From assembly GCA_034521815.1 (NCBI GenBank), contig JAXHLW010000013.1:544001-608000 (forward strand): a stretch of 64,000 nt of DNA, given 5' to 3'. The position numbers and the translations under genes are program-made. Source of the DNA: Trueperaceae bacterium (GTDB lineage: Bacteria > Deinococcota > Deinococci > Deinococcales > Trueperaceae). Below are positions 1-64,000 of this stretch, piece by piece (within the stretch, counting starts at the first letter, position 1; each line of letters begins with the position of its first letter). The notes under the pieces are model-generated. The model worked only from the letters and a program-made list of their open reading frames with translations, did not search any database and was not told the DNA's origin.

Positions 1-1120
1 GACGAAGCGCCGACACGTCGTGCATGAACGCCGTCCAGGCGGCGAGCTCCCGTTCGGGCGGAACGTCGCTCGCCATGCGGGCTTCGCCCGGCGCGTCCGC
101 CAAGATCCAGCGGCGGCGCCCCGCGCGGTTCTTCTTGTCCAAGCCGAGGTACGGCTCCAGCTCGGACCACGCCAGCTCGGGGGGCGGGGCCGGCCGGACG
201 GTCTCGATCAGCCGCCGGACCCGGTCGGTCCAGTCGGTCCCCGTCCTGCCGCGGGCGTCCGCGTCCAAGCGGGACAGATGCGCCGCGTAGAGCAGGCCCC
301 AAGCCACCGCTTCGCCGTGCGCCAGGGCGTGCTCCGTGACCGCCTCGAGCGCGTGGGCCACGGTGTGTCCCAGGTTGAGGGTGGCCCTGGCCTCGCCCTC
401 CTCGCGCTCGTCGCGACCGACGACGTCCGCCTTCACCCGCGCGGATGCGGCGATCCACCGCGTCATCTCGGCCGGTTCGGCGTCCTGGGCCAGGCGCCCG
501 TCCAGCACGGCGTCGGCCAGCTCCGGGTCGGCCAACAGGCCGTGCTTGAACACCTCGACCGAGCCGTGACGGAACACCTCGGCAGGAAGCGTTCGCAGCG
601 TCGACACGTCCATCAACACGGAGCGCGGCTGCCAGAAAGCGCCCACCAGGTTCTTGCCTTCGGGGAGGTTCACGCCCGTCTTGCCGCCGATCGCGGCGTC
701 GGCCATCGCCAGCAAGCTGGTCGGCGCCTGCACCACCGCGATCCCTCGCGCGTACGACGCGGCCACGAACCCCGCCAGATCGCCGACGACGCCGCCCCCG
801 AGCGCCAGCACGGCGTCGTCCCGCCCGAACCCGGCGCCGGCGAGGGCGCGGAGCAGATCGCCCCACACGGCGACCGACTTGCTGCGCTCGCCGGCGGGGA
901 CGACGAGCCGCATCACGCTCCGACCGTCGTCCTCCAGCCTCTCGGCGACGGCGGCCGCGTACAGCGGCGCGACGTGCGCATCGCTCACCAGCGCGACACG
1001 GCCGCCGGGAAGGTGCTCGCCGGCTTCGGCCAGCACGCCGGGACCGATGCGGACCTCGTAGGGCGGAGCGACGCGGACCTCCACCGTGGTCGTCGCCGAT
1101 GTCGTCGCCGCTGTCGTCAC
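1..1120 (-). CDS. aroB: 3-dehydroquinate synthase (3' end runs off the window)
   Basis: Manual translation from GTG 1120 (AGGAG upstream) gives GGGVVGDLAGF, PTSLLAMADAAIGGKTGVN, KNLVGAFWQP, LNLGHTVAHALE, HGEAV; no stop before position 1. Confidence 0.95.
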   Translation of the reverse strand, partial: MTTAATTSATTTVEVRVAPPYEVRIGPGVLAEAGEHLPGGRVALVSDAHVAPLYAAAVAERLEDDGRSVMRLVVPAGERSKSVAVWGDLLRALAGAGFGRDDAVLALGGGVVGDLAGFVAASYARGIAVVQAPTSLLAMADAAIGGKTGVNLPEGKNLVGAFWQPRSVLMDVSTLRTLPAEVFRHGSVEVFKHGLLADPELADAVLDGRLAQDAEPAEMTRWIAASARVKADVVGRDEREEGEARATLNLGHTVAHALEAVTEHALAHGEAVAWGLLYAAHLSRLDADARGRTGTDWTDRVRRLIETVRPAPPPELAWSELEPYLGLDKKNRAGRRRWILADAPGEARMASDVPPERELAAWTAFMHDVSALR

Positions 1121-1761
1121 GGGATCTCCTCGCGCCGGGACGTTTCGGGGGCGGGCGGGGTGGGTCCGTCCGATCCACGTAGGCGGGCCAGGCCAGGGTG
1201 AAGCTGCGCCCAGCGTCCGAGCTCCGCCACGATGTCCTCGACCACGTCGGTCGAGACCCGATCGTCGCCCGAGACCTTGATCGATGCGACGTCGTCGTAG
1301 GCGGAGGCCCGCTCGCTCAACAGCTGGCGGATCCGTTCGGTGGGGTCGCCGATCTCGAGCAGCGGGCGCTTGTGACGCCGCGTGCGCTTGTAGATCGTTT
1401 CCGGGGTCGCTTCGAGCACGACGACGGGGCCCCGGCTTCTAAGCAGACGCCGGTTCGCCTCGCGGAGGACCGTCCCCCCGCCCGTGCTCACGACGACCTC
1501 GTCCAGCCGCAGGCAGCGCCTGACGACCTCGGTCTCGTAGTCACGGAACACCGACTCGCCGTACAGCTCCATGATTTCGGGAATCCTCAGGCAGGTCACC
1601 CGCTCGATCACGCGGTCGGTGTCGATGAACGTGAGGCTCAGTCGCCGCGACAGCTCCCAGCCGATCCGGCTCTTGCCGGTGCCCATGAACCCCGCCAGGG
1701 CGACCCAGGTGACGGGCCGGTCGCCGGGAAGGTGTCGCCTGCGGACCCGACGGCGGTTCAT
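1117..1761 (-). CDS. aroK: shikimate kinase
   Basis: GFMGTGKS P-loop, DTD, FRDYE, STGGG, KRPLL; ATG 1761 within ORF 1117..2229; between aroC and aroB. Confidence 0.95.
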   Translation of the reverse strand: MNRRRVRRRHLPGDRPVTWVALAGFMGTGKSRIGWELSRRLSLTFIDTDRVIERVTCLRIPEIMELYGESVFRDYETEVVRRCLRLDEVVVSTGGGTVLREANRRLLRSRGPVVVLEATPETIYKRTRRHKRPLLEIGDPTERIRQLLSERASAYDDVASIKVSGDDRVSTDVVEDIVAELGRWAQLHPGLARLRGSDGPTPPAPETSRREEIP

Positions 1762-1766
1762 CGCGC

Positions 1767-2921
1767 TCAGTAATCCGCCACGTACGCCCGGTGCGCGACG
1801 GTACGCTCGCGGATCTCGCGCACCGTGTCGGCGCCGAACTTCTCGAGCAGCGCGTCCGCCACGACCAACGAGGTCATCGCCAGCAGCACGATCGAGGCGG
1901 CCGGCACCGCGGTCGTGTCGCTCCGCTCGCGTGCGGCGTCGGCGGGCTGGCCGGTGGCGACGTCGATGGTCGGAAGCGGCTTCATCAGGGTCGCGATCGG
2001 CTTCATCGCGGCGCGCACGACGAGCTCCTCGCCCGTGGTGATCCCGCCCTCCAGGCCCCCTGCGCGGTTGGTCCGGCGGTAGATGCCGTCGTCGTTCGCG
2101 TACACCGCGTCGTGCACCGAGCTGCCGGCGACGGTGGCGGCGTGCCAGCCGTCGCCGATCTCGACGCCCTTCATCGCCTGGATGCTCATCGCCGCCTGCG
2201 CCAGGCGACCGTCGAGCTTCCGGTCCCACTGAACGTGGCTACCCAGGCCCACGGGAACGCCGCGGAAGCGGGCCTCGATGATGCCGCCCAACGTGTCGCC
2301 GTCGCGCTTGGCGGCGTCGATCCTGTCGATGATCCGCTCTTCGGCGTCGGAATCGAAGGTCCGCAGCGGGCTCTCGTCCAGCGCGTCCAGCGCGTCCCAG
2401 TCCATGCCGCCGTCGCATGGAATCCCGCCTAGCGACACCACGCGGGCCGAGCCTTGAACGCCGGCCACCTCGAGCAGACGCAGCGCGACGGAGCCGGCGG
2501 CGACGCGGGCGGCCGTTTCGCGCGCGCTGGCGCGCTCCAGCACGTCGCGCAGGTCCTTGTGTCCGTACTTGATCCCGCCGGCCAGGTCGGCGTGTCCCGG
2601 CCTTGCCTCGGTGAGGGCCCGCTTGCGAGGCTCGCCCCCAGGCTCGGGGCTCATGATCTCGGTCCAGTTGCGCCAGTCGCGATTCTCGATCTGAAGCGAG
2701 AGGGGGGCTCCGGTGGTGCGACCGGCGCGGACGCCCGCCAGGATTCGCGCGGTGTCCTGCTCGATCACCTGGCGGCGGCCACGGCCGTACCCGCCCTGCC
2801 GGCGACGGAGCCACGGATCGACGTCGCGCTCGGCGACGAGCTCCAGGCCGGCCGGGACACCGTCGAGCAGGACGGTGAGCGCAGGACCGTGCGATTCACC
2901 AGCGGAAAGGAAGCGCAGCAT
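1767..2921 (-). CDS. aroC: chorismate synthase
   Basis: AGESHG, RPGHAD, ERASARETAARVAAG, NRAGGLEGGIT, MKPIATL, RSD motifs. Confidence 0.98.
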   Translation of the reverse strand: MLRFLSAGESHGPALTVLLDGVPAGLELVAERDVDPWLRRRQGGYGRGRRQVIEQDTARILAGVRAGRTTGAPLSLQIENRDWRNWTEIMSPEPGGEPRKRALTEARPGHADLAGGIKYGHKDLRDVLERASARETAARVAAGSVALRLLEVAGVQGSARVVSLGGIPCDGGMDWDALDALDESPLRTFDSDAEERIIDRIDAAKRDGDTLGGIIEARFRGVPVGLGSHVQWDRKLDGRLAQAAMSIQAMKGVEIGDGWHAATVAGSSVHDAVYANDDGIYRRTNRAGGLEGGITTGEELVVRAAMKPIATLMKPLPTIDVATGQPADAARERSDTTAVPAASIVLLAMTSLVVADALLEKFGADTVREIRERTVAHRAYVADY

Positions 2922-3070
2922 GCCGGGAGCGTACCACGCTCCCCGCTTCGCGCCGGCCGTGCAGGTGGCGCGAACGCCGTCCAGGCCGAGACAGCGACGG
3001 CCGCCCGGCGGTGGCCGGGCGGACGCTGGATCGGGCGGATCTGTCGCGCGCTCTGCGCGCAGGCGGACGC

Positions 3071-4570
3071 TCAGTCGATCACGTCGGCGTTCACGACGAG
3101 GAGCAGCTCGGTGTTGTCGTCCTCGACCTCGGTGCTGCCGAACAGCGCTCCGATGATCGGGATATCGCCCAGGATCGGAACGCGACGCTGGGTCTGCGAG
3201 AAGCTGTTCTGCAGAAGCCCGGCGAGCAGGACGGTCTGGCCCTGCCTGAGCGTGACGGTGGAGGAGACCTCGCGGGTCGAGAAGTCGATCCGCTCCGGGA
3301 TCCCGCCCTCGCTGAGCGGAACGAGCACGTCGGACACCTCGGCCGACACGTCGAGAACGACGGTGCCGTCGCTCGAGACGCGGGGCGTGACTTCGATGAT
3401 CACGCCGAACTCGATCGTACGGGTCGCGATCTCGCCGTCGCCGCTCGGGTAGGTGATCTCGATCCGGCCACCGGACTGCATCCGGCCGGTCGCGTTGTTC
3501 AGCACCGTCAGCGTGGTGTCGTCCACGCGGGTCGACAATCCTTGGCTCTCGAGCGCGTCCAGAACGGCCGAGATGTTCAGCTGACTGACCGCCTGCTGCG
3601 CGTCGAAGATGAACTGCAGGCCGGTGCCCAGGACGCTCGCGGCGAAGTTGCCGCTGGCCGCGCCCAGGTTGATGCCGAAGCTGTCGACCGTGCGGCGGTT
3701 CACTTCCTGGATCCGGACCTGGACGTTGACCTGCTGCTGCGGAACGTCCAGCTCGGGGATCAGCTCGGCGATGCTGCGCTGCACCGGGAGCGAGGCGGTC
3801 ACGATGAGGCTGTTCGTGCGGACGTCGGCCACGACGGTGAAGCCGCGCTCGGACGCTCCTTCGCCGTCGGCCGAGGTGGCGCCCGAGACGACGACGTCGC
3901 TGCTCTGCAGCACCTCCGCCAGCTCTTCGGCGTCGGCGTTGCTGAGGGCGTACACGCGCTGCTCGAGCTCGACTTCCTCGGCGGCCGTGTCGAACTCGTT
4001 CAGGACCTCGCGGACCTGAGCATGCTGCTCTTCGGTGCCGAGCACCACGACGCTTCCGACACCGGGAAGCGCCTCGACTTCAATGCCGGCCACGGCGCGC
4101 GACAACAGGGTGACGATCTGGTCGGGCTCGGCGATCACGCGGTAGAAACGCTGCACCACATCGGCGCCGGGCTCCTGCTCGGCGACCTCGGGGGCCGCCG
4201 GGGCCTGCCGCGCCACGAGCGGCGCCAGGGACGCCTCGGTGCCGACGACGACCACGTCGTTCTCCTGCAGGATGAAGTCGAGGTCGTTGAGCGTGAGCAC
4301 CAGGTCCCACACCTGCCGGAACGGCTTCGGATCGCCGATGTCGTACTGGATCAGCGTGTCGGGAACACCGTCCACGATGGGCGTGAGGCCGACGGAGCGG
4401 GCCAGCGCCGACACCATGGTCGAGAGCTGCTCGCCGCCGTTGCTGGTCGAGAACTCGACCGGCTGGTCGAAGCGGGCGTCGTCCGGCAGGGTCCCCGTCT
4501 GAGCGACGGCGACCCCCGCCAGAAGGACGGCCGCGAGGAGCAGAAGGTTCGTGAGTCGTTTCATGATCAC
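3071..4570 (-). CDS. pilQ: type IV pilus secretin PilQ-like
   Basis: Signal peptide, N3-like repeats (ADVRTNSLIV), secretin C-terminus (VPILGDIPIIGALF); last gene of pilMNO cluster. Confidence 0.9.
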   Translation of the reverse strand: MIMKRLTNLLLLAAVLLAGVAVAQTGTLPDDARFDQPVEFSTSNGGEQLSTMVSALARSVGLTPIVDGVPDTLIQYDIGDPKPFRQVWDLVLTLNDLDFILQENDVVVVGTEASLAPLVARQAPAAPEVAEQEPGADVVQRFYRVIAEPDQIVTLLSRAVAGIEVEALPGVGSVVVLGTEEQHAQVREVLNEFDTAAEEVELEQRVYALSNADAEELAEVLQSSDVVVSGATSADGEGASERGFTVVADVRTNSLIVTASLPVQRSIAELIPELDVPQQQVNVQVRIQEVNRRTVDSFGINLGAASGNFAASVLGTGLQFIFDAQQAVSQLNISAVLDALESQGLSTRVDDTTLTVLNNATGRMQSGGRIEITYPSGDGEIATRTIEFGVIIEVTPRVSSDGTVVLDVSAEVSDVLVPLSEGGIPERIDFSTREVSSTVTLRQGQTVLLAGLLQNSFSQTQRRVPILGDIPIIGALFGSTEVEDDNTELLLVVNADVID

Positions 4571-5742
4571 CGCCTGAGATCCAGATTCAAGACGTGCGTC
4601 GTATCGCCCAACGTGAACTGGGCCGCTTGGCCGCGAAGGTCCGTCAGCACGATGTCGGTGTCGGGCAGGGGCTGCCCGAGCGCCAGGACGATCGGCGAGC
4701 TCGTGCCGTTGACGCGGAACACGCCGACGCCGACGGAGCCGACGACCGAGCCTGTGAACGACACGTTCCGGTCGCGCAGGTACTGCGACAGGGTGTCCGC
4801 GCCGCTGACCAGCGGACGGTCGGGAATCCCGGCGGAAGCCACCTCGCCCGGGGCGAGGGGCGCCGGCTGCGTCGCGCCGTCGGCCGACGCTTCGGCTCCG
4901 CCGATGGGGCGAAGCGTGGGAGCGTCGCCGGGCGTGGACGGCTCGCGGATCACGGCTCGCGCCGAGAGGTCGGGGGGAGCGATCTGGCGCGGCTCCGATC
5001 GGGAGGACGTCAGCACGTCCGGCGCCACCGGCAGCGTGCCACCGGGGAGTGCGCGCGGAAGCGAGGTGGTGCGGGGCGAAGCGGGTGCCAGGGCGGACGG
5101 TGCCGGAGCACGGGGCGCCTGCGGGGCGGCCTCCACGGTCTGGACCTCGGGGGCGCTCGGGACCTCGACGTCGACCACCTCGGGCGAGGCGGGCTCGGCC
5201 GGAGGCGCGGCGGCTTGCGCCGGCTCCTGCACGACGATGGGGGAGAACGGGTTCACGCTGGCGCGCGTTCCGAACCCGGGCCGAGCCGCGCCAGAGGCGG
5301 CGGCCTCCGCTTCGGCCTCGGTCGCGGCCGCGACCGCTGGCGGCTCCGTGATCAGGAAGGGGAGCTCCGCGACGACGACGTCGCGTCCGACGACGTCCAC
5401 GTCGGCCGGCGCGACGACGGTGGGCGGTCCTGCCTCGCTCCCTGGTGCCGCTTGCGCACCAGCGTCGTCGGTAGCGTCGGTCGCGTCGGCGGTCGCGCTC
5501 GGGGTCGGTGGCGTCGGCAGTGGCGTCGCGTCGCCGTCCACCGTGACACCGTCCGCGCCGTCACCGTCCGCGCCGTCGCCGATCACGGCATCACCGTCCG
5601 CCGGCGTCGCGGGCGCCTCGACCGTGGGCGCACCGATGGGCGGCGTGTCCGGGGTCTCGGCGAAGAAGTTGATCCACACGAACGCGGCGGCCGCCACGAG
5701 AAGCAGCGCGATCAGGATGCGTGCGGTACGAGAGAGCGTCAC
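4567..5742 (-). CDS. PilW-like pilus/competence membrane protein with long Pro/Ala/Asp-rich linker
   Basis: GTG 5742 overlaps pilO stop; N-terminal TM helix, low-complexity middle, small beta-rich C-terminus; occupies the pilO-pilQ slot held by pilW in Thermus. Confidence 0.65.
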   Translation of the reverse strand: MTLSRTARILIALLLVAAAAFVWINFFAETPDTPPIGAPTVEAPATPADGDAVIGDGADGDGADGVTVDGDATPLPTPPTPSATADATDATDDAGAQAAPGSEAGPPTVVAPADVDVVGRDVVVAELPFLITEPPAVAAATEAEAEAAASGAARPGFGTRASVNPFSPIVVQEPAQAAAPPAEPASPEVVDVEVPSAPEVQTVEAAPQAPRAPAPSALAPASPRTTSLPRALPGGTLPVAPDVLTSSRSEPRQIAPPDLSARAVIREPSTPGDAPTLRPIGGAEASADGATQPAPLAPGEVASAGIPDRPLVSGADTLSQYLRDRNVSFTGSVVGSVGVGVFRVNGTSSPIVLALGQPLPDTDIVLTDLRGQAAQFTLGDTTHVLNLDLRR

Positions 5743-6332
5743 GGTCGCACCTCCGACTCGCCTGGGTCGTCGCCCGTGAAGACGTACACGGTGAATCCGA
5801 AGTTGGCGTTCAGGGGCGGATCGTCGACCTGCTCGGAGACGGACAGCTGCACCTGGTTGATCTTGGTGAAGCGCTGGAGCGTCTCGAGCGTGGAGAGGAA
5901 CTCCATCGTCTCCACGAACGTACCGGACGTGGCCATCGAGAAGCCGATGGGGCGGACGTCCTGGATGTTCTCGCCGCCGCCGCCCTGACCGAGGCTGTTC
6001 ACGATCACGTCGGCGTCGGACGCGGAGAGGCGCAGCGAATCGAGCAGATCGGCGACGTCGCTCTCGGTGGGGAGCTCCGCGAGGAACTCGCGGCGGTCCT
6101 GCTCGAGCTCGGCGACGGCGAGCCTCAGAGCGGGCAGGTTGCGCCTGGCCGCTTCGCCCCGCTCGATCTGCGTGTCGAGGCGGGCGATCTCGTCCTCGAG
6201 CTGCGTGATCGTCTCCTGCGTGGGTCGGTACATGAACCAGTACCACAGCCCCGCGGCGACGACCGAGAGCACGATGAAGATGATCGCCCAGTCGCGCTGC
6301 CGAAGACGGGAGAGGGAGAATCGCGACGTCAT
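5739..6332 (-). CDS. pilO: type IV pilus assembly protein PilO
   Basis: N-terminal TM, coiled coil, LP..SDVADLL, FLSTLETLQRF; operon position. Confidence 0.88.
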   Translation of the reverse strand: MTSRFSLSRLRQRDWAIIFIVLSVVAAGLWYWFMYRPTQETITQLEDEIARLDTQIERGEAARRNLPALRLAVAELEQDRREFLAELPTESDVADLLDSLRLSASDADVIVNSLGQGGGGENIQDVRPIGFSMATSGTFVETMEFLSTLETLQRFTKINQVQLSVSEQVDDPPLNANFGFTVYVFTGDDPGESEVRP

Positions 6333-6961
6333 GGCGACGCCTCGCTTCCGTCACCGATGGCGCCGACGGTGAGGCTGTAGCCGTAGAGGGCGTCGAGCCC
6401 CTCCTCGCCGTCCTGACGGCTGGCGTTCTGGAACAGCACGCCGAAGTCGGAGGACGTCTCGAGGTTCCGTACGAACGAGGCGAGCACCTCGAGATCTTCC
6501 ACGTTCCCTCCGATCGACAGCTCGGCCACGATGGGGGCGCCCTCGTAGCGGGCCGGGTCGGACTGGGGCGGGACCACGGAGCGCATGCTCAGGTTCCGGA
6601 AGTCGATCGTCGGGCGCGGACCGCCGCCCTGCCCCGGAAGGGTCTCGAGCAGCGAGACGATCTCGCCGGTCCAGACGATGCGGTTCTCACGGACGGCGTC
6701 GGCGACGGCGATCAGCTCGTTCAGCTGCCGCTGGCGTGCCTGCAGCGCTTCCTGCTCGTCGAGGAACGGGCGCAGCAGGGCCAGCTGTTCCTGGCGGGCC
6801 TGCACGTCACGTTCCAGGTTCTGCGTCGTCTGCCAGGCCAGGTACTGGACCACGAACACGACGCCGAACACGAGCAGGGGAACCATCACGGCCAGCAGGC
6901 GCCAGTACCCCGGCTCGCGCACGCGCTGAAGATTCTTCGGAAGTAGGTTGACGTTAATCAA
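6329..6961 (-). CDS. pilN: type IV pilus assembly protein PilN
   Basis: INVNLLP N-terminal motif, TM helix, coiled coil; follows pilM. Confidence 0.88.
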   Translation of the reverse strand: MINVNLLPKNLQRVREPGYWRLLAVMVPLLVFGVVFVVQYLAWQTTQNLERDVQARQEQLALLRPFLDEQEALQARQRQLNELIAVADAVRENRIVWTGEIVSLLETLPGQGGGPRPTIDFRNLSMRSVVPPQSDPARYEGAPIVAELSIGGNVEDLEVLASFVRNLETSSDFGVLFQNASRQDGEEGLDALYGYSLTVGAIGDGSEASP

Positions 6962-8141
6962 GGCCGCGCACCCCCCGAAGGGCCAGGCCCAGCGCGACCG
7001 ACAGCTCGGGGCCGACCTTGTCCAGGTACTGCTCGTCGAAGTTGCGCTCGTCGACGGTGACGCTCAGCCACGGGTCGCCGACCTCGACGCGGAAGCCCAG
7101 GGCGTCGCCGATCGCTTCGGACAGGCCGCGGAGCTTGGAGCCGCCGCCGGTCGCGAGCATTCGGTTGATCGTGGCGTCGCCGGTCTGGACGCGGAAGAAC
7201 TCGAGGCTGCGCCGGATCTCGGTGGTGAGATCGACCAGGACGGGCCGGAGCGCCTCGTACACGCGGCTAGGGCTGAACTGTTCGCGTTTGGCGTCGAAGT
7301 TGAGCAGCTCCTCTTCGTCCTCGGTCGGGATGGTCGCGGTGCCGTACTCGAGCTTGACCTCCTCGGCACTGTCGAAGTCCAGGCCGAAGCTGCGCTGCAC
7401 GGCGGCGGTGAAGTCGTCGCCGGACACGCCGATGTTCCGGTTCATCAGCACGCGGTCGCCTCGGACCAGCGTGATGGTGGTGGAGGTGGCGGCGATCTCG
7501 AGCACGACGCCGACCTCGTTGCCTTCGGTATAGCCGGCGCGGGTCAGCGTGACCTTGTTCAGGTGCTCTCCGAGCAACGCTCCCTTGAGGGAGCGGAGCA
7601 ACGCGAACGGCTTGACGTCGATCACGACCGGCTCGAGTCCGGCGAGCTTCAGGTACTCGACCTGCTGCGTGACGAGGTCCAAGCGCGCGGCGGCGATGAC
7701 CACCTCGAGCTGGCCGCCCTCTTCGATGTCGTCGGGGTTGTCCAGGACGTAGTAGTCCAGCACGACCTCGTCGATGGCGAACGGGATGTAGCGCTCTGCT
7801 TCCCACTTGATCGCCTCGTCGAGCTCTTGCAGCGACATCTTGGGGACGTGAATGTTACGGGTGATCGCCTGGCGGTTGCCGACGGCGGTCACCACGTAGC
7901 GCGTCGAGATGCCGGCCTCGTTGAACAAGGCCTTGATCTCGTCGGCCAGGCCTTGCGGGTCGACGACCTGATCCTCCTGGACGAGGCCAGGGGGCATGGG
8001 ACGCACCGCGAGGGTGGACAGGCTGGGCGGGCTGCCAGCGCGAAGCTCGACGACCTTGAGGTTGGCGGTACCTACCTCGAGGCCGACCGCTTCGATCTTC
8101 GGGCTGAGCAAGCGCGAGAATCGGTCGCGCAACGAGGCCAT
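6954..8141 (-). CDS. pilM: type IV pilus assembly protein PilM
   Basis: Actin-like GLEVG, EAERYIPF, TGGGSKL, VALGLALRG; GGAGGAG SD before ATG 8141. Confidence 0.95.
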   Translation of the reverse strand: MASLRDRFSRLLSPKIEAVGLEVGTANLKVVELRAGSPPSLSTLAVRPMPPGLVQEDQVVDPQGLADEIKALFNEAGISTRYVVTAVGNRQAITRNIHVPKMSLQELDEAIKWEAERYIPFAIDEVVLDYYVLDNPDDIEEGGQLEVVIAAARLDLVTQQVEYLKLAGLEPVVIDVKPFALLRSLKGALLGEHLNKVTLTRAGYTEGNEVGVVLEIAATSTTITLVRGDRVLMNRNIGVSGDDFTAAVQRSFGLDFDSAEEVKLEYGTATIPTEDEEELLNFDAKREQFSPSRVYEALRPVLVDLTTEIRRSLEFFRVQTGDATINRMLATGGGSKLRGLSEAIGDALGFRVEVGDPWLSVTVDERNFDEQYLDKVGPELSVALGLALRGVRGLD

Positions 8142-8237
8142 GATGACTCCTCCCACAGATTCTCTAGGGAGGCTAGCATGGTGCGATCGAGGCGATTGGT
8201 GAAAAACCCCCGCCCCACGCGCGTTCGCCGCGTCGGC

Positions 8238-10142
<1,905 letters not shown>

Positions 10143-10196
10143 GATCCGAGTGTATCCCCGCCGGGACCGACCGGACGGTGTGCCCGCGCCCGAGCC

Positions 10197-11543
10197 CTAC
10201 GGCGCGCCGCGCGCCAGGTCGTTGAAGCGCACGTGAGCGCCGTGGAACTGCAGGTCGACCGCGCCGACCGGCCCGTTGCGCTGCTTGCCGATCAGGATCT
10301 CCGCGATGCCCTGCTTCTCGGAGTGGGGATCGTAGTACTCGTCGCGGTAGATGAACATCACCAGGTCGGCGTCCTGCTCGATCGCTCCCGACTCGCGCAG
10401 GTCGGACAGCATCGGCCGCTTGTTCGGCCGACTCTCGACCGCGCGCGACAGCTGCGAGAGCACCAGGACGGGCACGTCCAGCTCGCGAGCCAGCGCCTTC
10501 AGGCCGCGCGAGATGCTGCTGATCTCCTGCTGGCGGTTCTCGGAGCCGAAGCGGCCGGCGGTGTGACCCGACATCAGCTGCAGGTAGTCGACCACGATCA
10601 GCCCCAGGTCGTGCTCCGCCATCAGCCTTCGCGACCGGCTGCGCAGCTCCATCACCGTCATGTCGGCGTGATCGTCGATGAAGATCTTGGCCTCGCTCAT
10701 CCGTCCCGCGGTGTCGGCCAGGCGCTGGAAGTCGCGATCGGTGAGCTGACCGTTGCGGACACGGCTCATGTCGACCCGCGCCTCGCTGCAGATCATGCGC
10801 GTGACGAGCTGAACCCCCGACATCTCCAGACTGAACAGCCCGACCGTCTTCTTCTCGCGGAGCGCCACGTTCAGGGCGATCGACAACGCCAGCGCCGTCT
10901 TGCCCATGCTGGGCCGCGCAGCCAGGACGTTCAGGCTGGAGGGCTGCAGCCCGGCGGTCAGCTGGTCGAGCTCCTTGAATCCCGTTCGGATGCCCGAGAC
11001 CGGATTGGGGTTCGCGAACAGCTCGTTGATGTGAGCGAACGTCTCGGTGACCAGCTCGCTCATCGAGCCGAACCCGTCGGACCGCTTGCTGCTGGCCAGC
11101 TCGAAGATGGCCTTCTCGGAGGCGTCCAGCACCTCCTCGAGCGGCATCGACTGGTCGTACGCGGTCTGCATGATCTGTCCGCTAGCGGAGATCAGGTCCC
11201 TGAGCACCGCCTTCTCGGTGACGATGCGGGCGTAGCTCTCGGCGTACGCGGCGGTGGGCACGCCGTCGGCCAGGCCGATCAGGTACGGGACGTTGCCGAC
11301 CTCGTCGAGCTCGCTGCTCTGGCGCAGCTCCTCGGTGAGGGTGACGAGGTCGATCGGGTCTCCGCGATGGAACAGGCGCTCCATGCCCCGGAACACCTTG
11401 CGGTGTCCCTCCTTGTAGAAGTGCTCCGCGCGGAGCGTGCCCTCGAGGGTGGCGTACACCTCGTTGTCGAGAAGGATGCTGCCGAGCACGCTCTGCTCGG
11501 CGTCGAGGTTCTGCGGGGGGGTCCGGCTCTCCACGGCGGTCAT
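10197..11543 (-). CDS. dnaB: replicative DNA helicase
   Basis: AARPSMGKT, FSLEMS, VDYLQLM, SQLSRAVESR, DLRESGAIEQDAD, KQRNGP; no intein. Confidence 0.98.
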   Translation of the reverse strand: MTAVESRTPPQNLDAEQSVLGSILLDNEVYATLEGTLRAEHFYKEGHRKVFRGMERLFHRGDPIDLVTLTEELRQSSELDEVGNVPYLIGLADGVPTAAYAESYARIVTEKAVLRDLISASGQIMQTAYDQSMPLEEVLDASEKAIFELASSKRSDGFGSMSELVTETFAHINELFANPNPVSGIRTGFKELDQLTAGLQPSSLNVLAARPSMGKTALALSIALNVALREKKTVGLFSLEMSGVQLVTRMICSEARVDMSRVRNGQLTDRDFQRLADTAGRMSEAKIFIDDHADMTVMELRSRSRRLMAEHDLGLIVVDYLQLMSGHTAGRFGSENRQQEISSISRGLKALARELDVPVLVLSQLSRAVESRPNKRPMLSDLRESGAIEQDADLVMFIYRDEYYDPHSEKQGIAEILIGKQRNGPVGAVDLQFHGAHVRFNDLARGAP

Positions 11544-11626
11544 CGTACCTGCGCGGCGGTCGGGCGGGTCGGCGGCTGCGCGTCACGTACCCGGGCGCGC
11601 CGGGCCCGGCCGGTACACTGTCGACG

Positions 11627-13309
11627 ATGACGCCGCTCTGGATGGTCCTCGTGTCGCTGGTCGCAGGCTGGGCGATCGGCTCGGCGCCGCTGGGCGCGTG
11701 GTGGATCCGCCGTGCCGCGGGGCGCGATCCGCGCGACCTGAACCCGTCCCTGCTGGGCGTCGAGAACGTGTTCCGGCTGCTCGGACCGCCCGTCGCGGCG
11801 GTCGGCTTCATCCTCGACGTGCTCAAGGGCGCGGTGGCGGTGGTGATCGCGCCCGCGGCCGGCGCGGCGGCGGTGGGCGTCCTGGCGGGCCACGTCCTTC
11901 CGCCCCCCTGGCCCGGCGACGCGCGCGCCCCGCGAGGCCGCGGCAACGGCGTGCTGGCGGGGGCGCTGACGGCGCTGGTCGCTGCGGGCGACATGCCGTT
12001 CCTGGCGGCGGGCGCGGGGGCGGCCGTGTACGCCGCGGCGTTGGCGCAGTGGGGGTTCGCGACGCCGGCGACGCTGCTGGGGCTGCTGACGATGCTGATG
12101 TGGCCCGGTGCCCCCGTGGGCGTCTCCGCGGGCTGGCTGGCGCTGTTGACGGTGCGCGGCCTTCCGTCGCTGGCGCGCATCGCGGACGGCACCGAGCCAC
12201 GGCTGGGCGATCCTCCCCCGGTGCGGGGTCTGGCACCGGGCCGGGTGCGCGCGGCGTTCATGATCCATCCGATGACGCTGGACGACATCTGGCAGGTCCC
12301 GAGCCAGCGCTGGGTGCATCTCCTTCACCGGCGGGGCTGGCTGCCCGAGCCCGCGCTTCGGCGGGTCTTGCCGTGGCTGCGTCCCCAGCTCCACGGGATC
12401 GTGCGCGGCGTCGAGCTGGCCGACGGACGGACGCTGGAGGTGGTGCTGATCGGCGGTCCGATGCTTCCCGACCAGATCCGCGCCGACCCGGCGACGGCGA
12501 CCCGAATGGCGATCCGGGGCGCCCAGCTGGCCCGCGAGATGGGCGCCGAGGCGTTCGGTCTGGGCGCGTTCTGGTCCACGGTGGGCGACAAGGGACGGAG
12601 GGTCCAGGAGGCGGTGCCGGACCTGCCCGTCACGCACGGTGGCAGCTACACCGCCGCGACCGTCGGAGCGGCGATCCCCGGTCTGCTGGAGCGGTTCCGC
12701 GAGGAGGGCGGGACCTTGGCGCGCAGCACCGCCGCGGTCGTGGGCGCCAACGGCGTGGTCGCGTTCGGCGTCGCGCGCACGCTGGCGGAGCACGTCGGCG
12801 AGCTGATCCTGATCGGGACCGATCCGGTTCGCCTGGAACGGAGCGCCGCGACGCTACGGCACAAGCATCCGACGCTGGAGGTCCGCACCTCGACCGACCC
12901 GGCGGACGTGGCTGCGGCCGACCTGGTGTTCACGGCCACCAGCGATCCGGGCGTCGTCATCCGGCCGGAGCATGTCCGGCCGGGCGCCTGGATCTACGAT
13001 CTGGGTCGTCCGGCCGACGTCGATCCCGCCGTCCGCGAGGTGCCCGGCGTGCAGCTCGTGCCCGGCGGCGTGGTTCGGCCGCCCGGGCGAAGCGTGAGCG
13101 ACCTGGACCTGCACTTCGGCGACGGGCTGGTGCCCGCCTGCCTGGCGGAGACGATGATCCTGGCGGCCAGCGGCGAGCCGCACCGCGCCAAGACCGGTGG
13201 CACGGCCCGGGCGGCCGACGTGGCCTGGTTCCTGCAGGAGGGGCAGCGCCTGGGGTTCGAGATCGTGACGCGCGACGACCGGGTGGTGCGCGCCGAGGTC
13301 GTGCCTTGA
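11627..13309 (+). CDS. fusion of divergent PlsY-like acyltransferase domain and acyl-ACP-reductase-like NAD(P)-binding domain
   Basis: N-terminal GSAP, D.R...GVEN..R, DVLKG, AGH..P, GTEPR; C-terminal AFMIHP, GLGAFWS, THGGSYT, VVGANGVVA, DLGRP.D, ACLAET. Confidence 0.8.
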   Translation: MTPLWMVLVSLVAGWAIGSAPLGAWWIRRAAGRDPRDLNPSLLGVENVFRLLGPPVAAVGFILDVLKGAVAVVIAPAAGAAAVGVLAGHVLPPPWPGDARAPRGRGNGVLAGALTALVAAGDMPFLAAGAGAAVYAAALAQWGFATPATLLGLLTMLMWPGAPVGVSAGWLALLTVRGLPSLARIADGTEPRLGDPPPVRGLAPGRVRAAFMIHPMTLDDIWQVPSQRWVHLLHRRGWLPEPALRRVLPWLRPQLHGIVRGVELADGRTLEVVLIGGPMLPDQIRADPATATRMAIRGAQLAREMGAEAFGLGAFWSTVGDKGRRVQEAVPDLPVTHGGSYTAATVGAAIPGLLERFREEGGTLARSTAAVVGANGVVAFGVARTLAEHVGELILIGTDPVRLERSAATLRHKHPTLEVRTSTDPADVAAADLVFTATSDPGVVIRPEHVRPGAWIYDLGRPADVDPAVREVPGVQLVPGGVVRPPGRSVSDLDLHFGDGLVPACLAETMILAASGEPHRAKTGGTARAADVAWFLQEGQRLGFEIVTRDDRVVRAEVVP

Positions 13310-13349
13310 CGGGTCCTGCCTCGAGCGGGCCGCCTCCGAAGGCGGCCCC

Positions 13350-14129
13350 ATGAAAGCGTTCCGGTTCGCCGGCGATCTGGAGGCCGATCCTCCGGCGGCG
13401 GCCGCGCTGTGGGCGGCGGGGTGCCGCGGGATGCAGCAGGAGGGCGAGGAGATCGTCGCCTGGTTCGACGACGAGCGGGCGCTGCCGGTGCGCGGCCGCT
13501 GGGAGGAGGCGGACGACACCGACTGGGTGGCCAGCTACTTCGCCGGCCTGAAGCCGGTGCGGCTCACCACCTTGGTGGTCGCGCCCACCCACGCGGAGGT
13601 GGCGCTGACGGCGGGGCAGAAGCCGCTGTGGCTGGATCCCGGCATGGCGTTCGGCACCGGCCACCACGAGACGACGCGCATGGCGCTGTCGCGACTGGAA
13701 CGGGCGGAGCTGACCGGAGCACGCGTGCTGGACGTCGGGGCGGGGTCGGGGATCCTGGCCATCGCGGCGGACCTGTTGGGCGCGGCGTCGGCGCTGGGTG
13801 TCGACGTCGATCCTGCGACGCTGCCGGTGGCCGCGGAGAACGCCCGGCTGAACAGGTCGCGGGCACGTTTCGAGCTGGCCACCGTGGACCGGGCGCGACC
13901 CGAGCAGCGCTGCGACGTGCTGGTCGCGAACCTGTTCGCCGAGCTCCATGCCGAGCTCGCCGGCGAGTACGCGGCGGTGCTCGCACCGGGAGGCGCAGCG
14001 TTTCTGACGGGCATCCTGGACGATCGGGCCGACCTGGTCGAGGCGGCGCTGCCGGCCTCGCTGCGCCTGCTGGCCAGCGAGGCCGACGGCCCGTGGCGCC
14101 TGATGGCGCTGCAGCGGGTCGGATCGTGA
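13350..14129 (+). CDS. prmA: ribosomal protein L11 methyltransferase
   Basis: DPGMAFGTGHHETT, VLDVGAGSGILAI, VANL, GIL. Confidence 0.95.
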   Translation: MKAFRFAGDLEADPPAAAALWAAGCRGMQQEGEEIVAWFDDERALPVRGRWEEADDTDWVASYFAGLKPVRLTTLVVAPTHAEVALTAGQKPLWLDPGMAFGTGHHETTRMALSRLERAELTGARVLDVGAGSGILAIAADLLGAASALGVDVDPATLPVAAENARLNRSRARFELATVDRARPEQRCDVLVANLFAELHAELAGEYAAVLAPGGAAFLTGILDDRADLVEAALPASLRLLASEADGPWRLMALQRVGS

Positions 14130-14542
14130 GGTCGCACGTGGGCAGGACCGTGGCACGCTGGCTGGCCCTGGCGCTGGTGGCGGCCAGCTCCGCCTGCACG
14201 CCGCTGTACCTTCCGCCGGTCCCGCAGCAGCTGCCCACGCTGGAGACGCGCCTCCGCTTGCGCGATGTGCGCGTCGACCGGCTGGGCGGCCAGCCTGCGC
14301 TGGCGTTCGTCGCTGCCGAGGTGCCCACGCCGGGGTGGGCGGCCGTGCAGTGGTTCCCGCCCAGCGGGGGCGAGGTGGCGTCGGCCAGCGTGTGGCTGGA
14401 CGAAGCGTCGCTGGGCAGGGTGACGCGCGTTCCGTTCCCGGACGACGTCGCCCGCGAGCGTCCCGGCCGCTGGCGGGCGGTGCTGTCGTTCGGCGACCGC
14501 ATCGTCCGTCAGCTCGAATGGGACGAGCCCGCCGGACCGTAG
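14126..14542 (+). CDS. putative lipoprotein
   Basis: GTG overlaps prmA stop; hydrophobic stretch with SSAC lipobox; beta-rich body. Confidence 0.7.
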   Translation: MRSHVGRTVARWLALALVAASSACTPLYLPPVPQQLPTLETRLRLRDVRVDRLGGQPALAFVAAEVPTPGWAAVQWFPPSGGEVASASVWLDEASLGRVTRVPFPDDVARERPGRWRAVLSFGDRIVRQLEWDEPAGP

Positions 14543-14579
14543 CGGTCGGGCGGGCTCGTGACGGACGGATCGTCGGACG

Positions 14580-16772
14580 TCAGGCGGCTCGGCGAGCTCC
14601 TCTGAGCGAGTCGCGCTGCCGGCCCTTGAACCAGACCACCAGCGGCGAGAGGATGAAGATGCTCGAGTACGTCCCGACGCCGATGCCGATCAGCAGGGTG
14701 GCCGAGAAGTCGCGCAGCACGCTCCCCCCGAACAGCAGCAGGGCGATGACCGGCAGCAGGGTGGTGCCGGAGGTCATCAGGGTGCGCGACAGGGTCTGGT
14801 TGACCGACAGGTCCACGATCTCCTCGTAGCTGCGGTCGCGGACCTTGCGCAAGTTCTCGCGGATCCGGTCGGCGATGATGATCGAGTCGTTCAGCGAGTA
14901 GCCGACGACGAACAGCATCGCGGCCAGGACCGGAATGCTGAACTGGGCGTTCAGCAGGTCGATCACGCCCAGCGTGATGCCGACGTCGTGGATCGCGGCG
15001 ATGACCGCGGCGATCGCCACGATCCAGGTCGGCCAGAAGCGCCACGACACGTACAGCAGGATCAGCGCCAGCGCCACGCCGACGGCGTACAGCGCACCGC
15101 GGCGCAGGTCGGCCCCGACGGCGGGCCCGACGAAGTCGGCCTGCAGCAGCGAGGCGTTCAGGGCGCTCGCCAGGTCGGTGGGGAACTGGTCGGCGACGTC
15201 CTCGTTCTCGGTCAGGCCCACGCGGACGCTCATCAGGTTCTCGCCCAGCACGTCGTCCTGCACCTCGACCACGGTCGCTTCGTCGCCCGACACGCCTTCG
15301 AACCCGAGCGCGTCGATCGCGGACCGGACGCCGCCGACGGTCAGCGGCTCCTCGCCCTGCATCAGCACCGCGGTGCCGCCGGTGAAGTCGGTGGAGAGCT
15401 GCAGCCCCTTGATCGCCACGGTGGCGATCGCCCCCAGCGCCAGCACGGCCGAGATCGCCATGACGACCGGGGCACGCCGGACGAAGCGGAAGCGGAGGCC
15501 GGTCGCGTAGAACCCTTTGGGCATCATCGGACGGCGGATCTTGGTGCTGGCCAGGTCCAACATCCAGGGGACGACCACGGTGTTGACGAACACCGCGGCG
15601 ACGATCCCGATCGCCAGCGTGATCGCGAAGCCCCGCACCGGACCGGCGGTGTACTGGTACAGCGTTCCGGCGGCCAGCAGGGTCGTGACGTTGGCGTCGA
15701 TGATGGCCGAGAGCGAGTTGCCGAAGCCGTGCTTCATCGACAGCCTGAGCCCGCGTCCGGCGCGGAGCTCCTCCTTGATGCGCTCGAAGCTGATCACGTT
15801 GCCGTCGACGGCGGCTCCGATGGTCAGCACCAGGCCGGCCAGGCCGGGCAGCGTCAGCGCGGCGCCCAGGCCGGCGAGCACGCCGAACACGAACAGCAGC
15901 GCCAGCATGACGCCGACGGTGAGAATCCCGCCGAACAACGGACCGTAGTACGCCAGGATCACAACGATCACCGCCGCGCCGCCGATCAGCGCCGCGTTGC
16001 GGCCGGCCCGGATCGAGTCCTGGCCCAGCGTCGGCCCGATCGAGCGGACCTCCTGGACCTGGAGGTTGATCGGCAGGCTGCCGCTGCGGAGCACCAGCGC
16101 GATGTCGGTCGCCTCGTCCAAGCTCTCGATGCCGGTGATCTGGCCCGAGTCGCTGATGCGCGACTGCAGCGTGGGGGCGGTGATGATGGTCCCGTCCAGC
16201 ACGATCGCCATCCGGCGGCCGGTGTTGCTGCCGGTGAAGTCGCCGAAGTCGGACGCGTTCTCGCGCTTGATCTCGAAGAACACGGCCGGCCCCATCGAGG
16301 CGCCGCCGACCCGCTCGAAGTCCGCGCTGGCGGTGCGGACGATCTCGCCCGTGAAGGCGGTCTCCTCGAGCTGCTCCAAGGTGAGCTGCGAGGTCAGCAG
16401 ACTGTTCGCCTCGGGCCGCACGAGCGCGAACTCGAGCTGCGCCTGCTGGCCGATCAGGTCCAGCGCGCGGTCCTGATCGCTGGAGGTGAGCCCGGGCAGC
16501 TCGACGATGATGCGATCGCCGCCGCTGGTCTGGATCAGCGGCTCGGCGACGCCGAACTCGTTCACGCGGTTCTCGATGATGTTGCGGGCGGCCTGCAGAT
16601 CCTGAGGTGCGGGGTCGGGCAGCTCGGACTGCAGCACGACGCGGAGGCCGCCCTGGAGGTCGAGGCCGAGCTTCAGGGCGTCCGCGTCAGGCGTCCACGG
16701 TTTCCAGAGGTAGGCCAGCGAGGCGAGGATGGCGGCCAGCACCAGCAGGCCGGTGAACAATCGTTGGGTCAT
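14580..16772 (-). CDS. secDF: protein translocase subunit SecDF (fused)
   Basis: LGLDLQGG, GPTLGQD, AVDGNV..FERIKEE, DANVTT, DFTGG, GYSLNDSIII.DRIRE, RTLMTS. Confidence 0.97.
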   Translation of the reverse strand: MTQRLFTGLLVLAAILASLAYLWKPWTPDADALKLGLDLQGGLRVVLQSELPDPAPQDLQAARNIIENRVNEFGVAEPLIQTSGGDRIIVELPGLTSSDQDRALDLIGQQAQLEFALVRPEANSLLTSQLTLEQLEETAFTGEIVRTASADFERVGGASMGPAVFFEIKRENASDFGDFTGSNTGRRMAIVLDGTIITAPTLQSRISDSGQITGIESLDEATDIALVLRSGSLPINLQVQEVRSIGPTLGQDSIRAGRNAALIGGAAVIVVILAYYGPLFGGILTVGVMLALLFVFGVLAGLGAALTLPGLAGLVLTIGAAVDGNVISFERIKEELRAGRGLRLSMKHGFGNSLSAIIDANVTTLLAAGTLYQYTAGPVRGFAITLAIGIVAAVFVNTVVVPWMLDLASTKIRRPMMPKGFYATGLRFRFVRRAPVVMAISAVLALGAIATVAIKGLQLSTDFTGGTAVLMQGEEPLTVGGVRSAIDALGFEGVSGDEATVVEVQDDVLGENLMSVRVGLTENEDVADQFPTDLASALNASLLQADFVGPAVGADLRRGALYAVGVALALILLYVSWRFWPTWIVAIAAVIAAIHDVGITLGVIDLLNAQFSIPVLAAMLFVVGYSLNDSIIIADRIRENLRKVRDRSYEEIVDLSVNQTLSRTLMTSGTTLLPVIALLLFGGSVLRDFSATLLIGIGVGTYSSIFILSPLVVWFKGRQRDSLRGARRAA

Positions 16773-16886
16773 CGGGGCTCCCTATCGACGCGTCGTCGTC
16801 GAGGCGTCGTCATGTCGGTGGTGTTCAGAGCTGTGGTGTTCAGAGCTGTTCGGGATGCGGGCGTGTCGTGCCATGCCGCCCGACCC

Positions 16887-17309
16887 TCAGCCGCCTTCCA
16901 AGTTCCTTCGGGCGAACCACCGTTGCGCGCGGGTTCGCACGGCCCCGCGCGATCCCAGGAGGTGCCTGCCGGCCGGCGTGGCGGGCCGGGTCACGGCCGC
17001 GCGCCGCACCGTGCCGGCGAGCCGGTGATGGCTGGCCGGCGCGCTCGCGGACGACACCGGGGCCGTCCACAGCAGCGTCGTGGGCGTGGCGGTCAGGCCC
17101 GGATCGGCCGGCCCGTCGGCCGGCCGGTCGGCTCGGCTCGCGTCCGGGTGCAGCTGCAGCCCGGCCAGCGCCACCGACGTCGCCAACAGGAGCGCGACCG
17201 CCAGCGTCACCGTCGCCGCCACCATCGCCGCCACCGCGACGCCGGACGGGTCGCGGGATCGCACGCAGGGGCGCGATCGAGCGGGGCGGGGAGGACGGGC
17301 GCGGATCAC
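16887..17309 (-). CDS. hypothetical membrane-targeted leader protein upstream of secDF (candidate arrest peptide)
   Basis: TAGGAT -10 box 7 nt before GTG 17309; basic N-terminus, hydrophobic segment, Pro/Ala/Thr linker, ends WFARRNLEGG. Confidence 0.6.
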   Translation of the reverse strand: MIRARPPRPARSRPCVRSRDPSGVAVAAMVAATVTLAVALLLATSVALAGLQLHPDASRADRPADGPADPGLTATPTTLLWTAPVSSASAPASHHRLAGTVRRAAVTRPATPAGRHLLGSRGAVRTRAQRWFARRNLEGG

Positions 17310-17374
17310 GCGCGCCATCCTACCCCGCCCCGCGGGAGCGACGGTCGGTCCGTCGCGCTCCCGGGTCCGCGCGC

Positions 17375-19231
17375 TCAGGCGAGCGGGATCTCGACCATCT
17401 CGTAGACCTCGATCACGTCGCCTTCCTGCACGTTGTCGTAGTTCTGCAGGTTCACGCCGCACTCGAACCCCTGCGTCACCTCGCGCACGTCCTCCTTGAA
17501 GCGCTTGAGGCCGGCGACCGTGCCCTTGTACACCTCTTTGCCGTCGCGGGTGACGCGCGCCTTGGCGTTGCGCCTGAGCACGCCGTTCGTGACGTACGAG
17601 CCGGCGATGTTGCCGCTCCGGGGGACGCGGATGACCGCGCGGACCTCGGCGTGCCCGATGACCTTCTCTTCGAACTCGGGCTCGATCTGGCCGCGGATCA
17701 TCCGCTGCACGTCCTCGATCAGCTGGTAGATGATCTTGTACGTCTTGAGCGGAATGCCCTGGCGCTCGGCGGACTTCTTGACCGCGCCGGAGGGGTTGAC
17801 GCCGAAGGTGATCACCTGGGCGTCGGCGGTGGAGGCCAGCAGCAGGTCGGACTCGGTCGGGGCGCCGACCTCGGCCAGCATGATGTCGAGGTCGACTTCC
17901 TCGGTCGCCTCGGACTCGCGCTCCAGCACGCCCTTGATCGCTTCGAGCGTGCCTTGCGTGTCGGCCCTCAGCACCAGCGGAATCACCGTCTTGGTGGTCT
18001 TGCCGAACAGATCGGCCAGCGTGATGTTCTTGCGCCCGATCGCCTCGCGCTCGATCGTCTCGCGCTCGTCTTGGCGCGTTTCGGCGAGCTCCTTGGCGGC
18101 GGCCTCGTTCGGTGCCGCCTCGACCAGCGCGCCGGCCTGCGGCTGGCTGCTGAAGCCGAGGATCTGGACCGGCGTCGAAGGACCGGCCTCCTTCAGCGTC
18201 TTGCCGGTGTGGTCGGTGAGCCGGCGGATCTTGGCCCACGCCTCGCCCGAGACGACGTAGTCCGCGACGTGGAGCGTGCCGCGCTGCACCAGCACCGTCG
18301 ACAGCACGCCGGCCTGCTTGTCGAGGATCGACTCGATCACGACGCCCTTGGCGCGTCCGCGCGGATCGGCACGAAGGTCCTCGACCTCGGCGACCAGCGC
18401 GATCATCTCGAGCAGGTCGGGAATCCCCTCGCCCGTCTCGGCGCTGATCGGCACGGTGATCGTCTCGCCGCCGTAGTCCTCGGGCACCAGCTCGACCTGC
18501 ATCAGGTCGCGCTTGACGCGATCGGGGTCGGACTGCGGCAGGTCGATCTTGTTGATCGCCACCAGGATCGGCACGCCGGCGGCCTTGGCGTGGGCGATCG
18601 CCTCGCGCGTCTGCGGCATGATGCTGTCGTCCGCGGCGATGACGATCACGGCGATGTCGGTGGCGTTGGCGCCGCGCTGGCGGATGGCGGTGAACGCCTC
18701 GTGGCCTGGCGTGTCGAGGAAGGTGATCGGCCCGTGCACCGTGTCGGCGATGTACGCGCCGATGTGCTGGGTGATCCCGCCCGCCTCGCCCGCGGCGACC
18801 CGCGTCTTGCGGATATGGTCCAGCAGGCTGGTCTTGCCGTGGTCGACGTGGCCCATGACGGTCACGACCGGCGCCCTGAGCGGGAACGGCTGGCCGTCCT
18901 CGTCGAGCTCGGGACCGGCGTCGGCCGTGGCGACCGGCTCGGCCGGCTCGCCGGGCGAATCGGTCGTGGCGGCTGCGGCGGCCTCGTCCTGGTCCGCCTC
19001 GTCCGCGGCGGCCTGATCCGGGCTGGCCTCGTCGGGGCTGGCCTCGGCGCTGGAGGACTCGCCGTCACGGTCGGCCTCGACCAGGTCACGCACGGTGCTG
19101 GCGGTGTCGGCGTCCAAGGTGCTGGAGTGCGACTTGTACTCGACCCCCATGTCGTCCAGGATGGCGAGCAGCTCCTTGGATTCGACGCCTAGGTCTTTCG
19201 CGAGTTGGTAGATCCGGACTTTCGTGGGCAT
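17375..19231 (-). CDS. infB: translation initiation factor IF-2
   Basis: [33 protein letters not shown]. Confidence 0.98.
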
Positions 19232-19552
19232 TCATCCCTCCCTGACGGGGCGTTCCCTGACGGGACGTTCGGTCACCTGCCGATCGAGCTCCGCCGCCAC
19301 CTCGGGGGCGGAGGCTCGAAAAGCGCGCCTGAGGTCTTTTTCGCTGGCCCGGGCCGCGCACGACGCGCACAGCCAAGCGCCTCGTCCACCGGCCTTGCCG
19401 GCCGGGTCGAGATGCCAAGCTCCGTCCGCCGTGCGCGCGACGCGCAGCAGCTCGGCCTTGGGCGCCGAGGTGCGGCAGCGAACGCAGCGTCGCATGGGGA
19501 CGTGTCGCGTGCCGACGTGTCGCTTGGGGACGTGGGGAGTGCGCGCCGTCAC
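19232..19552 (-). CDS. ylxR: YlxR/DUF448 family RNA-binding protein
   Basis: PMRRCVRCR..K.ELLR, GRGAWLC; between nusA and infB. Confidence 0.9.
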   Translation of the reverse strand: MTARTPHVPKRHVGTRHVPMRRCVRCRTSAPKAELLRVARTADGAWHLDPAGKAGGRGAWLCASCAARASEKDLRRAFRASAPEVAAELDRQVTERPVRERPVREG

Positions 19553-19554
19553 GG

Positions 19555-20961
19555 TCAGGACCCGCCGCCGCTCGTGTCCTTGTCGGAGAGGCCGTGCTCG
19601 GGCACGTCGTCCTCGGTGCGCTCCGCCTCGGCGTCGTCGAGCATGTCCTCGGCTACGGCGTCAGGGGCGGCCTCGGGGATCTCCTCCTCGAGCAGCTCGG
19701 TCTCGGTGCGCGGCGGCTGGTCCTCCCCTTCGGTCCCGGGCTGGGGGCCTGAGACCGTCCCGGGCTCCGACGCCGCGACGATCTCGGCGTCGGTGGGGAC
19801 GCCTCCGGGCTGGCCGCTCCCGAACAGCGCGTCGAACCGGGCACGCGAGCCGGCCTGCGGAGCGTACGGGTCGTCCAGCCGGGTGGCGGCCGCCTGCATC
19901 GCCGCGTCCAGGTCGCTGGTCGTGTCCGACGCCTCGAGGTCGATCTTGTAGCCGGTCAGCTTCACCGCCAGGCGGACGTTCTGCCCGCCCTTGCCGATCG
20001 CCAGCGAGAGCTGGTCCTCGGGAACGAGGACGCGCGCCTGCATCTCCTCCGAATCGAGCTCGATGGTGCCCACCTTGGCGGGGGAGAGCGCGTTGCGGAT
20101 GAACTCGCGCGGGTTGGCGTCCCACATGATGATGTCGACCCGCTCGCGCTGCAGCTCGGCGGTGACCGCCTGGATGCGGCTGCCGCGATGGCCGATGCAG
20201 GCGCCGATCGGGTCCACGTTCGGGCTGTTGCTGGTGACGGCCACCTTGCTGCGTGCGCCGGCCTCGCGGGCGGTCGCCTTGATCTCGACGGTGCCGTCGG
20301 CGACCTCGGGAATCTCCTGGCGCATCAGGTAGGTGAGCAGCTCGCCCGCCGCGCGCGACACCAGGATGCTGGGACCGCGGGTCCCGAGCTCGACGCTGGC
20401 GACGTACACCTTCAGGCGCATGCCCACCATGTAGCGCTCGCCCTGGATCTGCTCGCGCGGCGGCATGATCGCCTCGCCGCGGCCCAGGTCCACGAACACG
20501 TTGCGCTTGTTGTCGACGCGGCTGACGACGCCGGTGATGATCTCGCCGGCACGGTCCTTGTACTCCTCGTACACCAGCGCGCGCTCGGCCTCGCGGATCT
20601 TCTGGGTGATCATCTGCTTCGACGTCTGGACGGCGATGCGGGTGAACTTCTCGGGATCGACCGGGAACTCCATCTCCATGCCGACCTCGACGTCGGGATC
20701 GAGATCCACGGCCTCGCCCAAGAGGATCTCCTTCTCGTGCTCGTCCTCGTCCTCGTTGGGCTCCTCGACCACCTTGCGGATCTCGAGGACCTCCATCTCG
20801 CCGGACTCGGGGTCGATCGTGACCTCGATCCGCCGGCCGGGCATGACGTTGCGCTCGAACGCGTGCTCGAGCGCCTCCTCGAAGCTGACCAGCAGCTGGT
20901 CCTTGTCGAGGTTGCGTTCCGCCGCCATCATGTTGAGGGCGTCGATGAATTCCTTGTTCAT
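19555..20961 (-). CDS. nusA: transcription termination factor NusA
   Basis: S1 and KH domains: AREAGARSKVAV, DPIGACIG, LSLAIGKGGQNVRLA; ATG 20961; acidic tail. Confidence 0.97.
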   Translation of the reverse strand: MNKEFIDALNMMAAERNLDKDQLLVSFEEALEHAFERNVMPGRRIEVTIDPESGEMEVLEIRKVVEEPNEDEDEHEKEILLGEAVDLDPDVEVGMEMEFPVDPEKFTRIAVQTSKQMITQKIREAERALVYEEYKDRAGEIITGVVSRVDNKRNVFVDLGRGEAIMPPREQIQGERYMVGMRLKVYVASVELGTRGPSILVSRAAGELLTYLMRQEIPEVADGTVEIKATAREAGARSKVAVTSNSPNVDPIGACIGHRGSRIQAVTAELQRERVDIIMWDANPREFIRNALSPAKVGTIELDSEEMQARVLVPEDQLSLAIGKGGQNVRLAVKLTGYKIDLEASDTTSDLDAAMQAAATRLDDPYAPQAGSRARFDALFGSGQPGGVPTDAEIVAASEPGTVSGPQPGTEGEDQPPRTETELLEEEIPEAAPDAVAEDMLDDAEAERTEDDVPEHGLSDKDTSGGGS

Positions 20962-20996
20962 GGGGTGTCCGTCTCCTTCGTCGTATTCGGTTGTCG

Positions 20997-21440
20997 TCAG
21001 CGCGGCTCGTCGGGCCATTCGGCCAACCGCGCGGTCTCGATGTCGTCCAGGTCCAGCACGATCCGCTCGCCGTCGACCTCGAACGTGACCCGGTCTCGCT
21101 CGACCTCGCGAACGACGCCGGTGAAGGCGCGATCGGCGGTACGGACCTTGGCCCGCAGGTCGTGGAACCGTTCGAAGTGCCGCGCCCGGAAGAGCGGCCT
21201 CTCGGCGCCGGGCGACTCGATCTCGAGCTGGTACGCAGCGGCGATCGGGTCGAGCCGGTCGAGCTCCAGCCCGAACGCCTCGCCCGCGATCTGCACGTCC
21301 TCGACCGAGACGAGCTCTTCGTCCAGACGGTCGATGCGCACCAGGACTCGCGGCGTGCGTCCCTTCCGGGACATCGTGGCCTCGAGCACCTCGTAGCCGA
21401 GCGGCGCGAGAACCTCGCGAGCGGCCTGCGCCAGATCCAT
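20997..21440 (-). CDS. rimP: ribosome maturation factor RimP
   Basis: LVRIDR, LDPI..AYQLEIESPGAERPL; AGGAGG SD before ATG 21440. Confidence 0.93.
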   Translation of the reverse strand: MDLAQAAREVLAPLGYEVLEATMSRKGRTPRVLVRIDRLDEELVSVEDVQIAGEAFGLELDRLDPIAAAYQLEIESPGAERPLFRARHFERFHDLRAKVRTADRAFTGVVREVERDRVTFEVDGERIVLDLDDIETARLAEWPDEPR

Positions 21441-21512
21441 GCTACCTCCTAAGGTCCGCGCCGCCCCGCGGCCTGCGTTCGGCGATGCGTGCGGCGATGC
21501 GTGCCAGGCAAC

Positions 21513-21580
21513 GAAAAAGGCGGGCTCTGGAACACCCACCCGTCACGGCAGCCGGACCGTCGTCCGTTCACCATCCTAGC
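21513..21580 (-). promoter_or_regulatory. rimP operon promoter and leader hairpin
   Basis: Minus strand TAGGAT -10, then GGGTGGG-loop-CCCGCC-TTTTT, the kind of hairpin commonly seen before rimP. Confidence 0.6.
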
Positions 21581-21673
21581 GCTTCGCGGCCGCCAGGTAC
21601 AAGGCCGGTCGCGACGGCGCCGCAGCGCGAGGCGTCGCGACCGGCGTGCACCGCCTACGTGCACCGCGTTCGC

Positions 21674-21798
21674 TTTACAGCCTGCACGCGCGCAGGTAGC
21701 ATGCGGCCCATGTCGGTTTCGGTCCGAGCTACCTGCTAGCGACGCGCCCCTCAGCGCGTCGCCCGACGGATGACCCTCATCGCAGGGTCGTCCTTTTT
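21674..21798 (+). promoter_or_regulatory. promoter, leaderless uORF and terminator (attenuator-like leader)
   Basis: TTTACA-17-TAGCAT; ATG 21710 7 nt later (MSVSVRATC); hairpin 21739-21762; hairpin 21768-21793 followed by T5. Confidence 0.6.
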
Positions 21799-21862
21799 GT
21801 TGGTCGCGACGCCAGATCGCGACCGCTCGGGCTCTCCGCTTCCGACCGTCTGGAGGATCATC

Positions 21863-23020
21863 ATGCGACCGACCGGCGAGGTCCTGCTGCTCACCCCGGG
21901 TCCGACCCCCATCCATCCGCGAGCCCTCGCCGCCATGCAGTGGCCGATGCGGGGCCACATGGATCCCGAGGTGTTCGCCTACAACGACCAGGTCGTGGCG
22001 GACCTGACCGAGCTGTACGGCGCGCCCGAGGGCGCGTTCGCGAGCCTCCTGTCGGGCACCGGGTCGCTGGGGATGGAGGCCGGGCTGGCCAACCTGCTCG
22101 AACACGGCGACCGGCTGCTGGTCGCGTCCAACGGCGTGTTCGGCGAGCGGATGATCGAGATGGGCCGGCGGCTGGGCGCCGAGGTGAGCGTGGTGCGCGC
22201 CGAGCCGGGCGCCGCGATCGATCCGGCCGTCGTGGGCGAGGCGGCGCGGCGGCTCGAGCCGAAGGTCGTCGCGGTGGTGCACGGCGAAACCAGCACCGGG
22301 GTGCTGAACCCGCTGGCCGAGATCGCGGCCGCGGTCCGCGGCAGCGGAGCGCTGCTCTCGGTCGACGCGGTCACCACCGTCGGCATGATGCCGTTCGACA
22401 TGGCGGCGCTCGGGGTGGACTACGCCTACACCGGCTCGCAGAAGTGCCTGTCCGCGCCCCCCGGGCTGGCGCCCGTCGTGTACGGACCGGCCGCGATGGA
22501 CGCGGTCGTCGCGCGGCGCACGCCCGTCACGAGCTGGTACGCCGACGCGACGGGGATGCAAGCGTACTGGCAGCCGGGCGGCGCCCGCGCCTACCATCAC
22601 ACCGTGCCGGTGCAGCTTCATTGGGCCACCGGCGAGGCGATCCGAGCGGCGCTCGAGGAAGGCCTCGTCGCCAGGGAGGCGCGTGTCCGCTGGCTGGGAC
22701 GCGCGATCCTGGACGCCCTCGCCCCCGAGGGGTTCGCTCCGTTCGTGCCCGAGCCGCACCGGCTCCCGACCGTGCTGGCCCTGCGCCTGCCCGTCGGGCT
22801 CGACGACGCGGCGGTGCGCGGGGCGCTGCGCGGCCGGTACGCGATCAGCGTGACCGGCGGCCTCGGTCCGACGGCGGGGCGGATCTGGCGGCTGGGCCTG
22901 ATGGGCGAGAACGCGCGCTACCAGCATTACCTGCGCCTGATGGAGGCGCTGGCCGAGCTGCTGCCCGCACCGGAGCTGCCCGCCCGGTTCGAGCGCGCCG
23001 CCGCCCCGGTGGCCGCGTGA
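21863..23020 (+). CDS. class V aminotransferase (alanine-glyoxylate/serine-pyruvate family)
   Basis: [42 protein letters not shown] (PLP lysine), YHHT; GGAGG SD. Confidence 0.92.
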
Positions 23021-23643
23021 CCGACGACGACGACGCCCGCAACGACGCCCGCAACGCCGAGCGAGACGACGTTCGCGAGCACCAGGCCAGCGAGCTGGCC
23101 CGGCGGCGCGCCGCGCGGGCCGGCCTGGATCTCGACACGCTCAGGCGCGACGCGCCGGACCAGTACCGGATGCTGAACGCCGAGGAGATCGTCCGGGTCT
23201 CGCCCGAGCTGGCCGAGGTCGCGGCCGAGCTGGTGTGGGAGATGTTCGAGGAGCGGCGCATCTACCGCGTGCCCGGCGAGGGCGTGGAGCGGCTGCTGGC
23301 CTTTCCGCCGCTCTCCGAGCAGGAGCTCGAGCGCTTCGACGACGCGGCGGCGGATCTGGTCGCCCGGCCGGCGTACGAGACCGAGCTGGCGTTCTTTCGC
23401 ACCGTGCGGGATCTGCGCGGCACGCGGCGCGAGCTGATGCTGCCCACCCCGCCCGAGGCGTGGCGTGGCGAGGCCGTCCTGGTCGGCCCGTTCCGCGACC
23501 GGGAGGAGGCGGAGGGCTGGCCCGCCGGACGGCTTCCGCCCGAGCTGGTGGCCGATCCGTTGCCGTACCGGGGCCGCTGGTTCTGCGACGTGTTCCGCGG
23601 TGACGAAGACCTGCTCTTTCCAGGGGACGGCTCCGCGTCGTGA
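23017..23643 (+). CDS. hypothetical protein
   Basis: GTG overlaps upstream stop; high-GC3 codon usage; acidic 208-aa product. Confidence 0.75.
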
Positions 23644-23668
23644 GCCCAGGCGCCGACGAGCCGCGCGC

Positions 23669-23801
23669 TTGACGCTCGTCCGGGCCGGGGCTACAGTCTG
23701 TCGATGACGCGATTCGCTCGGACTGAAGCGTTCGTTGACTGAGCGGCGCGGGCCCACCGCGTCGCAGCGCCGCCGTTCCCGCTAGGGGACGCGGCTTTTT
23801 T
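23669..23801 (+). promoter_or_regulatory. pheST promoter with leaderless Phe leader peptide and terminator
   Basis: TTGACG-17-TACAGT; ATG 23704 6 nt later (MTRFARTEAFVD, stop 23742); terminator hairpin 23769-23795 followed by T6. Confidence 0.72.
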
Positions 23802-23863
23802 GTGGTCGCGGAGCGGCCGCCGGCCCGCCGGGTTCCGCGCCCGACCGTCCCCGAGGAGGAACG

Positions 23864-24850
23864 ATGCACGACGAAGCCCGCGCCGAGATCGAAGCCGCGA
23901 CCGACCTGCGCGACCTGCAGCAGGTCCGGGTCCGCTGGCTGGGCAAGAAGGGGCGCATCACCGCCGAGCTCAAGGGCCTCGGCCAGCTCCCGCCGGAGCA
24001 GCGTCGCGAGGCCGGGCAGCGGATCAACGTCGTGAAGCAGGAGATCCAGCAGGCGATCGAGGACCGCAAGGACCAGCTCGAGCGGGCCGAGCTGGCCCGC
24101 CGACTCGCGGCCGAGCGGGTGGACGTCACCCTGCCCGGGACCCGCGGTCCGGGCGGCGGCCTCCACCTCCTCACCAAGGTCACCAACAGGCTTCTGGACG
24201 TGTTCAGCGGCCTGGGGTACGAGGTCGTCACCGGTCCCGAGCTCGAAAGCGACCACTACAACTTCGGGGCGCTCAACTTCCCGCCCGAGCACCCCGCACG
24301 CGACGAGCAGGACACCTTCTGGGCGGAGGACGGCCGGCTGCTGCGGACGCACACGAGCCCGATGCAGGTGCGCTACATGGAGACGCACGCCCCGCCGTTC
24401 AAGGTCGTCGTGCCCGGGAAGGTGTTCCGCAACGAGGCGGTCGACGCCACGCACGAGGCGCAGTTCCACCAGCTCGAGGCGCTGGTCGTCGGTGAGCGGA
24501 TCACGATGGCCGACCTGCGCGGCGCGATCCAGGAGATGGCGGACGCGCTGTTCGGCGAGGGCACCCGGACCCGTCTGCAGCCCAGCTTCTTTCCGTTCGT
24601 CGAGCCGGGCGCCGAGTTCGCGATCTGGTGGACCCACCCCAAGACCGGCAAGGAGGAGTGGCTGGAGCTGGGCGGGTGCGGCATGGTGCACCCCAACGTG
24701 TTCGCGGCCGCCGGCTACGAGGGCGTGACCGGCTTCGCGTTCGGGTTCGGGATCGAGCGGCTGGCGATGGTGCCCTACGGCGTGCCCGACATCCGCTGGT
24801 TCTACCAGAGCGACCTGCGCGTGCTGCGCCAGTTCCGGGGCTCGCTGTGA
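23864..24850 (+). CDS. pheS: phenylalanine--tRNA ligase alpha subunit
   Basis: HPARDEQDTF, LRTHTSPMQ, FRNE, FPFVEP, GFAFGFGIERL. Confidence 0.98.
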   Translation: MHDEARAEIEAATDLRDLQQVRVRWLGKKGRITAELKGLGQLPPEQRREAGQRINVVKQEIQQAIEDRKDQLERAELARRLAAERVDVTLPGTRGPGGGLHLLTKVTNRLLDVFSGLGYEVVTGPELESDHYNFGALNFPPEHPARDEQDTFWAEDGRLLRTHTSPMQVRYMETHAPPFKVVVPGKVFRNEAVDATHEAQFHQLEALVVGERITMADLRGAIQEMADALFGEGTRTRLQPSFFPFVEPGAEFAIWWTHPKTGKEEWLELGGCGMVHPNVFAAAGYEGVTGFAFGFGIERLAMVPYGVPDIRWFYQSDLRVLRQFRGSL

Positions 24851-27289
24851 ACGTTCCCGTCTCCTGGCTGGCCGAGCTGGTCGGCGATCTTCCAGACGTG
24901 GCGCGCCTGACCGACCTGCTGCCCGGCCTGGGCCTGGGGGTCGAGGCGGTCCACGAGCTGCCGGCCGCGCCGGCGGGCGTCGTGGTGGCGCGGATCGTCG
25001 AGGCCGAGCCGATTCCCGGCTCGGACCACCTGACCAAGACCGTGGTCGACGACGGCAGCACGCGGCGCACCGTCGTGTGCGGCGCGCCGAACGCCCAGGT
25101 CGGCGTGCTGTCGGCGCTGGCGCTGCCGGGGACGACGCTTCCTGGCACGGGTCTGCCTGGGGGCGCGCAGTCGGGTCGAGGCGACGCCGGTTCGAGCGCC
25201 GGTTCGAGCGCAGGAGCGACGGTCGAGCGACGCGAGGTGCTGGGCGTTCCGAGCGACGGGATGCTGTGCAGCCCCCGGGAGCTGGGCGTGTACGACTACG
25301 CCGGCGGCCTGATCGTGTTCGCGGACGACGTCGCGCCGGGCACCGAGCTGAGCTCGGCGTGGCCCGCGGAGACGGTGCTGGAGCTGGAGCTCACGCCCAA
25401 CCGGGCCGACGCGTTCGGCATGCTGGGCGTGGCCCGCGACCTGGCCGCCAAGCTGGACCGTCCGCTGCGCCACCCCGCCGAGCACGACGCGCCCGGCGAC
25501 GAACAGGGCGACGACGGGCTCACCGTCGAGATCGAGGACGCCGCGGGATGCCCCCACCTGGTGCTGCAGCGCATCGACGGCCTGACGATCGGGCCCAGCC
25601 CGATCTGGCTGCAACGCAGGCTGGCGGCGCTGGGGTTGAGGCCGCGCAACAACGTCGTGGACGTCACGAACTACGTCACCTACGAGCTGGGGCAGCCGTC
25701 GCACGCGTACGACCTGCGCGTGCTCGAAGGCGGCGTGCTGCAGGTCCGCGGCGCCCGTCCCGGCGAGGAGGTCGAGCTTCTCGACGGCGAGCGCTACGAG
25801 CTGGACCCCGCCGACCTGGTCATCGCCACCGGCGCCCAGGACGGGCACGGCTCCAAGGCGGTCGGGCTGGCCGGCGTGATGGGCGGCCTGCACGACAGCG
25901 TGCGAAGCGACACGAGCTCGGTCGCGCTCGAGGTGGCGCACTTCGATCCGGTCCGGGTGCGCAAGACCGCCAAGCGGCACGGGCTTCACACCGACGCGCA
26001 CCTCCGCTTCGAGCGGGGCGTCGACCCGGCGCTGCCGCCGCGCGCCGCGGCGCACTGCGCGCGCCTGATCGCCGAGGTCGCGGGAGGCACCGTGCACCCC
26101 GCCACCAGCCGCGTGGGCGACAGCGGTCCCAGGGCCGCGATCGCGTTCCGCCCGTCGCGCGTGGAGTTCGTCATGGCGTTCGACGTGCCCGCCGAGACGC
26201 AGCGCCGCTACCTGGAGGCGCTGGGCTGCACCGTCCACGAGACCGTCCACGAGACCGTGCGTCAGGACGGCCCCGACGCCTGGTCGGTGCGAGCCGCCCA
26301 GCTGGCGGTTCGACCTGTCGATCGAGGAGGACCTGATCGAGGAGGTCGCGCGGCTCCACGGCTACGAGCACATCGGCGCGACCCGCCCCGACCTGGCGTT
26401 CGTGCCGCCCAGGACCGATCCGACCCATCGCGCCCTGCGCGACGAGCTGGCCGCCGCCGGGCTGCAGGAGACGATCGCGTACGTGTTCACCGGCGACGAG
26501 GAGCTGGCCCGCGCCCGTGCGCCCCAGGCACGCGTCCGACTCTCGAACCCGCAGGGCGTCGAGCGGTCGCGGCTGCGGACCGCGCTTCATCCCGGCCTTC
26601 TGGCGGCCGCCGCGACCAACCGGGGCGTGGACGGCCTGGCGCTGTTCGAGATCGGGCGGGCGTTCCTGGAGCACGAGGAGGAGCGGCTGGGCGTGCTGCT
26701 CTCGGGCGCCTGGGAGCGGGGAGGCTGGCGCGAGGGCACCACGGTCGACCTGTGGCGCCTGAAGGGCCTGCTCGAGACCCTCGCCGATCGGCGCCGGGTC
26801 CAGCTGACGTTCCGGCCGGCGCTGGCCGAGGAGGCGCCCATGCTTCATCCCGGCGTCGCGGCGATCGTGGCGTGGAACGGGCGCGAGATCGGCGTCGCGG
26901 GCCGGGTGCACCCCGAGGTGGAAGGGGCGTACGAGCTTCCCGAGACGTACCTGGCGGAGGTGGCGCTTCCCCTGGAGGCGCGGCGTCTCGTCGTCGGCGA
27001 GGTCGCGCGGCAGCCGTACGCCGAGCGCGACGTGGCGATCGTCGTGCCGGACGAGGTGCCGTACGCGGAGCTGGAGCGGCTCGTGGTCGACGCCGCGGGC
27101 CCGAGGCTCATCGAGGCGTTCCCGTTCGACGTCTACCTTGGAGCGCCGCTTCCCAGCGATCATCGCAGCGTGGCGGTCCGGATGCGTTGGCGCGACCCCG
27201 TCCGCGCGCTGCGCGACGAGGAGGTCGACGCTCGCCTGAGCGACGTGGTCGCGGCGGTCCGCGACGCGGGGTACGAGATTCGCGGTTGA
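24847..27289 (+). CDS. pheT: phenylalanine--tRNA ligase beta subunit (one frameshift near 26290, probably a sequence error)
   Basis: VVCGAPN, GMLCS, TPNRAD, FERGVD in the first frame; PSWRFDLSIEEDLIEEVARLHGY, LHPG, ERDVA, FDVY in the next. Confidence 0.93.
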
Positions 27290-27318
27290 CGCGCGAATCC
27301 GTGGGGTAGTGTGACGCC

Positions 27319-27870
27319 GTGAGCTGGATCGATCCGATCTTCGCCGTGGTGGTGGGCGTGATGACCGCGTTCGGCGCCACGCGTCGCATCGCCGGCCTCT
27401 GGGTCGGCGTGGGCGGCGCGATCCTGCTCCGGCCGCTGCTCGGGCTCGCGGACCAGGCGCCGTTCGCCGCGATCGGCGCCGCGCTGCTCGGGGGGCTGAT
27501 CCTGGCGCTGTTGGGCCGAAGCCTGTTCGCAGGCACGCGTACCGGCGACTGGTGGAAGCGGACCGCGGGCGCGCTGGGCGGCGCCGTGCTGGGCACGGCG
27601 CTGGTGCTGGCCCTGGTCACGTCGCTTCCGATCCAGCGCAGCCCGTTCGATCCGAATCAGCTGTACTACCCGCCCCGCGACCTCCCGGCTCTGGTCCAGG
27701 GCGCCAGCCAGCGCTCCTGGACGGTCGGCGTCGGTCGCGACGTGTTGCTGTTCCCGCTGCTGGACGCTCAGGGCGTGGTGCCCGAGCGGAGCGCTCCGGT
27801 GTTGCGAGGCCTGCACCGCTTGTTCGTGGTGGGACAGCCGTGGCGGCAGGGAGGAGGCGCAGGGTCCTGA
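27319..27870 (+). CDS. membrane protein, possibly CvpA-like
   Basis: About four hydrophobic segments, WID start, GALGGAVLG; TAGTGT 6 nt before GTG. Confidence 0.65.
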   Translation: MSWIDPIFAVVVGVMTAFGATRRIAGLWVGVGGAILLRPLLGLADQAPFAAIGAALLGGLILALLGRSLFAGTRTGDWWKRTAGALGGAVLGTALVLALVTSLPIQRSPFDPNQLYYPPRDLPALVQGASQRSWTVGVGRDVLLFPLLDAQGVVPERSAPVLRGLHRLFVVGQPWRQGGGAGS

Positions 27871-27888
27871 AGCCAGTCGACGCGAGGT

Positions 27889-28057
27889 AGCGCAAGCCCG
27901 GCCCACGGCCGGTGACGAGGTGGAGGGCCCCCGAGGTCGCGACGACACGCGACGGTCGGGGGACAGGCGCCCGCCGCGAGGCGGCGCGCCGAAAACGCGA
28001 AACGTCTGCGGGCCCCTCCCGAGACGGATCCCTCGCTCGCGTACGCATGCGGATCCC
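27889..28057 (+). ncRNA. glmS ribozyme (GlcN6P-activated), atypical variant
   Basis: AGCGC start, P1 CCGGCC/GGCCGG, GACGAGG-TGGAGG core, TGCGGG..CCCTCCC partner; immediately upstream of glmS. Confidence 0.82.
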
Positions 28058-28136
28058 CAGACGCACCATCCGGACCGACCCTCCGGACGCACGGCACACC
28101 CCGAGACACCGACTTCGAGCCCGCAGAGGAGACGTC

Positions 28137-29951
28137 ATGTGCGGCATCGTCGGATACGTCGGCCCGCGAGATGCGGCGGCCGTCGTGCTGGATGGACTGA
28201 AACGACTGGAGTACCGAGGGTACGACTCGGCAGGCATCGTCACGATCGACCCGGGCGGCCTGGTGGCCGTGAAGCGCGCCGGCAAGCTGGCCGTGCTGAC
28301 CGGCGCGCTGGCCGACACGCCGCTGTCCGGTCGCTCGGCGCTGGGGCACACCCGCTGGGCGACGCACGGCCGCCCGACGGACGCGAACGCGCACCCGCAT
28401 TTGAGCGAGGACGGCCGGCTCGCGATCGTGCACAACGGCATCATCGAGAACCATGCGGCGCTGCGCGAGCGGCTGCGCGAAGCAGGGCACCGCTTCGACA
28501 GCGAGACCGATAGCGAGGTCCTGGTGCACCTGATCGAGGAGCACTACGGCGGCGACCTGGAGGCCGCCGTGCGGGCCGCTCTGGGCGAGGTCGAGGGCGC
28601 CTACGCGCTGGTCGTCGCGCACGAAGGCCACCCCGAGATCATCGCCGCGCGGGCCACGAGTCCGCTGGTGATCGGCCTGGGCGAGGACGAGACGATCATC
28701 GCCAGCGACGTCCCCGCGCTGTTGCCGTACACCCGCACCGTCATGTTCCTGCGCGACGGCGAGATGGCGGTCGTCCGGCCGGACGTCGTCGAGGTGTCCG
28801 AGCTGGACGGCACGCCGACGGCGTTGCGGCCCGAGGAGGTGGAGTGGGACGCCGAGGCGGCCGAGAAGGGCGGCTGGCCGCACTTCATGCTGAAGGAGAT
28901 CTTCGAGCAGCCAGGCGTCCTGCAGGCCACCTTCGGCGGACGGTTCGACAGTGCGGGCGACGACGTGGAGCTGGGTCTCGACCTCGATCCGACCGAGGTG
29001 AACCGCGTGGTGATCGTGGCCGCCGGCACCGCCTCGTACGCCGGCCTGGTGGGCGAGACGCTGCTGGAGCGGCTCGGTCGCGTGCCCGCCGAGGTGGAGG
29101 TCGCCAGCGAGTTCCGCTACCGGCGGCCGGTCCTGGACGAGCGCACGCTGGTGGTGGCGGTGAGCCAGTCGGGCGAGACGATCGACACGCTCGAGGCGCT
29201 GCGCGAGGCGCAACGCGCCGGGGCTCGCACGATGGGCGTGCTGAACGTGAAGGGGTCGTCCATCGCGCGGGAGGTGGACGACGTGCTCTACATCCACGCC
29301 GGACCGGAGATCGGCGTGGCCAGCACCAAGGCGTACGTCGCGATGCTGGCCGCGTTCGCGTTGCTGGCGATCCGCTTCGGGCGGGCCCGAGGAACGCTGG
29401 CCGAGGGCGACGCGCGCGAGCTGATCGCCGCCCTGCGCGAGACGCCGCGTCAGGTCGAGGAGGCGCTCCGCCGCCGCGACGCGGTGCGCGAGGTGGCCGC
29501 CGTGGTGGCCCGGGCACGGAGCGTGCTGTACCTGGGTCGCGGACCCAACGTCGCGTCGGCCTACGAGGGGGCGCTGAAGCTGAAGGAGATCAGCTACCTG
29601 CACGCCGAGGCCTACCCGACCGGCGAGATGAAGCACGGGCCGATCGCGCTGATCGACGAGGTCACGCCGGTCGTCGCGATCGCGCCGTACGGCGAGCTGC
29701 ACGCCAAGACGCTCTCGAACCTGCAGGAGGTCCGTGCCCGCGACGGACGCGTCATCGCGATCGCCAGCGACGGCGACGACGCGATCGACTCGCACGCCGA
29801 TCACGTGCTGCGCGTCCCGAGGGTGCCCGAGCTGCTGTCGCCGATCGTGGTGGCGGTGCCGATGCAGCTGCTCGCGTACGAGGTGGCGACGCTGCTGGGG
29901 CGCGACGTCGATCAGCCGCGCAACCTCGCGAAAAGCGTCACCGTCGAGTAG
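28137..29951 (+). CDS. glmS: glutamine--fructose-6-phosphate aminotransferase
   Basis: MCGIVG, LEYRGYDSAG, GHTRWATHG, SQSGET, EGALKLKEISY, PRNLAKSVTVE. Confidence 0.99.
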   Translation: MCGIVGYVGPRDAAAVVLDGLKRLEYRGYDSAGIVTIDPGGLVAVKRAGKLAVLTGALADTPLSGRSALGHTRWATHGRPTDANAHPHLSEDGRLAIVHNGIIENHAALRERLREAGHRFDSETDSEVLVHLIEEHYGGDLEAAVRAALGEVEGAYALVVAHEGHPEIIAARATSPLVIGLGEDETIIASDVPALLPYTRTVMFLRDGEMAVVRPDVVEVSELDGTPTALRPEEVEWDAEAAEKGGWPHFMLKEIFEQPGVLQATFGGRFDSAGDDVELGLDLDPTEVNRVVIVAAGTASYAGLVGETLLERLGRVPAEVEVASEFRYRRPVLDERTLVVAVSQSGETIDTLEALREAQRAGARTMGVLNVKGSSIAREVDDVLYIHAGPEIGVASTKAYVAMLAAFALLAIRFGRARGTLAEGDARELIAALRETPRQVEEALRRRDAVREVAAVVARARSVLYLGRGPNVASAYEGALKLKEISYLHAEAYPTGEMKHGPIALIDEVTPVVAIAPYGELHAKTLSNLQEVRARDGRVIAIASDGDDAIDSHADHVLRVPRVPELLSPIVVAVPMQLLAYEVATLLGRDVDQPRNLAKSVTVE

Positions 29952-30076
29952 GGCGGACGGCCGCGATCGTGCGTCACGTCATGCGACCGTCCGCTCGCAC
30001 CGCGTAGGCTGCGGCGTGCACTGCGGCAGCGACCGCGTCACGGCTGCGATGGAGCCGGAAGGAGCCACGGCACGGA

Positions 30077-30277
30077 ATGGATCTCGACACGTTGACGGTG
30101 AAGAAACGGCTGCTGGCGCGCCTGATGCGCTGCGAGGACGCGGAGCTGCTGCACGCCATCGAGCTGCTTCTCGAGCGGACGGAGGCCACGGGCGGGGCTC
30201 CGAGCGCGATGGAGCTCGAGGCGATCCTGGGCGCCGTCGCGCACGCGCTGCGTGGCGGCGCGAGCCCGGCCAGCTGA
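30077..30277 (+). CDS. small hypothetical helical protein
   Basis: AAGGAG upstream; 66 aa; resembles the next ORF. Confidence 0.6.
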   Translation: MDLDTLTVKKRLLARLMRCEDAELLHAIELLLERTEATGGAPSAMELEAILGAVAHALRGGASPAS

Positions 30278-30386
30278 GCGCGGAGCTGAGCGCGGACGTA
30301 CGACCATGCGCGCGGTCCAGCGCCGCGCATCCGTCACCGCACGGCGAGGAGCGGTCCACGTATCGTCGCCGCATGGACACTTGGCC

Positions 30387-30602
30387 ATGATCGCGGCGGC
30401 CGGGAACCTCTCGCCGTCCGAGCGTCAGCTGCGCATCATCAATATGATCAGCGGCATCGACGATTCCGACCTTCTCGACCGGATCGAGCACATGATCGAT
30501 CTGCATCGCAGCGGCCTCAGGGCGATCGACGAGGCCGAGATGCAGGCGATCCTCGACGATCTACGGCCGGAGGGCGAAGACCGCTCGAACGCCGACGACT
30601 AG
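30387..30602 (+). CDS. small hypothetical helical protein
   Basis: ATG 30387, 71 aa; I.D.DLL..IE..I and E.QAIL pattern shared with the preceding ORF. Confidence 0.6.
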   Translation: MIAAAGNLSPSERQLRIINMISGIDDSDLLDRIEHMIDLHRSGLRAIDEAEMQAILDDLRPEGEDRSNADD

Positions 30603-31414
30603 CTTCCTCGCTCCAGCAGGATCCAGATCACGACGGCTGCGGCCGCTCCCCACAGCAGCCAGCGGCCGGTGCGTCCCTTCAGGCGCTGGCCGAGGCCACG
30701 GACCTCCTCGCGCGCCGCGCGCGTGTCGTGGCTGCGCTCGACGCGTTGCGCGCGCCTGAGGGCCTGCACGCTCTTGCCGACCTGGCCCTTGCGCCGGTAC
30801 GCGACGCCCAGGTTGTGGTGCGCGTTCGCGAACGCGTCGTCGATCCTGAGCGCGGCCTCGTACTGCGCGATCGCGTCATCGACCCGTCCGTCCTCGAGGG
30901 CGACGTTGCCCAGGTTCACCATCGCGCGCGGGTGCCTCGGATCGAGCTCGAGCGCGCGCTCGAAGCAGGCACGGGCGGCGTCGGCGTCGTCGTCCAGGAT
31001 GCGGGCCGTCCCGAGCTGCGTGAGTCGCTCGGCTTCGAACGGCCCGTCCTCGCGGCCCTCGAACGCGGCCAGCGCCTCGAGCGCCTCGTCGACGTCGCGC
31101 CGGTCCAGCGCCGTGCCGGCCGCCGCGAGCGTGACCAGGTCGTTCTCGACCTCGGACCAGTCGATCCAGTCGGGTTTCGCGTCGACCTCGGCCACGACCC
31201 GCTGGGCGCGGGACCACGCCTTCTCGCGCAGCAGCCCCTGGGCGTCGGCCAGCGCACGAATCGCGCCGCGGTCCTTCTCGCTGTCCGTCTCGGCGCCTTC
31301 GCCGACCGCGATCACGCGCAGCCGCGCGGCGTCCTCGAAGCGCCCGTCCTGGGCCACCTCGCGCCAGCGGCGTGGATCGGCCGACAGGGCTGAAACGGGG
31401 GCGTCGGCGCTCAC
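30599..31414 (-). CDS. tetratricopeptide repeat protein with C-terminal TM helix
   Basis: FERALELDP.H..AMVNLGN, YEAALRID..FANAHHNLG; GTG overlaps glgA stop. Confidence 0.88.
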   Translation of the reverse strand: MSADAPVSALSADPRRWREVAQDGRFEDAARLRVIAVGEGAETDSEKDRGAIRALADAQGLLREKAWSRAQRVVAEVDAKPDWIDWSEVENDLVTLAAAGTALDRRDVDEALEALAAFEGREDGPFEAERLTQLGTARILDDDADAARACFERALELDPRHPRAMVNLGNVALEDGRVDDAIAQYEAALRIDDAFANAHHNLGVAYRRKGQVGKSVQALRRAQRVERSHDTRAAREEVRGLGQRLKGRTGRWLLWGAAAAVVIWILLERGS

Positions 31415-32811
31415 GCCGCCTCTCCCGTCAGCTCCCGGTACACGTCCTGGTAGCGCTCGGCGGACCTCGACCAGCCGAAGTCCTCGCTCATCGCCTCGTG
31501 GCGCATCCCCTGGGCGCGGCCGTCCTCGATCGCGACGCGGGCCTCCTCGGCGGCCCAGAGCAGCCCGTCCGTGGTGGCGTGATCGAACAGGAAGCCGGTC
31601 CGGCCGTGGCGGATGGTGTCGCGCAGGCCTCCCGTAGCGCGGGCGACGGGAAGCGTGCCGTAGCGCATCGCGATCATCTGCGACAGGCCGCACGGCTCGA
31701 ATCGGCTGGGGATCGCCAGCGTGTCGGCGCCACCGTAGATCCGGTGAGCGAGGTCCTCGGCGTAGGCCAGGCGGACGCCGATCGCGCCGGGGTGCGCCGC
31801 CGCGAGCGCCTGGGCCCGTGCCTCGAGCTCGGCATCTCCCGAGCCGAGGATCGCCAGTCGCCAGCCGCGCTCCACCAGGGCGCCCGCCGCGCCGAAGAGG
31901 ACGTCGATCCCCTTCTGATCGGCGAAGCGCGACACCACGCCCATCAGCGGTCCGTTCGCGTCCAGGCCCAGCTCGTCGCGAACGGCGACGCCGGCGGCGC
32001 GCTTGCCGTCCATGTCGTCGCGCGTGAACGGCTCCGGCAGCTCCGGATCGGTCGCCGGGTTCCACACGTTCCGGTCGATCCCGTTGAGGATGCCCACCAG
32101 CTTGTGCGACACGTGGCGAAGGGTGCCGTCGAGGCCGTAGCCGTACTCGGGGCGCTGCACCTCTTCGGCGTAGCTCGGGGAGACGGTGGTCACTTTCGAG
32201 GCGAAGTCCAGCGCGGCCTGCATGGCGTTGGCGCTGCCGAAGTGGTTCATGCCGCTCTGGCCGGCCGTGAGGGGCAGACGAAGCCAGTGCAACGCGTCGG
32301 GAATCGGCGACACGCCCTGGTACTGCACGTTGTGGATCGTGAACACCGTCGGCAGCCCGGGCCAGCCGGCCGGCAGGTGCCAGCCGTGCGTCAGCACCAG
32401 CGGCAGGTAGCCGGTGTGCCAGTCGTGCGCGTGCACCACGTCGGGTCGGAACCCCACGCGCTGGGCCACGGCGGGGACGGAGCGGGTGAAGCGCGCGAAA
32501 CGGCGTACGTCGTCGGGATAGCCGTACGGCTGCGGGCGCCGGTAGTCGTCGTGCCCCACGAAGACGTAGCGGACGTCTCCCGCCTCGAGCGTGCCGACGC
32601 CGACCGGCTCGAATCCGCCGGCGAACGGAACGTCCACGTCGCCGATCCAGAGCGGGCCTGGGTCGGCCCGCAGACCGTCGTACCAGGGCGTGACGACCAG
32701 AACCTCGTGCCCCAGGTCGGCCAGCGCGCCGGGAAGGGCGCCGGCGACGTCGGCCAAGCCGCCCGTCTTGCTGTACGGAAACACTTCGCTGCTCGCGAAC
32801 AAGATGCGCAT
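31411..32811 (-). CDS. glgA: glycogen synthase
   Basis: KTGGLADV, HAHDWH, TIHN, SRFADQKG, PSRFEPCGLSQ; leaderless ATG 32811. Confidence 0.96.
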   Translation of the reverse strand: MRILFASSEVFPYSKTGGLADVAGALPGALADLGHEVLVVTPWYDGLRADPGPLWIGDVDVPFAGGFEPVGVGTLEAGDVRYVFVGHDDYRRPQPYGYPDDVRRFARFTRSVPAVAQRVGFRPDVVHAHDWHTGYLPLVLTHGWHLPAGWPGLPTVFTIHNVQYQGVSPIPDALHWLRLPLTAGQSGMNHFGSANAMQAALDFASKVTTVSPSYAEEVQRPEYGYGLDGTLRHVSHKLVGILNGIDRNVWNPATDPELPEPFTRDDMDGKRAAGVAVRDELGLDANGPLMGVVSRFADQKGIDVLFGAAGALVERGWRLAILGSGDAELEARAQALAAAHPGAIGVRLAYAEDLAHRIYGGADTLAIPSRFEPCGLSQMIAMRYGTLPVARATGGLRDTIRHGRTGFLFDHATTDGLLWAAEEARVAIEDGRAQGMRHEAMSEDFGWSRSAERYQDVYRELTGEAA

Positions 32812-32906
32812 CGTCGGCAGTGTACACGTGCTCTGGTCGGCACGCTTACCGTTCTCATGGCCCAGGAAGGCTACGCTTCGTCTCATGGCGAACCCCCGGA
32901 GAACGC

Positions 32907-34253
32907 ATGAATCGTAGGTTCCTCGCGATCGGCCTGACCACGGTGCTGCTGGGCACCTTGGCGTGGGCCCAGTTCGGCCGTGACTTCGGCAACGAGCTGC
33001 TCGAGGATCCCACTGGACAGGCCCTGGTCCAGACGTACGGCGCCCTCAAGTCCAACTACCTGGAGGACGTCGATGACGAGGTGATCCTCCGAGGGGCGAT
33101 CAAGGGGATGCTCGAAGCGCTCGACGACCCGTTCTCGTACTACCTCGAGCCCCGCTCGGCGGCGCGCGAGGCGCAGGACCGCACCGGCTCGTTCGAGGGG
33201 ATCGGCGCGGTGCTGACCCCGCTGAACCGTCAGACCGGCGAAGGGGTCGAGATCCTCCAGGTGTACGCCGGCGGGCCCGCGGCGAAGGCCGGGGTGGAAC
33301 GCGGCGACATCTTCCTCGAGGTGGACGGCGTCGAGGTGCGCAACGCCACCACGGGCGACGTCGTGGACCTCGTCCGTGGTCCGCGCGGCACGGTGGTCGA
33401 GCTGCTGATGCGGCGTCCCGGCCTCGACGAGCCGGTCACGTTCGCGATCGAGCGCTCGACGATCGAGATCGTGGACGTGTCCAGCACGCTGCTCGACGAT
33501 GGCGTCGGCTACCTCACGATCCGCCAGTTCGGCAGCCAACGCGTGCACGAGCAGCTCGTCGAGGAGCTCGCCGAGCTTCGCGAGCGGGGCGCCACCTCGC
33601 TGGTGCTGGACCTCCGCGACAACCCGGGGGGACTGCTCACCCAAGGCATCCTGGTCGCGGACGAGTTCCTGTCGGGCGGCGACATCGTGTTCCAACGCGC
33701 GCGCGGCGTGACGCAGCGCATCGCCAGCGCCGACCCCGCGGCGAACGAGCTGCCGATGGTGGTCCTCGTGAACAACAACTCGGCGTCCGCGTCGGAGATC
33801 GTGGCCGGAGCGCTGCAGCAGAACGGCCGCGCGCTGGTCGTGGGCGAGGACACCTACGGCAAGGGCGTCGCTCAGAGCGTGATCTCGCTGTCCGACGGCG
33901 GCCAGCTGGCGTTCACCTCGTTCGAGTGGCTCACCCCCGAGCGCGAGACGATCGCGCAGCAGGGCATCACCCCCGACGTGTACGCCGACGACGCTCGGCA
34001 CCCGAACACGATCGCGATCGAGGGTCGCGGAGCGGATCCGGGCCAGTCGCTCCAGATCGTCGTCGACGGCGAGGTGCTGGGGACCGCCACGGCGGGCAGT
34101 GATGGCACGTTCGACTTCGTCACCACCGGACCCCGGCCCGAGATCAGCCCGGTGCAGGGCGAGGCGATCGTGAACCTGGACGCCGACCCCGCGCTCAGGA
34201 CCGCGGTGGAGACGCTCCTGAACCAGGTCGTGGCGGGCGCCGCGGCCGACTGA
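32907..34253 (+). CDS. ctpA: C-terminal processing protease (S41A) with PDZ domain
   Basis: Signal peptide, LDDPFS, FEGIG, LDLRDNPGG, SASASEI, TYGKG. Confidence 0.92.
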   Translation: MNRRFLAIGLTTVLLGTLAWAQFGRDFGNELLEDPTGQALVQTYGALKSNYLEDVDDEVILRGAIKGMLEALDDPFSYYLEPRSAAREAQDRTGSFEGIGAVLTPLNRQTGEGVEILQVYAGGPAAKAGVERGDIFLEVDGVEVRNATTGDVVDLVRGPRGTVVELLMRRPGLDEPVTFAIERSTIEIVDVSSTLLDDGVGYLTIRQFGSQRVHEQLVEELAELRERGATSLVLDLRDNPGGLLTQGILVADEFLSGGDIVFQRARGVTQRIASADPAANELPMVVLVNNNSASASEIVAGALQQNGRALVVGEDTYGKGVAQSVISLSDGGQLAFTSFEWLTPERETIAQQGITPDVYADDARHPNTIAIEGRGADPGQSLQIVVDGEVLGTATAGSDGTFDFVTTGPRPEISPVQGEAIVNLDADPALRTAVETLLNQVVAGAAAD

Positions 34254-34309
34254 TCCCGGCGCGGCGGGCCACGGCGAGATCGTCGTGATCGAGACGTGAT
34301 CGAATCCGT

Positions 34310-35100
34310 GTGATCGAGATCCGCGGCCTCGTGAAGCGCTACGGACGCCTGACGGCCGTGGACGGCGTCGACTTAGGCGCCCGGCCCGGCGAGGTCCTGG
34401 CGCTGCTGGGCCCCAACGGCGCGGGCAAGTCCACGACCATCAAGATCGTCACGGGGCTGATCCGCCCGACCGCCGGCCACGTTCGCGTGGCCGGCTTCGA
34501 CGTGGCGCGCGATCCGGTCGCCGCGAAGGCGCAGCTGGGCTACGTTCCCGACCGGCCGTACCTGTACCCCAAGCTGACCGGCCGGGAGCTGTTGCGCTTC
34601 CTGGGCCGGCTCCGCAAGGTGCCGGCCGCCGAGGCGCGGGCCGAGGCGTGGCTGACGCGCTTCGGGCTGCTGGAGGTGCAGAACGAGCGGATCGAGGCGT
34701 ACTCGCACGGCATGCGCCAGAAACTCACCTTCTGCGCTGCGTTGCTGCACGACCCGGCGGTGCTGGTGATCGACGAGCCGATGGTGGGTCTCGATCCGCG
34801 TGCCGCACGCGAGGTGCGGCGGCTGATGCGCGAGCGGGCCGAGGCCGGCCGCACCGTGCTGCTCACCACCCACCAGATCGACGTGGCCCAGGAGACCGCC
34901 GACCGCGTGGTCCTGCTGGACCGGGGCCGTGTCGCGGCGCAAGGGACGCTCGCGGAGCTGCGCCAGCGGGTGGGACGCGCCGACGCCCGCCTCGAGTCGA
35001 TCTTCCTCACGCTCACCGAGGAGCAGGCGGCGACGCAGGGGCAGGCCGAGGAGCTGGCCGATGGACCTGCCCGAGGACCGCCGTCCGTGCAGCGCCGTGA
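34310..35100 (+). CDS. ABC transporter ATP-binding protein (3' end uncertain, probable frameshift ~35040-35095)
   Basis: GPNGAGKST, YSHGMRQK, IDEPMVGLDP, TTH; likely stop is TGA 35098-35100 overlapping the permease GTG. Confidence 0.85.
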
Positions 35101-36748
35101 CGCTGCTCCTGATGCGCCTGACGGCGCTGCGCAACGCCGTGGCGCACCAGCCGCTTCGCCACCTGATCGCCGCCGCCATGGTCAGTGCGGCCGGCTGGGG
35201 CGTCCTGGTCGCCACGCGCCGTGCCGTGCGCTTCGTGGACGGGTTTCCCGCCATCGGCACGATCGCCGACGCCGTGCTGCAGCGAAGCCTGGAGGGCCTG
35301 TTCGCGGTGCTGATGCTGGGCGTGGCGTTCAGCGTGCTGACCGGCGCCATCGCCACGCTGTACGCCTCGCAGGACCTGCCGCTGCTGCTGGGCCTGCCGC
35401 TGGCGCCGGAGCGGGTGTTCGCGCTCAAGACGGCCGAGCTGTTCGCGCAGGGGGCGTTGGTGCCCGCGCTGCTGACCGCGCCGGCGCTGATCGGCCTGGG
35501 CGTGGAGCGAGGCGCGCCGGCGATGTTCTACCCCTCGGCGGCGCTGGCGCTGATCGCGCTGTACGCGCTGCCGGTCGCGCTGGGCGCCGCGTTGGCGCTG
35601 GGGCTGATGCGCGTCGCGCCCGCGGGCCGGGTGCAGGAGCTGGCCACGGCGGCGAACGTGGTGCTGGCGGCGGGGCTGGTGGTGGGCCTGCGCGCGCTGC
35701 GGCCGGAGCGGCTCAGCGCCGCCACGCCGGAGGAGTTCGAGGCGTTCCTGGTCGGGTTCGCGCGACTGGAGGTGGGCTGGGCGCCGCCGGCCTGGGCGTC
35801 GCAGGCCACCTGGGCGGCGCTGGACGGTCGGCTGTCGCTGGGCCTGGTGGTCCTCGCGGCGACGGCGCTGGCCTCGCTGGCCCTGGTGTCCCGGATGGCG
35901 GCGTGGGCGTACCGCGTCGGCTGGATCCGGGCGCTGGACACGGTGCATGCGCGCCGCGACCCGGCGTCCCGGCCCGCGGCGGCGTGGGAGCGGCCGCTGG
36001 CGCGGCTGGGGCCGGTGGGCGCGGTGTGGATCAAGGACCTGCGGAGCGTCGCGCGCGATCCGACGCAGTGGTCGCAGCTGCTGGTGCTGGTGGCGCTGGC
36101 CGCGGTGTACCTGCTGAGCACCGGCTCGCTGGAGGTCGAGGGGCAGCGCTTCCGGGACGCGCTGGGCACGCTGAACCTCGCGTTCCTGGCGTTCCTGATG
36201 ATCGGGATCGGGGTTCGGATGGCGTTCCCGCTGATCTCGCTCGAGGGCGAGGGCTGGTGGATGGTTCGGACCGGGCCGCTGCCGGTCCGGCAGCTGGTCG
36301 CGGCCAAGCTGGCCCAGGCCGCTGCCGCCGATGCTGGCGCTGGGCGGTGGGGATCGGCGCCGGCGCGGCGGCGTCGATGGACCTGTCGCCCGCCCTGGCG
36401 GCCGCGTCGCCGTGGGCCGGGGCGGCAGCGGCGCTGGTCGCCAGCGGTCTGGGCGTCGGGCTGGGCGCCGCCTGGCCCCGCTTCGACGCCGCCAGCGCGA
36501 ACGAGGTGCCGCTCTCGCCGGGAGGGCTGGCGTACATGGGGGCCGGGCTGGCGTGGGCGCTCGGTCAGACGGCGATCCTGGCGTGGCCGGCCTGGCAGGT
36601 GCTAAGGAGCGCGGGCGGCGGAGCGGTATGGGCCACGCCCGGCGGGCGCGTGGCGATCGTCCTGGCGCTGGCCTGGACGGCGCTGTTCACGATCGTGCCG
36701 CTGCTGCTGGGCACGGCCAGGCTGGCGCGCTGGGAGCCGGGCGACTGA
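35097..36748 (+). CDS. putative ABC exporter permease (frameshift near 36320)
   Basis: Multi-TM protein with SQDLPLLL..P, KD.R...RDP.QWSQ, FP.ISLEG; C-terminal TMs (GLGAAWPRF) in another frame. Confidence 0.8.
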
Positions 36749-36793
36749 GCCGCGCGCTCGCGTCACGCTCCAGCGCGTCGACGCCCGGTCGCT

Positions 36794-38360
36794 TCAGGCC
36801 CCCGGCAGGGCCTGCCGCCAAGCGTCGGGCGCGTCTTGAGCGACATCCGCGAAGTTGTCGCGGAAGCGCCGTGCCAGGTCGGCGGCCTGCGCGTCGTACG
36901 CCGCCGGATCGTCCCAGGTGTCGCGCGGTCGCAGCAGCGCGTCGTCGAACGCCCGGCACGCTGCGCGGCACCTGCAGGCCGAACGCGGGGTCAGGGTCCA
37001 GGGGCACCTCCTCCAGCGCGCCCGACAGGATCGCGCGCACCATCGCCCGGGTCGAGGGAAGCGGAATCCGGTGGCCCACACCGGCCCGCCCGCCGGTCCA
37101 GCCGGTGTTCAGCAGCCACACCTCGGTCGCGTGGCGCTCCAGGCGCTCGCCCAGCAGGCGGGCGTACAGCGTGGCCGGCCGGGGCAGGAACGGCGCCCCG
37201 AAACAGGCGCTGAACGTCGCCGCCGGCTGGGTCACGCCGCGCTCGGTGCCCGCCACCTTCGCGGTGTAGCCCGACAGGAAGTGCGCCATCGCCTGGTCGC
37301 GCGTGAGCTTCGCGACGGGCGGCAACACGCCGAACGCGTCGGCGGTCAGGAACACGATCCGGTCGGGATGGCCCGCCATGCCGGTGGTGGACGAGCCGGC
37401 CACGAACGAAAGCGGGTACGCCGCGCGCGTGTTCTCGGTCCGTTCGGCGTCCGCGAAGTCGATCCGGCCACCCGCCAGCGTGGCGACGTTCTCGAGCACG
37501 GTGCCGAAGCGGGTGCTGGCGCCGTGGATCTCGGGCTCGTGCTCGTGAGAGAGGTGGATCACCTTGGCGTAGCAGCCGCCCTCCAGGTTCGAGATGCCGG
37601 CGTCCGACCAGGCGTGCTCGTCGTCGCCGATCAGGGTGCGGTCCGGATCGGCGGAGAGGGTCGTCTTGCCGGTGCCGGAGAGGCCGAAGAACAGCGCGAC
37701 GCGACCGTCGCGCGAGGCGTTGGCCGAGCAGTGCATCGGGAGCGTGCCGCGGTCGGGTAGGCCGTGGTTGAGCGCCGAGAAGATGCTCTTCTTGATCTCG
37801 CCGCCGTAGCCGGTCCCGGCGATCAGCACCAGCCGCCGCTTCAGGTCCAGCGCCACCGCGACCGGGCCGCGCGTGCCGTGCACCGCCGGGTCGGCGTGGA
37901 ACGACGGCAGGTCCAGCACCGTCCAGCCGCCCGGTCCGCCGCGCCGGTCGCGCAGGAACAGGTTGTACGCGAACAGCGCGTGCCAGGCCCGCTCGCAGGC
38001 GACGGTGACGGGCGTGCGCAGCGCGGGGTCGGCGCCGGCGGCCAGCGTCTGGAGGTGCACCGTGCGGCCGTCCAGCCAGGCGTTCATGTCGACGCGCAGA
38101 CGCTCGAACGCGTCCGGTGACATCGGCCGGTTCACGTCGCCCCAGTCCACGGTGTCCTCGGCCAGGTCGTCTCGGACCAGGTAGCGATCATCGGGCGATC
38201 GACCGGTCGCGCTGCCGGTATGCACCACCAGCGGCCCGCCCTCCGCCAGGTGGCCCTCGCCGGCGCGGAGCGCGTGCTCGACGAGGTCCGGTGGCGCCAG
38301 GTTCCGGTGGACCGTGGCGTGGGCCAGGCCCGGCAGCGAAGGGGGGAACGAGTCGGTCAT
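36794..38360 (-). CDS. pckA: phosphoenolpyruvate carboxykinase (ATP) (frameshift near 36955)
   Basis: TGRSP, YGGEIKK, MHCSAN, GLSGTGKTTLS, IGDDEH, EGGCYAK, NTGW.GG; PRDTW tail in the shifted frame. Confidence 0.93.
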
Positions 38361-38486
38361 GGCGCATCTCCCGGGTGATCAGAGGGTGAGGGAGCGGATG
38401 GTGCGAAGGCGACACCGTGTTGTAGCAGGGCGCGGCGGGCGATCGGTGTCCGTCTGCAGCGAGGCGGGTACAACTAGCTCGGCGGC

Positions 38487-41400
38487 TCACCAACGCAGCG
38501 TGATGCCGAAGCGCGCCTCGCTTTCGGGCGTCGACAGGGACGCCCCGCCCTCGATCGCCAGGAACGGCGTGAGCTGGTACCGCAGGCCGGCGGTCAGCTC
38601 GGGCGTCGGCTGGACGGCGGCGACGTCGGCGAAGTCCAGGCGGGTGGCCAGGTCGAACGCGACCGGTCCCAGCTCGTAGGTGAGCGCCAGCGTGTTGCTG
38701 AGCGCATCGTCGCCGTTCGCGTCCGCGAAGCGGCCCACCTCGTAGCTCGCGAACAGACCCTCGCCGACGTAGCCGCCCAGCCGCAGCGACACGCCGAACG
38801 GATCGTCGTCGCCCGCCAGGACGCTGCTGAGGGTGCTGGTGCGGATCTCGACCACGTCGAGGCCCAGCGCCTCGGAGAGGGCGGACTGGAGCTCCGCCAG
38901 GATCAGCAGGTCCACGGCGCTGTCCAGTGCCGAGCGTGCGACGCCGCCGGCCACGCCACCGCCCGCCAGCTCGCCCGACAGGTCCAGCCGCCCCAGCGCG
39001 ACCAGCGAGAGCAGCTCCGCCTCGCTCAACGACCGTGCGCCGGCGCTCAGCCCTTCGCCCGCGGGAATCGACACGACCGCGTTCGACGTCAGGACCGGGT
39101 CCAGATCCAGTCGGAACGGGCGCGGCTCGCCGGGCGTGGGGAGCACCTCCGCCTCGAACGTCAGTCGGACCTCGAACGTCGCGCCGGTCGGCTGCTCGAA
39201 CGTCACGCCGCGCGCGGCGCTGGCCAGCACGTCGCGCTTGTCGAACGTGGCGACCGCCTCGACCTCCAGCACCGGGTACGCGCCCCTCGACGGCTCGAAG
39301 CGGGCGACGGCGCGATCGATGGTGAAGTCGCGTCCCGAGAAGCGGAACGTGCCACGCTGCGCGGTCGCTGCACCCGACAGGCGTGGAGCGGCCGCGGAGC
39401 CGGCCAGGCTCAGGTCGGCGTCGAACAGCGCGCTCCCGAAGTTCTCCGAGAACGACAGCCGACGTCCGACCAAGGCGAGGTCGTCGAACACGAACCGCGA
39501 CAGCGCGGAGCGCCGGCCGGTACCGTCCTCCGGCGCTGGTCCCGCCGGTGGGCGGATTCCGAGCACGAACCGGCCGTCGCGTACCTCGACCCGGCCGGAC
39601 AGGTGGAACAGCTCGTCGTAGCGGAGGCGCAGGTCGACGTCGCTGGTGCTGTCGTCCAGCAGCAGCGACGGGGCCCGCAGGGAGAGCGTCTGGCCGCTGG
39701 CGCGCAGGTCCAGCGGCCAGAGGGTGCCCTCGACCCGCAGCGGAGCGCCGATCCGGCCGGTGACGTCCAGGTACGGTCGTCCCTCCGCGTTGGCCCGCAC
39801 GACGCCGGTCAGGTCGGTCACCTCGCCGATGAGGGGCACGTTGAGGTCGCCGTCCACGCTCAGGCCGGCGTCCTCGAGCCGCCACGGATCCAGCCGCAGG
39901 CGGCCGTCGCCCGCCACGCGCAGCTGTCCACCGACCGGCTGGACGCCGGAGATCAGGGCGTTCACGCTCAGGTCGGCACCGTCGAGCGCGACGTCGGTAT
40001 CGGTCAGCCGGTAGCGCGCCCCGGCCAGGGCCAGCTCCAGATCCTGCGTCCGGGCGGTGATGCGCGGCGACGCGATGGTCCCCTGCGCGTCGACCGTCAG
40101 GTCGCCCAACGCCTCGACGTTCAGTCGCGCCAGCGAGGGGACGAGTCCCAGCAGCGGGGTGGCGTCGGCCTGGTCGGCGCGCAGCTCGAAGTCCAGCTCG
40201 TCTTGGGCGATCGTGCCGTGCGCCTCCCAGCGGCCGTCGCCCTCGAACGCCGCGTTCACGGTCAGCCGGCCCGCCTGCACGTCCGCCGCGAACGTGCCCG
40301 TCGTGACGATTCCGGAGCGCTCCAATCGGACCCGCTCGGTCGCGATCCGGACCGAGCCGCTGCCCGGCGCGCGCCACGGAATCTCGAGCCGAAGCACGCC
40401 CGTCGCCTCGGCCTCGACGTCCAGCGGGCCGACGCGGGCCTCGATCGGAGCCTGGATCGGGAAGCGCTCCAGCGTCCACAGCAGCTGCAGGCGTTCCAGA
40501 TCGGCCGTTCCCTGGATCGGACTGCCGGCCCAGGCGCCGCTGAAGCCGACGCCGGTTCCGCCCGCTCCGAGGTCGCCCGCCCCTTCGATCCGCAGCGGCA
40601 CGGCGCGACCGCCGGCTCGCAGGTCCGGCACCGTCAGCTGCGCCAGCACCCGGCTGCCGCGCAGCTCGATCACGGCCGCGATCCCGCCCGTCGCGCGGGG
40701 CGCAAGCCTGGAGACGCCGGGCAGGGAAGACACGTCCAGCTCCGAGATCCGGATCGACGCCTCGGTGCCTGACGCGGCCGCGCGGCTCGCGTCGCCCGGG
40801 TCGGTCGCCCTGTAGGCGGCCGGCAGGAGGTCCGACAGCCCGATCCGGCCGTCCAGCGTGGCGCGTCCCGCGCCGTCCAGCTCCAGGCGCCCCTCGACGG
40901 CCATCCCGGTCGCGACCAGATCGCCGCTCAGGGCGGCCACCAGGCCGCCGGGCAGGCGCAGCGCCAGGTCGCGCAGGTCCGCGGTTCCGGTCAGGCCGAC
41001 GTCGGGCGCCAGGGTCAGGTCGGCGGTCGCTCCGCCCCCCGACAGCGTCAGGCCCACCGTCCGATCGTCGCCGCTCCACGTCGCCTGGACGGCCAGCGGG
41101 TCGGGCGCGTCCGACGCGTCGTCGATCCGGAGCGTGGCGTCGTCCAGGCCGCCCTGCAGCGACAGCGTGAGGCCCTCCCCGGTCAGCGATCGGCCCAGCG
41201 ACCCGGCGATGAGCTCGGCAGGAAGCCCAGACGTCGAGGCGGGCCGGAACCGTCCGGTCAGGTCCGCGACGCCGTCGCGGACGGTGCCGTTCAGGACCAG
41301 ATCGCCGGCCGGCGCGCGGTACGTCACGTCGTTCACGTTCGCGTTCGACACCGGACTCCACGCCACCGTTCCCGCCAGCCGGCCCTCGCCTTCGGCGGTC

Positions 41401-44400
41401 AGGCCGTCGCGTCGAATCGTCGCGAGGGCCTCCAGGGGCGCAGCGGCGGGGAGCGCAGCGACCAGGGCATCGTCGCTGGTGGCGCCCGGAAGCGCCGTGG
41501 GGACCAGGCGCAGGTGCGGAACGCCGCCGCGACCCTCGAGCTGCACCGTCACGCCCGGGACGTCCAGGGTCGTGGCCCCCGTCAGCCTCCACGGCTGGTC
41601 ACCGTTCCACGACGGTGCCGTCAGGTGGGCCGTCGCCACGTCGTTCGTCGCGAGCTCGCCCGCCTCGGCGTCGCCCACCTCGGCGTCGCCCACCTCGGCG
41701 TCGCCCGCGATGCGGAGGTCCAGGCTGGGCCACGCCTGTCCCGAAATCGCGACCGTTCCGGCGCCCGGCAGCCCGGCGTCCAGCTCCACGGTGAGGGTCG
41801 GCCCCGTCGTCGGCGTATCGGCGATCGCCGCGCTGCCGGCGACGTTCACGGGACCGTCCAGCTGGACGTCCAGCGCCGTGTCCGGCAAAGCTCCCTCGCC
41901 GCGTACCTCGCCGCTGACCGAGAGGACGCCGGCAGGGGTGGGCAGCGACCGCACGTCGACCTGCCCGCTCCACGCGCCCTGGTCGCGCCGCACGTCGACG
42001 TCGACGGTCGCGTCTCGAACCGTGCCCGTCGCCGTCAGGTGCAGGGCGTCCGAGCGCAGCGACGCCGACCCCAGGACCGTGCCGCCGTCCGGTCCGGCGA
42101 GCTCCAGCTCGGCGGTGCCCTGTGCGCCTGGACCCTGTACGCCGGTGCCCGACGCGGTCAGGGCCAGCCGTCCCGCGCTGGGCAGCTCCAGGTCGCGTAC
42201 CGCCACGGTCCACTCCTGGTCGAGCAGGTCCAGGCGAGCTTCGACGGCGCTCCCGGCGCCGTCCGCTGCGGGCGCGGTGTCCGTGTCGACCGAGAGCACG
42301 CTGCCGTCCGCCGACACCGTGAGGTCCGGCAACGGCACGCCGGCGACGGCGCCTCCGACCACGCTGCCGTCCAGCCAGCGGTCCGCGTCGAGGCTCAGCG
42401 CCAGCCGCGCCTCGCCCGCCAAGGCGCCGCTCAGCGTCGAGAGCGGCCAGCGGACCAGGACGCCGGCGCTGTCGCCGCTCGCGCCGCTCTCCGCGCCTGC
42501 GTATCGGCAGCACCCGTATCGGCACCGATGCCGTCCCCGCGAACGGTCGCAGGACCAGCTCGACGCCGGTCAGCTGGTCCTGGCCGTTCAGCACCACGTC
42601 GGTTCCGTCGGAAGAGGCGGTCAGGGCGCCGCCGGGCGCGACGATTCCGCCCGACGCGACCAACGTTCCGCGCGATCCGGCGATGCGAAGGTCGCTGCTC
42701 CATACCCCCTGCGACGTCCGGACCGATAGGTCGCTGTCCAGGTCCAGGCGCTGGTCGTCGGGTCGCCAGCCCAGCTGCAGGGTGCCCTCGACCGGGCCGC
42801 CCAGACGCAGGTCGGCGCGGATGTCGGGGACGGGGAGCGTGCCGTCCAGCGCCACGGCTCCGTCGACGGTGAGGTCGCCGATCCGCAGCTGGTCGGCACG
42901 CAGCGCGCCCGTCAGCTGGGCCCGGAGCGGCGGTACGCCGGGCGCCGCCCGGACGCTCAACGGACCGGTGATGCGACCCGAGGCACCGGCGCCGAGCGCC
43001 TCGCCCAGGTCGGCGTCGACCTCGGCGGTGACCGTCCAGCCGTCGGCCAGCTCGGCGCTGCCGGTGATCTCTCCGCCGCTGGCGCGGAGGGTCCATGCGC
43101 TCACGCGCCCTCTCGGTCGCGCTCCCCATTCCGCTTCCAGGGTCGCTCGGGTGTCCAGGCGCGGATCTTGAACGGCAGGAATCCACGCGCCGAGGTCCAG
43201 ATTCTCGGTGGTCGCCTGGGCCCGCCACCCGGCGGCGTCGACCGTCGCGTCCAGGTCCAGCTCGGGTCCGCTCAGGGTCAGGCGCCCCCCGCCGAGGCCG
43301 GCGCCCAGCGTGCCGGTGGCCTCGGTCGCGCCGCCGAGCGTGACGACGCCGTCCAGACGAGGCTCGACCAGCGACCCGGCGAGCTCGAACGTGGCGTCCA
43401 GCGTGGCCAGCGACTCGGACGGCTGGCCGGTGGGGGCAGGTCGGTGGGGCAGGGTCGGTGGGTGCAGGGTCGGTGGACGCCGCGGCGGGCGATCGGGTGA
43501 CGACTCGGAGCTGACCCGAGCCGTCGAGGACCGTGTTCCACGGCGGTCCGACCAGGCGCGCATCCACGTCCAGGTCAGCGGTGGCGGCGCCGGCCCCGAC
43601 CTCTCCATCGAGGGCCAGAGCCAGCGCTTCGCCACGTCCGTCCAGCGTGGCCGTCACGGTCGGAGGCGCGCCTGCGGTCTCGAGCTCGCCGGCTGCGGCC
43701 CAGCTCGCGACGGCGGCGCCCGACCAGCCTTCGGTCCGGTTCCAGGCGAGTCCTCCCGCGTCGGGCACGATCCGTACGCCGGCCAGCTCGCGCCCCTCCC
43801 CGCGTAGCTCCAGCCGCACGAGGTCGACGCCGTTCAGGTCCACGCCGTTCAGCTCCGCGCCCAGGGCCAGACCTGGCGTGGTGGCGCGGACCGCGAGCGC
43901 GTCCCATGCGCCGGACGCGCTCAGCGCCACCGGGCCGGTCGCGCCTGTGAGGGACGCCGAGCCGGTCACCGCTCCACGAAGCTCGACGTTCGGCCAGATC
44001 CGTCCGCTCAGGTCGGCGCGTAGATCCGTGGGCTCCAGCACCACCAGGTCGGCGTGCTCCACGGTCGCTTCACCGTCCTCGAAGGCGCCACGGGCGCTGA
44101 ACGTCCCTGCCGCCGGGAGCGCCGCCCGCGCGGGTACGGCCACGTCCAGGGTGGCGCTCCAGCGGTCGTCCTGGGGCCGTAGCCCCAGGCTGGCCTGCGC
44201 GCCCGACCAGCTCGCGACGCCCAGCAGGGCGCCACGGGCCTCGCGCGCGACCCGCAGCTCCAACGGCGCGTCGGCCAGGGTGCCTTCGAGCTCGACGGAC
44301 GTGACGTCGGTGGCCACTCGGCCGCTGAGCGCGTACGCGTCGCCCGCCGCCTGCACCGTCCAGGCGTCGGCTCCGGGCGCCAGCTCGGCCGTGATCTCCT

Positions 44401-47400
44401 CGTCGCCCACGCGCAGTCGCACGCTTCCCGTGGGGCGTCCCTCGTCGCTGAAGGACGCCGCTAGCGCCACCTCGCGCCCGTCCAGCTGCCCGTCGATCTC
44501 GACGTCGGCCTCCAACCGCAAGGCCGGCGCCTCGGACGCTCGCCACGATGCGGTCAGTCGCCCAGAGGCGTCGGCGCGCACGTCGATCCCGGCCCATCGC
44601 CCGACGGCCGCGGCGTCCAACGACGACAGATCGGTCGAGACGGTCGCGAGGCCGCCGCTCAGCTGCGCCTGGCCGCTCAGGAGAGGCTCGCCGTCCGGCG
44701 AGGCGAGTCGCCACTGGGCCGATCCCTCGAGGCCGTCGCCTTCGCCAACGAGGATCACCTCGAGCGGTCGTCCGGCGGGCGCTACGCCGGCCTCGATCGT
44801 GGCGGTCCACTGTCCGTCCCGGCTCACGCCACCGCGCAACGTGGCGCGACCGGGCGCGGCGCTGGCCGCCGCGGGGGGCCAAGCTTCCGCAGCGATGGAT
44901 CCGGACACCGTGGCCACCTCGCCCTCCGCGGCGGGGTCGGCGTCCAGCGTCGCGTCCAGCTGGGCGTGCGGGCCGCGAAGCTGCGCGACGGCGCGAGGGG
45001 CGGCAGGGGGGCCGTCCACGCGGACCTCGACGAGGTGCGGCTGCCCCGCGACGAGGGCTTCGAGCGTGAGCTCGCCGGAAAGCTGTCCGGACTCCAGGCG
45101 CAGCGACTGGCCGCTGGGACCGATCAGTCTGGGGGCGCTGAGCGGACCGTCCAGCGTCAGCTCGGTCGGCGTCAGGCCGTAGCCCTCGGTGGCGAGATCG
45201 GCGATCCGTAGCGTGCCCGACAGGTCGATCTCCGACAGCGAAAAGGGGGACGACGGGCCCGGCGACTGGAGCGGTCCAGCGATGCGGGCGTCCAGCGTCG
45301 CGCCGCTGGGCGGGTGCGCGCCGCTCACGACCAGGTCGAGCGCCGGCGTGACCGTTCCGGTGATCTCGGCGGTCGCGCCGGCTCCGCTCCAGCGGGCTGA
45401 AGCGAGCAACGAGCCGTCGCGTCCGGACGCGTCGTTCGCGGACGCGTCGTTCGCGGACGTGACGTTCCCGGCCTGGTCGCGTCCCGTCAGGACGATCGAG
45501 CCGAGCTCGGCCACATCGACGCGCAGCTCGCCACGCCAGGCGCCGTGGATCAGCGTGTCCACCGTCGGCAGCGGTGCGGCCTGGTCGGCACCTCCGTCGC
45601 CGGCCGGGCTCACCGCCAGCGCGCCGTCCAGCACCAGTCGTTCGAGGGCTGGCAGGAACGCTCCGAGTCGCGCCTCGGCGGCGCGGAACGATGCGCCGTC
45701 CGGGCCGACCTCGGCGTCCAGGTCGTCGCCTACGACCGTGATCCGGGTCGTGTCGTCGCTTCGGTCGACGGCGATCCGCAACGACGCGTCGCCAGCGCTC
45801 CAGCGGCCGCTGACGTCCAGGCGGCCGGCTGCGAGGTCCAGGCGTCCATCGACGTCGATCCGACCCTGAGCGTCGACCCCGAGCTGCGCGGCGGCGGCGA
45901 CGGTCCGGGCGGGCGCGTCGACGCCGAGTCGCAGGTCTTCGAACGTCCCCTCGGCACGAACCAGCGCCGGACCGCCTTCGGCCGGTACGACCGCCAGGTC
46001 GAGGCTCGGGGCGGCGCCCGGCTGGTACGTCGCGTCCCCCTGGAGCCGTACCTGGGTGTCGGCGATGGCGCCCGGGAGATCCAGCCGCGCCTGGACCCGG
46101 CCGTCGCTCCAGGTGGCCTGCCCGTCCGCGATGCGAACCCGGAGGCCGCCGCCGTCGGCGCTCGTGGAGGACCGCGTCGTGATCGCGTCCAGCGACGTCG
46201 GGTCCAGCGACCACGGAACCGCGTCCAGCCGTACCCCACGCCAATCGCGGGCCGGGACCGTGCCGCTCCCGCTCAGCGCGCCGTCGCGCCAGGTCGCCTG
46301 GCCCCACGCGTGTCGCAACGTCGCGGTCACGGGAGCGCCGGGGCGGAGCGAGCCGCTGACCGCCACCTCGCCCAGCGGCGTGGGAACGGCGCCTCCGAGC
46401 GTGCCGGCGTTCCAGCTCAGCGCGGTCTCGACCGGAGCGGTCAGGGTGGCGCGGGCACGACCGTCGGCCTCGCCGGGAGTCAGGCGTACGCCCTCGGCGA
46501 CGAGGGTGCCCGTCACGTCGACGCCGAAGAGCGCGCTCACGCTGGCCAGGTCGACCGAGCCGTCGAGCTCGGCGGCCAAGGCGGCGTCGAACGCTTCGGC
46601 AGGCACTTCGGCGGGCGTCGCCGATCCCTCCTCGTCGGTCACGGCCGTTGGGATGCGCGTCACGCGGACCGTCGCGAGCGACGCGGCGGGGTAGGTCTCG
46701 CGCAACTCGGTGCGAAGCGTTTCGGCGGTGCCTGGGCCGGGGGTCGCTCGATCCTCGTCAGGCTCGCCCCGCAGCGTCGCCGTTGGGATGCGCGTCGGCT
46801 CGTTCCCGGCCACGGTTCCCCCGCTGGCGAGAGCTCCGTCGAACGCCAGGCCCTCCGCGGTGCGTGAGAGCCGTCCCAGCAGAGCGACGTTCCCGGCCCA
46901 GGCCGCGAGCTCGCCCGTGAGGTCGCCCGTGAGGTCGCCCGTGCCGGAGGCGTCCAGCGACGCTCGCAAACGAAGGTCTCGGGCCAGGGACCTGCCGGCC
47001 AGCGCCGTGCCCGCCGGAACGGACGTCTCCAGCAGCAGACCGGTCTCGCCGGCGTCCAGCACCAGTCTCGGAAGGGAGCCGGGCGCCGCGTCGGACGCAC
47101 CGCCGCTCGGGTCGACCTGGCCGGTCAGGCTGGTCGGGGCGTACGACGCCGTGCCGCGCAGGCTGGCCAGCGGATCGGACGGATCCAGCGCCAGGTCGGC
47201 CTGCAACGGGCCGCTGGCGTCCGCGACGGTCAGCGGCACGCCGTCCGCGAGCAGCTGGACCAGGCCGCTCAGGTACGACGCGTCCAGCCGGTCGCCGTCC
47301 AGCTGGACGGCGATTCCGTCGCGCGGCGCGTCCGTGGCCAGCCAGGGAAGCTGGGCCGTCAGGGCACCTCGCGTCGCGTCGATCCGGGCGGGCGGGGCGG

Positions 47401-49232
47401 CGACGTCGGTCAAGATCAGCTGGCCCGTCAGGGTGGAGCCGGCCGGTCGCCAGGCATCGAACCTGCCGTCCACGACCTCGACGACGCCGCGTGCCGGTCC
47501 GATGGCGACGGTCGAGGGCGTCAGCGACCAGCGCAGCGGCTGCGCTGGCGGGTCGGCGTCCGGGGTCAGCGGGAAGGAGCCGTTCACGGAGATCGGACCC
47601 AGCCGGCCGTCCAGCTCCGTGAGGGTCAGGTCGGCGTAGCGACCGGTGACGACGCCGCGCAGGTCGGTGTCGGGGGTCAGGCCGGGCAGGTCCGGACGCC
47701 AGGGCGCGTCGCCGCGCAGCTCCAGGGCGAACGGCAGGTCGGCCAGCGGCCCGTCGACGCGAAGCTCCAGCTCGACCGGCTCGCCGGCCAGCGGACCGGT
47801 GTCCCGCAGCCGTACGGCGCCTTGGACGGCGCCGCCCGGCGACGGTCACCGCTCCCTCGAGACGCCCGCCGGCCTCGGGGGTGCCTTCGACGAACGCGTT
47901 GATCGTGCCCCCGTCGATCTGACCGTCCAGGCGGACGCGTCCCAGCGGGCGTGGGGACGCGATCTGCGCCGTGGCGTCGAACGTGCCGGTCAGCCGCTGG
48001 GCGGTGCGGAGCTCCAGACTGGCGGACAGCTCGGTCGCGGGACCGATCTCGGCGTCGTCCAGCGCGACGTCCCAGGTGAGGACGTCGTCGCGAACGCCAG
48101 CGTCGACGCGGAGGGTCCCGTCCAACGCCGAGCCGGCGGCCGTGAACGCGAGTCCCTCGCCACTGCGGAACGTCACGTCGTCGGTCGCCAGCTCGAACGG
48201 TCGGTCGTTCAGCGTCCCCTCGGCCCGCACGGTGCCGTCCAGCTGCACGCGCGTCCAGCCCGAGAAGCTGGCCGTCACCAGCGCCGTTCCGTCCGGCGCC
48301 AACGCGGCGGGAAGCGACCCGCCGGTGCCCCAGCGCGCAGCGGCGTCGACGTCGGGCGTGGCGCGCACGGAGCCGCTCCAGCGGCGGTTGGGCACGTCCA
48401 CCGTCACGGCCGCGGCGACGGGGCCGGAAAGCGCCCGGCCGGTCAGCTCCGAGGTGATCAGTCCCGAGTCCAGGACGACCGGACCCTCGATCTGGTCCAC
48501 GTCGACCCTGGCCGCGACCAGGCTGCCGTCCCGGACGTCCAGCCGGCCGGTGACGCCGCGACCGGGGCGGTAGGCCACCGTTCCCTCGGCCCGGCCGCCC
48601 TCGACGCCGGTCCACCAGGCTCGCGCCAGGCGGAGGTCGGCGTCCTGCACCTCGGCCTCGACCGTGAACGGCGACAGGCCGATGTCGGCGGCGAACGTCA
48701 AGGAACCGTCGTCGCTGGCCAGCCGACCGGAAGCCTCGATCGAGCTGCCGGCGCCTGCGACCTCGAGCGCCTCGAGGCGCAGATCGGGAAGCGTGTACGG
48801 CGCGTCGCCCAGCCGCACGCGCACGCCGACGAGGCTCAGCTCGCGCAGGTCGGGGCGGACCGGCAGGCCGCCGGCGTCGCCGCCGCCCAGGTCGCGCAGC
48901 TGCTCGCCGTCGACGTCGACGTCGGCGTTCTCGATCGTGATCCACAGCGGCAGGTCGCCGGTCAGCAGGGCGGGGGCGAACCAGGTCAGCTGGGCGCGCC
49001 CCAGCGTGGCGTCCACGCCGGGGCCTTCGATGCGGACGCCGCGCAGCTCCACGGTGCGCCAGGGGTCGCCGGCGCTGTCGCGCCAGTCGACCGTCCAGCC
49101 GGCGCGTTGGGCCGCGCCGCGCGCCTGCTCCAGCAGCCAGCCGCGTCCGGCCGGCGTTCGCGGCACGAGAACCGCGACGAGAACCAGCGAGACGAGCACG
49201 AGGAGGGTCAGGAGCGAGCGTCTGGGCACCAT
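38487..49232 (-). CDS. giant TamB/AsmA-like repeating beta-groove protein (~3,580 aa; frameshifts near 47835, 43430, 42500)
   Basis: N-terminal TM anchor followed by TPAGRGW; continuous amphipathic beta repeats across four ORF segments; TamB-like C-terminus ending FGITLRW. Confidence 0.8.
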
Positions 49233-49368
49233 TGTCGAGCGACTCCGCGAGACGGAGCCGGGGCGTCATGGTATCACCGGCCAGGTCACGTCCTGAACGT
49301 GGCCGACACGACCGGCGGGCATCCGTCGCGACCGGGAGAAACGGCGCACCTGCTGTAGCATGCGGGGC

Positions 49369-49647
49369 GTGAGCGAGACGACCGAACGACTGACCGCACT
49401 GGTGGCTGGAGACGTGCAGGCCGTGGGCTTCCGGGCGTTCGTCCGGCGCCACGCGCAGGATCTGCGCCTGGCCGGGTCGGCCGAGAACCTGGCGGACGGC
49501 CGGGTCGAGATCGTCGCCGAGGGGCCAAGGAGCGAGCTTGAGCAGCTGTTGATCTTCCTTCGTCGCGGCCCCGTCCACGCCGAGGTCGAGAGCGTCGAGG
49601 AGCATTGGAGCGAGGGGGGCGGCCTGCGTGGCTTCCACACCTACTGA
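49369..49647 (+). CDS. acyP: acylphosphatase
   Basis: GDVQAVGFR, N..DGRVE..AEG, GP; TAGCAT 7 nt before GTG 49369. Confidence 0.92.
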   Translation: MSETTERLTALVAGDVQAVGFRAFVRRHAQDLRLAGSAENLADGRVEIVAEGPRSELEQLLIFLRRGPVHAEVESVEEHWSEGGGLRGFHTY

Positions 49648-50606
49648 CGGTCGGGCGGACGGTCCGGCTCACCGTCCAGACGACGTCGACGTGCCCGCTG
49701 TCGACGTGCCCGCACCGCTGGGCGACGCCGCGCTGGCGCGGGTACCGGGCGTGCTGGGCCGGATCGCGACCGAGCGCGCGCGGGACTACGCCGAGGTCGA
49801 CGTGCCGGCGCGCGTTCCTGTCCCTGCGCCCGGCCAGACGGGCGAGGCCGACACGCAGCGCTCGTCCGCGACAGCCTCCGGCCGGTCGCGACCGACTCGC
49901 CGCCGCGCTTCGCGCTCCCGGCCTGTCGCTGATCACCGAGATCAAGCGCGGCAGCCCTTCGCAAGGGTCGATCGCCGACCTGGAGCCGGTCGAGGCGGCG
50001 TTGGCGTACCAGGCCGGCGGCGCGGCGGCGCTGTCCGTCCTGACCGAGCCGCGACACTTCGGCGGTCGGCTTTCGCACCTGCGCGATGTCGCCGCCGCCA
50101 GCTCGCTGCCCGCCATGCGCAAGGAGTTCGTGGTGCACCCCGCGCAGCTGACCGAGGCGGCGGAGGCCGGCGCGGCCGCCGCGCTGCTGATCGCGGCGGT
50201 TCTCGGTCCGCGGCTGGGCGCGTACCTGGACTACGCGCACGCTCTGGGTCTGGACGCCCTGGTCGAGGTGCACGACGAGGCCGAGCTGGAGGCGGCGCTG
50301 GCGGCGGGGGCCGAGATCGTGGGCGTGAACAACCGGGACCTGCGCACGCTGGAGGTGGATCTGGCGACCGCGCCCAGGCTGCTGCGGCGCGCCCGGGACG
50401 CGGGATTCGCCGGCGTGCTGGTCGCCGAGTCCGGCTACGCGGGGGCGGACGACCTGGCGAACGTCGCGGACCTGGCCGACGCTGCCCTGATCGGCACGGC
50501 GCTGGCCGGAAGCGGCGACCTGGCGCGTGCCGTTCGCACGCTGCTGGCCGACCTTGCCGCGCGCACCGCGTCCGCACCGGCCCAGCCTGGGAGGAGACCC
50601 TCATGA
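49628..50606 (+). CDS. trpC: indole-3-glycerol phosphate synthase (frameshift near 49890)
   Basis: VLGRI N-terminus in one frame; ITEIKRGSPSQG, SVLTE..F.G, RKEF, VEVH, GVNNRDL, AESG in the next. Confidence 0.9.
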
Positions 50607-51295
50607 GCAGCTACGTCATCACCGGCGCGTCCAGCGGGATCGGCGCCGCCATCGCGAACGCCCTGTCCGAGTCGGGTCGGACGCTGATCCTCAACGGGCG
50701 CGACCGCGCCGCCTTGGACGCCGTGGCGACGGACGTCCAGCAGCTGGGCGCCAAGGCCGACGTCCGGCCGGCCGACCTGAACGACGACGAGCAGCTGCAC
50801 GCGTTCGCGGCGGATCTGCCCGATCGGCTGGAGGCGCTGATCCACAGCGCGGGCGTGGCGCTGCTGGGGAACCAGGCGGACCTGCCGGTCGCGAATCTCG
50901 ACCTGCAGTACCGCGTCAACGTGCGCGCGCCGTTCCTGTTGACGCAGGCGCTCCTGCCGACGCTTCGGGCGTCCGCGGGCCTGGTGGTGTTCGTCAACTC
51001 CGGGGCGGGGCAGACCGCCAAGGCGGGATGGGGCGGCTACGCCGCGTCGAAGTTCGCGCTGCGCGCTCTGGCGGACTCGCTGCGCGACGAGGAGGCGGAC
51101 CGGGGCGTGCGCGTCACCAGCATCTACCCGGGGCGGACCGCGACCCCGATGCAGCGCGAGGTGCGCGAGCAGGAGGGCGGCGAGTTCGAGCCCGAGAACT
51201 ACCTGCGCCCCGAGGACGTGGCCCGCATGGTGGCCGAGGTGGTGCGTCTTCCGGCCGGCGCGACGGTGCCCGACCTGTCGGTCCGGCCGCGGTGA
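50603..51295 (+). CDS. short-chain dehydrogenase/reductase
   Basis: TGASSGIG, HSAG, YAASK, YPG.T.T.M. Confidence 0.93.
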   Translation: MSSYVITGASSGIGAAIANALSESGRTLILNGRDRAALDAVATDVQQLGAKADVRPADLNDDEQLHAFAADLPDRLEALIHSAGVALLGNQADLPVANLDLQYRVNVRAPFLLTQALLPTLRASAGLVVFVNSGAGQTAKAGWGGYAASKFALRALADSLRDEEADRGVRVTSIYPGRTATPMQREVREQEGGEFEPENYLRPEDVARMVAEVVRLPAGATVPDLSVRPR

Positions 51296-52644
51296 GGCGG
51301 GCAGGCCCTCCAGCGCAGCCCATCCTGGACCCGGCGGCGGAGTCCGGCGACGCTCCGCGGACCCGCCTGCGGCAACGCACCCTGAGAGAACGCACCCTGG
51401 GAAACGGCGTGCGCATCGTGGCCGAGGAGCTTCCCGGGCGCGAAGGCGTGTCGTGGGAGCTGTCGCTGCCGATCGGCGCGATCCACGATCCCGAGGACAC
51501 GCCCGGCGCGACGGCGCTGCTGTGGGAGTGGCAGGACCGTGGCGCGGCCGGGCTGGGCGCGCGTCAGCGGCGCGAGGCGTTCGCGCGGCTGGGGGTGCGC
51601 GGCGGCGGCGCGTCGGGTCGCGATCGCAGCGTCGTGGCGGGCAGCGGCCTGGCGGACGTGCTCGCGGACGGCCTGGCGCTCAGCGTGCACGAGGTGACCG
51701 ACCCCACGCTGGACGACGCCGAGCTCGAGACCGCGCGGATCCACGCCCTGGAGGCGCTGGACGCGCTGGAGGACCGGCCTGCCGATCGCCTGGACGAGGA
51801 GCTGACCGCCCGGGCGTTCGTCGGTCCGTACGCCCGCAGCGCGCTCGGAACGGTGCAGGGGCTGACCAGCGCCACGCCGGCGGCGGTGCGTGCGCACCGC
51901 GACGCCGTCGTCGGTCCGGCCGGCGCGACCCTGGTGATCGTCGGGGGCGTGGACCCCGAGGCGGCGCTGGACCTGGCGGAGGCGGTGCTGGGCGACTGGC
52001 GTGGCGGCGCGTCCGAGGGATCGTCCTCGGCGTCACTAGGTGGCCTCGCCGGCAACGCGCCTCGCCACCCGGGTCCGCCACGGTGGGCCGATCCCGCCAG
52101 GCACACCGTCCCGAGCGACGGCGAACAGACGCAGCTGGGCTGGGCGTGGCCGCTGCTGCCCGCCGACGACCCGCGCGTCGCGGCGCAGGCGTTGGGGCTG
52201 GCGGTCCTGTCGGGCGGCATGGGCGCTCGGCTGTTTCGCGAGGTGCGCGAGGCCCGTGGGCTGGTGTACGCGGTGGACGCCGGCGCGCGGGCGGTGCGCG
52301 GCGCGGCGTGGGGCACCGCGCACGCCGCCACCACGCCCGAGCGGGTCGAGGAGACGATCGAGGTGGTGCAGCGCGAGCTGGCGAAGCTGGCGGACGGCGT
52401 GCACGAGGACGAGCTGCAACGCGCGCGCACGCTGCTCCGCACCCGCGAGGCGATGCAGGCCGAGTCCAGCTCGGGGCGTGCCGGGCAGCTCATGCGGGAC
52501 CTGTTGCTGCTGGGGCGGCCGCGCTCGGCCGGTGAGCGGCTGGACGCCCTGCTACGGCCAACGCGGGCCGACGTGGACGCGGCGTTGGCCGCTGCCCCGT
52601 GCCGCACGCCGACGCTGGTCGTGCTGGGCCCGGAGGCGGCGTGA
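51292..52644 (+). CDS. M16 peptidase family, non-catalytic subunit
   Basis: LGNGVRI; LWEW where HxxEH is expected; GGMGARLFREVREARGLVY. Confidence 0.85.
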   Translation: MRRAGPPAQPILDPAAESGDAPRTRLRQRTLRERTLGNGVRIVAEELPGREGVSWELSLPIGAIHDPEDTPGATALLWEWQDRGAAGLGARQRREAFARLGVRGGGASGRDRSVVAGSGLADVLADGLALSVHEVTDPTLDDAELETARIHALEALDALEDRPADRLDEELTARAFVGPYARSALGTVQGLTSATPAAVRAHRDAVVGPAGATLVIVGGVDPEAALDLAEAVLGDWRGGASEGSSSASLGGLAGNAPRHPGPPRWADPARHTVPSDGEQTQLGWAWPLLPADDPRVAAQALGLAVLSGGMGARLFREVREARGLVYAVDAGARAVRGAAWGTAHAATTPERVEETIEVVQRELAKLADGVHEDELQRARTLLRTREAMQAESSSGRAGQLMRDLLLLGRPRSAGERLDALLRPTRADVDAALAAAPCRTPTLVVLGPEAA

Positions 52645-54008
52645 CGCCCGGAGACGGGGTGACGCTCGGGGACGAGGTGGCGCGCCAGGTGACGGCTCAG
52701 GGCACGCGCGAGGCTCGCGTCCTGCCGTCCGGTGCCACGCTGGTGACCGAGGTCCGCCCGGACGCCGCCAGCGCCGCGGCCGGATGGTTCGTGAACGTCG
52801 GATCGCGCGACGAGCCCGCCAGCCACGCCGGCATCTCGCACGCTTTGGAGCACCTGGCGTTCAAGGGCACCGACGATTGGGACGCGTACGAGCTGAACCA
52901 GCGCCTGGACGCGCTGGGCGCACGCAGCAACGCGTACACCGGCGAGGACCGCACGGCGTACTACGGCAGCGTCCTGCCCGAGCACCTGCCCGCGCTGAAC
53001 GAGCTCCTGGCCGCCCTGCTGCGCCCCGCGCTGCGGGAGGACGACGTGGCGCTGGAGCGCAGCGTGATCCTGGAAGAGATCGCGATGGCCGACGACGATC
53101 CCGAGAGCCGCGCTGCCGACCTGGTCGCCGCCGCCGCGTTCGGCGAGCATCCGCTGGGCCGGCCGATCCTGGGCACGCGCGACAGCGTCGCCGCGCTGAC
53201 CGCCGCCGACCTGCGGGCCTGGCACGCCGCGACGTACCGGCCGGACCGGCTGGTGATCGTGCTGTCGGGCCGCGTCGACGTCGATGCCGAGGCTGAACGG
53301 GTCGACGCGTTGGTGCGGAGGCTCACCGAGATGGCCCCACCGCTCGGCGAGGACCCGCCGGTCCCCGTCGGCCGGGCTTCGCCCCTGTGGCGGCCCGGCA
53401 CCGCACGCCACGGCGACCGCAGGGTCAGGCGGGCGTACGGAGCGTTGTTGGCGCCCGGCTTGCCGCAGGACGATCCGAGGCGCATCGCCGCGACGCTTCT
53501 CGCGCAGGTCCTGGGCGAGCCCGGGCACGGCCGGCTGCACTGGGCGCTGGTGGACGAGGGCCTGGCGGATCAGGCGGGCCTGCTCCACGAGGCGGGCGAC
53601 GGGTTCGGAACGTACGGGGGCTGGTTCGAGACCCGCGCACGTGACGAGACGCGTGTCCGGGAGCTGTTCGTCCGAACCCTGCGCGAGGCGCAGGACGCGC
53701 CGCTGGACCCGGACGCGTGGGCCAGCGCGGCACGCACGCTGGCGACGGACGTGGCGCTGCAGGCCGAGACGCCGTACGGCCGGCTGATGGCGCTGGGCGA
53801 CGCCTGGATCGAGCGCGGGGAGCTGCACGATCCTGCCGACGAGGTCGCACGGATCCTGGCCACCCCGCCGGAGGCCGGGCAGGCTCTCCTGGACGAGCGT
53901 CCGTTCGACCAAGCCACGTGGGTGACCTTGGGTCCCCTTCTCGGGACCGAGGCGCGCTCCGGCACGGAGACCGACCGCGTCGACGCTCATCCGCTCCGGG
54001 TACCCTGA
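52641..54008 (+). CDS. M16 zinc peptidase, catalytic subunit
   Basis: GSRDE, GISHALEHLAFKGT, NAYT, ERSVILEEI, HPLGRPILG. Confidence 0.92.
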   Translation: MTPGDGVTLGDEVARQVTAQGTREARVLPSGATLVTEVRPDAASAAAGWFVNVGSRDEPASHAGISHALEHLAFKGTDDWDAYELNQRLDALGARSNAYTGEDRTAYYGSVLPEHLPALNELLAALLRPALREDDVALERSVILEEIAMADDDPESRAADLVAAAAFGEHPLGRPILGTRDSVAALTAADLRAWHAATYRPDRLVIVLSGRVDVDAEAERVDALVRRLTEMAPPLGEDPPVPVGRASPLWRPGTARHGDRRVRRAYGALLAPGLPQDDPRRIAATLLAQVLGEPGHGRLHWALVDEGLADQAGLLHEAGDGFGTYGGWFETRARDETRVRELFVRTLREAQDAPLDPDAWASAARTLATDVALQAETPYGRLMALGDAWIERGELHDPADEVARILATPPEAGQALLDERPFDQATWVTLGPLLGTEARSGTETDRVDAHPLRVP

Positions 54009-54065
54009 CCCCATGCAGCTGGACGCGACACCACCGACCACCAGCACGCGGCGTTCCGGCCCGGC

Positions 54066-54856
54066 GTGACCGTCCGCTCGGGTCCACGCGAGAGCCAGCG
54101 GTCGTCGGCTCTCGACGGTCGATCCGCCGGCCGCTTCGTGCGAGCCCTGGCGGTGGCGCTGGTGCTGATCGTGGGCTGCGCTGGCCGGCTTGACCAGCGC
54201 GGCGTGGGGTCAGGACGACCCGTCCACCGTCCCGGCGTCCGATAGCACGTCCGATCCCGCACCGATCCCCACCGCCGAAGCCTATCGCACGCCTGACGGT
54301 CGTCCCGCACGGCGAGCAGTCGTTCGACCTGCTGACCGGCGAGACGACCCTCCCAGACGGCGGCGTGATCACCGACACCGAGACCGGCTTGCGGCTCGAC
54401 GCGGGGTTCGTGCGCTACCGCGAGGGCGCGTTCATCGAGGCACGCGACGCGACCGCCGACACCGCGGACGGCTCGCTGGTGGCGCCGGAGCTGAGGATCG
54501 ACGTGCCGACGTTGATCGCCACGGCGCCAGCCGGGGTGAGGTACGTGCGCGACGGTCTGGAGCTGGTCGCGGCCAGCGCCGAGCTCCGGTTCGGCCCCGA
54601 GCTGGTGCGGTTCGAGCACCCCACCGGCGCATCGCTGGACCTCGAGGCGCGAGCGCTGCTGCTGGACCTCCGTACCGGCGACGCGCTGCTGCTGGGACCG
54701 TACCGGTTCCAGGACGGGCCGTTCATCCTCAGCGACGATCGCGAGGACGCCGTGCTGCAGCTGAGGCCCGTCACGACCGACGCCGGCACGCCGACGTACC
54801 GCGCCGCGAACGAGGTGGACGAGGACCTGTGGACGCGCATGGCGCCCGTCCGCTGA
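54066..54856 (+). CDS. exported beta-rich protein, possibly LptA/LptC-like (frameshifts near 54175 and 54285)
   Basis: Signal-like RALAVALVLIV..LAGLTSAAWG; then short alternating beta strands (FDLLTGETTLPDGGVITD, LRLDAGFVRY); precedes LptD-like gene. Confidence 0.55.
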
Positions 54857-54861
54857 GTCGC

Positions 54862-57125
54862 GTGGCGCGGCTCCTGATCTGCCTGGCGATCGCCACGCTG
54901 CTGGCCGTCGCCGGGGCGCAAGAGTCGGCACGTGCGAACCGGTGCCCGAACCGTCTCAGGACGCGACGGAGGTCCGCAGGCGTGGCGCTGCGGCCCTGCT
55001 GGACACGCCCCTGGGCCAGCCGTGCGGTGACGACGGCGCCGTCGTCGAGATCGAGGGCGTGGGGCGGGCCGTCTACGACACGATCCTGTTCGATGGCGCA
55101 GAGGGAATCGCCCGCCTGTCGGGCGGCGTGTGCATCGAGGTGCCCCAGATCGAGCTTCGCCTGCGGGCCGACGTCGTGGAGCTGTCGGGACTGAACGTCG
55201 ATGCGGCCGCGGACGCCCCGCCGCCCGTCCTGCGTGCCGGTCCGGCCGTCCTCGGGGTCGCGGGCTGGCGGCTGCGCGTCGAGGAGCTGACCGGTCCGGT
55301 CGATGCCCTGTCGGTGCGGGGCGTGATCGTGTTGGGCGCCGGCGTGGTCGGCACGGCCCGCAACGGCCGGTTCTCGGAGGCCGGCTCCATCCTGAACGAC
55401 GTGTCGCTCGCGACGAGCGACTACCTGCTGGACGCGCGTTCCGCGCGCCTGGAGGGGAGCGAGCTGGTTCTGACCGACGCCAGCGGAACGAGCTGCACCT
55501 GCGGGGTCGAGCGCTACCGGCTGCTGGGTCGGACCGTGCGCACGACGATTCCCAGGTTGGGAGGCTCGGTCGAGGGGGCGATGGCAGAACCCACCGAGAC
55601 GATCATCGAGGAGCCTCGCCTGCGCATCCTCGGCGTCGAGATCCCGCTGGGCGACGAGCTGGTCCTCGGCCCGGACGGTCCTCGGGTGGAGCTGCCCGTC
55701 GAGGTGGCCGAGCGCGACGGCCTGGGCACGGTCGCCGTCCTGCGCCAGGGCGACCTCGCCGTGGGCCGGCTGGAGCTGGGTGTCGCCAGCGAGCCGCACC
55801 TCGCGCCGCTGGCGTCGCTGCGCGTGCAGCAGGGCGGCACGGTGGTGGCCATGCAGGTGGACGGTCGCGGCCTGGATCTGACGGCCCGGGACCGCCGGCC
55901 GCTGGGCAGCGGGGTGTGGGCCGAGGGGTTCACCGACCTCGATCTGCAGAGCGATCCGGGCGTGCTCCGCAGTGGTGGCACCCTGGGCTGGTCCGGCCGG
56001 ACGCCGGTGCCGCTGGGATCGCTGGAGGGCGTCACGGCACGATTGGACGTCCGCGCGGGCGCCGAAATCGCTGCCGAGCCCGCCACGGTCGGTCCCGGCG
56101 CGGGCTCGGGTCCGGCATCGATCCGACTGCCGGGACGGGCGGACGCGAGGGTGGACGCGCCGCTGGCGTCGTGGGCGCGCGCGTCGCTCCGGGTGACGGG
56201 TCAGGCCGTCGCGTACCCCGGCGCGATCGTCGCTACCGCGGCTTCAGGCGGCGATGCGGCCCCCAGCGCTCGGTTCGGCCAGGCAGCCGTGAGCCTGGAG
56301 CCGTCGATCCGCTTTCAACACTCCGGCAGCAGCCTAGAGCTGGGCGGCATCCGCCGCTGGTCGGCGGGCGCCAGCCCGTTCGCGTTCGACGAGATCGGCG
56401 ATCGTGCCCGGATCAGCGCGGACGCGGTGCTGGCCGCCGGGCCGGTTCGCGCTCGCGCCGACGTGCTCTGGCGCTTCGCGCCCGAAGCCCCGGGCGCCGA
56501 GGATCTCGAAGCCCGGCTGTCGGCGCCCGTGAGCTTGGGCGGGGGCTGGAGCGTGACGCCCGCGGTGGAGGCGGACCTGGCCGGTCTGGCCGGCGGTCCC
56601 AGTGACGAGGACTGGCTCGAGGCGAGGCTCGACCTCGCGCGCGAAGGCCAGGGCGACCGTGCCCGCTTCGACCCCGCGATCGAAGGCGAGCTGGCCGTCC
56701 GCTGGGACGCGCAGGCGTGGACGGTCCGGTCGGCTCGGGCCGGCGTGCGCGGCTCCGTCAGTGACGATCTGGGTCTGGGCCTCGAGGCCGAGCTCGAGCC
56801 AGGTCCGTGGACGCTGAGCTCGCTCCAGGCGTCCGCCTGGTGGCCGATCGACCTGGGAGGCGACGAGGCGGGCGTGCGCCTCGTGCCGTACGTCGCGCTG
56901 GACGTGGCGCCGTGGTGGACGGGGGAGGGCGGTCCGCGCCTGGCCGGTCACGGACTGCGCGCGTACCTGCGGGACTGCTGCGGCACGCTGATCGTCGGCT
57001 ACCGGGCGAGCGACGACGACGGCGTGGAGATCGAGCTGGGCGTACGGCTTCCGACGCTGGAGCTGGGCGACCTGCCGGTCGAGGAGCTGCTGAGGGACCT
57101 GCCGTTGTATGGTGACGCGCCGTGA
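54862..57125 (+). CDS. LptD-like outer membrane protein (signal peptide offset by frameshift near 54935)
   Basis: Signal peptide, N-terminal jellyroll-like strands with TSCTC, long beta-barrel-like region, YLRDCCG.L.VGY near the C-terminus; adjacent to LptF/G. Confidence 0.65.
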
Positions 57126-58247
57126 AGCGGATCGATCGCGCCCTCCTGGCCGAGGCCCTGCCGGCACTGATGTTCGGGGCGCTGCTGTACTCCACGTTGG
57201 CGGTGACCAGCGCGACGCTGCCGCGCCTCACCTGGCTGGTGGGCGCCACCGTGCCGGAGCTGCTGCGCTGGCTGGCGGCGCAGCTGCCGACCGCGCTGGC
57301 GCAGACGATGCCGATCGCGATGGTGCTGGCGGTGCTGCTCACCTTCGGCCGGATGGAGGGCGACAAGGAGCTGCTGGCGCTCAGGGCGGGCGGCGTGGCG
57401 CTGGGCCGGATCATCGCGCCGATGCTGCTGCTGGGCGCGCTGGCGACCGCCGGCACGCTGGCGCTGTACCAGTGGGTCACGCCCCGCACGCACGCCTGGG
57501 TGGCGACGGAGTACTGGCGCCTGACGGCCGGCGGGACCGGCCTGTTCCGGCTGGCGGGGCAGGCGCTGCCGGTGGGCGAGTTCGCGCTGACGTTCGACCG
57601 CACCGCGGGTCGCGGCTCGCGGATCGAGGGCGTCCGGATCGAGCGCTGGGAGGGCGAGCGCCTGACCCTGGTGCGGGCCGACTCGGCGGTGTTCGAGGGG
57701 ACCGAGCTGGTCTTGCGCGGCTACCGGACGCAGATCTTCGACCTGGCGGCGTTGGACCGCGAGGCGGCCAACGCCACCGAGCGTCTGCGCGACCTGGTGC
57801 GGCTGGACAACCGCGCGCCCGACCCAGGCGCCGAGCTGCGCCTGTCCGTGGGCGTCAGCGAGGAGGAGCTGGTCTCGCGCTTCTCGCGTGGCGGGTTCGA
57901 GGACGCGCGCTCGCTGACCGGCCTGGCCGACGCGTGGGGCGCCGCGGAGGCGGGAGACACGGAGCGCCGCACGGCCGGCGTGCTGTTCATGCGTCGCCTG
58001 GCGGAGCCGTTCGCGAACCTGGTGCTGCTGCTGGTCGCCCTGCCGCTGTCGCTGGGCTGGGCTCGGGGGCGCGGCGTGGCGTTCGGTCTGTCGCTGGTGG
58101 TGACGCTGGCGTGGTACCTGCTGTCCACCGTCGGGACAGTTCGCCGCGCAGTCGGGAACGCTGCCGGTCACCGTCGGCCCGTGGATCGCGAACGCCGTCC
58201 TGGGCGGGATCGGCTTGATGCTGTTGGCGCGGCTGCGGACGCGCTAA
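57122..58247 (+). CDS. LptF/LptG family permease (frameshift near 58137)
   Basis: MKRIDR.L..E, P.A..LAVLLTFGR...KELLALRAGG, AEPFAN..L...PL; final PWIANAV TM in shifted frame ending TAA 58247. Confidence 0.88.
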
Positions 58248-58331
58248 ATCCGCCTGAAGTAAGAGAACCGTTGCTCGAACCGTCGCATCTTCATGGCAAG
58301 ACCTCGCAGCTCCAACTGCGTGGCGTGTCTT

Positions 58332-58399
58332 CGGAGGCGATGAACCCCGTGCCGTATTTGGGCGCTTAGGCCCGGGGGGAGCCAGTAGCGCAACCGGCC
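58332..58399 (+). ncRNA. c-di-GMP-II riboswitch
   Basis: CGGAGGCGATGAA..GTATTTGGGCGCTT..GGAGCCAGTAGCGCAACCGGCC fits the class II consensus; GCGCT/AGCGC pseudoknot pairing. Confidence 0.85.
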
Positions 58400-58415
58400 G
58401 AAAACCGGAGGCACC

Positions 58416-59509
58416 ATGATGAGACGACTCGCTCCGCTCCTCCTTCTTTTCGCCTTGCTGGCCGCCTGCTCGCAGGCGCCGGCCCCGACGACGCCGCTGC
58501 GCGTGGTCGGGCTCAGCCCCGTCGCCGGCGCCGCGGACGTCCCGCTGGACACGTCCGTCACCGTCCGCTTCGACGGCGACGTCGACGAGGCGCTGTTGCA
58601 CGACGGCGTCCTGGCCCTCCAGGCGGGCTCCACGGCCGTGGCCGGCGCGCTCTCGTACGACGCCGACGCTCGCACCCTGACCTTCAGCCCCGGCACGCTG
58701 CTGCAGGCCGCGACGACCTACTCGGTCGTGCTGTCCAGCGACGTGCGCTCCGCCGACGGCGGCGAGCTGCAGCTCTCGAGCGACTGGAGCTTCACCACCG
58801 TCGCCACGCAGACCGCCGATCCAGTGGACGACGCGACCCGCGACACCGACGGCGACGGCCTTCCCGACGTCGACGATCCCGATCCCAACGACTCCGACTG
58901 CCGACGGTGACGGCCTGCTGGACGGCGACGACCCGAACCCCACCAACCCCGACGCGGACAACGACCGTCTCCTGGACGGGGTAGACCCCGACCCCTCCAA
59001 CCCGGACACCGACGGCGACGGAATCCTCGATGGTGACGACCCGTACCCCAGCGACCCCGACGCGGATGACGACGGCCTGCGCGACGGCGACGATCCCGAT
59101 CCTTCCGATCCCGACGTGGACGGCAACGGCGTTCGCGACGGTGCGGACGTGGACATCGACGTCCCGGGCGTCGCCTCGGTCGGTCCGGCTCCCTGGTCGA
59201 CCGTCGAGCGCAACGCGGAGATTCGCATCCGTTTCGACGTGCCGATCGATCCCGGTCGCTGGACCGCGACGAGATCCGGGTGTACAGCGGCTTCGTGCCC
59301 GGATTCATCGAGATGTACTGGCTCGGCGGCCCCGGCATCGACGTGTACGTTCAGCGTACGACGAGGCGACGCAGGAGGCGGTCTTCACCCCCTCGACGCC
59401 CATGAAGGCGGACGAGTGGCACTGGGTCGTCCTCGACCTGAACGTCGCCGACCTGGCGGGCAACGTGTTCGCCGGCGAAGGGATCTGGCTGTTCGCCACC
59501 GAGCGCTGA
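58416..59509 (+). CDS. lipoprotein with Ig-like domains flanking Asp-rich Ca-binding repeats (frameshifts near 58899 and 59270-59350)
   Basis: LAAC lipobox; Big_5-like SP..GA.DVPLD..V.V.F..LTFSP..WSFTT; DxDxDG repeats; second Ig-like domain VFTP..VADLAGN..W.F.T. Confidence 0.8.
58842..59148 (+). repeat. about 5.5 tandem 54-nt (18-aa) DxDxDGxxDxxDPxP repeats
   Basis: DTDGDGLPDVDDPDPNDS / DADGDGLLDGDDPNPTNP / DADNDRLLDGVDPDPSNP / DTDGDGILDGDDPYPSDP / DADDDGLRDGDDPDPSDP / DVDGNGVRDGAD. Confidence 0.88.
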
Positions 59510-59528
59510 TCCGCTCCTGAGCCTCACG

Positions 59529-59561
59529 GCGCCGTCCCGGGAATCGATCCCGGGACGGCGC
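59529..59561 (+). terminator. strong hairpin after the lipoprotein gene
   Basis: GCGCCGTCCCGGGA-ATCGA-TCCCGGGACGGCGC 14-bp stem followed by TTCGTGTT. Confidence 0.65.
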
Positions 59562-59679
59562 TTCGTGTTCCGATCTTGGCGCGACGCGCTGCCCGTGTCC
59601 GCGGTCCCTCAGGCACGTGCCACCGCGTCGTTCCCCATTCCCGCGTCCGCACGGCCCCGGTGGTATCGTTCGAGACCTG

Positions 59680-61871
<2,192 letters not shown>

Positions 61872-61875
<4 letters not shown>

Positions 61876-62453
61876 GCGGGCCGGACGGCCGCTCCGCGGC
61901 TCCGCCCGCCCGTCCCGAGGACGCGGACGTGTCCGTCCTGTTCGTCTGCCTGGGGAACATCTGCCGCAGCCCGACGGCGGAGGGCGTGTTCCGGCGCATG
62001 CTGAGCGAGGCGGGTCTGGAGGACCGCGTGTTCGTCGATTCGGCCGGGACCGGCGACTGGCACGTGGGCCAGCCGCCCGACGCGCGGGCGACGGCCGCAG
62101 CGCGGCGGCGCGGGATCGACCTGTCCGGCCTGCGGGCGCGACAGACGACGCCCGAGGACCTGGAGCGGTTCGACTACGTCGTCGCGATGGACGCCAGCAA
62201 CGTCGCGTCGCTCGAGAGGCTGCGTCGGAGCCTCGACGACGGTCGACGGCGGCAGCCGCGTGGTCCGGCTCCTGGACTTCGCCAGCGACCGAAGGACCGC
62301 GATGCGACCGATCCCACGCCCCGCGACGTGCCCGACCCGTACTTCGGCGGTCGCGACGGCTTCGAGCGGGTGCTGGACCTGATCGAGGACGGCTGCACTG
62401 GCTTGCTTGAGGAGATCCGAAAAAGCGTCCCGCCGGTGACCAACGGCACCTGA
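61872..62453 (+). CDS. low molecular weight protein-tyrosine phosphatase
   Basis: FVCLGNICRSPTAE, DSAGT, AMD, VPDPYFGG; RLLDF sits in another frame (compensating indels ~62245-62295). Confidence 0.92.
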
Positions 62454-62795
62454 CGATCACCCCTTATGGCTGCTGCTTCCGCCCTGACCAGGTTCGGGGG
62501 TCGCCACCGCGTTGGGCCGGCGAGACGGGGGAGAAGGTACCACAGCGGCGTCGGTCGTCGGGTCGACTGCCGCTGCGACGTCTCGCGTCGCCTCGGCCAC
62601 TGCACCGCTTCCGAATCCTAGGCACTTGCCGAACGAGGTGGGCGCCGTGTGACGGAATCGTAAGAGATTTGTAAGAGTCGCGGAGTACATTAGGAATCGA
62701 CGCGGGCATCGGGCCTGCGCTCGCACTTTGCACGAGGGCGCACGAAACTCATCCATATTATCGTTCGTGCCGCCCGCACCGAAAGGAGCGCTTCC

Positions 62796-63144
62796 ATGCG
62801 CAACCGCAACACGCAAGGCTTCACCCTGATCGAGCTGCTGATCGTCATCGCGATCATCGGCATCCTCGCAGCGGTTCTCATTCCGAACCTTCTTGGTGCC
62901 CGCCGCGCAGCAATTGACACAGGTGCTGAGGCTTATGCACGGAACTGCGTCACGGCAGCGGCTGTCAAGATTGAGAAGCGGAGACATTGCAGGTGTTACG
63001 ACGTGTGAGGCTTTAGGGCGAGGATGCCTCCCGACTACGTTACTTCCGCCCAGACCGACGAATTTGGTACAGAAGTCACCGGTGAAGTATACGAACGGTG
63101 GAGGGGTAGGAGCGGAAGAGGTTACCATCCCAACGAATTTCTAG
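62796..63144 (+). CDS. type IV pilin (C-terminal part broken by indels)
   Basis: AAAGGAG SD; MRNRNTQG|FTLIELLIVIAIIGILAAVLIPNL; plausible continuation to stop 63144 across frameshifts. Confidence 0.85.
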
Positions 63145-63436
63145 TCCAGGCCTGATACGTCACATCGGGCCGCTTTGTGCCGTTTTGTGCTTTATATACC
63201 ACAGTTCACGCATGTTCCGCACTTCTTGATCACGGATTCATTTGAATGGCGAGGCCGCTTGGTCAGAGTTTAGGTGCTTGCGCGGATAAGTCATGATTCC
63301 CTCAGCACGTGTGAACTGCCGGAGGGCTTCGTCATCCTTCGTCCATGGACCGGTGGTCACCCCCGTCCACACGATTGCATTGGTCGAACATCGATCCGGG
63401 TGCGAACCGAATGCTGTACCGCCTAAACTGCGGATC

Positions 63437-63936
63437 GTGAACCAGCGGACACGCACCGGCAGTGACGTTTTTCGTCGAGCTTCTGATCACCCTTGGCGTG
63501 ATCTCGATTCTGCTGGGCATCGGCTTCGTGAACCTCCGAACGCCGGCGTCGTCGCTGTTCGCTCAAGACCTCAAGGCACAGTTGATGCAGGCCCGACAGG
63601 AAGCGGTCAAGCGCAACGGACCCGTCGCCGTCGTGTGGCAAGAATCGTTCGAGGAAGTGACGACGAGATTCACCGACACGCGCGACTGGGCGTTCTCCTC
63701 ATCGCCGTGTTTCGACTCGCCCGCCACGGTCCTTCGTACCCGCTCGGCCAGCGAGTACGGCAGCTTGGCCATCGAAGTTGACCCGTCGGACGTAGCGGGA
63801 ACCGTGTTTCTTCCCAACGGCCAGCGGCGCGGTTGCGACGGAGCCGACTGCAAGCACCGTGCAGATATCGGTCGATGATGGTCGGAACTCGAGAACCGTG
63901 ACGATTCAACCCCTCGGAAGGGTGGAGATCGAATGA
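63437..63936 (+). CDS. FimT/GspH-like minor pilin (frameshifts near 63460 and 63845)
   Basis: TG..TF.VELLITLGVISIL, ARQEAVKRN..V.V, FLPNG; tail RTVTIQPLGRVEIE ends in ATGA overlap. Confidence 0.75.
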
Positions 63937-64000
63937 ACAGGCGTGCTCGGTCAGGGGCATTCACACTCATCGAGGTGCTCATCGCCCTCGTCGTTCTTGG
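63933..64000 (+). CDS. prepilin-like protein, partial
   Basis: MNRRARSGA|FTLIEVLIALVVL runs off the window edge. Confidence 0.75.
   Translation, partial: MNRRARSGAFTLIEVLIALVVL

Follow-up and report, generated by a model that had tools for sequence, protein, structure and literature searches.

A PlsY-like membrane domain fused to an acyl-ACP-reductase-like domain: a candidate lipid enzyme of the Deinococcota

Results

A two-domain gene divergent from dnaB

The window examined here—a stretch of 64,000 nucleotides from a Trueperaceae bacterium—contains a gene for a 560-aa protein as a single open reading frame on the forward strand (positions 11627–13309). The ORF begins at the first start codon available in its frame, and the N-terminus of the product aligns with those of 15 orthologs. 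A divergent intergenic region of 83 bp (11544–11626) separates the gene from dnaB, which lies on the reverse strand (10197–11543). The protein consists of an N-terminal PlsY-family membrane domain (residues 1–200; 11627–12226, forward strand), delineated by PF02660, the profile of Aquifex aeolicus PlsY (aaPlsY), Foldseek and the helices of an AlphaFold2 (AF2) model, and a C-terminal domain resembling acyl-ACP reductase (AAR; residues 205–552; 12239–13282, forward strand), as indicated by the profiles of AAR (6jzu) and PigE (4ppm) and by Foldseek.

In Pfam, the protein matched PF02660 with 65.4 bits (cut-off 24.1) over residues 14–159 and PF01488 with 28.9 bits. The best NCBIfam matches of the C-terminal half were the N-terminal part of PigE (85 bits) and AcACP_reductase (TIGR04058, 31.9 bits), both far under the whole-protein cut-offs (449.7 for TIGR04058), and the PlsY equivalog TIGR00023 fell well short of its cut-off (32.5 vs 137.2 bits). 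Profile comparison with PDB sequences returned aaPlsY 5xj5 (E 2e-22), AAR 6jzu (E 9e-17) and PigE 4ppm (E 7e-15). The AF2 model (pLDDT 86, pTM 0.84) was aligned by Foldseek to PlsY 5xj7 (TM 0.75, rmsd 3.1 over 201 columns) and to AAR 6jzz/6jzu (E 4e-17 to 9e-17, TM 0.72), with the terminal amidation domain (TAD) of the carmabin pathway as the second-best fold match of the C-domain (E 7e-14). An earlier note on this DNA had proposed a fusion of a PlsY-like and an acyl-ACP-reductase-like domain from the sequence letters, and the Pfam, PDB-profile and AF2/Foldseek results bear this out, with the N-terminal half leading to PlsY and the C-terminal half to AAR. All eight motif strings that it had quoted are present in the translated frame: NPSLLGVEN (39–47), RGRG (103–106) and GLPS followed by RIADGTEP (178–181 and 184–191) in the first half, and FMIHP (211–215), GLGAFWS (311–317), THGGSYT (336–342), VVGANGVVA (371–379) and ACLAET (504–509) in the second.

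A remodelled PlsY-like site

Residue columns, in aaPlsY numbering, were mapped against the canonical PlsY of the same genome and read across 135 Deinococcota-type and 120 Armatimonadota-type sequences, with the roles of individual PlsY residues taken from PMC5700162. In this mapping, NPSLLGVEN takes the place of GSGNxGATN, RGRG that of GGKG and GLPS that of HxxN. The motif 1 region, NPSLLGVENVFR (residues 39–50; 11741–11776, forward strand), places P40 in the Ser35 column, E46 in the Thr41 column and R50 in the Arg45 column; among the Deinococcota-type sequences, the Ser35 column is occupied by Pro in 82, Ala in 51, Val in one and Ser in one, the Thr41 column by Glu in 135 of 135 and the Arg45 column by Arg in 124 of 135. 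H89 (11891–11893, forward strand) is equivalent to His92 of aaPlsY, the side chain of which binds the phosphate of acyl-phosphate (PMC5700162), and is invariant in both sets (135/135 and 120/120). The 'phosphate hole' of loop 3 reads RGRGNG (residues 103–108; 11933–11950, forward strand) in place of GGKGVA. The G102 column holds Arg (R103) in 135/135 Deinococcota-type and 119/120 Armatimonadota-type sequences, and in the 135 Deinococcota-type sequences the K104 column holds Arg (R105) in 134 and Lys in one, the G105 column Gly in every case and the V106 column Asn in 130. Both the length of this loop and His92 are kept in all 255 sequences. In the motif 3 region, GLPSLARIADGTEP (residues 178–191; 12158–12199, forward strand), G178 and S181 replace His177 and Asn180, while R184 and E190 are kept; the corresponding Deinococcota-type columns vary at His177 (Q57/H40/G21/L7/Y4/F3) and Asn180 (A73/S48/N8/G6), and are Arg at R183 and Glu at E189 in 134 of 135 sequences each.

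The residues that bind glycerol-3-phosphate (G3P) in PlsY thus form an incomplete set in the window protein (Ser35, Arg45, Lys104, Asn180 and His177 correspond to P40, R50, R105, S181 and G178), a comparison that rests on these five columns because the mapping of the Ser142 column is unreliable. This agrees with the earlier claim that the standard G3P-binding residues had been lost. That note had also called the HxxN of motif 3 catalytic; the change to GLPS is confirmed, but the catalytic role is not, as PMC5700162 has His177 and Asn180 bind G3P. The predicted acyl-phosphate site of the Deinococcota type keeps His92 and Gly105 in 135/135 sequences, but carries Arg for Gly102, Asn for Val106 and Glu for Thr41. 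About 51 of the 120 Armatimonadota members retain nearly all PlsY residues. Judged by its conserved columns, the PlsY-like site is remodelled by the fixed residues E46, R103 and R105, not decayed. The PlsY-derived domain would thereby have given up the G3P clamp, retained His92 and the phosphate hole, and gained invariant E46, R103 and R105—a combination that argues for a functional site specific for a new head group. That the site would be both remodelled and conserved had not been foreseen in the earlier note.

The reductase-like domain

The dinucleotide-binding loop VVGANGVVAFG (residues 371–381; 12737–12769, forward strand) aligns with 162-GATGDIG-168 of AAR, a loop with a role in dinucleotide recognition (PMC7089970). 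The GX(1-3)GX(1-2)G pattern appears as G373-A-N-G376-V-V-A379-F-G381 laid on GATGDIG, with A or G at the third position among orthologs, and G373, A374, N375, G376, V377, V378 and G381 are invariant in 16/16 sequences. C505 (13139–13141, forward strand) falls in the column of the catalytic Cys294 of AAR, which carries the acyl-enzyme thioester; it is invariant in 16/16 sequences and Cys in 35/35 of the fused proteins listed, and the AAR C294S mutant chain 6jzz shows Ser there. The catalytic Cys and dinucleotide loop that had been claimed for this half therefore both appear conserved, in alignment with AAR. As read by eye from the alignment, the arginines that bind the NADPH 2'-phosphate in AAR are partly kept: the R189 column is T398 in the window protein and Arg in most orthologs, the R193 column is R402, nearly invariant, and the third column, R314, shows no conservation. 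Since the ADP moiety of CoA sits in the NADPH cleft of AAR (PMC7089970), the conserved dinucleotide loop is no proof of redox chemistry.

Distribution, ancestry and gene neighbours

Full-length orthologs occur in 298 of 301 Deinococcota genomes (one, G252, unpublished), and the fusion is the only AAR-like gene in 5/5 Deinococcota genomes searched. PF07993, the family of other fatty-acyl reductases, gave weak partial matches only (at most 48 bits) and also matched 14/14 control genomes. The source genome contains PlsX and, separate from the fusion, a canonical PlsY (158 bits); 5/5 other Deinococcota genomes checked likewise contain a canonical PlsY (148–176 bits), which answers the question of an additional plsY raised in the earlier note. 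The lineage specificity suggested there did not hold, as Armatimonadota and a few Bacillota metagenome-assembled genomes (MAGs) carry close relatives too; named cultured Bacillota were absent from the 120 matches listed. In the C-domain tree, the sister clade consists of canonical PlsY fused to the same AAR-like domain (SH-aLRT 99), which argues for a shared PlsY chemistry, beyond a mere membrane address. A search of the ESM Atlas returned only the protein's own Deinococcota clusters, and our literature searches found no paper describing a PlsY-like/AAR-like fusion.

The gene order dnaB/fusion/prmA is common to four Trueperaceae loci, and the neighbours of the fusion are housekeeping genes (dnaB and prmA; infC-rplT; SHMT and glnA). 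The neighbourhood scan covered 95 ORFs at 11 Deinococcota loci and 61 ORFs at 12 non-Deinococcota loci; no aminotransferase was found within about 4 kb at these 23 loci, and no conserved lipid-head gene adjoined the fusion. No class-III aminotransferase domain was detected inside the fusion protein itself with Pfam or NCBIfam. A PLDc_2 protein adjoins the fusion in 2/2 Deinococcus loci, the sole exception to the housekeeping synteny.

In the sample of Armatimonadota, no PlsX turned up in 12 of 22 genomes with the fusion and in six of 51 fusion-free ones (G320 and G315 being unpublished); the 12 PlsX-less genomes with the fusion are MAGs filtered at at least 85% completeness and are probably close kin, hence not independent. 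Ten of these 12 had no other PlsY-like match (G303 and G304 were checked with PF02660), and the five examined contained only small PlsC-like PF01553 genes. In genome G305, a near-canonical fused PlsY (153 bits) is the only PF02660 match. A stand-alone AAR-like gene is present in 46 or 47 of the 51 fusion-free genomes, mostly alongside PlsX, so that the AAR-like domain is not generally a PlsX substitute—an idea that this co-occurrence weakens.

Elsewhere, AAR-like domains share an operon or a polypeptide chain with a partner protein of ~300 aa, the P0405 family. This partner, which in the source genome is encoded at C1:305761–306657, is present in 99 of 101 Deinococcota genomes and, together with the AAR-like gene, is near-universal in Armatimonadota. 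It had no Pfam match at E up to 10, no NCBIfam match at E up to 0.01 and a best E of 0.49 against PDB sequences; its AF2 model (pLDDT 85) gave weak two-lobe α/β matches (TM 0.35–0.44), including AAR and Glu/Leu dehydrogenases.

Discussion

A putative aldehyde-forming membrane enzyme

The best explanation of these comparisons, which we hold tentatively, is that the protein is a bifunctional lipid enzyme integral to the membrane, other than a standard G3P acyltransferase: a fatty-acyl reductase whose aldehyde product may go into the alkylamine carried by the phosphoglycolipid of the phylum. We infer that acyl-ACP or acyl-CoA would donate a fatty acyl group to the cytoplasmic AAR-like domain, where it would form a thioester with Cys505, that this thioester would be reduced by NAD(P)H held in the GANGVV(A/G)FG loop, releasing the fatty aldehyde, and that the tethered, PlsY-derived seven-helix domain would receive or present the lipid at the membrane surface, by analogy with AAR, whose aldehyde reaches a docked partner by way of an acyl tunnel (PMC7089970). 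In the Deinococcota, this aldehyde would most likely serve, once transaminated by an unlinked enzyme, as the source of the alkylamine, or 'third chain', in phosphatidyl-N-glyceroyl-alkylamine glycolipid. Bale et al. 2025 is reported to describe N-glyceroyl-alkylamine lipids in Bacillota. Moorella thermoacetica has a row in a table of PMC13274423, and the alkylamine phosphoglycolipid has been termed a chemical marker of the Deinococcus-Thermus lineage (PMC3035268); the presence of alkylamine and diol lipids in this lineage, as put forward in the earlier note, agrees with PMC3035268 and PMC9636437. AAR-like domains feed transaminases to give amines in PigE, PtTAmH and the Thermaerobacter/Thermincola fusions (PMC8341465; PMC10829540), and another protein, P0246, unites a class-III aminotransferase, an AAR-like domain and an AMP-binding domain. 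Against an aldehyde-forming reductase speak the lack of a conserved aminotransferase or lipid-head gene beside the fusion, the equal abundance of the family in Armatimonadota, for which we found no report of alkylamine lipids, the canonical PlsY of the sister clade, a dinucleotide loop compatible with CoA binding together with partly kept 2'-phosphate arginines, and the TIGR04058 score far below its cut-off. Taken as a whole, the earlier reading stands as regards the fusion, the loss of G3P residues, the extra plsY and the lipids of the lineage, and falls as regards lineage restriction.

Alternative functions

The main rival, a serious one though less likely, is a coupling of the two domains through acyl-phosphate. 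In one form, an acyl-phosphate reductase, the PlsY-like domain would capture acyl-phosphate and hand the acyl group to Cys505 for reduction by NAD(P)H, as in aspartate-semialdehyde dehydrogenase; in the other, Cys505 would be loaded from acyl-ACP or acyl-CoA, and phosphate would cleave the thioester to yield acyl-phosphate for the PlsY-like site, which would acylate G3P or a new acceptor without PlsX. The universal His92 and phosphate-hole length next to a lost G3P clamp, the sister clade of canonical PlsY with the same domain, the sole, near-canonical PlsY of G305, the 12 Armatimonadota genomes without a PlsX match, ten of them with no further PlsY-like match and the five examined with small PlsC-like genes only, and the one cleft for CoA and NADPH in AAR (PMC7089970) are all consistent with such a coupling. 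It is at odds with the stand-alone AAR-like genes beside PlsX, the co-occurrence of PlsX, canonical PlsY and the fusion in Deinococcota, the probable kinship of the 12 PlsX-less MAGs, and the fusions of G303 and G304, the two PlsX-less genomes in which the sequence was read, which lack the Ser35 and Arg45 needed for G3P acylation. Moreover, we know of no AAR-family member that uses or makes acyl-phosphate.

We consider it improbable that the C-domain performs a non-reductive, TAD-like acyl transfer from the Cys thioester to an N or O nucleophile, with the PlsY-like part as anchor or source of the acceptor. The rank of the carmabin TAD among the fold matches, the profile match to 9e4x (E 8e-5), the Cys and NAD site of the TAD, the chemistry of which is given as unresolved (bioRxiv 10.1101/2024.10.28.620694), and the amide in the hallmark lipid (PMC3035268) would fit; however, AAR and PigE match better, TADs sit at the ends of NRPSs whereas the fusion has a PlsY-like N-terminal partner and housekeeping neighbours, and the acid partner of the alkylamine in the lipid amide is glyceric acid, not a fatty acid (PMC3035268). 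More doubtful still is a scheme in which the fusion and its P0405 partner would build the whole N-glyceroyl-alkylamine core: the AAR-like domain would make the aldehyde that becomes the alkylamine, and the PlsY-like site would act as an amide synthase, exchanging 'lipid acyl-phosphate plus soluble G3P' for a soluble acyl-phosphate (a phosphoglyceroyl phosphate, e.g., 1,3-bisphosphoglycerate) plus a lipid amine, with Arg103 and Arg105 holding the extra phosphate and Glu46 deprotonating the amine. Least probable is the reading implied by the NCBI name, that of a normal PlsY G3P acyltransferase whose second domain is accessory or regulatory. PF02660 above its cut-off, the names in databases and the PlsY-like residues of many Armatimonadota members point that way; the window protein, on the other hand, has all of Ser35, Thr41, Lys104, His177 and Asn180 replaced, sites at which single mutations in aaPlsY cost 75–95% of activity (PMC5700162), scores far below the TIGR00023 cut-off, and shares its genome with a canonical PlsY.

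Implications

The fusion, which we tentatively favour as an aldehyde-forming reductase, makes a good candidate for the synthesis of the unusual lipids found in the Deinococcus-Thermus phylum. In Thermus, Meiothermus and Deinococcus, the main phospholipid bears the alkylamine 'third chain', the enzymes of which were described as 'not identified' in 2022 (PMC9636437); with a fusion that is near-universal in the phylum and that, in the genomes checked, has no other AAR-family gene beside it, this open pathway becomes testable. If this is confirmed, the protein would be a first neo-functionalised PlsY, in which the head-group site of a minimal membrane acyltransferase has changed and the acyl-phosphate pocket has been kept; were it instead the amide synthase considered above, a PlsY-fold enzyme would resolve the same biosynthesis. 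Databases list hundreds of entries as 'glycerol-3-phosphate acyltransferase' or as 'predicted amino acid dehydrogenase', and both names are probably wrong for the Deinococcota type. The near-universal AAR-like gene and P0405 partner in Armatimonadota hint that a lipid step has gone unrecognised in several Terrabacteria phyla.

Comparison with known systems

The membrane half shares with A. aeolicus PlsY (5XJ5–5XJ9) the seven-helix fold, LDxxKG, the GH with His92, the length of loop 3 with Gly105, and Arg183 and Glu189 of motif 3; unlike PlsY, it has Pro or Ala for Ser35, Arg for Lys104, variable His177 and Asn180, and invariant Glu and Arg for Thr41 and Gly102, and it is joined to a 350-aa cytoplasmic domain in genomes with a separate canonical PlsY. 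With cyanobacterial AAR (6JZQ/6JZU), the C-terminal half has in common the three-part fold, the catalytic Cys column, the dinucleotide loop and TxGG(A/S)YTA, but identity is about 20%, the fusion is membrane-tethered where AAR is soluble, no ADO partner accompanies it, it falls far under the TIGR04058 cut-off and it retains the 2'-phosphate arginines only in part. PigE, TamH and TAm-AAR combine a thioester reductase with a class-III transaminase and turn acyl thioesters into amines via aldehydes (PMC8341465; PMC10829540). The reductase part of PigE is the best NCBIfam match of the fusion and scores 227 bits with the stand-alone Armatimonadota relative; the fusion differs in having a membrane acyltransferase fold as partner, with no transaminase domain or nearby gene. 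The carmabin TAD (9E4S–9E56) shares the AAR-like fold and an invariant Cys, which lies beside NAD, but it is NRPS-terminal and NAD-specific, differs in N-lobe details and matches the fusion weakly in sequence. A further group is formed by the likewise uncharacterised fusions of canonical PlsY to the AAR-like domain, e.g., MEI8061564.1 from a Candidatus Berkelbacteria MAG. These keep GSGN, GGK and HxxN (16–17 of 17 per clamp column, except for the Arg45 column with R10 and K4) and score 134–142 bits with PF02660 vs 65 for the window protein; they share the domain order and length of the fusion and form its sister clade.

The fusion gene and its neighbourhood

The gene under study joins a PlsY-like membrane domain (residues 1-200; PlsY, acyl-phosphate:glycerol-3-phosphate (G3P) acyltransferase) to a domain resembling cyanobacterial acyl-ACP reductase (AAR; residues 205-552). 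It occupies a single ORF of 560 aa at window 11627..13309 (plus strand), beginning with the earliest available start codon in the frame, and every motif string listed in the earlier note was located in its product (residues 39-47, 103-106, 178-181, 184-191, 211-215, 311-317, 336-342, 371-379 and 504-509). The source gene record, P0013, is 403 aa long (70% of the ORF), appears truncated and apparently lacks most of the PlsY-like domain; since the N-terminus is conserved among orthologs, 560 aa is the better gene model. The PlsY family matched residues 14-159 (Pfam PF02660, 65.4 bits; cut-off 24.1) and a Rossmann family matched weakly (PF01488, 28.9 bits). For the C-terminal half, the top NCBIfam matches—the PigE reductase part (85 bits) and AcACP_reductase (31.9 bits)—fell far under the whole-protein cut-offs. 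A profile of 16 orthologs matched Aquifex PlsY (5xj5, E 2e-22), cyanobacterial AAR (6jzu, E 9e-17) and PigE (4ppm, E 7e-15), and the AlphaFold2 model (pLDDT 86, pTM 0.84) reached TM values of 0.75 to PlsY and 0.72 to AAR, with the carmabin ‘terminal amidation domain’ as its second-best family match.

The fusion gene is flanked by dnaB (10197-11543, minus strand) and a gene for a PrmA-like methyltransferase (13350-14129, plus strand), downstream of which an open-frame tail (window 14130-14542, plus strand) resembles a short lipoprotein with a signal-like stretch ending A-S-S-A-C. Its neighbourhood is housekeeping throughout, except that a PLD-like gene adjoins in two Deinococcus loci. This gene, encoding a PLDc_2 protein (phospholipase-D-like transferase) of ~520 aa, lies one or two genes away from the fusion (L025:7299-8858, minus strand; L026:11831-13381, plus strand, with a GDPD phosphodiesterase in between), and could provide a phosphatidyl-transfer step. 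In Thermaceae-type loci, infC-rpmI-rplT and a gene for a small membrane protein of family PF06695 (‘small multidrug export’; L028:8846-9313, L029:10378-10869 and L030:8776-9240) come before the fusion, which is followed in L028 and L030 by a PNP_UDP_1 gene, with a menaquinone (futalosine route) gene also in L030; this synteny is conserved.

A remodelled PlsY-like site

In the structural account of Aquifex aeolicus PlsY (aaPlsY), the G3P phosphate is bound by Ser35, Arg45, Asn180 and the side chain of Lys104, and the 2-OH by Ser142 and His177; the ‘phosphate hole’ for acyl-phosphate is built from the side chain of His92 together with the Lys104-Ala107 backbone amides, and Thr41 contacts the acyl carbonyl (PMC5700162). 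We transferred these columns through the source genome's own canonical PlsY (the Ser142 mapping being unreliable) to 135 Deinococcota-type sequences, made up of the window protein, 15 orthologs and, out of 120 listed homologs, the 119 with a length of 540-640 aa. The Ser35 column held Pro in 82 sequences, Ala in 51, and Val and Ser in one each; Lys104 was Arg in 134; Asn180 was Ala in 73, Ser in 48, Asn in eight and Gly in six; and His177 varied (Gln 57, His 40, Gly 21, Leu 7, Tyr 4, Phe 3). Thr41 was replaced by Glu and Gly102 by Arg in all 135, and Val106 by Asn in 130. Retained were His92 and Gly105 (135 each), Arg183 and Glu189 (134 each) and Arg45 (124). Judged from these columns, the fusion is without the G3P clamp, yet the replacing residues are fixed; its PlsY-like site is, on this conservation, a remodelled site with the predicted acyl-phosphate pocket kept, not a decaying anchor. 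The 16 orthologs averaged a pairwise identity of 0.42 over the N-domain and 0.60 over the C-domain.

The AAR-like domain

In the 16-ortholog alignment and profile, the invariant C505 sits in the AAR Cys294 column, where the C294S mutant chain 6jzz has Ser. Moreover, the loop G373-A-N-G376-V-V-(A/G)-F-G381 aligned with AAR 162-GATGDIG-168, and TxGG(A/S)YTA with AAR TTGNTHTA. AAR is described as operating by a ping-pong mechanism via a thioester, with an acyl tunnel that hands the aldehyde to a docked partner and a cleft in which NADPH and the CoA ADP moiety share one binding place (PMC7089970); because both bind there, the conserved dinucleotide loop does not prove redox chemistry. The C-domain is most economically read as a thioester-type acyl reductase. 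The earlier note had proposed an acyl-ACP-reducing enzyme rather than a standard PlsY: the latter part holds, the G3P clamp being replaced, and acyl reduction stands as the best-fitting reading of the C-domain only. Elsewhere, AAR-like domains were found fused to PlsC-like acyltransferases (3) and SRPBCC lipid-binding domains (8), and in one enzyme to aminotransferase and AMP-binding parts.

Distribution and origin

Of 301 sampled Deinococcota genomes (including the unpublished G252), 298 carry the full-length fusion, with all five families represented; the three that gave no match were 92-100% complete. The source genome encodes PlsX, and PF02660 matched three of its genes, scoring 158 bits for the canonical PlsY, 109 bits for another paralog and 68 bits for the fusion. 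Five other near-complete genomes (G014, G077, G025, G029 and G256) each combine a canonical PlsY encoded on its own (148-176 bits) with the fusion (90-102 bits) and with one or two extra PF02660 paralogs—so the separate canonical plsY, a point raised for checking by the earlier note, is present in all six. Deinococcota genomes have 3-4 PF02660 paralogs each, the extras being short PlsY-like genes (e.g., G000:C13:1091330-1091872 in the source genome). The fusion was the sole AAR-like gene in all five Deinococcota genomes searched.

A search of 1.84 billion representatives returned 378 matches at E <= 1e-30, and the close relatives, scoring at least 596 bits, include Truepera radiovictrix WP_013177830.1 and one Bacillota MAG. 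A genome scan found 221 relatives; among the 80 listed, those outside Deinococcota bore the titles of Armatimonadota (Ca. Fervidifonticultor and Ca. Nitrosymbiomonas included), ‘Actinomycetota/Actinomycetes’ (three MAGs), Bacillota (one MAG) and Thermaerobacter (one MAG). Additional listed homologs came from further Armatimonadota and three Bacillota/Firmicutes MAG clusters. Thermaerobacter is a high-G+C genus, and the label of locus L049 (DYGY01000002.1, titled Thermaerobacter marianensis) is doubtful because its G+C is 43% over 15.7 kb.

Distant full-length fusions (150-290 bits) retain the canonical GSGN, GGK and HxxN, with PF02660 scores of 134-142 bits; a Candidatus Berkelbacteria MAG supplied one of them. 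For a C-domain-only tree there were 136 rows, with the 29 covering <280 profile positions left out (IQ-TREE quick search, LG+G4, SH-aLRT alone, midpoint root). The altered-PlsY clade (27 rows, support 99) and the main clade of canonical-PlsY fusions (19 rows, support 99) were sisters, with 99 at the node joining them, and six further canonical fusions fell elsewhere. Gly102 is replaced by Arg in 254 of 255 altered-clade members, and Ser35, Thr41 and Asn42 are retained in about 51 of 120 Armatimonadota-type sequences. The likely history, as read from the C-domain tree, is one old PlsY-AAR-like fusion whose PlsY site was then remodelled. In the Armatimonadota genome G316, two fusion C-domain fragments (C94:19025-19642 and C70:1570-2103) each contain a pair of in-frame TGA codons, pointing either to broken copies or to recoding.

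A conserved, likely partner protein

In ten Armatimonadota loci, an ORF of about 290-345 aa (e.g., L117:5054-6001 and L122:5065-6027) lies apparently directly upstream of a stand-alone AAR-like gene, with stop and start overlapping or abutting in several. No Pfam match was found for it in five loci scanned and no NCBIfam match in four tried. One such protein, P0405, shares 42% identity across 305 residues with the N-terminal half of a protein of 700 aa that ends in an AAR-like domain (E 1e-77), and has one homolog in each of five genomes tried, including the source genome (G000:C1:305761-306657, minus strand). Of 101 Deinococcota genomes (100 at >=90% completeness plus the source genome at 83.5%), 99 have a member of the family. 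Its model gave just weak two-lobe alpha/beta fold matches, and the Atlas, where its clusters lie in Deinococcota, Chloroflexota and Bacillota, calls the family ‘putative quinate 5-dehydrogenase’. The P0405-family protein very likely works together with the AAR-like domain.

Could the fusion replace PlsX?

Among 73 Armatimonadota genomes of at least 85% completeness (G315 and G320 unpublished), PlsX was found in 55 and the full-length fusion in 22. PlsX went undetected in 12 of the 22 genomes with the fusion, against 6 of the 51 lacking it, and ten of those 12 gave no other PlsY-like match (G303 and G304 checked with PF02660)—a pattern that favours a rival explanation, in which the two domains are coupled through acyl-phosphate and give a PlsX-less clade a self-sufficient route. 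In these ten MAGs (G303, G304, G306, G307, G310, G317, G318, G320, G321 and G374), the fusion is the sole PlsY-family gene found; the G303 and G304 fusions, whose sequences were read, have lost Ser35 and Arg45. In five PlsX-less fusion genomes inspected, the acyltransferase genes of PlsC-like type were just 1-4 small ones. However, 46 or 47 of the 51 fusion-less genomes carry a stand-alone AAR-like gene, mostly alongside PlsX, and the 12 PlsX-less genomes are MAGs and probably close kin. We keep the self-sufficient route as a rival and the acyl reductase as the lead.

Lipid context and known systems

The major Thermus/Meiothermus phospholipid, 2'-O-(1,2-diacyl-sn-glycero-3-phospho)-3'-O-(alpha-N-acetylglucosaminyl)-N-glyceroyl alkylamine, is described as akin to the Deinococcus lipid and termed a chemical marker of the lineage, with long-chain diols being minor (PMC3035268); the enzymes forming its third chain ‘have not been identified’, in the words of a 2022 text (PMC9636437). 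For the fusion itself, we infer the acyl donor, product and lipid destination. N-glyceroyl-alkylamine lipids in Bacillota were reportedly described by Bale in 2025. A table row for Moorella thermoacetica is one such Bacillota report (PMC13274423). For membrane-lipid biochemistry the fusion is a subject of real interest, and one open to direct testing in Thermus or Deinococcus. No earlier description of a PlsY-AAR-like fusion was found in the literature searched. Among known systems, PigE, PtTAmH and fusions in Thermaerobacter and Thermincola combine an AAR-like domain with a class-III transaminase, with amines made, or proposed to be made, from thioesters (PMC8341465; PMC10829540).

Follow-up and report, generated by a model that had tools for sequence, protein, structure and literature searches.

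SecM, MifM and VemP, together with the additions of 2021-2026, are the best-understood force-sensing nascent chains that report to gene expression, and each new secretion-monitor motif has revealed a further way of disabling the catalytic center of the ribosome. In the E. coli tryptophanase leader TnaC, the ribosome stalls at the stop codon and thereby keeps Rho from loading onto the spacer next to it. Many bacteria encode the small protein YajC, with its N-terminal membrane segment, upstream of secDF. In a published survey (Fujiwara et al. 2024; PMC10987492), stalling with the stop codon positioned in the A site was demonstrated for uDF_NAP-stop, uDF_DGMK-stop and uA_NSP-stop, of which two precede secDF and one precedes secA; for uDF_DGMK-stop, arrest depends on the stop codon, whose place in the A site is described as most likely. 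A preprint on LudP describes a helix of hydrophobic and aromatic residues in the tunnel, together with an essential Asp-Gly near the catalytic center (10.64898/2026.10.26.761930), and the arrest region of VemP is described in a further report as forming helices in the exit tunnel (PMC5449182).

Here we describe a leader ORF (uORF) upstream of secDF in a window of 64,000 nucleotides from a Trueperaceae bacterium (contig JAXHLW010000013.1). With moderate confidence, drawn from sequence comparison, we propose that the uORF encodes an arrest peptide of a new class that monitors Sec and probably stalls during translation termination. No mention tying Deinococcus, Thermus or a [DE]GG motif to arrest peptides was found in the literature searched or in the main texts of PMC10987492, PMC7897499 and the LudP preprint, and the supplementary candidate clusters of PMC10987492 may include the family.

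The secDF leader ORF and its neighborhood

The uORF lies between infB and secDF, and the features of this region are as follows (in transcription order).

17375..19231, minus strand: infB (IF-2), the upstream neighbor, with its stop 56 nt before the uORF ATG
16887..17318, minus strand: secDF leader ORF (uORF), 143 aa from the ATG at 17318, with homologues at 106 of 129 loci
17160..17246, minus strand: N-terminal hydrophobic segment (residues 25-53) after an Arg-rich N-region, a Sec signal or signal-anchor, predicted as a helix by AlphaFold2
17067..17105, minus strand: G-[LMFW] patch of weak conservation, DPGLTATPTTLLW (residues 72-84), some 20 residues past the hydrophobic segment
16890..16928, minus strand: conserved C-terminal motif AQRWFARRNLEGG, with an AlphaFold2 helix at 130-140
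16887..16889, minus strand: TGA stop codon abutting Gly-Gly, where stalling is proposed (stop codon in the A site)
16773..16886, minus strand: spacer between the uORF and secDF, 114 nt, C 0.38, G 0.29
16849-16818, minus strand: perfect 15-nt tandem repeat in the spacer
16811-16786, minus strand: GC-rich hairpin in the spacer (minimum-energy fold), abutting the secDF Shine-Dalgarno (SD) sequence
16782-16778, minus strand: secDF SD sequence GGGAG
14580..16772, minus strand: secDF, a fused SecD-SecF of 730 aa and the presumed regulated gene, with its ATG at 16772

The position and strand of the ORF, its GTG at 17309, its stop and the 114-nt distance to secDF, as given in the initial annotation, were all reproduced, and the basic N-terminus, hydrophobic segment, Pro/Ala/Thr linker and Gly-Gly C-terminus described there were seen in the translation. 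The in-frame GTG at 17309 is an alternative start that yields 140 aa, which is also the length of the public gene call, and a TAGGAT sequence (17322-17317) is separated from this GTG by 7 nt. These features had been read as a leaderless start; however, a scan of positions 16650-17500 returned 0 promoter-like and 0 terminator-like sites, and the uORF ATG overlaps the infB stop codon at four loci of the survey described below (L004, L005, L007 and L008). A leaderless start was not confirmed and is no general trait of the family.

The basic N-terminus is followed by the hydrophobic stretch SGVAVAAMVAATVTLAVALLLATSVALAG (17246-17160) and then by a Pro/Ala/Thr-rich linker, and the protein ends in ...AQRWFARRNLEGG. 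AlphaFold2 predicted a helix at residues 25-53 (block pLDDT 94-96) and a helical conformation for the C-terminal 11 residues (block pLDDT 85), with mostly no fold beyond these two helices (whole-protein mean pLDDT 69; pTM 0.32). Within the G-[LMFW] patch, G74 was nearly invariant in the alignment of uORF homologues (at least 90%), and a short helix was predicted at 79-84. The G+C content at the three codon positions of the uORF was 0.757/0.701/0.903, with the third position highest in frame, as it also is in secDF, infB and nusA (third-position G+C, 0.945-0.96); the second position of the uORF was unusually G+C-rich.

Distribution across Deinococcota

To define homologues, same-strand ORFs of at least 60 aa ending in [DE]GG-stop upstream of secDF were collected from 129 Deinococcota secDF loci. 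Such an ORF was present at 106 loci, 52-341 nt before secDF, with 34/45, 29/32, 8/9, 35/40 and 0/3 loci in families f1 to f5, respectively. The cross-Deinococcota comparison of ORFs upstream of secDF that the initial annotation had proposed thus came out as an arrest-peptide reading predicts, and the layout it had described, an export signal, an unconserved linker and a C-terminal motif upstream of secDF, was conserved in four of the five sampled families. As a background, a [DE]GG ending was found in 13 of the 21,147 six-frame ORFs of at least 60 aa from the genome to which the window belongs, and the window uORF is the sole ORF of its kind in that genome. The uORF is a real gene: a chance ORF of a G+C-rich genome was ruled out by the codon-position G+C, by the 106 occurrences at 129 loci and by this background. 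In a record-titled locus set, which partially overlaps the main survey, 60 of 75 assessable loci carried the uORF, including those of Oceanithermus profundus, Truepera sp. and one of two Truepera radiovictrix records. secDF itself was detected in 200 of the 201 sampled genomes of the phylum.

The uORF is missing in some lineages that keep secDF, where infB abuts secDF or lies within 175 nt of it. Natural variants lacking one or both glycines were also found (RLQL* at L013, LEG* at L126, EGC* at L098 and RWNE* or RWLE* in f5). The existence of such lineages and variants counts against a role as a secretion monitor.

A profile search with the uORF family gave 40 examined matches, all 40 of which resemble the same Deinococcota-type family. 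The window protein had no family match in Pfam or NCBIfam, and an ESM Atlas search gave nothing usable (best feature score 0.85, below the bar). Public records label members in Thermus and Deinococcus species "hypothetical protein", indicating that gene callers do predict the protein. With its short length, its lack of an assigned function and its place 114 nt before secDF, the uORF is of the kind sought in the published survey immediately ahead of secA, secDF or yidC (Fujiwara et al. 2024; PMC10987492).

infB was found upstream in 75 of the 106 uORF loci and lay outside the upstream stretch in the other 31. The uORF is linked to secDF rather than to infB, because these 31 loci keep it beside secDF without infB upstream. 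A Thermus-type infB-uORF-secDF stretch (L077) was covered by one RNA-library contig (5.4-9.1 kb) in 4/4 runs from different studies, although such contigs show neither transcription nor a single transcript, cannot place ribosomes, and were given no weight here.

Conservation of the signal, linker length and C-terminus

The family consensus at the C-terminus was [LYF]-x-x-[LYF]-[GA]-[RK]-[LR]-[QL]-[LTSM]-[DE]-G-G. Over the 106 ORFs, the acidic position was occupied by D in 54 and E in 52 and the basic position by R in 85 and K in 13, while the glycines at the last two positions (106 and 106) were an inclusion criterion and are thus not independent. The stop codon directly after Gly-Gly in 106/106 canonical ORFs, likewise part of the search definition, fits stalling at termination. 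Among the 106 ORFs, proline never ranked with the four commonest residues at any of the 13 C-terminal positions, which bears out the earlier statement that the motif differs from RAGP/RAPP. The last 9-13 positions were conserved across four families with synonymous codon turnover, the type of conserved end by which candidates are recognized in the published survey (PMC10987492). All four Gly codons, GAA/GAG/GAC/GAT and several Arg codons occurred at the conserved positions, and this synonymous variation shows that it is the peptide on which selection acts.

Outside the C-terminus, little sequence was retained. Mean column identity in the uORF alignment was 24%, the invariant columns were M1, one Pro and the two terminal Gly, and dN/dS in seven close pairs was 0.35-0.79 for the uORF vs 0.04-0.35 for secDF. 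A hydrophobic 12-residue window scoring at least 2.0 was found in 104 of 106 homologues vs 6 of 212 other-frame controls, and the N-terminal hydrophobic segment overall was present in 104-106 of 106 ORFs vs 6-23 of 212 control frames. An N-terminal signal or membrane segment, a further feature in the survey's description of its candidates (PMC10987492), was thus found here by hydropathy and by the AlphaFold2 helix at 25-53. The distance from the hydrophobic segment to the C-terminus was 49-119 residues (median, 82.5; family medians, 82-89), and the linker is well above the minimum of 30 residues set for spacers in the same survey (PMC10987492); between families, its sequence was unconserved and its length almost fixed. 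Conservation therefore acts on the peptide, and only on its signal, length and C-terminus. Judged from the sequences, this combination of signal, length and conservation of the last dozen residues is the pattern by which secretion monitors that stall the ribosome are recognized, making the uORF product a candidate.

In having a linker of almost fixed length, the family is unlike the Sec-type monitors, whose linkers vary widely in the published survey (PMC10987492); this speaks against a monitor and could equally indicate a structural role.

Stop codon usage differed among families. In the Thermaceae-like families (f3 and f4), TAG was used 27 times, TAA 16 times and TGA never (0/43), whereas background genes use TGA in 75 of 206 cases; in the Trueperaceae-like and Deinococcus-like families, the stop was mostly UGA. 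The absence of TGA from the Thermaceae-like uORFs suggests that the stop codon itself is part of what is selected.

Leader RNA structure

The GC-rich hairpin abutting the secDF SD sequence that the initial annotation had pointed out is present in the minimum-energy fold (16811-16786). The base-pair probabilities of the secDF SD and start region were compared with and without a modeled ribosome on the stop codon at the 106 loci. Modeled SD accessibility rose by more than 0.1 at 27 of 106 loci and fell by more than 0.1 at 7 of 106; in the window, it changed from 0.50 to 0.36, opposite to what SD unmasking would require. Mean changes were small (0.40 to 0.46 in f4, 0.51 to 0.54 in f1, 0.48 to 0.50 in f2 and 0.47 to 0.48 in f3). 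No conserved structure was found in 12 Deinococcus-type leaders (RNAalifold consensus energy, -0.16 kcal/mol), and Rfam gave 0 matches for the spacer region at E up to 1. These results give weak backing to the idea that a stalled ribosome opens a hairpin at the SD sequence, and SD unmasking was not used as support, the shift being small and reversed in the window.

For two Thermus-type groups, the consensus fold contains long-range helices that join the final Gly codons and the stop codon to a conserved C-rich element further downstream, and changes on both sides preserved pairing at 3 pairs just past the stop codon. Covariation of a hairpin spanning the stop codon was rejected as a signal: native ORF-end/spacer duplexes barely beat within-family swaps (mean rank, 0.38-0.47; chance, 0.5), and the complementarity was mostly that of a G-rich ORF end with a C-rich spacer.

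Proposed mechanism and rival explanations

In the proposed arrest mechanism, the Arg-rich N-region and hydrophobic segment would bring the nascent chain to the Sec translocon, and the linker of about 82-89 residues would run through the tunnel of the ribosome and across to the membrane. In the upper part of the exit tunnel, the final 12-13 residues would form a short helix of hydrophobic and aromatic residues that carries the conserved Arg/Lys and leads into Glu/Asp-Gly-Gly; there they would hinder the peptidyl-transferase center, making release at the adjacent stop codon slow. Under efficient export, pulling on the chain would end the stall quickly, while under poor export the ribosome would linger over the terminal codons of the uORF and some 12 nt of the spacer, altering the folding or access of the leader RNA such that secDF is raised, either through translation initiation or through Rho-dependent read-through. 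We infer the stalling, its release by export and the direction and route of the output. Termination with the stop codon in the A site has close to an even chance of being the actual stall site, and the last Gly codon in the A site is the alternative. No usable literature was found on slow termination caused by a C-terminal Gly; in one published passage, C-terminal Gly was enriched among apidaecin-stalled ORFs, but not in untreated cells. A more specific and more tentative proposal is that of a phylum-wide Thermus/Deinococcus arrest peptide that blocks termination by a new motif: a tunnel helix with Arg and a Glu/Asp-Gly-Gly that would hold peptidyl-tRNA(Gly) against release-factor attack, with the stop codon tuned to the release factor and the ruler-like linker of 82-89 residues setting the point of release by Sec pulling.

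In the chief rival reading, the uORF product would instead be a small exported or membrane-anchored SecDF accessory subunit in the operon place of yajC, its helix and Gly-Gly tail serving as a binding site without programmed stalling. YajC (PF02699) was above the cut-off in 0 of 61 Deinococcota genomes vs 7 of 14 control genomes, which leaves room for the uORF in the YajC role and makes a SecDF partner interesting in its own right. The uORF sits exactly where yajC lies in other bacteria, and the almost fixed linker length, the predicted C-terminal helix and the calling of the protein in Thermus and Deinococcus records would also suit a subunit. However, neither the window protein nor any of the 22 aligned members matched the YajC profile at E up to 10, nor did these members match any other Pfam family even at that limit. 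The hydrophobic segment and linker lack conserved sequence, as reflected in the dN/dS values, and no folded domain is predicted, which would be unusual for a stoichiometric partner; a conserved stretch that covers just the dozen or so residues before the stop codon is what arrest peptides typically show, and several lineages have lost the uORF yet keep secDF. Taken together, an accessory subunit appears unlikely. A translated leader without sensing, which would keep ribosomes on the infB-secDF transcript or deliver them to secDF, with the C-terminal conservation reflecting an overlapping RNA element, is very improbable. Its start does overlap the infB stop codon at the four loci noted above, and the G-rich ORF end is able to pair with C-rich spacer elements, but the varying synonymous codons show conservation at the level of the peptide and not of the RNA, all 106 ORFs retain the export signal although it would be needless for mere coupling, and spacers of 52-341 nt are, as a general matter of distance, too long for direct termination-reinitiation coupling.

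A stop-codon stall with a transcriptional output resembling that of TnaC was also weighed, in which the ribosome would cover a C-rich, G-poor spacer and block Rho loading, so that RNA polymerase reads into secDF. In f1 and f2, the spacers did show an excess of C over G (f1: C 0.39 and G 0.24, n = 34; f2: C 0.37 and G 0.25, n = 29), compared with a mean C-G of +0.023 (sd 0.09) in 128 co-directional gaps of the window's genome, 7% of which reach +0.15. The genome of the window encodes Rho, as do the control genomes of Thermus and Deinococcus; no conserved SD-hiding structure was found in the Deinococcus-type leaders and no intrinsic terminator in the window spacer. The window spacer itself, however, has a C-G of +0.09, merely within the top 21% of gaps (a background from one genome), and C equals G in f3 and f4 (0.31/0.31), where the leaders are structured. 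This output is decidedly unlikely on balance, and the C-G skew as a rut signal was set aside as a lead only, given the rank of the window spacer among the gaps of its genome. Two Gly-Gly identities were rejected as well: a double-glycine bacteriocin-type leader, as the Gly-Gly is the very C-terminus with nothing left to release and the N-terminal signal is of the Sec type, and a ubiquitin-like or sulfur-carrier tail, as no fold is predicted.

If the arrest-peptide proposal is true, the motif would be proline-free, unlike known ones and set directly against the stop codon, and the peptide would occur almost throughout a phylum, whereas the monitors reported so far are patchily distributed. It would be the first secretion monitor of the Deinococcus-Thermus phylum and a natural stalling sequence for the Thermus ribosome, a classical object of crystallography, making a structural test unusually direct. 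A linker of fixed length and free sequence also offers a testable quantitative prediction on force transmission.

Comparison with known systems

Like YajC, the uORF product is small, has an N-terminal membrane segment and is encoded at the same operon position; unlike YajC, it has no PF02699 match, an unconserved body and no predicted folded domain. A stop-codon stall is the feature of TnaC, and the C-rich spacers in f1 and f2 might work on that model; however, TnaC has 24 residues, carries no export signal and senses free tryptophan. SecM, ApcA, ApdA, ApdP and RQH share with the uORF family the arrangement of a sec-gene uORF with a signal, a spacer and a C-terminal motif, but they stall in elongation with Pro-tRNA in the A site. 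The uORF family has no RAPP-like motif: no R-A-P-P-like or R-A-G-P-like sequence was found in the last 16 positions of the 106 uORFs, placing them outside the RAPP-like class.

VemP of Vibrio resembles the uORF family as a small exported peptide directly upstream of secDF (secD2F2), with a cleavable-type signal and a conserved C-terminal region, and it is proposed to raise SecDF under poor export, as our reading of the uORF would have it. No sequence likeness to VemP was found, either in Pfam or among the 40 profile-search matches examined, and the VemP stall falls within elongation, a few codons ahead of the stop; VemP spacers have a median of 133 residues (PMC10987492), vs 82-89 in the uORF family. 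The stop-abutting classes that end in Pro are, like the uORF family, conserved up to the stop codon and located upstream of sec genes, and by toeprinting it is the stop codon that occupies their A site (PMC10987492). Their terminal Pro is known as a poor substrate for release, whereas the uORF family ends in Gly-Gly and has a motif without a conserved Pro.

uDF_DGMK-stop and LudP of Bacillota also lie upstream of secDF and carry an N-terminal localization signal. In LudP and in the uORF family alike, a hydrophobic/aromatic helix (predicted in the case of the uORF) is followed by an acidic residue and Gly (Asp-Gly vs Glu/Asp-Gly). The uORF motif is [DE]-G-G-stop rather than D-G-M/E-K, with the acidic residue one position nearer to the stop than in D-G-M-K-stop; the family thus falls outside the D-G-M-K-stop definition and shares with uDF_DGMK-stop only the acidic-Gly pair and the adjacent stop. 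Both known systems belong to another phylum and have no detectable homology to the uORF family, and their possible mechanistic likeness to it may be taken as a lead.

Leader ORF anatomy and start codon

The window (72% G+C), part of a genome assembled in 13 contigs and 83.5% complete, carries nusA, infB, a small leader ORF and secDF in this order on the minus strand:

19231-17375, minus strand: infB
ATG 17318 to TGA 16889-16887, minus strand: leader ORF from its longer start, 143 aa
In-frame GTG 17309 to TGA 16889-16887, minus strand: leader ORF from its shorter start, 140 aa, as in the public gene call
16772-14580, minus strand: secDF

Rereading the minus strand bore out the initial annotation, which had described the 140-aa ORF from the GTG, TAGGAT with a 7-nt gap before it, a hydrophobic stretch, and a secDF Shine-Dalgarno sequence (SD; here GGGAG) with an abutting GC-rich hairpin. 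The ORF ends in ...AQRWFARRNLEGG, and the secDF ATG lies 114 nt downstream. G+C by codon position (third, 0.903; first, 0.757; second, 0.701) is consistent with a translated frame, with genes of this genome having a third-position G+C of 0.95. Both start codons are kept in the closest relatives (MARV...). The leaderless start proposed earlier is possible in the window but is no family trait, since a promoter scan around the leader ORF found no sigma-70-like promoter and four relatives (loci L004, L005, L007, and L008) have an ATGA in which the leader start codon and the infB stop codon overlap; the leader ORFs of these four are probably translated within the nusA-infB operon.

The spacer between the leader ORF and secDF contains a perfect 15-nt tandem repeat at its middle (16818-16849; unit on the minus strand CAGCTCTGAACACCA, 2.1 copies). 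In the closest relative, L002, three copies of a 15-nt unit with another sequence occupy this position; the repeat structure is therefore kept but its sequence is not. Many overlapping ORFs of 100-800 codons lie outside the real gene frames in all frames of 11182-21539, and one of them, 450 codons stop to stop, starts within infB and spans the leader ORF; such ORFs are usual at 72% G+C and are no evidence of genes.

Occurrence across Deinococcota

The survey of relatives suggested by the initial annotation covered the secDF loci of 129 species-level Deinococcota genomes (29 + 100) in five families, and considered same-strand ORFs with 60 or more codons (stop to stop) that end in [DE]-G-G-stop no more than 450 nt upstream of secDF. 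Position and C-terminal motif recurred at 106 of the 129 loci, a count that does not represent independent events because genomes of one phylum are related. The ORF was found in 34/45 Trueperaceae-like (f1), 29/32 Deinococcus-like (f2), 8/9 and 35/40 Thermaceae-like (f3 and f4), and 0/3 f5 loci, and the four positive families differ entirely in protein body despite the kinship of their genomes. A second set of titled records, partly overlapping the first, contained the ORF at 60 of 75 assessable loci, including Oceanithermus profundus, Truepera sp., and one of two Truepera radiovictrix assemblies. The leader ORF is thus confirmed and reaches almost the whole phylum. Six-frame translation of the window's genome yielded only 13 [DE]GG endings among 21,147 ORFs of that size, and the ORF upstream of secDF was the sole plausible protein among them that also had the rest of the motif. 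This background, the recurrence at 106/129 loci and the G+C by codon position exclude a chance ORF.

The remaining 23 loci comprised four that could not be judged (L015, with just 226 nt upstream; L056-L058, with a misplaced secDF start), seven variants, and 12 with nothing, eight of which have infB abutting secDF or within 175 nt of it. Among the variants, L013, L098, and L107 end in RLQL, EGC, and LGGG before the stop, respectively, and L096 keeps the canonical end on a frame that is open for only 32 codons. The Deinococcus-type L126 ends in ...GRWQLEG with one Gly, reflecting either natural variation or a sequencing error within this assembly. Two f5 loci carry a signal-bearing ORF upstream of secDF that lacks Gly-Gly (L023:3906-4295, minus strand, ending RWNE; L025:655-966, plus strand, ending RWLE); these may be diverged forms of the same leader. 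At both loci, SecDF is extended N-terminally by about 30 residues.

infB lies upstream at 75 of the 106 loci with the leader ORF. The ORF's link is to secDF, since it still adjoins this gene at the other 31 loci (27 of them f2), where no infB occurs within 1.1-1.5 kb upstream.

Conservation of the leader peptide

An alignment of 22 members had a mean column identity of 24%. Invariance was confined to the initiator Met, a single Pro, and the terminal pair of Gly, and one Gly about 20 residues past the hydrophobic segment was nearly invariant. The C-terminal consensus of the 106 ORFs was [LYF]-x-x-[LYF]-[GA]-[RK]-[LR]-[QL]-[LTSM]-[DE]-G-G, with R85/K13 at position -7 and D54/E52 at position -3; the two final Gly carry no weight by themselves, as they were a search criterion. 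All four Gly codons (GGC, GGT, GGA, and GGG) were seen at both Gly positions, GAA, GAG, GAC, and GAT at the acidic position, and five codons for Arg, indicating that the peptide is conserved rather than an RNA element. An N-terminal hydrophobic segment was present in 106/106 ORFs, and a 12-residue hydropathy of at least 2.0 was reached in 104/106, compared with 6/212 control peptides translated from this DNA in its two remaining frames. The median distance from this segment to the C-terminus was 89 (f1), 82 (f2), 83 (f3), and 82 (f4) residues, with interquartile ranges of 1-5. The initial annotation had expected conservation of the hydrophobic N-terminus and terminal residues only; both are kept and the linker sequence is unalignable between families, but linker length is also nearly constant, in addition to the conserved Pro and Gly. 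Synonymous codon turnover, together with the conserved export signal, excludes a mere coupling ORF or RNA element.

The strongest rival explanation is that the leader product is a genuine small partner of SecDF. The ORF occupies the place of yajC, which lies upstream of secDF in other bacteria, and YajC (PF02699) exceeded the cut-off in 0/61 Deinococcota genomes, whereas the same search found it in 7/14 control genomes; a fixed linker length would also suit a partner protein. However, the peptide has no conserved body or fold: AlphaFold2, run with the alignment, predicted helices at residues 25-53 (a membrane helix, with confidence), 79-84 (short), and 130-140 (spanning the C-terminal motif), with nothing folded beyond these (mean pLDDT, 69; pTM, 0.32). 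Conservation is limited to the dozen residues that precede the stop codon, the ORF has been lost repeatedly, and its dN/dS is relaxed (0.35-0.79 versus 0.04-0.35 for secDF in seven close pairs).

Stop codon usage

The stop codon directly follows Gly-Gly in all canonical leader ORFs. Thermaceae-like leaders (f3 and f4; L018-L022, L029, and L059-L100) used TAG in 27, TAA in 16, and TGA in 0 of 43 cases, compared with TGA at the end of 75/206 likely genes in the same families (280 kb, 14 genomes). The absence of TGA looks selected because TAG and TAA swap freely in these leaders, with relatedness inflating the contrast. TGA dominated in f1 and f2 leaders (51/63), matching its genome-wide use (82% in the window's genome).

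Possible output to secDF

The SD hairpin had been regarded as a possible control element. In a folding model in which a ribosome on the stop codon covers 12 nt of the spacer and would thereby free the SD, with energies at 37°C that are wrong for thermophiles, SD accessibility rose by more than 0.1 at 27 of 106 loci and fell by more than 0.1 at seven; in the window it fell from 0.50 to 0.36. These small modeled gains do not support a hairpin mechanism, and composition mostly accounts for the pairing often seen between the G-rich end of the ORF and the C-rich spacer. The consensus folds of two Thermus-type groups pair a conserved downstream element with the stop codon and the final Gly codons before it, and pairing is kept through both-sided changes at three pairs right after the stop. 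Alignment A3 (loci L065, L068, L069, L071, L072, L081, L084, L095, and L097) contains an invariant CTTCCCC(C)GG about 70 nt past the stop, which is the downstream element of one of the two groups and is complementary to both CTGGAAGGNGG, the last codons of the ORF, and an internal GGGAAGGGG. Such predicted pairing is consistent with an alternative-pairing switch read by ribosome position.

Consensus folding found no conserved fold in Deinococcus-type leaders. Both these and Trueperaceae-type leaders are pyrimidine-rich and G-poor (C, 0.37-0.39; G, 0.24-0.25) and Rho is present, which makes a TnaC-like, Rho-dependent output of the stall a serious alternative, although for C-G the window's spacer stands no higher than the top 21% among the co-directional gaps of its genome.

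Family identity and comparison with arrest peptides

The window protein matched no model in Pfam or NCBIfam, and Pfam likewise had none for any of the 22 aligned members. A profile of these members retrieved 41 matches at E ≤ 0.001 from 1.84 billion representative proteins; 39 of the 40 examined end in [DE]GG and one in DGA, which mainly shows a small, homogeneous family since the profile itself favors this ending. Public records name members "hypothetical protein" (Thermus composti, Thermus igniterrae, and Deinococcus taeanensis). Our literature searches found nothing connecting this phylum with arrest peptides, and the main texts of two Chiba-lab surveys of ORFs upstream of sec/yidC genes do not mention Deinococc-, Thermus, or Thermales. 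The leader anatomy shows all four features used as published search criteria for monitoring substrates (PMC10987492); the family may therefore be listed, untested, in that paper's supplementary cluster tables.

Judged by comparative anatomy, a secretion-monitoring arrest peptide, as initially proposed, is the best-supported reading and a reasonably probable one: layout and conservation match, while the SD hairpin mechanism is not supported. The short conserved end would lie in the exit tunnel beside the catalytic center, and the ribosome would stall on the stop codon directly after Gly-Gly. Peptidyl-tRNA ending in Gly is a slow release-factor substrate. The family includes Thermus, the source of the ribosome that serves as a classical structural model.

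The C-terminal motif is unlike any described class and is near-universal in one phylum. Its likeness to the D-G-M-K-stop class is a lead rather than membership, because the acidic residue is one position nearer the stop codon. LudP offers a possible mechanistic parallel: a tunnel helix with essential Ile, Tyr, and His is followed by an essential Asp-Gly, whose Asp both displaces U2506 and obstructs the release factor (preprint 10.64898/2026.10.26.761930). VemP, SecM, and newer classes share the shape of our leader peptide, in which a free spacer joins an export signal to a short conserved end.
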